DNA from: Candidatus Velthaea sp.
GTDB lineage: Bacteria > Vulcanimicrobiota > Vulcanimicrobiia > Vulcanimicrobiales > Vulcanimicrobiaceae
Direction: 5' to 3'
Assembly: GCA_050012475.1 (NCBI GenBank)
Contig: JBEKHC010000067.1
Location: 1-28,319, forward strand
Length of the DNA stretch: 28,319 nucleotides
Within the stretch, counting starts at the first letter, position 1. The number at the start of each line of letters is the position of its first letter. This document shows positions 1 to 28,319 of this stretch, piece by piece. The position numbers and the translations under genes were made by a program. Under the pieces are notes generated by a model. The model searched no databases, was not told the DNA's origin, and was given only the letters and a program-made list of their open reading frames with translations.

Positions 1-1
1 C

Positions 2-295
2 ACCGGTTTCGACTACAGCACGATGACGATTTCCGAATCGGTCGTCGAGCAAGCGCAACAAGCGTGCGAGAACATCGCGGCTGTCCTCGAACGCGCCGGG
101 GCGTCGTTCGCCGGTGTCGTGCGCGTGCGCTACATCCTGCCCGACGTTGCCGACTTCGCGCCGTGTTGGCCCGTCCTGCGGCGGTATTTCGGCGCGGCCG
201 CACCGGCGGCAACGATGTTCGCGGCCGGACTTTCCGACCCGCGCATGAAGATCGAAATCGAGGTGACGGCGCGCGTCGACGAACGCGACCCGTAG
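2..295 (+). CDS. RidA/YjgF/YER057c/UK114 family protein (5'-truncated by window edge)
   Basis: Frame is open from base 2 (TGFDYSTMTISES...). Typical Rid motifs: EQAQQACENI, VVRVRYIL, PAATM..AGL.DPRMKIEIEVTA. Confidence 0.9.
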   Translation, partial: TGFDYSTMTISESVVEQAQQACENIAAVLERAGASFAGVVRVRYILPDVADFAPCWPVLRRYFGAAAPAATMFAAGLSDPRMKIEIEVTARVDERDP

Positions 296-301
296 TTTCG
301 G

Positions 302-1114
302 CTAGACGCCGGCCGGCGCGGGCACCGCGCGCGATTCGAGGATCGTCCGCAGGGCGGCAAGTTCGCCTTCAACCGTAGCGAGGCGCGCGGCGAACGCCGC
401 GTCGTTTTCTTCGGGCAGCGCGAAAAGGGTGAAGAGATAGGCGCTCGTGCCGGCATCGTTCGGAACGACGCGCGACAGCGCCCGCAGCACGTACGCGCCC
501 GCGGCGTTTGGGCTCAGAAAATCGACGATGCCGTGTTCCTCGTCGGTGTCGAGCAGAAAGCGCAGTTCCCCGCCGGGGCCGGTCGCGATCCAGTGGTCGC
601 CCTCCCGGCGCACGGATTGCGCGAACGGGCGCGCCCACGCGGGCAGGTTTTCCGGTCGCGAGACGTACGCGAACACCTCATGCGGCTCGACGCCGATGGC
701 GGTGCTGCGGGTGCGTGCTTTCAAGGTTGCCTCCGTGACCCGTGCGCTCGCATGCAGCAGGTCTGCGTTTTCATCGACGATCTGGTCGAGGGTTGCCAGC
801 GCGTGCCGCCACGCAACGTCGGCGCAGCGCTCGGTGCGCCGGCGCATCGCGCCACACAAGACAGCCGCGTTGCAAACGAACGTTGCCCAGACGGGCTCAT
901 CGGGCAACCCGCGCTGTCCGTCGAGGGCGCAAAGATAGGCCTCGAGCGTCGCGCGGGCGAGTGTGTGCAGCCGGCCGTCTCGCCGTGCGCACAGCGACGC
1001 TCCGAGCGTGCGCTCGAGCGAGCGATAGGCTTGCGCGCAATCAGGATCGAGAAACGGCTGCGTCTTCGGCGAGCTCATCGTCCCGAAAACAGATCGGCTG
1101 ACCATTTGCGCCAT
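302..1114 (-). CDS. Protein with C-terminal SRPBCC/polyketide-cyclase-like domain and an unassigned N-terminal helical region
   Basis: C-terminal ~135 aa (TRSTAIGVEPHEVFAYVSRPENLPAWA...GIVDF...RVVPND...YLFTLF...VEGELAALRTILE) fits SRPBCC-type proteins. Start is uncertain: ATG at 1114, 1105 or 1078. Confidence 0.7.
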   Translation of the reverse strand: MAQMVSRSVFGTMSSPKTQPFLDPDCAQAYRSLERTLGASLCARRDGRLHTLARATLEAYLCALDGQRGLPDEPVWATFVCNAAVLCGAMRRRTERCADVAWRHALATLDQIVDENADLLHASARVTEATLKARTRSTAIGVEPHEVFAYVSRPENLPAWARPFAQSVRREGDHWIATGPGGELRFLLDTDEEHGIVDFLSPNAAGAYVLRALSRVVPNDAGTSAYLFTLFALPEENDAAFAARLATVEGELAALRTILESRAVPAPAGV

Positions 1115-1294
1115 GGTACGTCAAACCACACCGCCAAGCCAAGCGCCAATTCCGGTGCTTCGCACGGGACCGATCTGCGCGTGCGAATGCTGCCCACACC
1201 AACGCGGTGACGAAACCGATGCGGGCGGACAACCGTACGGCGTTCGGCCGAGCCTCCGAGCGTGCGCCGGGTCGATGGTCGCGACGTTCGCCGG

Positions 1295-1879
1295 CTACCG
1301 GCGTTCGAACCCCAGCGCGTTTACGTCGGCCGCCCGTGGCGCCACTTCCCGCTCGCGCGCAAGGATCTGCGCGGCGCGGAGCAGTGCCAGACCCGTGATC
1401 GCATCTTGGAGCTCGCCGCTCAACGCGGCATCCACGGCTTCCTCGAACGGCAGGCGCACGGTTTCGATTGTTTCCACGTCTTCGTGCTCGGTCGCGACGC
1501 GCGTCAGGTCACGCGCCAAGAAGAGCGATACTTCGTGATCGACCAGCGACGGCAACTCATACGCGATGCCCAACGCATCCCAGCGCGCGGCTTCGACGCC
1601 GATCTCTTCACGGGTCTCGCGGCGCGCAGCCTCCAGCGGCGTCTCGCCGGGTTCGGCTCCGCCTTTGACCACTTCGAGCACGACGCGATCGACCGCAAAG
1701 CGCGCTTGCCGCGTCAGCCAAACAGCGCCGCCGTCGTAAACGACGACGGCGCTGGCCGGAGGAGTGACGACGACGCCGTGTTCGCCCGGCGCGCCATTGG
1801 GATGGATGATATCGTGGGCTTCAAAGCTGATCCACGGGTTGGCGTACACGGTGCGCTTGGCGCGGCGCTGAAACTGCAT
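1295..1879 (-). CDS. Nudix hydrolase (ADP-ribose pyrophosphatase-like)
   Basis: Complete Nudix box GGAEPGETPLEAARRETREEIGV. GGGGA RBS upstream of the ATG. Confidence 0.9.
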   Translation of the reverse strand: MQFQRRAKRTVYANPWISFEAHDIIHPNGAPGEHGVVVTPPASAVVVYDGGAVWLTRQARFAVDRVVLEVVKGGAEPGETPLEAARRETREEIGVEAARWDALGIAYELPSLVDHEVSLFLARDLTRVATEHEDVETIETVRLPFEEAVDAALSGELQDAITGLALLRAAQILAREREVAPRAADVNALGFERR

Positions 1880-1927
1880 TCCCCGTGCATGCCCCAGCGC
1901 CGCCGCGCAATCCTCGCCGCGAAGGCG

Positions 1928-2962
1928 CTACGCGCTCACCGCGGCAGCCGCTTCGCATTCCGCCGTATAACCGCCCCGCGAGGCCAGCGAATTCATGCGC
2001 GCCCGATGCACCAGCAACGCTTGCGCTGCCGGGATCTCGGCTGCATTTCCACGCCACCGCTCGAGCGCCGGCTGCTGCAGCGCGCGGCCGTACGAGAACG
2101 TGACCGGCCACGGCTTTCGAAAGGTCACGTCGCGGTTCATTGCATCGAGGTGCGCGCTCGCGGACTCGTTGCTCTGACCACCGGACAAAAAGGCGATGCC
2201 CGCAACGGCCGGCGGCACGGTTTCGGTGAGCACGCGCAGCGTATGCCGCGCGACCTCGGCGATGCTCGACGCCGCCGGTGCGCTTGCGCCCGCGATGACC
2301 ATGCTCGGCTTGAGCACGACCGCCTCGAGCGCAACGTCTTGTTCGGCAAGTTCGGTGAACACGCGGCTGAGCACGCCGATCGTCGCGTTCGCCGACTGCT
2401 CGATCGAATGACTTCCATCCATCAACAATTCGGGCTCGACGATCGGAACCAAGCCGCCGGCCTGACAAATCGCCGCGTAACGCGCGAGCGCATGGGCGTT
2501 GGCGGCGATCGCTTTCGCCGAGGGCAACGCGCGTCCGATCGTAAACACCGCACGCCACTTCGCAAAACGAGCTCCCATGCGAACGTACTCGTCGATCCGG
2601 CGGCGCAGCCCGTCGATTCCTTCGGTAATTTTCTCGCCGTCGGTTCCGGAGAGCGTCACGGTGCCGGTATCGACTTTAATTCCGGGCAAGATTCCGTAAG
2701 CGTTCATGACTTCGACGAACGGCTGTCCCTTGGCGTCGCTCTGCCGGATGGTTTCATCGTACAAAATCGCGCCGCTGATATATTGCAGCAGACCGGGCGC
2801 GGTCAGCAGCAGCTCGCGGTACGAGCGGCGCATCTGCTCGGTTGGCGGAATGCCGAGTTTCTCGAAGCGCGCGTTGCAGGTGCCGTTGCTTTCGTCGATC
2901 GCCAAGATGCCCTTGCCTTCGGCGACCATCGCGCGCGCGGTTTCTTTGAGAAAATCGATCAT
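1928..2962 (-). CDS. fba: Fructose-bisphosphate aldolase, class I (Schiff-base, eukaryote-like family)
   Basis: Motifs GKGILAIDES, FAKWRAV, VPIVEPE, LKPSMV (Schiff-base Lys), FLSGGQ, TFSYGRALQ. ATG at 2962 overlaps the glpX stop (ATGA). Confidence 0.95.
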   Translation of the reverse strand: MIDFLKETARAMVAEGKGILAIDESNGTCNARFEKLGIPPTEQMRRSYRELLLTAPGLLQYISGAILYDETIRQSDAKGQPFVEVMNAYGILPGIKVDTGTVTLSGTDGEKITEGIDGLRRRIDEYVRMGARFAKWRAVFTIGRALPSAKAIAANAHALARYAAICQAGGLVPIVEPELLMDGSHSIEQSANATIGVLSRVFTELAEQDVALEAVVLKPSMVIAGASAPAASSIAEVARHTLRVLTETVPPAVAGIAFLSGGQSNESASAHLDAMNRDVTFRKPWPVTFSYGRALQQPALERWRGNAAEIPAAQALLVHRARMNSLASRGGYTAECEAAAAVSA

Positions 2963-3981
2963 GTTTGGACCTCGGACGCCTGTCCTTCGAGCGACGCCAG
3001 CGTTGACAGGCGCGGCGTGAACATGTAGGTGGCATCGGAGGTTCGCACCGTGCCCGTGTAGGTCGAGATGACGATCGACTGCGTGTACGCAGCGCCGTGG
3101 TCGAATCGCACCCCCGCCAGCAACTCGCCGTCGGTGACGCCCGTTGCGGCCAGCAGCGCGTCGTCGGCGGCGCACAAGTCGTCCAGCAGCAGGGTTTTGG
3201 CCGGATCGATGCCTTCGTGGACGGCGTAGGTGGCCTCTTCGGCGTTGCGCAGCCAAAGCCGGCCCTGCATGTCGCCGCCGAGTGCTTTGACCGCACACGC
3301 CGTCACCACGCCTTCGGGCGCTCCGCCGATGCCGGCCATCATATCGATGCGGCTGCGGTCCGTTAGCACGGCAATGATCGCCGTGGCAACGTCGCCGTCG
3401 TTGAACAACCGGATGCGCGCGCCGGTTTCGCGCACTTCGCGAACCAGATGCTCGTTGCGCGGCCGATCGAGCAGGGCGACGGTGATCTCGCTGATCGGGC
3501 GGCGCATCTCGGCGGCCAGCGCGCGAACGTTTTCCCGCAGCGGGCGATCGATCGAGATTTTGCCGCGGCCCGCCGGCCCGACCACGATCTTGTCCATGTA
3601 CGCGATGCGGGTGTGGAACAGCGTGCCGCGCCGCGCGGCAGCTACGACAGAAATCGCACCTGCGCCGCCGCGCGATGCGAGAGTCGTTCCGTCGATGGGG
3701 TCGACGGCGATGTCGACCGACGGGCCGTCACCGGTGCCCAGCGTCTCGCCGATGTACAGCATCGGCGCTTCATCCTTTTCGCCCTCGCCGATAACGACCA
3801 CGCCGTCGACGTCGACGGTGCCGAGCACGTTACGCATCGCGTCGACCGCGGCTTGATCGACCCCATTTTTGTCGCCGCGCCCAACCATGCGCGCGGAGGC
3901 GATGGCGGCGGCTTCCGTCGCCCGGACGAACTCGAACTCGATGCGCGAATCCGATTTGACTTTCTTCAAACGCTCGATCAT
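2959..3981 (-). CDS. glpX: Class II fructose-1,6-/sedoheptulose-1,7-bisphosphatase (GlpX family)
   Basis: Motifs RATEAAAI, GRGDKN..DQAAVDAMR, IGEGEKDEAPMLYIGE, VDPIDGT, GIGGAPEGV, ATGVTDG. ATGA overlap with prk. Confidence 0.96.
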   Translation of the reverse strand: MIERLKKVKSDSRIEFEFVRATEAAAIASARMVGRGDKNGVDQAAVDAMRNVLGTVDVDGVVVIGEGEKDEAPMLYIGETLGTGDGPSVDIAVDPIDGTTLASRGGAGAISVVAAARRGTLFHTRIAYMDKIVVGPAGRGKISIDRPLRENVRALAAEMRRPISEITVALLDRPRNEHLVREVRETGARIRLFNDGDVATAIIAVLTDRSRIDMMAGIGGAPEGVVTACAVKALGGDMQGRLWLRNAEEATYAVHEGIDPAKTLLLDDLCAADDALLAATGVTDGELLAGVRFDHGAAYTQSIVISTYTGTVRTSDATYMFTPRLSTLASLEGQASEVQT

Positions 3982-4916
3982 GCGACGGCTCCTTCTGCTT
4001 CGAGTAATGCGTTTTCGATCAAGACCACGCGGCGCGCAATCAGTAATTGCGCGAGCGCGAGCGAGTGACTCACTTGAACTCCTTTGGCTCCGGTAAATTC
4101 GCCCAGCCGTTCGGGGCGCAGATGAATATGAGAATCCATGTGCGCCCAGATCTTATCCTGCACGGCATCGGCAACGTCGCCGGCTATTTGTCCGTCGAGT
4201 TCGATGATCGTCTCGGGATGACCGTGCTCGCCGGTCGTGTCGAGCTGGCGCAAATAGGTGGAGGTGCTGGCAAATTCACGATAGTCCAGCGCGACAAAGC
4301 GGCCGCCTTTGCGAATTTGGGCGGTAAGATGCGCGTCGTCGGGATGCGTCGACCAGGTGGCGGGGCGGCTGAAGCGGACCGTCAGATCCGCATGTTTGGC
4401 TTGAGGTGTGATGTGCGCACGAATATCCGGCTGCCGCTTTTCGATCTCGGCGCGGACTTGTTCGGGGCTGTAGCCGCGCTGGGTCACGTCGCGCTGAATC
4501 TTCCATGCTACCTTGAGTTCGGTTTCGGGATCCAGCCAAACGGTTACGTCGAAGAGATTGCGCAGCGCTCGGGTATAGAGCGGAAACAGGCCCTGGACGA
4601 CGATGATCTCCTTGGGCGCGATCGTTTCGGGCCCTTTGATGCGGCCGTCGGCGTGATCGTACACGGGCTTGCGGATCGGCTGACCGTCGCGCAGCGTCCA
4701 CATGTCTTCTTCCATGGCGGCGAAATTGTTGGCGCGCGGGTCGAGCGCGGTAAAGCCGACCGCTTTACGCTGCTCGCGGTCCAGCGAGTGGTAATCGTCG
4801 AGACAGATCGTTTCGATCCGCTCGGCACCGAAGATTTTGTCCAGTCCACGGCACAGCGTTGTTTTGCCGGTTCCGGAGTCGCCTCCCACGGCGATCATGA
4901 TAGGCCGACGGGCCAT
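3978..4916 (-). CDS. prk: Phosphoribulokinase (class II, cyanobacterial/plant-like sequence type)
   Basis: Walker A GDSGTGKT, ICLDDYHSLDREQRK..G.TALDPRANNF, KPVYDH, WKIQRD..RG. GGGGAGG RBS before the ATG at 4916. CBB gene context. Confidence 0.92.
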   Translation of the reverse strand: MARRPIMIAVGGDSGTGKTTLCRGLDKIFGAERIETICLDDYHSLDREQRKAVGFTALDPRANNFAAMEEDMWTLRDGQPIRKPVYDHADGRIKGPETIAPKEIIVVQGLFPLYTRALRNLFDVTVWLDPETELKVAWKIQRDVTQRGYSPEQVRAEIEKRQPDIRAHITPQAKHADLTVRFSRPATWSTHPDDAHLTAQIRKGGRFVALDYREFASTSTYLRQLDTTGEHGHPETIIELDGQIAGDVADAVQDKIWAHMDSHIHLRPERLGEFTGAKGVQVSHSLALAQLLIARRVVLIENALLEAEGAVA

Positions 4917-4945
4917 ACTGCCTCCCCACAAGAGTACGTAAGAGC

Positions 4946-4974
4946 ACGCTACTGCCGCAGCGTGCTGCCGTCAC
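4946..4974 (-). promoter_or_regulatory. Putative sigma70-type promoter of the prk-glpX-fba operon
   Basis: Minus strand GTGACG (4974-4969), 17 nt spacer, TAGCGT (4951-4946), about 30 nt upstream of the prk start. Confidence 0.5.
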
Positions 4975-4984
4975 GATCGGACAC

Positions 4985-5015
4985 GTAAAACGCCGGTTTT
5001 GCCTCGCGAAATGCA
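4985..5015 (-). promoter_or_regulatory. Putative LytTR response-regulator binding site (imperfect direct repeat)
   Basis: Minus strand TGCATTTCGC-N11-GGCGTTTTAC, ending 10 nt upstream of the predicted -35. Each half matches the E. coli YpdB motif GGCATTTCAT at 7/10, with the same 11-nt spacer. Confidence 0.55.
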
Positions 5016-5236
5016 GCAGTGCGGGCCCGCAGCCGCGCCCGCCGGCCTGTTTCGTACAGCCGGACGTCGATCGAGCCGTACCTCATCGCTGAAGCGACCC
5101 AATGAAGCGAGCGCCGAACTCGGCCAAACGTTAAGTTGACGGACGTGCGCGCCGATATCTGTAGTAACATGGGACGTATTCGCCCGGTGAGGATCGCGCG
5201 ACTCCCGATCGGCATGGCCGCCGAGCGGCTTTGCCT

Positions 5237-7189
5237 GTGAACGGGGCGCAACGCTGGCTCCTCGTTCGCTGGGCGGCGATTTGTCTCGTGCTCGCGGCAC
5301 CTTTCGCCATCGGAGCCGGCGCACGGATTGGGGGCAGGAACGCCGCGATCGCGACCATCGCGGCCGAGCGCAGCGGATTGGACTGCGCCTTGAGCGCCGG
5401 CGACGTGCTGGCTGCCGTCGAGCGCTACCGGTTGAACGCGCTTACCTTACCGAACGGCTCGAGCGAGTCGCTCCGCGCCGACACCGATGCCGTTCGAAGG
5501 GCGCTGCGCGAGCTTCGCGCTCCGAGCTGCGCGCCGCTCGTGAAGGGGCCGCGCACCAATCTCGCCGCCCTCGAAGCCGGCGAGCGCGCGATGACCACAC
5601 GCGGTGACGCCGAAACGCGGGCGCAGGCATCACTGCCGCTTGCCAACGCGATCTTGGCGCTGCTGTCCGACATCGGCGACGGATCGGGGCTCAATTACGA
5701 TCCCACCGTCGAATCAGTGAATTTACAGGATGCCCTGTTGGCCCGGATCCTCGTGGGGACCGAGCGTCTGCAGCAGGGCGCGCAGATGCTCGAACTCGCC
5801 GGACGCCGTCAGGAGCTTCCCCTGCCTGAAGTCGTCGAGGTCGAGAAACTTTCCGGCGAGGCGCACGCGAACAACGTCATGGCGAACGACGATTTCGACG
5901 GAGCGCTCTTCGTGCTGCCGGCGCTGAGCTCGACGTTGAACCCCGCCCGCGTGGAAGCCGACCGCACCGAAGCCGCGCTGGCCGCCGCGATCGACCGCAC
6001 GGTGGCGGGAACCGACGGCGCGCACGAAGCCGATTTGAGCGCGCTGCGCCGCGCATCCATTGCCGGCGGTCAGCATCTCATGCAGACCTCGGCACGCGTT
6101 CTCGAAACGGCGTTCGAAGCTCGCGTCGCGGCGCTGCACCAAGGTCAACGAATCGTTGCCGGCGCCGGCGCGGCGCTCATCGCCGGCGTCTGGGGACTGG
6201 CAGCATGGTTCTGGCAAGCCTTGCGCCGCAAGCACCGGGCCGAACTCGAGCGGATGCGCGAACGGGCGAAAATTCTCGAAACCGAACTCGCGCGCGGCAA
6301 CGCCGAACGCGCACTGCGGATGACCGAACAGCAGTTCCGTGCCGTCTTCGACGGCTCGGATGTGGGCATCGCGATCGTCGACTGCGGCGACCGCATCGAT
6401 GCCAACGCCGCTTTGCGCTCGATGTTCGAGGGCGACCTGGAACTCGTCACCGCGAAATGCGCCGAAATGTTCCGCGAAGTCATCGGCGAGCGGCGCGATT
6501 CGCTGCGCGCCGAGCACTGCTTCGAGAAGTCCAACGGCGAGCAACTCTGGGCCGAGCTGAGCCTTTTGGCCGTGCGCGGCGGAACCGAGGATGTCGTTTC
6601 GGCGGTCGTGCTCGTCCACGACGTCACCGAACACAAGATGCTCAACGCACGGCTCGATCACGAGACCTTGCATGACGCGCTGACCGGATTGCCCAACCGC
6701 GTGAAGTTCATTCGCCGCCTGAGTTCCCTGATGGGCAAAGCGGAAGGCTTCGCCGTCGTGTTCGTCGACCTCGACGGCTTCAAGGCGGTAAACGACACGC
6801 TCGGGCACCACGCCGGCGACGGCGTCCTGCGCATGGCCGCCTATCGTTTATCGTCCGCGGTCCGGCCGGTCGATCTCGTCGCCCGTCTGCACGGTGACGA
6901 ATTTGCCGTGATCATCCGCGACATCTCATTCGACCACGACAGCGAAGAGATCGAAGACATCGTCGGCCGCTTGCGTGACGCGCTCGCCTTCTCGATCGAC
7001 ACGCCGACGGCGCCGTTGCGGATCTCGGCAAGCATCGGTTACGTTCGCGACGCGGCATCCTATCGCGACGCCGAACAGCTGTTGCGCGACGCCGACAGCG
7101 CAATGTACCACTCCAAGCTCACCGGCCGCGATCGCGCGACCGCCTACGAGCCGGCAATGGCCCCGAAAATCGCCAGCCTGCGGCCTTAG
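5237..7189 (+). CDS. Membrane-anchored sensor/PAS/GGDEF-domain protein (diguanylate cyclase-like, variant HGDEF motif)
   Basis: N-terminal hydrophobic segment, extracytoplasmic helical region (SGLNYDP...NLQDAL), second TM (IVAGAGAALIAGVWGLAAWFW), coiled coil and PAS-like segment (FRAVFD...DVTEHK). GGDEF domain: HDALTGLPNR, DLDGFKAVNDTLGHHAGD, RPVD, RLHGDEF, ADSAMY. Start TTG 5231 or GTG 5237. Confidence 0.9.
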   Translation: MNGAQRWLLVRWAAICLVLAAPFAIGAGARIGGRNAAIATIAAERSGLDCALSAGDVLAAVERYRLNALTLPNGSSESLRADTDAVRRALRELRAPSCAPLVKGPRTNLAALEAGERAMTTRGDAETRAQASLPLANAILALLSDIGDGSGLNYDPTVESVNLQDALLARILVGTERLQQGAQMLELAGRRQELPLPEVVEVEKLSGEAHANNVMANDDFDGALFVLPALSSTLNPARVEADRTEAALAAAIDRTVAGTDGAHEADLSALRRASIAGGQHLMQTSARVLETAFEARVAALHQGQRIVAGAGAALIAGVWGLAAWFWQALRRKHRAELERMRERAKILETELARGNAERALRMTEQQFRAVFDGSDVGIAIVDCGDRIDANAALRSMFEGDLELVTAKCAEMFREVIGERRDSLRAEHCFEKSNGEQLWAELSLLAVRGGTEDVVSAVVLVHDVTEHKMLNARLDHETLHDALTGLPNRVKFIRRLSSLMGKAEGFAVVFVDLDGFKAVNDTLGHHAGDGVLRMAAYRLSSAVRPVDLVARLHGDEFAVIIRDISFDHDSEEIEDIVGRLRDALAFSIDTPTAPLRISASIGYVRDAASYRDAEQLLRDADSAMYHSKLTGRDRATAYEPAMAPKIASLRP

Positions 7190-7199
7190 GGACGAATCC

Positions 7200-7925
7200 T
7201 CAGAGGCCGAACGCTTTGCGCACGGCGGGCATGAAGCCGCGGCTGACGGGCGCTTCGCTCCGGCGCCGGTCGTCGAGCCGCAGCACGTACGTGCCGCCGA
7301 AGAACGGCTCGATTTCGATGACGTGCTCGGGATTGACCAAATAGCTGCGATGCACGCGCAGGAAGCCCAGCGGCTCGAGCCGCGCCGCGCATTCGGCGAG
7401 CGAGCCCCGGTAGCGCAATTCCCGGTCGGTGAGCGTTGCCAGCACGACGTGGCCGTTCGCATGCACCATGAAAATCTCGTTGATGCGCACGAGCATCCGG
7501 CGGTCATCGTCCTCGAGCGGGAGCCGGACGGCGCTGGGCGCGGCCGCTTTCACCGGTGAGGCCGGACTATGCGCGCCGCGCAGCCGGGCGATCGTGACGG
7601 CGAGCCGTTCTTCGTTGACCGGCTTGACGACGTAGTCGAGGGCACCCAACTCGAACGCCCGCAGCGCGTGCTCGTCGAACGCGGTGACGAAGACGACTTG
7701 CGGGCGATGCGGTAAGCTGTTGATCACCGTCATCGCCTCGATCCCGTTCATCCCGGGTAAACCGATGTCCAGGAACACCACGTCGAACGGATCGGCGGCC
7801 AGCGTCGCCAGCGCCGTGGCCGCCGTCGCCGCTTCGACGATGGTGAAATCCTCGGCGACGCGCCCGAGCGCGTAGACGAGTTCGCTGCGAACCAGCGGTT
7901 CGTCGTCGACGACGAGCGCCTTCAC
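7200..7925 (-). CDS. LytTR-family DNA-binding response regulator (LytT/YpdB/AlgR-like)
   Basis: REC domain (ALVVDDEP, VFLDIGLPGMNG, FVTAFDEHALRAFE.GALDYVVKP) plus LytTR domain (FLRVHRSYLVN, PVSR). GTG start overlaps the kinase stop (GTGA). Confidence 0.95.
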   Translation of the reverse strand: MKALVVDDEPLVRSELVYALGRVAEDFTIVEAATAATALATLAADPFDVVFLDIGLPGMNGIEAMTVINSLPHRPQVVFVTAFDEHALRAFELGALDYVVKPVNEERLAVTIARLRGAHSPASPVKAAAPSAVRLPLEDDDRRMLVRINEIFMVHANGHVVLATLTDRELRYRGSLAECAARLEPLGFLRVHRSYLVNPEHVIEIEPFFGGTYVLRLDDRRRSEAPVSRGFMPAVRKAFGL

Positions 7926-9040
7926 GCTTCGATCTGGCTCTTGGGGCGTCGCAGCGGCACCCAGAACGCGACCGTCGTGCCGGTGCCTTCGGTGCTGGCG
8001 ATCTGCAGGCCCGACCGCGGACCGTAGGCTCCGATCAGCCGCTGATGGACGTTGTTGAGGCCCAGGCCTAGCCCCGCTCCGAACCCGCGCTCGAGCACGG
8101 TGTGCACGCGGTCGGCGGCGATCCCGATACCGTCGTCGACGATCGAAATTTCGATGCCCGTATAGCGGAACCGCGCACGGATGCGAATCGAGCCGTGGTC
8201 GCGCGAACCAATCCCGTGCGCGATCGCATTTTCGACCAGCGGTTGGATCGAAAGAACCGGCACGAGCGCCAGCCGCGAGCGCGCGTCGACCTCGAAGGCG
8301 ACCCGCAAGTTCGATCCGAAGCGCGCGTGCTCGAAACGCAAATAACGTTCGACGTTTTCGAGTTCTTCGTCGAGCGTGACGAATTCGCCGTGACGGGCAA
8401 GCGTTTCGCGAAAATACTCCGCGAAGTCGACGAGCAGATCGTGGGCGCGCGTCGGATCGGTGCGGGTCAATGCCGCGATCGTCGTCAGCGTGTTGAAGAG
8501 AAAGTGCGGCGAGATCTGCGCGCGCAGCGCTTCGAGTTCGGCCTGGGTGACGAGCGCCGCGCGCGCGTCGAGTTCGGCGATCTCCAAATACACGCTGAAG
8601 ACGCGCGCCAGCCCGATCGCCACGCGCGCGTCGCGCTCTTCCATGTCGCGGCCCGCGCGATACATCTTGAGCGCGCCCACGACGTGGCCCCGGACGACGA
8701 ACGGCGCAACGGTGACCGCGGTGAGCGGACAATTGCGAAACGGGCAGCCGATGTCTTCGGGATTCGAGGTCGTATAAGGCCGGCCCGAAGCCAGGGTGCG
8801 CCGGGTGACGTCGGTGAGGTTCGGTTTGCCTTCCAGATGATGATCGCTACCGGCGCCGACGAACGCCAGGACCCCATCCGTCGCCGACACGACCGCAGCC
8901 GCGTCGAGGCCCAAGTTCTCGTATACCAGCCGGGCCGTGAACTGGGCCGACTCCGCCCGCAAGCCGCCGCGCAGATGCGGCAGCGCTTCGACCAGCAAAT
9001 CGAGCACCGTTTGTTCGCGCCCGGGATAGTCTCGGATCAT
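7922..9040 (-). CDS. LytS/YehU-family sensor histidine kinase, soluble GAF-only form
   Basis: GAF region (LAFVGAGSDHH, IGCPFRNCPL, GALKMY), H-box ELEALRAQISPHFLFNTL, IQPLVENAIAHG, DDGIG, GLGLNNVHQRL. No transmembrane segments are apparent. Confidence 0.93.
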   Translation of the reverse strand: MIRDYPGREQTVLDLLVEALPHLRGGLRAESAQFTARLVYENLGLDAAAVVSATDGVLAFVGAGSDHHLEGKPNLTDVTRRTLASGRPYTTSNPEDIGCPFRNCPLTAVTVAPFVVRGHVVGALKMYRAGRDMEERDARVAIGLARVFSVYLEIAELDARAALVTQAELEALRAQISPHFLFNTLTTIAALTRTDPTRAHDLLVDFAEYFRETLARHGEFVTLDEELENVERYLRFEHARFGSNLRVAFEVDARSRLALVPVLSIQPLVENAIAHGIGSRDHGSIRIRARFRYTGIEISIVDDGIGIAADRVHTVLERGFGAGLGLGLNNVHQRLIGAYGPRSGLQIASTEGTGTTVAFWVPLRRPKSQIEA

Positions 9041-9915
9041 ACGGCGTGAAATGCTCCGTTGGCGATCACGTAGCGCAAGAAGCGCTGCGCGCCGCTCGGC
9101 AAATCGCGTTTGCGCCCGCCCACGAGGTGCCAGTCGCGCACCATCGGCGTGATCGGCGTCGGGATCTCATTCAACGTTCCGTCGGCGAGCTCGCGGGCGA
9201 CGGCGTCACGCGAAACGAGCGAGATACCCAAGCCGACGCGCACGCACTCGCGAATCGCACCGTTCGAGCCGATGGTGACGGCCGGCGGCGCGATCCCCAA
9301 TTCGGCAAACACCGTTTCGGTGGTCTCGCGGGTCCCTGAACCGGGCTCGCGCAACAGCCAGGTCGCACGGGCCAGATCCGCGATCGTATACGCCCGGTTG
9401 GGCGGCCCGACGACCACGACCGCGTTGGAACGGATGGCCAGCGTAACGAATTGCTCGTGCTGGGGCGGGCGCCCGGCCAGCACCAAGTCGGCCTCCCAAT
9501 GCGCGAGCCGGTCCCAGACCTGATCCTTGTTGGCAACCTCGAGATGCAGGTCGACCGGTTCGAGCTCGGCCTGAAAGCCGCTGAGCAGTTCGGGCAGGAG
9601 CTGCTCCGCCGCGGTCGGCACGGCCGCCAGCGACAGCCGGCGCGACGTGGGGTGGGCGGCGGCGCGGGCCTCGTCGACGGCCTCATCGAGCAGCGCGAAG
9701 ATTCGGCGACCGTACGTGGCCAGCCGTTCACCGGCCGCCGTCAGCCGCACCCCGCGGCCGTCGCGCTCGACGATGGGCGCCCCGACCTCTTTTTGCAGAC
9801 CCGCCAGCGCCGACGACACCGCCGGCTGCGAGATCACCAGCCGTTCCGCCGCGAGCCGAACTGAGCCGCGTTCGGCAACCTCGAGGAACGTGCGCACCTG
9901 GTTGAGGGACAACAT
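9037..9915 (-). CDS. cbbR: LysR-type regulator CbbR
   Basis: LysR HTH (LNQVRTFLEV...AAERL.ISQPAVS) and REPGSGTR motif typical of the CbbR/CysL group. Divergent from cbbL. Stop overlaps the kinase ATG (ATGA). Confidence 0.9.
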   Translation of the reverse strand: MLSLNQVRTFLEVAERGSVRLAAERLVISQPAVSSALAGLQKEVGAPIVERDGRGVRLTAAGERLATYGRRIFALLDEAVDEARAAAHPTSRRLSLAAVPTAAEQLLPELLSGFQAELEPVDLHLEVANKDQVWDRLAHWEADLVLAGRPPQHEQFVTLAIRSNAVVVVGPPNRAYTIADLARATWLLREPGSGTRETTETVFAELGIAPPAVTIGSNGAIRECVRVGLGISLVSRDAVARELADGTLNEIPTPITPMVRDWHLVGGRKRDLPSGAQRFLRYVIANGAFHAV

Positions 9916-9979
9916 AATCTGTAGGTTATGAATAAAAACAGAAAATGTATTTGACGTCAATAGATCGACGTGCAACGAT
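9913..9979. promoter_or_regulatory. cbbR/cbbL divergent control region with CbbR-type site and cbbL promoter
   Basis: AT-rich. Inverted repeat CATAA-N8-TTATG (9913-9930) fits the TNA-N7/8-TNA CbbR pattern. TTGACG (9951-9956) is followed 17 nt later by AACGAT (9974-9979) with an upstream TG. Confidence 0.65.
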
Positions 9980-9981
9980 GA

Positions 9982-11577
<1,596 letters not shown>

Positions 11578-11605
11578 AAAGGCGTTCCGGCTTTCGCCTC
11601 CACGC

Positions 11606-11630
11606 CCCCCATGCGCAGCGCGTATGGGGG
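11606..11630 (+). other. Intercistronic stem-loop between cbbL and cbbS
   Basis: CCCCCATGCGC-AGC-GCGTATGGGGG, an 11-bp stem with one G-U pair and no U-tract. Confidence 0.55.
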
Positions 11631-11692
11631 CTCCACGTACCGTTTCAAGCTGCGATTCTTCGCGGCGCCGCAATGTTTAGGAGTTTGACTGT

Positions 11693-12115
11693 ATGCGAGT
11701 AACGCAAGGAACGTTTTCTTATCTTCCCGATCTGACCGACGAGCAGATCGGGAAGCAAATCCAGTACGCGCTGGACAACAACTGGCCGATCTCGATCGAG
11801 TACACCCACGATCCGCACCCGCGCAACTCCTACTGGGAGATGTTCGGCTTGCCGATGTTCGATCTCAAAGACGCTGCGGCGATCATGGGCGAGGTCACCC
11901 GCGCGCGCACTGAGTACCCCGACTCCTACATCAAGGTCAACGCCTACGACGCCCGCTACGGCCGGCAGACCACGGCTTTGAGCTTCATCATCAACCGGCC
12001 GGCCAACGAGCCCGGTTTCCGACTCGAGCGCCAGAACGCCAACGATCGCGTTCAACGCTATACGATCAAGGCGTATGCGGTCGATGAGCCGCGGGAGACC
12101 CGCTACTCGACATGA
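11693..12115 (+). CDS. cbbS: RuBisCO small subunit, red-type
   Basis: [56 protein letters not shown], plus the red-type C-terminal extension [17 protein letters not shown]. Confidence 0.98.
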
Positions 12116-13014
12116 GTGCCGAACCCGAGCAAGAGACGCCGCTCGACATTTCGGCGGCCTACGCCGAATCGAACATCGGCGCGATCGTCGAACAGCTCGA
12201 TCGCGAGCTGATCGGCCTCGCGCCGGTCAAGAGCCGCATTCGCGAGATTGCGGCGCTCTTGCTCGTCGACCGCCTGCGCAAGCGCGTGGGCTTGGCGACC
12301 GAACCGCCGCCGCTGCACATGTCGTTCACCGGCGGTCCGGGAACCGGCAAAACCACCGTCGCGATGCGGATGGCCGAAATCCTCAAGAGCCTGGGTTACG
12401 TGCGCAAAGGCCATCTCGTGGCCGTTACCCGCGACGATCTGGTGGGCCAGTTCATCGGCCACACCGCACCCAAGACCAAAGAAGTCATCAAGCGCGCGAT
12501 GGGCGGCGTGCTGTTCATCGACGAAGCCTACTATCTTTACAAAGCCGAGAACGAGCGCGACTACGGCGGCGAAGCGATCGAGATTTTACTTCAGTCGATG
12601 GAGAACAATCGCGACGATCTCGTGGTGATCTTCGCGGGCTACAAAGATCGCATGGACAGCTTCTTCACCAGCAATCCGGGCCTCAAATCGCGCGTCGGCA
12701 ACCACATCGACTTTCCCGACTACTCACCCGAAGAGCTGATGCAGATCGCCGAACTCATGGTCGACAAACTCAGCTACCGCTTCACCGCCGAAGCCCGCGC
12801 GGCGTTCGAAGACTACCTCAAGCGCCGCATGGCGCAGCCGTTTTTCGCCAACGCGCGCAGCGTTCGCAACGCCATCGGGCGCACGCGCTTACGCCAAGCC
12901 AATCGGCTCTTTGCCCTGGGCGGCGTGCTGACCCGCGACGAACTCATGACCATCGAAGCCGAGGATATCCGCAAAAGCCGCGTCTTCGACGACGCGAACC
13001 CGCCACCGAAGTAG
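12112..13014 (+). CDS. cbbX: CbbX red-type RuBisCO activase (AAA+)
   Basis: [80 protein letters not shown] overlap with cbbS. Confidence 0.97.
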
Positions 13015-13015
13015 C

Positions 13016-13038
13016 CGGGTTGCGCTTCGCGCAACCCG
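13016..13038 (+). terminator. Perfect hairpin directly after the cbbX stop (possible terminator or 3' stabiliser)
   Basis: CGGGTTGCGC-TTC-GCGCAACCCG, a 10-bp perfect stem with no immediate U-tract. Confidence 0.5.
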
Positions 13039-13147
13039 TGGCGTTCGGCGCCGCGCGCCGAGCCTCGCGTGGCGTTTTGGGTTTTGCGGCTGCGCCGGAA
13101 GCCGCGTGGCGTTCAGCGCTGCGCATCGAGCCGCGGTGGCGCTTCGG
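13037..13147. repeat. Degenerate ~44-bp direct repeat, two copies
   Basis: 13037-13080 cgtggcgttcggcgccgcgcgccgagcctcgcgtggcgttttgg versus 13105-13147 cgtggcgttcagcgctgcgcatcgagccgcggtggcgcttcgg. Confidence 0.6.
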
Positions 13148-13194
13148 CTTCGGCGGAAACCTGCGGGCAACATGTTCGGCGTACGCTTCTTACG

Positions 13195-13902
13195 ATGCGT
13201 ATCGTTGGGCGGGTTACCGCCGTGTTTTTAGCTGTTCTGGCGGCTTGGATTCCGGTTGACGCGGGCGCCGACACGGTGTACGTGCCCGGACCGCGGATCG
13301 AGGTTCCGTCGTTGACGCCGCGGGCGTATGCCGCGATCGAAGCCCGCACGCGCGCAACGCATTTCGTGCGGAGCGATGACGGTCCGCGCTACGTCATCTA
13401 CGGCGCCAATGCAAAAACGCCACCGTTCCCCAGCGATCTCACGCCGGCGCGGGGCCGGGCGTACCTCGACACCTTCGCACGTGTCGCGCCGAGCATGAAC
13501 TGCCGAACCGACGACGTCGCCCACGCGTACGAATTCCTGCTGCAGGCGGCGCTATGGGCCTTCAACGGCACGCACTTCGAGCAATTCGCCCCCGGACCGA
13601 CGATCGCGTGCGGTGCGCGCTCGTTCGGCGCGGTCTCCCTGGACGATCGCGTTCACATTTTTTTGGGCGGGGCGCCCGGTTTCAGCCTGCTCTCCGACCG
13701 GGCAAAACGATCGCTGTACGAGACCCTCGTCGTCGTCGGTGGATACTTGCTCGACAACGTTGCCCGGGCCAAGCCGGGTTCGCCGGCAATGAGCAAGGCC
13801 AGAGCCGATGCGGCGGGTGTGGTGCGCTCACTCACCGGCTTTCGCGCCTCGCGCGTGCATCTCACGGCAGCGGGGGTCTCGATCGACGATCAAGCGCGCT
13901 GA
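13195..13902 (+). CDS. Secreted hypothetical protein, DUF6683-like
   Basis: Signal-peptide-like N-terminus (MRIVGRVTAVFLAVLAAWIPVDAGA). The segments DDVAHAY, LSDRAKRSLYETL and the C-terminal TGF..SRVHLTAAGV recall DUF6683 proteins (family call from memory). Confidence 0.65.
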   Translation: MRIVGRVTAVFLAVLAAWIPVDAGADTVYVPGPRIEVPSLTPRAYAAIEARTRATHFVRSDDGPRYVIYGANAKTPPFPSDLTPARGRAYLDTFARVAPSMNCRTDDVAHAYEFLLQAALWAFNGTHFEQFAPGPTIACGARSFGAVSLDDRVHIFLGGAPGFSLLSDRAKRSLYETLVVVGGYLLDNVARAKPGSPAMSKARADAAGVVRSLTGFRASRVHLTAAGVSIDDQAR

Positions 13903-14581
13903 CCGCGCTCGGCGATGGTTAGGGCAGCTGGTCGATGCGATCTTGGGCCGAACTCGGATACAGAACGGGTCCCGCGTCGAGAACGAAAGCGGCAAGTAAT
14001 GCAACAACGGATACGGCGGCTACGACAGTCATGTTGGTTTCCAAAACTACAATTGAGGTACGGGGTTAACGACGTTGTATGGCTTTGAACCATTCGTCGA
14101 CAACGACATTATCTCACGTTTCAACGTTTTGTTTTCCGTCTTTTCCGACAGCTGCGTCAATGAAAGATACCGTTCTCGCCTTACCGTCAAGGACGCTTAA
14201 CTTCCAAGCCGCCCCTGGTCTAAAAAGGCTTCTTTACGCTTAGCCGAGCGCTTGTAGCGGCAGAATTCGAGGCGGTGCGATTACCCTTACGGTGTTTATT
14301 TCCAATCGATGTTAACGACGACGGCAAGAATCTCCATACTGCTAAGCGCGTTGCAGATTCATCTTTCGTTTCAAACATTTACGGTAAATTGATTTTCGCT
14401 AACCGCTTTTGCCGGGCCCATACTCCCGGCAATTATCAACGTTCCGACTTGGCAATAGGCGGACATCAGGCAGGCCGGATCCTCGTTCGTGGCCAGGCGC
14501 GAAACGGGCCGACGTGGTTGGCTTTTTGGCACCGCCGGAAATCCGCGGACGGAATTCGGAAGCCGGCCGACGAGGCTGGGG

Positions 14582-14670
14582 TCCACGTGTGCGTCTCGAG
14601 AGCGACGCACACGTGGAAACCCGGGACCGGCCGTTCGGGGGCAGCTGCGAGTTAAACTGCGCCCCGAACG
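14582..14670. terminator. Two strong hairpins downstream of katG
   Basis: TCCACGTGTGCGTC-N8-GACGCACACGTGGA (14582-14617, perfect 14 bp) and CGTTCGGGG...CCCCGAACG (14632-14670) followed by CTTTT on the + strand. Confidence 0.55.
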
Positions 14671-14683
14671 CTTTTCGGCGAGA

Positions 14684-18039
<3,356 letters not shown>

Positions 18040-18111
18040 CGCGCCGGGGAGTGGAAACGGCCTGACGAATCCCGAGGCGCCAGCCGGTTGGAAGTCGTAT
18101 CAATCCGGACG

Positions 18112-18843
18112 ATGATGAAGCGAGTCAACGTTGCGGTTACACCAGCGGCGGTCGCCATTGGTTTGCGCGGATTCGTTGTCGTCGTCATCGACGTGCTGCG
18201 CGCAACGACGACGATTACGCGAGCACTCGAGAACGGTGCGCAGTCGGTTATCCCGTGCTTGGAACCCGAAGATGCGATCGCGGTGCGCAATCGCGTCGGC
18301 CGCGACCGGGTGCTGCTCGGCGGGGAGCGTGGGTCGCAGAAGATCAACGGCTTCGATCTCGACAACTCGCCGGCATCGTACGAATCGGCAACGATCGTGG
18401 GCAAGACGGTGGCGTTCACGACCACGAACGGCACGCGCGCCTTGCAGCGCGTGGGTCACGCCGGCGCCGCCGCTGTGCTCTGCGGCTCGCTCAACAATCG
18501 GGACGCGATCGTGACCGCCATCGCCGCGATCGATGCGAAAGAAGCCCTCTTGGTCTGCGCCGGACAAGACGGCGAATTTTCCTTCGAAGACTTCTTCTGC
18601 GCCGGAGCGATCGCCAACGAATGCAGCGAGCGCTTTCGGGACGTGGCGCTCAGCGACGCGGCGCTCGCGGCCGCGGTGACGTATCGTAACGGTGAGCACC
18701 GCATCGCCGACGCAATCGCGAGCGGCGAACATGCTCAGTCGCTGGGCGCGTTGGGTTTCGGCGAGGACATCATCGATGCGGCCCGGCTGGACATCAGCTC
18801 GGTGATCCCCATCTATCGCGACGGCGAAATCTTCCGCCTGTAG
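18112..18843 (+). CDS. comB: 2-phosphosulfolactate phosphatase (ComB) family protein
   Basis: VVVIDVLRATTTI..AL.NGA, LLGGERG..KI.GFDLDNSP, FTTTNGTRAL, VCAG..GEFSFEDFFCAGAI. Start is uncertain (18088-18115). Confidence 0.9.
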   Translation: MMKRVNVAVTPAAVAIGLRGFVVVVIDVLRATTTITRALENGAQSVIPCLEPEDAIAVRNRVGRDRVLLGGERGSQKINGFDLDNSPASYESATIVGKTVAFTTTNGTRALQRVGHAGAAAVLCGSLNNRDAIVTAIAAIDAKEALLVCAGQDGEFSFEDFFCAGAIANECSERFRDVALSDAALAAAVTYRNGEHRIADAIASGEHAQSLGALGFGEDIIDAARLDISSVIPIYRDGEIFRL

Positions 18844-18944
18844 GGATGCTCTGATTTCGCCCTGGACTGCGTGCTACGCGGCTCATTGGCTGAAGCAAAC
18901 TTCGCCGCTCGGCTCCTTGCCAGGACGAAATCAGAGAAGCGCTA
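18841..18944. mobile_element. MITE/REP-like palindromic element between convergent genes
   Basis: 25-nt terminal inverted repeats (18841-18865 and 18920-18944, 21/25 match, inner 16/17) enclosing 54 nt. The element ends coincide with the TAG stop codons of both flanking genes. Confidence 0.5.
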
Positions 18945-19412
18945 CGGAGCGTCGTCGGGGAATGGGGCGACCACGACGCCGGGCGTGCGCACGTCGACTT
19001 TGGCTTGGCGCGCGTCGTAGCGGACGCTGGAACCGAACGCATCGGCGATGACGCTGCTGGGAACCATCGCTCGGCCGCGCACGGTGAAGGGTGCATGCGC
19101 GAGCATGACGTGTCTGCCGTTGAGGGTCGCCGCCCGCTCACCGAGTTTGAGCGTGAGCGTGTCGCTGCCGCGCCGAACGGTGATCGTGCGGCTCGGCTCG
19201 TCGAACGTCGTCGTTCCGCCGGTCGCTTCGGAGATCGCGCGGATCGGCAAATAAGCTTGGGCCACCGTGGTGACCGGAGCGACGTCGGCCACGATGCGCT
19301 GGCCGTCAACGCTCATCGTCGCCGGCGTGGAAACAGCGACGGTCACCGACGCAACCGCCGCCGCAGCTGCGGTTCCGAAAACGAGTCTTGCGCTAGGCAG
19401 GAGTTGCTTCAC
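18942..19412 (-). CDS. Copper amine oxidase N-terminal (stalk) domain protein, likely exported
   Basis: Hydrophobic N-terminus, then VDGQ....DVAP...AYLPIRAISEATG..., LKLGE..ATLNG....L..APF...GRAMVP. Overlaps the end of ispG. Confidence 0.85.
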   Translation of the reverse strand: MKQLLPSARLVFGTAAAAAVASVTVAVSTPATMSVDGQRIVADVAPVTTVAQAYLPIRAISEATGGTTTFDEPSRTITVRRGSDTLTLKLGERAATLNGRHVMLAHAPFTVRGRAMVPSSVIADAFGSSVRYDARQAKVDVRTPGVVVAPFPDDAP

Positions 19413-20544
19413 GGTGAATCTCGTGCAGGAAGTCCGGGTATTGCTCGGCGATCACTTTCTCGATTTCCAGACGCAGCGCGGCGAGCAAACGGTCTTCGGG
19501 AAAGGTGCCCACCAGCAATCCCTTGCGGTAGATTGCGCCCTTACCCTTGCCTCCAGCGATACCCACATCGGCCATTTTCGACTCACCCGGGCCATTGACA
19601 ACACAGCCCATAACGGCAACTTTTACCGGAGCCGTGTATTCTTTGGCGATCGCCTCGACGGATCGCGCGAGATCGACGACTTGAATTTCCGCCCGGCCGC
19701 ACGACGGGCAAGCCGTGATGTCGAATCCCTTCTCGCGCAGCCCGAGCGCTTTGAGAATTCCCCAGGCAACCGGCACTTCTTCGATCGGGTCGGCGGCTAA
19801 CGACACGCGCAGCGTATCGCCGATGCCCTCCCACAGCAGGATGCCCAAACCGATCGAACTCTTGATCGTCCCCTCGCGCGGCAAGCCGGCTTCGGTGACG
19901 CCAAGATGCAGCCCGTACGGTGTGTTCCGTTCGGCCAGCCGCTTGTCCATCATGCGGTAGGCGTAGACGGTGGTCGGCGCGTCGTGCGCTTTGAGACTGA
20001 TGACGATATCGGTATGACCGAGATCTTCGAGGATCTCGATGTGGCGCACCGCCGACTCGACCATCGCCTCGGGCGTGTGGCCGAGTTTGAGTTCAAGATC
20101 GTGCGCCAGGGAACCCATATTGACGCCGATGCGAATGGGCGTGCCGCGCTGCTTGGCGGCCTCCACGACCTCGCGCGTTTTTTTCGGATCGGTGATGTTC
20201 CCCGGATTGAGCCGCAATTTGGCCACGCCGGCGTCGATCGCGGCCAGCGCCATGCGATGATCGAAATGGATGTCGGCCACGATCGGAACGGGACTGCGCT
20301 TGACGATGTGCGGCAAGCCCGCCGCATCGCGCGGATCCTGGCACGTCACGCGCACGACCTCGCAACCTGCCATCGCCAGCCCGTACACTTGCTCGAGCGT
20401 CTTGTCGTAATCGGCCGTGTCGGTGGTCGTCATCGACTGCACCGCAATCGGATGATCGCCGCCGATCCAGACGCCTTTGGCATCGGACTCGCCGGATTTG
20501 TTCTTGAGAAAGACCGGCTTCGATTTGCGCCGCAGACGGATCAC
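19393..20544 (-). CDS. ispG: (E)-4-hydroxy-3-methylbut-2-enyl-diphosphate synthase
   Basis: IGGDHPIAVQSMT, VADIHFD, RLNPGNI, IRIGVNMGSL, LHLGVTEAG, GIGDTLRVSL, CPSCGR and MGCVVNGPGE (4Fe-4S ligands). Confidence 0.97.
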   Translation of the reverse strand: MIRLRRKSKPVFLKNKSGESDAKGVWIGGDHPIAVQSMTTTDTADYDKTLEQVYGLAMAGCEVVRVTCQDPRDAAGLPHIVKRSPVPIVADIHFDHRMALAAIDAGVAKLRLNPGNITDPKKTREVVEAAKQRGTPIRIGVNMGSLAHDLELKLGHTPEAMVESAVRHIEILEDLGHTDIVISLKAHDAPTTVYAYRMMDKRLAERNTPYGLHLGVTEAGLPREGTIKSSIGLGILLWEGIGDTLRVSLAADPIEEVPVAWGILKALGLREKGFDITACPSCGRAEIQVVDLARSVEAIAKEYTAPVKVAVMGCVVNGPGESKMADVGIAGGKGKGAIYRKGLLVGTFPEDRLLAALRLEIEKVIAEQYPDFLHEIHREATPA

Positions 20545-21792
20545 TTAGAAGGCTCCCTTACCCGCAACGATTTGCGCGATGTCGTGGTACGAAACCGCGA
20601 GCATCAAAACGATGAGAACGGCGAAACCGCCGACGTGGACGAGCGCTTCTTTCTCCGGGTCGACCGGCTTTCCACGCAGCATCTCGGCCAAAATGAAGAC
20701 GCCGCGTCCGCCGTCGAGCGCCGGGATCGGCAGCAGATTGAAGATGCCCAGCGAGATCGAGATCAGCGCGGCGAAGCTCATGTACGCGCCCCAACCGGCG
20801 TCCTGCACTTCACCCGAAACGCTGGCCATGCCGACAACGCCGTGGAGTTGCCCGGCCGTCGCAGCGGGATGCGTGAAGAGACCGCCCAGCGCACCGAACG
20901 TGCTCGTCCAGATCATGGCGAAATCCTGGCCGCTGCGCGTAAGCGCCGTCGTCAGCGGAACGCGCTGCGGAGCGAGGACCTTGAGGAAGCCGATGATGCC
21001 TACGGTGTGTCCGGCACCGTCGGGCCCCGGAACCGGGGTGAGCGTGACGTCGTGGGTGAGGTTCGCGCGCAGATACGTCAGGCGCAGCGGCTTGCCTAGC
21101 GAGGTCTGAATGTCATGCACCAGCACGGTGCCGTCGCTCACGGGGACGCCGTTGACCGCGACGATCCGGTCGCCGGCCCGCAAACCCGCGAGCGCGGCGG
21201 GCTTGCCCGGCGAAACGTCGCCGACCATCGTCGTCGGAGCCGGGATGCCGACCGCCGCGTAAGAGACGACCATCAAGACCAGCGCGACGATGAAGTTCAT
21301 CACCGGGCCGGCCACGACGATCGCCAAGCGCTGCAGCGGCCGCTTGGCTTGAAAGTTGTCCTCTTCGTGGACCGAACGCGCCAGCGCGCCCGGATCTTTG
21401 CGCGCCGTGGCGCGTTCAGGCAGCAGGGCTACGCCGCTGGTCGACACGCCCGGAGAACCGGGCGCCGCACCGGCGACCGCATCGATGGTCTCGCGGAATT
21501 GGCGCTGCTGCTCGGCCTCGTTGGTCTTGCCGTCTTCCCCCTTCATCGCGCAGTAGCCGCCGATCGGGAACAAGTTGAGCCGATAATTCGTGCCGCTGCG
21601 CGGCGAGGTCCAGCGCAGCAGCGTCGGGCCCATCCCGAGCGCGAAATCGTTCACCCGCACGCCGTTGCGGCGGGCGACGATGAAATGGCCGTACTCGTGG
21701 AGCACGATCAGCACCGAGATCATCACCAGGAAGACGATGATCTTGCCCAAGCCGGCGAGCGTCGGGAGAGCGATGGCAAGTTGGTAGGTCAT
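20545..21792 (-). CDS. rseP: RIP metalloprotease RseP (M50, PDZ)
   Basis: HEYGH, FALGMGP, PIGGYC.M.GE, VAGPVMNF, a single PDZ (PGKPAALAGLRAGDRIVAVNG), NLLPIPALDGG. Confidence 0.95.
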   Translation of the reverse strand: MTYQLAIALPTLAGLGKIIVFLVMISVLIVLHEYGHFIVARRNGVRVNDFALGMGPTLLRWTSPRSGTNYRLNLFPIGGYCAMKGEDGKTNEAEQQRQFRETIDAVAGAAPGSPGVSTSGVALLPERATARKDPGALARSVHEEDNFQAKRPLQRLAIVVAGPVMNFIVALVLMVVSYAAVGIPAPTTMVGDVSPGKPAALAGLRAGDRIVAVNGVPVSDGTVLVHDIQTSLGKPLRLTYLRANLTHDVTLTPVPGPDGAGHTVGIIGFLKVLAPQRVPLTTALTRSGQDFAMIWTSTFGALGGLFTHPAATAGQLHGVVGMASVSGEVQDAGWGAYMSFAALISISLGIFNLLPIPALDGGRGVFILAEMLRGKPVDPEKEALVHVGGFAVLIVLMLAVSYHDIAQIVAGKGAF

Positions 21793-22943
21793 AGTCCTCG
21801 GATCTTCACGCGGCGTTCCGCGACGGCTGCCCCTGCCGCTAAGCGGGCCGACCGGTCGGCTTCGCGTACGGCATCGAGCGTGAGTTCATAGTCTTTGACC
21901 GCAGCGGTGGCCTCAGCGATGCATTCCGGGATCGCTCCGAACGGAATTTCACCGTTTACGAACGCAGCGACCGCGATCTCGTTCGCGGCCGATAGAGCCG
22001 CCGGCGCGGTCCCGCCCTTGGCCAGCGCCGCGTAAGCAAGCCCTAGGCAGGGGAAGCGCTCGGCGTCGGGGCGCTCGAAGCGCAGCGTGCTCACGTCCGC
22101 CCCGCGCTCGCCGCCGACGGCGGCCAAGGCGTCGTCGGGCGCGGGCGCGGGCAGCCGGTCGGGGTAGGCCAACGCGTAGCCGATCGGCAGCCGCATGTCG
22201 GGCGGGGCCAACTGGGCCTTCACGTTGCCGTCGGTGAAGATTGCCAGGCCGTGGACGACGCTGGTGCGATGCACTAGCACCGCGATGCGCTCGCCGGGTA
22301 AAGCGAAGAACCGGCTTGCCTCGATCACCTCGAGGCCCTTGTTCATCAGCGACGCCGAGTCGATGGTATTTTTCGTCCCCATCTGCCAGGTCGGGTGCCG
22401 GAGGGCGTCGGCCAGCGTGGCGTTGCGGATCTCCTCGGCGCTGGCGGTCCAAAACGGACCGCCCGAGGCCGTCAGCACGATCGAGGCTACCCGCTCCCGC
22501 GGCTCACCCACCAGACACTGAAAGATCGCACTGTGCTCGCTGTCGACGGGCAGCAGCGACGCGCCGCTGCGCGCCGCGTGAGCGAAGAGCAGCTCGCCGG
22601 CGGCCACCACGAGCTCTTTGTTCGCGATGGCGATATCGATGCCGGCATCGACGGCGGCGAACACCGCGTCGAAGGCGACCGCGCCGTCGGTCGCGGCCAA
22701 CACGATATCGGGTTCGCTCTCGACAGCGACGCGCAGCAGTCCCGCCGCGCCGTCGTCGGCTCCCAGCGAGGCAACGGCCGGCCCGAAGCGCGCGGTTTGC
22801 TCGCGCAGAAGCTGCGCATTGCGTCCGGCGGCGAGGCCGACCACCTCGAACCGATCGGGATGCCGCCCGATGACGTCGAGGGCCTGAGTGCCGATGCTTC
22901 CCGTCGAGCCCAAGATCGCGACCCGTTTTCTCGTTTTAGACAA
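21789..22943 (-). CDS. dxr: 1-deoxy-D-xylulose-5-phosphate reductoisomerase
   Basis: ILGSTGSIGTQ, IANKELV, LPVDSEHSAIFQ, LTASGGPF, HPTWQMG.K.TIDSA.LMNKGLEVIEA, AANE. TTG start. Confidence 0.97.
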   Translation of the reverse strand: MSKTRKRVAILGSTGSIGTQALDVIGRHPDRFEVVGLAAGRNAQLLREQTARFGPAVASLGADDGAAGLLRVAVESEPDIVLAATDGAVAFDAVFAAVDAGIDIAIANKELVVAAGELLFAHAARSGASLLPVDSEHSAIFQCLVGEPRERVASIVLTASGGPFWTASAEEIRNATLADALRHPTWQMGTKNTIDSASLMNKGLEVIEASRFFALPGERIAVLVHRTSVVHGLAIFTDGNVKAQLAPPDMRLPIGYALAYPDRLPAPAPDDALAAVGGERGADVSTLRFERPDAERFPCLGLAYAALAKGGTAPAALSAANEIAVAAFVNGEIPFGAIPECIAEATAAVKDYELTLDAVREADRSARLAAGAAVAERRVKIRGL

Positions 22944-23778
22944 GCGGTATCTTTCCGATCAAGACGAGTGAGAAATAAAACATGATTCCGCCGAAGAGGT
23001 ACGAGTCGAAGCGGTCGAGGACGCCGCCGTGCCCTGCGATCACGGTGCCGGCGTCTTTGACTTTCGCGTCGCGTTTGAGTGCCGATTCGACGACGTCACC
23101 GGCTTGCGCTGCAAACGACGTCGATGCACCGACGATGGTCCCTTCGACCCAGCCCCAATGCAGGTACAGCGCGAACCCCACCGCCGCCAGGGTCGCAACG
23201 GCCAGTCCGCCGACCGCACCTTCGACCGTTTTTCGCGGCGAGAGCGGCGTGAGCGGGGTGCGTCCGAACCGGATGCCGATGACCATCGCACCGATATCAG
23301 TGAGCGCGATGACGAAGATCACCATGACGGTTGCGATGGCGCCGATCTGCGGCAGCGCGCGGATCGCAATGAAATACGACAGCAGCTTCCCGATGTACAT
23401 CACGCCCAGCAGCGTAAAGGCGGAGCGCATGAGCTGCTGGCCGCGGCGCAAGAAGGTCGCGCTGAGCATCGCGGCCACGATGGTGAGCGAGAGCAAATCG
23501 CTCTCGAAGCGTTTGATCAGCCCGAAGTACGTCAGGCCCAAGAACATCGTCGACGCGAGGGCTGCGACGGTGAATTCAATCGCGACGCCCTTACGTTCGG
23601 CAAGTTTGCCCAGCTCCCACAAAGCGCCGATCGCGATGGCTTCGACCAGCAGCGCAAAGCCGGGCGGCCACAGCACCAAGCCCAAACCCACCACCGCCAA
23701 CACCAGACCGATGATGACGCGCCGCCCGGTCGCCGGTCGCGCCGCCGCTTGCGGGGCCGGGACCGACGCGGCCGTCAT
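22936..23778 (-). CDS. cdsA: Phosphatidate cytidylyltransferase
   Basis: Polytopic membrane protein with SPRKTVEGAVGG and AQAGDVVESALKRDAKVKDAG..IAGHGGVLDRFDS. ATG 23778 overlaps the uppS stop. Confidence 0.95.
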   Translation of the reverse strand: MTAASVPAPQAAARPATGRRVIIGLVLAVVGLGLVLWPPGFALLVEAIAIGALWELGKLAERKGVAIEFTVAALASTMFLGLTYFGLIKRFESDLLSLTIVAAMLSATFLRRGQQLMRSAFTLLGVMYIGKLLSYFIAIRALPQIGAIATVMVIFVIALTDIGAMVIGIRFGRTPLTPLSPRKTVEGAVGGLAVATLAAVGFALYLHWGWVEGTIVGASTSFAAQAGDVVESALKRDAKVKDAGTVIAGHGGVLDRFDSYLFGGIMFYFSLVLIGKIPLV

Positions 23779-24518
23779 GCGCTGCCGTGCGCGGCTTGGC
23801 GGCGCTGAAACTCGACGATGGCGGCGGCAAACTGCGCGCGTCCGAAGTCCGGCCAAAAGCAGTCGCTCATGATCAGCTCGGTGTAGGCCGCTTGATACAG
23901 CAAGAAATTGGAGAGCCGCGACTCGCCGCCTGGGCGGATCAGAATGTCGGGATCGGGCATCCGGGACGTGTAGAGCGACGACGCCAGCCGCTCCTCGCTG
24001 ATCTCGTCGGGAGCGAGAAGGCCGCTGCGGACATCGTGAGCCAGCGCGCGCACCGCATCGCGCATCTCCGTGCGCGCGCTATAGTTCACCGCCAGGTTGA
24101 GCACCAGCCCGGAATTCTGCGCCGTCCGCGCCTGGAGCCGGTCGAGCGCTTCACGTGATGCTTTGGGCAACTGCTCGTAGCGGCCGATGACATGGACGCG
24201 CACGTTGTTGCGGTGCAATTCCGTCAGCTCGTTCTCGGCGAAATAGACGCACAAGTCCAGCAGCAGCGAGATCTCGGTCGAATCGCGCTTCCAGTTCTCG
24301 GTCGAAAAACCGAACACGGTCAGCAGCGGAATGCGCCAGTCGCTGGCGGCGCGGGTAATTTCGCGCAAGGCCACGATCCCGCGGCGGTGCCCCTCGATGA
24401 ACGGCATCCGCCGGGCCTTGGCCCAACGCCGGTTGCCGTCCATGATGATCGCGATATGTCCCGGCATCCGGTCGGCATCGAACTCGACTCCGGGCGGCAA
24501 ATGCGCGATTTTGTCCAT
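23775..24518 (-). CDS. uppS: Undecaprenyl/polyprenyl diphosphate synthase
   Basis: HIAIIMDGNRRWA, GHRRG, FGFSTENWKR, LAVNYS.R.E, PDPDILIRPGGESRLSNFLLYQ. Alternative GTG start at 24611. Confidence 0.95.
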   Translation of the reverse strand: MDKIAHLPPGVEFDADRMPGHIAIIMDGNRRWAKARRMPFIEGHRRGIVALREITRAASDWRIPLLTVFGFSTENWKRDSTEISLLLDLCVYFAENELTELHRNNVRVHVIGRYEQLPKASREALDRLQARTAQNSGLVLNLAVNYSARTEMRDAVRALAHDVRSGLLAPDEISEERLASSLYTSRMPDPDILIRPGGESRLSNFLLYQAAYTELIMSDCFWPDFGRAQFAAAIVEFQRRQAAHGSA

Positions 24519-24614
24519 CAGGAGACCGTCGGGCTTTGCCGGGTTCGTCGAGCGCAGCCGAGGCCAACCGATATCGGCGACGACGGCCTGCGGCGAAACC
24601 GCAAACGCCACGGA

Positions 24615-24734
24615 CCATCGAGCGTAAGCGAGATGGCGGCTCGGCCCTGCGGGCCGAACGCGATGGATCTGTCGAGCGAAACCGAGACGGATCCACTCGA
24701 GCGGGATTCGTCGAGCGAGAGGCGAGACGAATCC
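24615..24734. repeat. Cluster of three REP-like hairpins sharing a GAGCG-N-CGA loop
   Basis: CCATC-gagcgtaagcga-GATGG (24615-24636); TGGATCTGTC-gagcgaaaccga-GACGGATCCA (24664-24695); GGATTCGTC-gagcgagaggcga-GACGAATCC (24704-24734). Confidence 0.65.
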
Positions 24735-24751
24735 ATCCGAGGCGAATCCAT

Positions 24752-24949
24752 CTATCCCAGCCGCTCGTAGTTGTCGTAGCCGGCGATCAATTCGAGCGGC
24801 GCGGCGGGGATCTCGCGAACGCGCAGCACCCGCAGCGTGCCGACGCCCAACGCCGCGTAGGGCGGACGCAGAACCTCCAGCGTCACCGGAACGCCGGCCA
24901 ACAGCCGGCGGGCCTCGACCTCGGGCAGCATCGTCAGCGATTCGTGCAT
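24752..24949 (-). CDS. Small hypothetical protein (65 aa) between frr and uppS
   Basis: ATG overlaps the frr stop (TGATG) and has a GGAGG RBS. The sequence (LEVLRPP...G.LRVLRVRE...LELIAGY) recalls small proteins at this position in Firmicutes-type operons. Confidence 0.7.
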   Translation of the reverse strand: MHESLTMLPEVEARRLLAGVPVTLEVLRPPYAALGVGTLRVLRVREIPAAPLELIAGYDNYERLG

Positions 24950-25521
24950 CAGACCTCCATGATCTCTTTTTCCTTGAAAACCACGAGTTCGTCGATCTGC
25001 TTGATGTGACGATCGGTTAATTTTTGTACGTGGTCAGCGGCGCGCTTCACTTCGTCTTCGGTAATCGTGCCCGCTTTTTGAAGCGCCTTCACTTCATCGG
25101 TCGCCCGATGCCGGACGTTGCGAATCGCGATCTTGCCGTCTTCGCCCTTCTGCTTGACGATTTTCACCAGCGCCTTGCGGCGATCTTCGGTCAGCGGCGG
25201 AATCGACAGCCGAATATTCTGCCCGTCGACATTCGGATTCAGCCCTAAATCGCTGGTCTCGATCGCCCGCCGGATCGCCCCCACCACGCTCTTGTCGAAC
25301 GCCGACACCTGAAGCGAACGCCCGTCCGGACTCGAAACGCTCGCGACTTGCTTGAGCGGAACCGACGTCCCGTACGCTTCGACGTGCAGCCGGTCCAGCA
25401 GCGACGGCGCCGCCCGTCCGGTCCGAATCGCGGCAAACTCGCTGCGCGTCGACTCGATCGCCTTTGTCATCCGCGAGTCGGTATCTTTGTACACTCCGTC
25501 CAGATCCTGAATCTCAGCCAT
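24949..25521 (-). CDS. frr: Ribosome recycling factor
   Basis: RM.KAIE, IRTGRA.PSLLD, VEAYG..VPLKQVA, IPPLTEDRRK, IRNVR, KEKEIMEV. Confidence 0.97.
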   Translation of the reverse strand: MAEIQDLDGVYKDTDSRMTKAIESTRSEFAAIRTGRAAPSLLDRLHVEAYGTSVPLKQVASVSSPDGRSLQVSAFDKSVVGAIRRAIETSDLGLNPNVDGQNIRLSIPPLTEDRRKALVKIVKQKGEDGKIAIRNVRHRATDEVKALQKAGTITEDEVKRAADHVQKLTDRHIKQIDELVVFKEKEIMEV

Positions 25522-25791
25522 TCCTGCTCCCGTCTCCAAGGCTCCGCACGCTGCGCGAACCCTTGGTCATTACGCGATCCTTCGGGACGCTGCCCCGAAA
25601 ACATCGCTCCCCGGCCCGCCCAGCGCAACCCGCGGACCCTGGCACGACGACGCCCGCGCGCGCTGCCGGCGACCGAAGCGACGACCGTGCACCGAACGGC
25701 GACCGCGAGGGTCCGGCGAAACGGGACGACACCTGAGCCGCGCCGCAGCGAGTCGCTCGAAGCCGGCGGTCCCATCAAGCCGCTCCAAAAA

Positions 25792-25833
25792 AGAGCGAAG
25801 GCTCAGAGCAAAGGCTCAGAGCAAAGGCTCAGA
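25792..25833. repeat. 13-bp tandem repeat (three copies) overlapping the pyrH stop
   Basis: AGAGCGAAGGCTC AGAGCAAAGGCTC AGAGCAAAGGCTC AGA. Each unit is a GAGC-N4-GCTC mini-hairpin. Confidence 0.85.
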
Positions 25834-26566
25834 CGGAGGGGCTGCTGGAGCGGGAGGCCCCGACGAGGGTCCCGATATCGTCGCCCATCACGACCCGGCG
25901 GATATTCCCCGCAACGTTCATATCGAAGACGATGATCGGAACGCCGTTGTCCATGCACAACGTGAGCGCCGTGCTGTCCATGATCTGCAGACCCAGCTGC
26001 AGAGCGCGCAAATAGTCGACCTGGGCGAAGCGGGTCGCGGTGGGATCTTTGTGCGGGTCGGCAGAGTAGACCCCATCGACTTTGGTGGCCTTGAGGATGG
26101 CCTGCGCCCCGACTTCGACGGCCCGCAGCGCGGCGGTCGTGTCGGTCGTGAAATACGGGTTCCCGGTGCCGGCGGCGAAAATCACGATGCGGCCTTTTTC
26201 CAAGTGCCGGATCGCGCGCCGCCGAATGTACGGCTCGGCGATCTGATGCATCGCGATCGCCGTCTGAACGCGCGACGGAACGCCGATCCGCTCGAGCGAA
26301 TCTTGCAGCGCCAGCGCGTTGATCACCGTCGCCAGCATCCCCATGTAATCGGCGGTTGCCCGTTCCATCCCGGCGGCCTCGTGCGGCTTGCCGCGCCAGA
26401 TGTTCCCGCCGCCCACGACGACGGCGGTCGAAACACCGTCGGCATGGACTTGGGCGATCTGCTCGGCCATGAGCGACGTCGTGTCGACGTCGACCTGGCC
26501 CCCGGCGCCGGCAAACGCTTCGCCCGAAAGTTTGAGGAGAATTCGCCGGTAATGCGGATCGGGCAT
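25829..26566 (-). CDS. pyrH: UMP kinase
   Basis: [60 protein letters not shown]. Confidence 0.98.
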
Positions 26567-26592
26567 ACGAGCTTTCTTGGTCTTGTGTCTGG

Positions 26593-27192
26593 TTAACCCT
26601 CGCCCAGAGCGAATTTGATGAACCGGCGCACCGCGATCCGCTCTCCTAGGACGGCAGAAACACCAGCGACGAGCTCGCCGACGGTCATGCTGTCGTCTTT
26701 GATGAAATGCTGGTCAGCAAGCGTGTGATCTTCATACCACTTGTTGAGTTTGCCGTTGATGATGTTCTCGACAATGTTGGGCGGCTTGCCGGCCGGTACT
26801 TGTTCCATGAGGTGTTTCTTGACGTCGTCGACCACGGCGGCCGGTACTGCTTCACGATCGAGATACTGCGGGGACATCGCGGCGACGTGCATCGCAACGT
26901 CGCGCACGAGGGTTTGGAATTTTTCGTTGCGCGCCACGAAATCGGTCTCGCAATTGATCTCGACGAGCACGCCGATCTTTCCGCCGGCGTGGATATACGA
27001 GCCGACGATGCCTTCGTGCGCCGCGCGCTCGGCTTTTTTCTCGGCTTTGGCTTGGCCCTGTTCGAGCAGGTGCGTCTTGGCCTTCTCGAAGTCGCCCTCG
27101 GCGTGCACGAGCGCGTTGCGGCAATCGATCATGCCGGCACCGGTTGCTTCACGCAAACGTTTCACGTCGTCGGCGCCGGGTTTATAGCTCAT
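26593..27192 (-). CDS. tsf: Elongation factor Ts (short ~199-aa form)
   Basis: [68 protein letters not shown]. Confidence 0.97.
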
Positions 27193-27238
27193 CGCGGAAC
27201 TCACGGTTCGATGAATCCTTATTAAAAAACGAGAGGAG

Positions 27239-28009
27239 TTAAGCGCTGACTGGTTCGGCCTGCGCCGCATCGGCGCTGACCTGCGCGTACTGTTCGTCGT
27301 AGTCTTGCGCGTCGTACGCCGATTCCGTCTCGGTCCGGCCCTCGATGATCGCGTCGGCAATCTTTCCGACCATCAACTTTACCGCCCGGATCGCGTCGTC
27401 GTTCCCGGGGATGAGATAGTCGATTTCGTCGGGGTCGCAGTTGGTGTCGACGACGGCGATGATCGGAATCTTCAGTTTTCGCGCTTCGAGCACCGCGATG
27501 CGCTCTTTCTTTGGATCGACGATGAAGATCGCATCGGGCAAGCGATGCATGTCCTTGATCCCGCCCAGGAAGCGCTCGAGCTTATCGAGCTCGTCGGACA
27601 GCCGCGAGACTTCTTTTTTGGGCAGCAGATCGAAGGTGCCTTGCTGCTTCATGCCCTCGAGTTCGCGCAGCCGCGCGATGCGCTTTTGAATGGTGGCAAA
27701 GTTCGTCAACGTTCCGCCCAGCCAGCGCTGATTGACGAAGTAGGTGCCGGCGCGCTCGGCTTCTTCTTTCACCACGTCTTGCGCTTGCTTCTTGGTGCCG
27801 ACGAACAGAATGACGCGGCCGTCGCGCGAAAGCTGTTTGACCGTCTGATACACTTCGTTGAGCTTGACGACGGTTTTGGCCAGATCGATGATGTAGATGC
27901 CGTTGCGCTCTTGGAAGATGTACGGCTTCATCTTGGGGTTCCAGCGCCGCGTCTGATGGCCGAAGTGGACACCGGCCTCGAGCAGGGCGCGCATGGAAAT
28001 AACGGACAT
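27239..28009 (-). CDS. rpsB: 30S ribosomal protein S2
   Basis: [61 protein letters not shown]. Confidence 0.99.
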
Positions 28010-28126
28010 GGCTTGGGGACCTTTCTGGATTCCGCAAGGCTGCCGTCCTTGGCCGCTTGCTCGCTGGATCCATAAACACCGCTCCTCCCGAGCGGCGAGA
28101 TGTGACAACCCGACTATCATATCACA
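28010..28126 (-). promoter_or_regulatory. rpsB extended -10 promoter and structured 5' leader (candidate S2 autoregulatory leader)
   Basis: Minus strand TGTG-A-TATGAT (28126-28116). The leader has a CCGCTC/GAGCGG hairpin (28079-28095) and a longer imperfect hairpin at about 28026-28072. Confidence 0.55.
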
Positions 28127-28319
28127 GGCGGCAACGCGCACCGAACCGGACGAACGTTCGACTTTGGTCAGATCGCTGGTTCACCTTCCGGGCACGGCAT
28201 GCAGGTGGCGACCCTCGTTTAGAACGCCGCGAACCAGCGGCCCCGACCAAAGCCGGCCGGTGCGCGTGGTTTCGCCATCATGGTTGAGGCGGGCAGCGAT
28301 GGCGGCAAACGTTTCGCCG

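Follow-up and report, generated by a model that had tools for sequence, protein, structure and literature searches.

A membrane-less LytS/LytTR pair beside cbbR in Eremiobacterota and its predicted sites at prk-glpX-fba and aceA

The cbbR-lytS-lytT locus and its distribution

We analysed a 28,319-nucleotide stretch of a Candidatus Velthaea genome (the window), in which genes for a LysR-type regulator, a LytS-type kinase and a LytTR regulator form one chain amid the Calvin-cycle (CBB) genes. The RuBisCO operon is divergent from this chain, and downstream of lytT, past a GGDEF gene, come prk, glpX and a class I fba. The features are as follows:

1928..2962, minus strand: fba, class I fructose-bisphosphate aldolase, 4-nt overlap with glpX
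2959..3981, minus strand: glpX, class II fructose-bisphosphatase, 4-nt overlap with prk
3978..4916, minus strand: prk, phosphoribulokinase, heading the operon predicted as target (start placed at 4916 on the strength of a GGAGG site, alternative 4898)
4946..4951, minus strand: predicted -10 box TAGCGT of the prk promoter, 31 nt past the second repeat
4983..5014, minus strand: predicted LytT site, an 11-bp direct repeat in two copies (5014-5004 and 4993-4983) with a 21-bp period
5237..7189, plus strand: PAS-GGDEF gene, between lytT and the prk promoter
7200..7925, minus strand: lytT, LytTR response regulator, 241 aa, GTG start (Pfam Response_reg and LytTR)
7922..9040, minus strand: lytS, membrane-less LytS-type histidine kinase, 372 aa, GAF - DHp (His179) - HATPase
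9037..9915, minus strand: cbbR, LysR-type regulator, 292 aa (Pfam HTH_1 and LysR_substrate), divergent from cbbL
9913..9930: CATAA-N8-TTATG palindrome of the CbbR type, covering the cbbR start codon and upstream of the cbbL promoter, a putative CbbR binding site
10120..11577, plus strand: cbbL, first gene of the RuBisCO operon
11693..12115, plus strand: cbbS, RuBisCO operon
12112..13014, plus strand: cbbX, RuBisCO operon (10120..13014 as a whole, a predicted CbbR target with no LytT site)

The cbbR/lytS and lytS/lytT junctions are 4-nt start/stop overlaps (ATGA and GTGA), confirming in this Eremiobacterota genome the positions and overlaps from which the original prediction had started. The cbbR product scores 163 bits against the NCBIfam CbbR model, below the cut-off of 450, so that its name rests on its position and its conserved divergence from cbbL. 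The PAS-GGDEF gene is likely a lineage-specific insertion; prk comes within about 100-120 nt after lytT in G168, G377, G375 and G399. At 13 loci cbbR lies directly upstream of lytS, with a junction of -4 in eight, of -1 in one and a gap of 16-22 nt in four (starts from our own gene caller); the overlap is not universal. Metatranscriptomes (four runs of one study) had 11-18% of words in common, in contigs mostly from relatives, and among the contigs listed a single one of 231 nt (33 differences) crosses the cbbR-lytS junction, which is not proof of a single transcript.

The order cbbL< cbbR> lytS> lytT> is kept in 12 genomes of 8 genera, a recurrence which argues that the arrangement is not due to chance. 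An orthologue is recorded in the cultured Vulcanimicrobium alpinum (P0088, source name WPS_15780). Altogether, 44 genomes carry the lytS-lytT pair, 30 of them from one genus and hence not independent. The original prediction was to fall if orthologous pairs were usually unlinked to cbb genes; by gene count this is half the case, with no cbbL match in 27 of the 44. In most of these, however, cbbLSX/cbbR appear to have been lost from one and the same chromosomal position, where fba and the predicted LytT site remain, and the pair is retained in genomes that have lost cbbR at this spot, one of which shows a deletion scar. Because of these 27 genomes, because 30 of 47 genomes with cbbL gave no orthologue of the pair, and because the site is also found at isocitrate lyase (aceA), the pair appears not to be specific to CO2 fixation. 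Orthologue scans of genome and metagenome contigs covered 80 loci each and returned 3 and 0 close orthologues, respectively; in a screen of 157 distant loci, the kinase never had aceA, aceB or cbbL next to it, so that the glyoxylate link found no confirmation outside this phylum.

A soluble kinase and its regulator

LytS matches Pfam GAF (residues 33-147), His_kinase (PF06580) and HATPase_c, and conservation of H179, N271, D302, G304 and G306 leaves the phospho-accepting histidine and the N and G boxes in place. That the kinase has a GAF region and no N-terminal membrane helices, as first proposed, is borne out in several ways: Pfam does not find the 5TM-5TMR_LYT membrane domain (PF07694) in LytS, the alignment begins at the helix following that domain, Kyte-Doolittle values over 19-mers peak at a borderline 1.62 at residue 43 (which the model puts in GAF beta-strands), and an N-terminal extension is absent in 116 of 118 non-partial close homologues. 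A split sensor with a separate 5TM-LYT partner was rejected, as no PF07694 gene was found anywhere in this 94%-complete genome. LytS is the sole match to its own sequence within the genome, and the Eremiobacterota LytS proteins form a clade of their own (support 0.99) that has no short hydrophobic N-terminal segment.

The domain has the GAF fold (Z 16.2, rmsd 2.7, 145 aligned), but structure searches with Foldseek and VIA-align returned only generic GAF proteins (phytochromes, fRMsr, PtsP, SpoVT), and thus give no structural lead to the ligand; a search by sequence found no solved LytS GAF structure. Across 113 homologues this domain shows no change at H67, H68 or C104, and C99 is kept in at least 90%. 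This would fit a rival reading in which the regulon described below is right but the input is redox or metal, sensed at His67/His68/Cys99/Cys104, or comes from a separate membrane partner. The site ahead of a [NiFe]-hydrogenase gene in one genome (see below) would also fit a redox or metal input. However, distant relatives, mainly membrane-bound, keep the same residues in most cases (H67 in 81, H68 in 92, C99 in 96 and C104 in 96 of 116), so they are not an adaptation of the soluble form; moreover, the targets are mostly carbon-routing enzymes, and the genome yielded no gene for a membrane partner. We therefore regard such an input as unlikely, and the redox option of the original prediction gains no specific support from a His-His/Cys-x4-Cys motif that is common to membrane-bound LytS relatives.

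Apart from that of LytT, no LytTR domain was found in the genome. The LytT receiver, in which Asp53 and Lys101 are invariant in 38 orthologues, is fused to the LytTR domain, in place of the gas-sensing domain of RcoM/CoxC. The protein falls below the cut-offs of both curated equivalogs (154 of 375 bits for LytR, 147 of 246 for BtsR).

Predicted LytT sites at prk, fba and aceA

The direct repeat was initially noticed by eye, and a motif model was trained solely on prk/fba promoter sites. The site at 4983..5014 scores 19.9 when its genus is left out (p=0.01) and is the genome's best intergenic match, though itself a training site. All 23 prk/fba genes of pair-bearing genomes, from 8 genera, have the site upstream; with one genus left out at a time it scores 7.0-27.9, and comparison with 100 dinucleotide shuffles gives p<=0.02. 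In 22 of these 23 promoters a TAnnnT -10 box follows at 31 or 32 nt. In contrast, none of 13 prk promoters from genomes without the pair has it (scores <=2.5). Among held-out loci, the site precedes fba in all eight that possess the gene. It is also found ahead of prk genes far from the pair, among them a different PRK type in G161 and a moved cbb block in G224; the second prk copy of this genome scores only 6.6 and has no -10 match. Some promoters here have triple repeats. Computationally, the predicted site is a pair of direct repeats that are spaced by two helical turns and precede the -35. Both its core, TTC[GA]CGC, and the place where it lies agree with LytTR sites in the literature: for RcoM1 the core is TTCNNGCA, and activator LytTR sites are described as paired repeats upstream of the -35 (PMC11347149), while B. 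subtilis LytT is described as using two 13-nt boxes 8 nt apart (PMC5626966). This suggests that 4983..5014 is a LytTR-type binding site for LytT.

The prk/fba-trained motif also finds a site in 21 of 29 aceA promoters of pair-bearing genomes vs 0 of 25 in genomes without the pair, leaving 8 of the 29 without site plus -10 box. Scores of at least 10 are reached by 23 of 29 aceA promoters at a period of 21; each of the other periods between 15 and 28 gives 4 such promoters or fewer. The aceA promoter of this genome (contig C32, about 25040-25120) has a weak site, which scores 9.4 and comes fifth among 24 matches. Across whole genomes the pattern occurs in 38 of 43 pair-bearing vs 5 of 43 pair-less genomes, with 49 matches of which 18 are training sites. 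In G360 a site (10.8) lies ahead of the [NiFe]-hydrogenase small subunit. We rejected hydrogenase as a general target: only G360 has such a site, and none precedes the hydrogenase that follows lytT in G001.

Could the repeat be bound by another, similarly distributed regulator, the pair being a passenger or having another target? What ties the site to the pair is a correlation, across genomes that are related to each other, and two genomes misfit: G296 has a strong aceA site but neither lytT nor its locus was found (the genome is 86% complete), and G318 has the pair and no pattern match. Nevertheless, the repeat geometry is that of LytTR sites and the genome holds no second LytTR domain that we could find. 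In two genomes of the same genus, G324 and G407, the pair is absent from an intact locus and the aceA site is gone with it, although both may derive from one deletion event and so may not be two independent controls. Furthermore, the pair adjoins different genes in G371, G251 and G360, and every one of those genes has the site. Another regulator is thus very improbable.

The RuBisCO promoter differs. The best scores of the LytT motif over 16 cbbL promoters are 3.3 in sense and 6.8 in antisense, so that no site was recognised in any of them, and a LytT site at the cbbL or cbbR promoters was rejected. An ATAA-N8-TTAT box with at most one mismatch occurs in 14 of the 16 cbbL promoters vs 0 of 23 prk/fba promoters. 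The original prediction had the pair gating CO2 fixation together with CbbR, and this division of sites speaks against it: LytS/LytT does not appear to join CbbR at the promoter of the RuBisCO genes, and CbbR likely controls the RuBisCO genes separately. For LytT to regulate the cbbL promoter jointly with CbbR, as RegA or CbbRRS do in purple bacteria, it would have to work through contact with CbbR or through an undetected site. The overlapping chain here, the adjacency of cbbR and lytS at the 13 loci, and the two-component control of cbb operons described in PMC8307300 would fit such a role, but the CbbR-type box is also found at cbbL in the pair-less genomes G002, G033 and G011, and the pair survives loss of cbbR at this spot. 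We consider it improbable.

Transporters, the usual targets of LytTR regulators, do not appear in the proposed regulon. None of cstA, actP, lrgAB and yhjX is among the 36 window ORFs scanned, in agreement with the earlier statement that the window has no usual LytTR target. CstA was not found in any of five genomes searched, while sodium:solute symporters are present in all five; the symporters of this genome do not turn up in the listed site matches, and we rejected a carboxylate transporter as target. No site identified at prk/fba, at aceA or genome-wide lies directly ahead of a transporter. The original prediction is thus supported as to a soluble pair that is conserved beside cbbR, linked to Calvin-cycle genes and has no transporter target that we could find. 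In genus g25, an amino-acid permease follows fba or prk.

A proposed carbon-status switch and its known relatives

We propose, with a probability of roughly 75%, that soluble LytS/LytT is a cytoplasmic carbon-status switch that activates prk-glpX-fba and aceA through the repeat with a 21-bp period, CbbR running RuBisCO separately. Seen in the sequence itself are the domain layout without the membrane sensor, the order of the genes, and a repeat that keeps a fixed distance to the -10 and co-occurs with the pair. In this scheme LytS would autophosphorylate at His179 and pass the phosphate to Asp53 of LytT; phosphorylated LytT would bind both repeats head to tail, just upstream of the -35, and would bring in RNA polymerase where the -35 is poor. 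In this way a cytoplasmic carbon signal would activate gluconeogenesis, the glyoxylate shunt and the regeneration of RuBP. As for the signal, the GAF domain, the sole remaining input, would bind a central metabolite, and our guess is that pyruvate or a related short 2-oxo acid holds the kinase off, so that the regulon would be on when sugars are built from CO2 or C2 units. This ligand class we rate somewhat above even odds; pyruvate itself is doubtful. After loss of cbbLSX, cbbR and prk, the pair was likely kept for the sake of fba and aceA, which would still need it.

If the model holds, it would be a first concrete carbon-fixation circuit in Eremiobacterota with a predicted binding site and regulon, a LytS/LytTR system ruling central-metabolism enzymes rather than a transporter, and a Calvin cycle with its carboxylation and regeneration halves under different regulators. 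The literature searched, mostly non-subscription main texts, yielded no description of Eremiobacterota RuBisCO with LytS or of cbbR with LytTR, consistent with the earlier view of an undescribed layer, and a regulon prediction could exist in a supplement or database; cbbL expression in the cultured Eremiobacterota species is left unexplained (PMC9758169). The GAF of LytS kinases has been proposed to receive an unknown intracellular signal (PMC5552118), a question that is directly testable here because the kinase is soluble, GAF-only and has a predicted target promoter. More tentatively, the GAF-only LytS may both split Calvin-cycle control between two regulators and couple the glyoxylate shunt to RuBP regeneration and, in one lineage, to hydrogen uptake. 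Its ligand would then be the intracellular input that has long been suspected for all LytS kinases, such as intracellular pyruvate, which retro-inhibits B. subtilis LytST by a route described as unknown (PMC5626966), and this natural soluble form would allow it to be identified directly.

The closest known systems are E. coli BtsS/BtsR and YpdA/YpdB and B. subtilis LytS/LytT, which share the GAF-DHp-CA cytoplasmic part, the REC-LytTR regulator, paired direct repeats with a 21-bp period and a very small regulon. BtsS is described as binding pyruvate in its membrane domain (PMC10653868). Here this 5TM-LYT part, and hence the known pyruvate site, is missing, which makes extracellular pyruvate sensing unlikely. 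Moreover, these systems target transporters, whereas the predicted targets here are the enzymes prk, glpX, fba and aceA. Actinobacterial LytS-type pairs next to a sodium:solute symporter gene (e.g. L201, L202) resemble ours in a kinase 37-40% identical, the missing full membrane domain and a LytTR partner; unlike the Eremiobacterota clade, they usually have a short hydrophobic N-terminal segment and the adjoining transporter gene.

RegB/RegA and CbbRRS of purple bacteria combine a HisKA-type kinase with non-LytTR regulators that work at the cbb promoter with CbbR. None of these features is found here (PF06580 kinase, LytTR regulator, no site at cbbL), and the original prediction was right to place the known cbb two-component systems in other families. 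What they have in common with the present pair is a two-component layer above CbbR for Calvin-cycle genes (PMC8307300). They act with CbbR on cbb operons, whereas here the two regulators appear on separate promoters.

RcoM1 (with a heme-PAS sensor domain) and CoxC, both of CO oxidation, also place a lithoautotrophy-related operon under LytTR control. Their repeat cores, TTCNNGCA and TTNNNGCN, are near-identical to ours, and the CoxC sensor domain is given as MHYT (PMC11347149). They are one-component CO sensors, whereas here a kinase-regulator pair with GAF input would serve carbon-assimilation targets. In enteric bacteria, IclR and Cra/FruR are one-component metabolite-sensing switches for the glyoxylate shunt and gluconeogenesis; their role is similar to that proposed for LytS/LytT, although the proteins are unrelated.

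Gene order and kinase architecture

As the original prediction had it, cbbR, a LytS-type kinase and a LytTR regulator form one chain, in which both junctions overlap by 4 nt:

9915-9037, minus strand: cbbR
9040-7922, minus strand: lytS kinase (Pfam GAF, His_kinase and HATPase_c)
7925-7200, minus strand: lytT regulator (Pfam Response_reg and LytTR)

The cbbL, cbbS and cbbX genes run in the opposite direction, starting at 10120, and prk (phosphoribulokinase), glpX and class I fba (fructose-bisphosphate aldolase) lie downstream of the regulator, with a PAS-GGDEF gene in between. The RuBisCO of a related cultured species is described as form IE in the relevant passage of PMC9758169. Between cbbX and a ComB-type phosphatase gene (18112-18843, plus strand), the window also holds a DUF6683-like gene (13195-13902) and a catalase-peroxidase gene (14684-16912, minus strand) with a divergent OxyR-like regulator (17167-18039, plus strand); none of the three was found at that spot in the relatives examined. 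In many relatives the ComB-type gene lies directly behind cbbX or, where cbb has been lost, still at that spot; its product may act on a phosphorylated by-product, 2-phosphoglycolate for example.

The kinase was claimed to carry a GAF region and to lack N-terminal membrane helices, and both points were borne out: it starts at the helix following the membrane domain of full-length LytS relatives, Pfam confirms the GAF region, and no 5TM-LYT domain was found anywhere in the genome. Its predicted model (mean pLDDT 89.6) comprises only GAF, coiled coil, DHp and ATPase, and its closest named records (71-87% identical) are from Eremiobacterota/Vulcanimicrobiota. His179 of the kinase and Asp53 of the regulator are both conserved, and phosphotransfer would run from the former to the latter. 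Membrane-less LytS kinases also occur outside the Eremiobacterota clade, as judged from sequence: 17 of 120 non-partial distant representatives, some possibly truncated, likewise have a short N-terminus and no hydrophobic segment there. The GAF His-His and Cys-x4-Cys motifs, together with R24, T76, T79, K125 and Y127, are common to distant, mostly membrane-bound relatives, suggesting that the GAF input is the family's ordinary intracellular input and not a new one. Fold searches with this domain gave no lead to a ligand. By eye, a -10-like hexamer lies a few bases ahead of the lytS start codon at six loci (L034, L186, L187, L188, L189 and L190), suggesting that in several relatives lytS can be transcribed from a promoter of its own with almost no leader.

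Distribution of the pair and of RuBisCO

Across 401 genomes of the phylum (incomplete assemblies, kin not independent), the kinase search at E<=1e-40 matched 47: 44 orthologues, from one family and 11 genera at 58-87% identity (this genome counted; G361 unpublished), and 3 distant proteins. Form I cbbL was matched in 47 of the same genomes (G059 unpublished). The proposed synteny held in part: the order cbbL< cbbR> lytS> lytT> is kept in 12 of the 17 genomes carrying both kinase orthologue and cbbL, and the lytS-lytT pair persists without RuBisCO. In G027, cbbR-lytS-lytT-prk lies ~17 kb from cbbL, and in G161, G224, G286 and G318 cbbL is on a different contig from the pair. Genus g25 has 30 orthologues and, among 33 genomes, only 5 cbbL matches. 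There the pair usually occupies one chromosomal spot, flanked by a ComB-type phosphatase and a 2-hydroxyacid dehydrogenase; G240 keeps the entire cbb block at this spot, and G252 retains a cbbR deletion scar of 32 codons (~15 N-terminal and ~17 C-terminal; L159:1409-1507) directly before lytS. For these reasons, the pair-cbbR link looks ancestral in the clade and the pair appears to outlive RuBisCO.

Elsewhere, at L146 and L147 (G043 and G046), a LysR gene and cbbL are separated by a reading frame of >700 aa that contains PRK and may be a fusion or may have been called too long. G003 carries two form I RuBisCOs, one in the orthologue of the window's cbb locus and another, 59% identical, alongside carboxysome-type genes (L150).

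A direct repeat at prk, fba and aceA promoters

The repeat was first seen by eye in the printed DNA upstream of prk and fba and was cast as a matrix of two 11-mers at period 21 (consensus RC[CA][TG]TTC[GA]CGC; leave-one-genus-out testing), the prk promoter set comprising 30 of 42 prk matches. In pair-bearing genomes this predicted LytT site is present in all 23 promoters, 17 of prk and 6 of fba, with scores of 7.0-27.9 (p<=0.02 vs 100 dinucleotide shuffles each); where the pair is lacking, none of 13 prk promoters (12 excluding unpublished G059) scores above 2.5. In 22 of the 23 promoters the second repeat is followed 31 or 32 nt later by a TAnnnT box and the -35 is poor, an arrangement that reads as an activator layout. 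LytT would bind the repeat and activate these promoters. In the window:

4983-5014: predicted LytT site ahead of prk (matrix)
4946-4951: predicted -10 of the prk promoter (TAnnnT box)

This site, itself a training site, is the best of 43 intergenic matches (178 matches in the genome). Among 20 held-out loci, the site lies ahead of fba in all 8 that carry fba; it is absent from that position in the remaining 12, several of them cut short. None was found in 16 cbbL promoters, and the CbbR-type palindrome ATAA-N8-TTAT occurs in 14 of these 16 vs 0 of the 23 prk/fba promoters.

Trained on prk/fba only, the matrix found a site scoring at least 7 with a -10 box in 21 of 29 aceA (isocitrate lyase) promoters of pair-bearing genomes and in 0 of 25 from genomes without the pair; 23 of the 29 fit the 21-bp period vs at most 4 at other periods. 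When this genome was scanned for the repeat together with a -10, aceA ranked 5 of 24, and G371 has a triple repeat ahead of its isocitrate lyase and malate synthase genes. Since eight aceA promoters of pair-bearing genomes were missed (G021, G195, G251, G279, G318, G375, G377 and G399), only part of the clade would have aceA in the regulon. A fixed pattern was matched 49 times in pair-bearing genomes (38 of 43; 18 matches were training sites), against 17 times for its reversed control, and 6 times in genomes without the pair (5 of 43), against 11 for the control. Of the 31 new matches, 13 lie ahead of aceA and one more, at the end of a contig, probably does too; 8 precede prk or fba, 3 precede PanE/ApbA-like genes and 1 precedes the gene for a hydrogenase small subunit. 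The remaining 5 are elsewhere, two falling within reading frames.

Within g25, the lytT search gave no match in 7 of 44 genomes; one of them, G222, has lytS at the end of a contig, and of the remaining six, five were inspected. In G324 and G407 the pair is absent from between its flanking genes, which now adjoin, and aceA has no site (best scores 4.2 in G324 and -1.4 in G407). G409 has the site and a frameshifted copy missed by the search; in G346 lytT lies at the edge of a contig and aceA was not matched; G296 has the site, with neither pair nor neighbour gene found. Five further pair-bearing genomes gave three usable aceA promoters, two with site and -10 box and one (G411) scoring 28.4 with no -10 box at the expected distance. 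Altogether, comparative evidence strongly supports the predicted target of this LytS/LytTR-kind system. Among the open-access papers listed, none was found to describe the site, its regulon or the connection to the Calvin cycle.

Other arrangements were seen. [NiFe]-hydrogenase genes adjoin the regulators in G002 (no pair; cbbR runs into hydrogenase, L140:10955-12931), G001 (lytT does, L032:7304-9190), and G318 and G360 (pair behind hypF, L191 and L192); among these loci, only G360 has the repeat ahead of hydrogenase. A second prk paralogue (~52% identical), unlinked to cbb, occurs at L235, L236, L237, L239, L356 and contig C9:68156 of this genome, and carries the repeat even in genomes without a form I cbbL match (G266, G277, G397). 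In G012 (L037), G021 (L039) and G006 (L010/L331), a different LytS-like kinase (hydrophobic N-terminus, no GAF match) and its LytTR partner are encoded immediately after aceA; the repeat is absent at aceA of G012 and G006.

Sensed signal and known LytS systems

LytTR sites reported in the relevant parts of PMC11347149 and PMC5626966 are compatible with the repeat. An intracellular signal is proposed as the input to the GAF domain of LytS kinases (PMC5552118), and B. subtilis LytST is described as inhibited by intracellular pyruvate (PMC5626966). We infer that the kinase may be off at high pyruvate, so that RuBP regeneration, gluconeogenesis and the glyoxylate shunt would be turned on when needed. 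In BtsS, pyruvate is reported to bind in the membrane domain (PMC10653868), and GAF would therefore be the sole remaining input of the membrane-less kinase.
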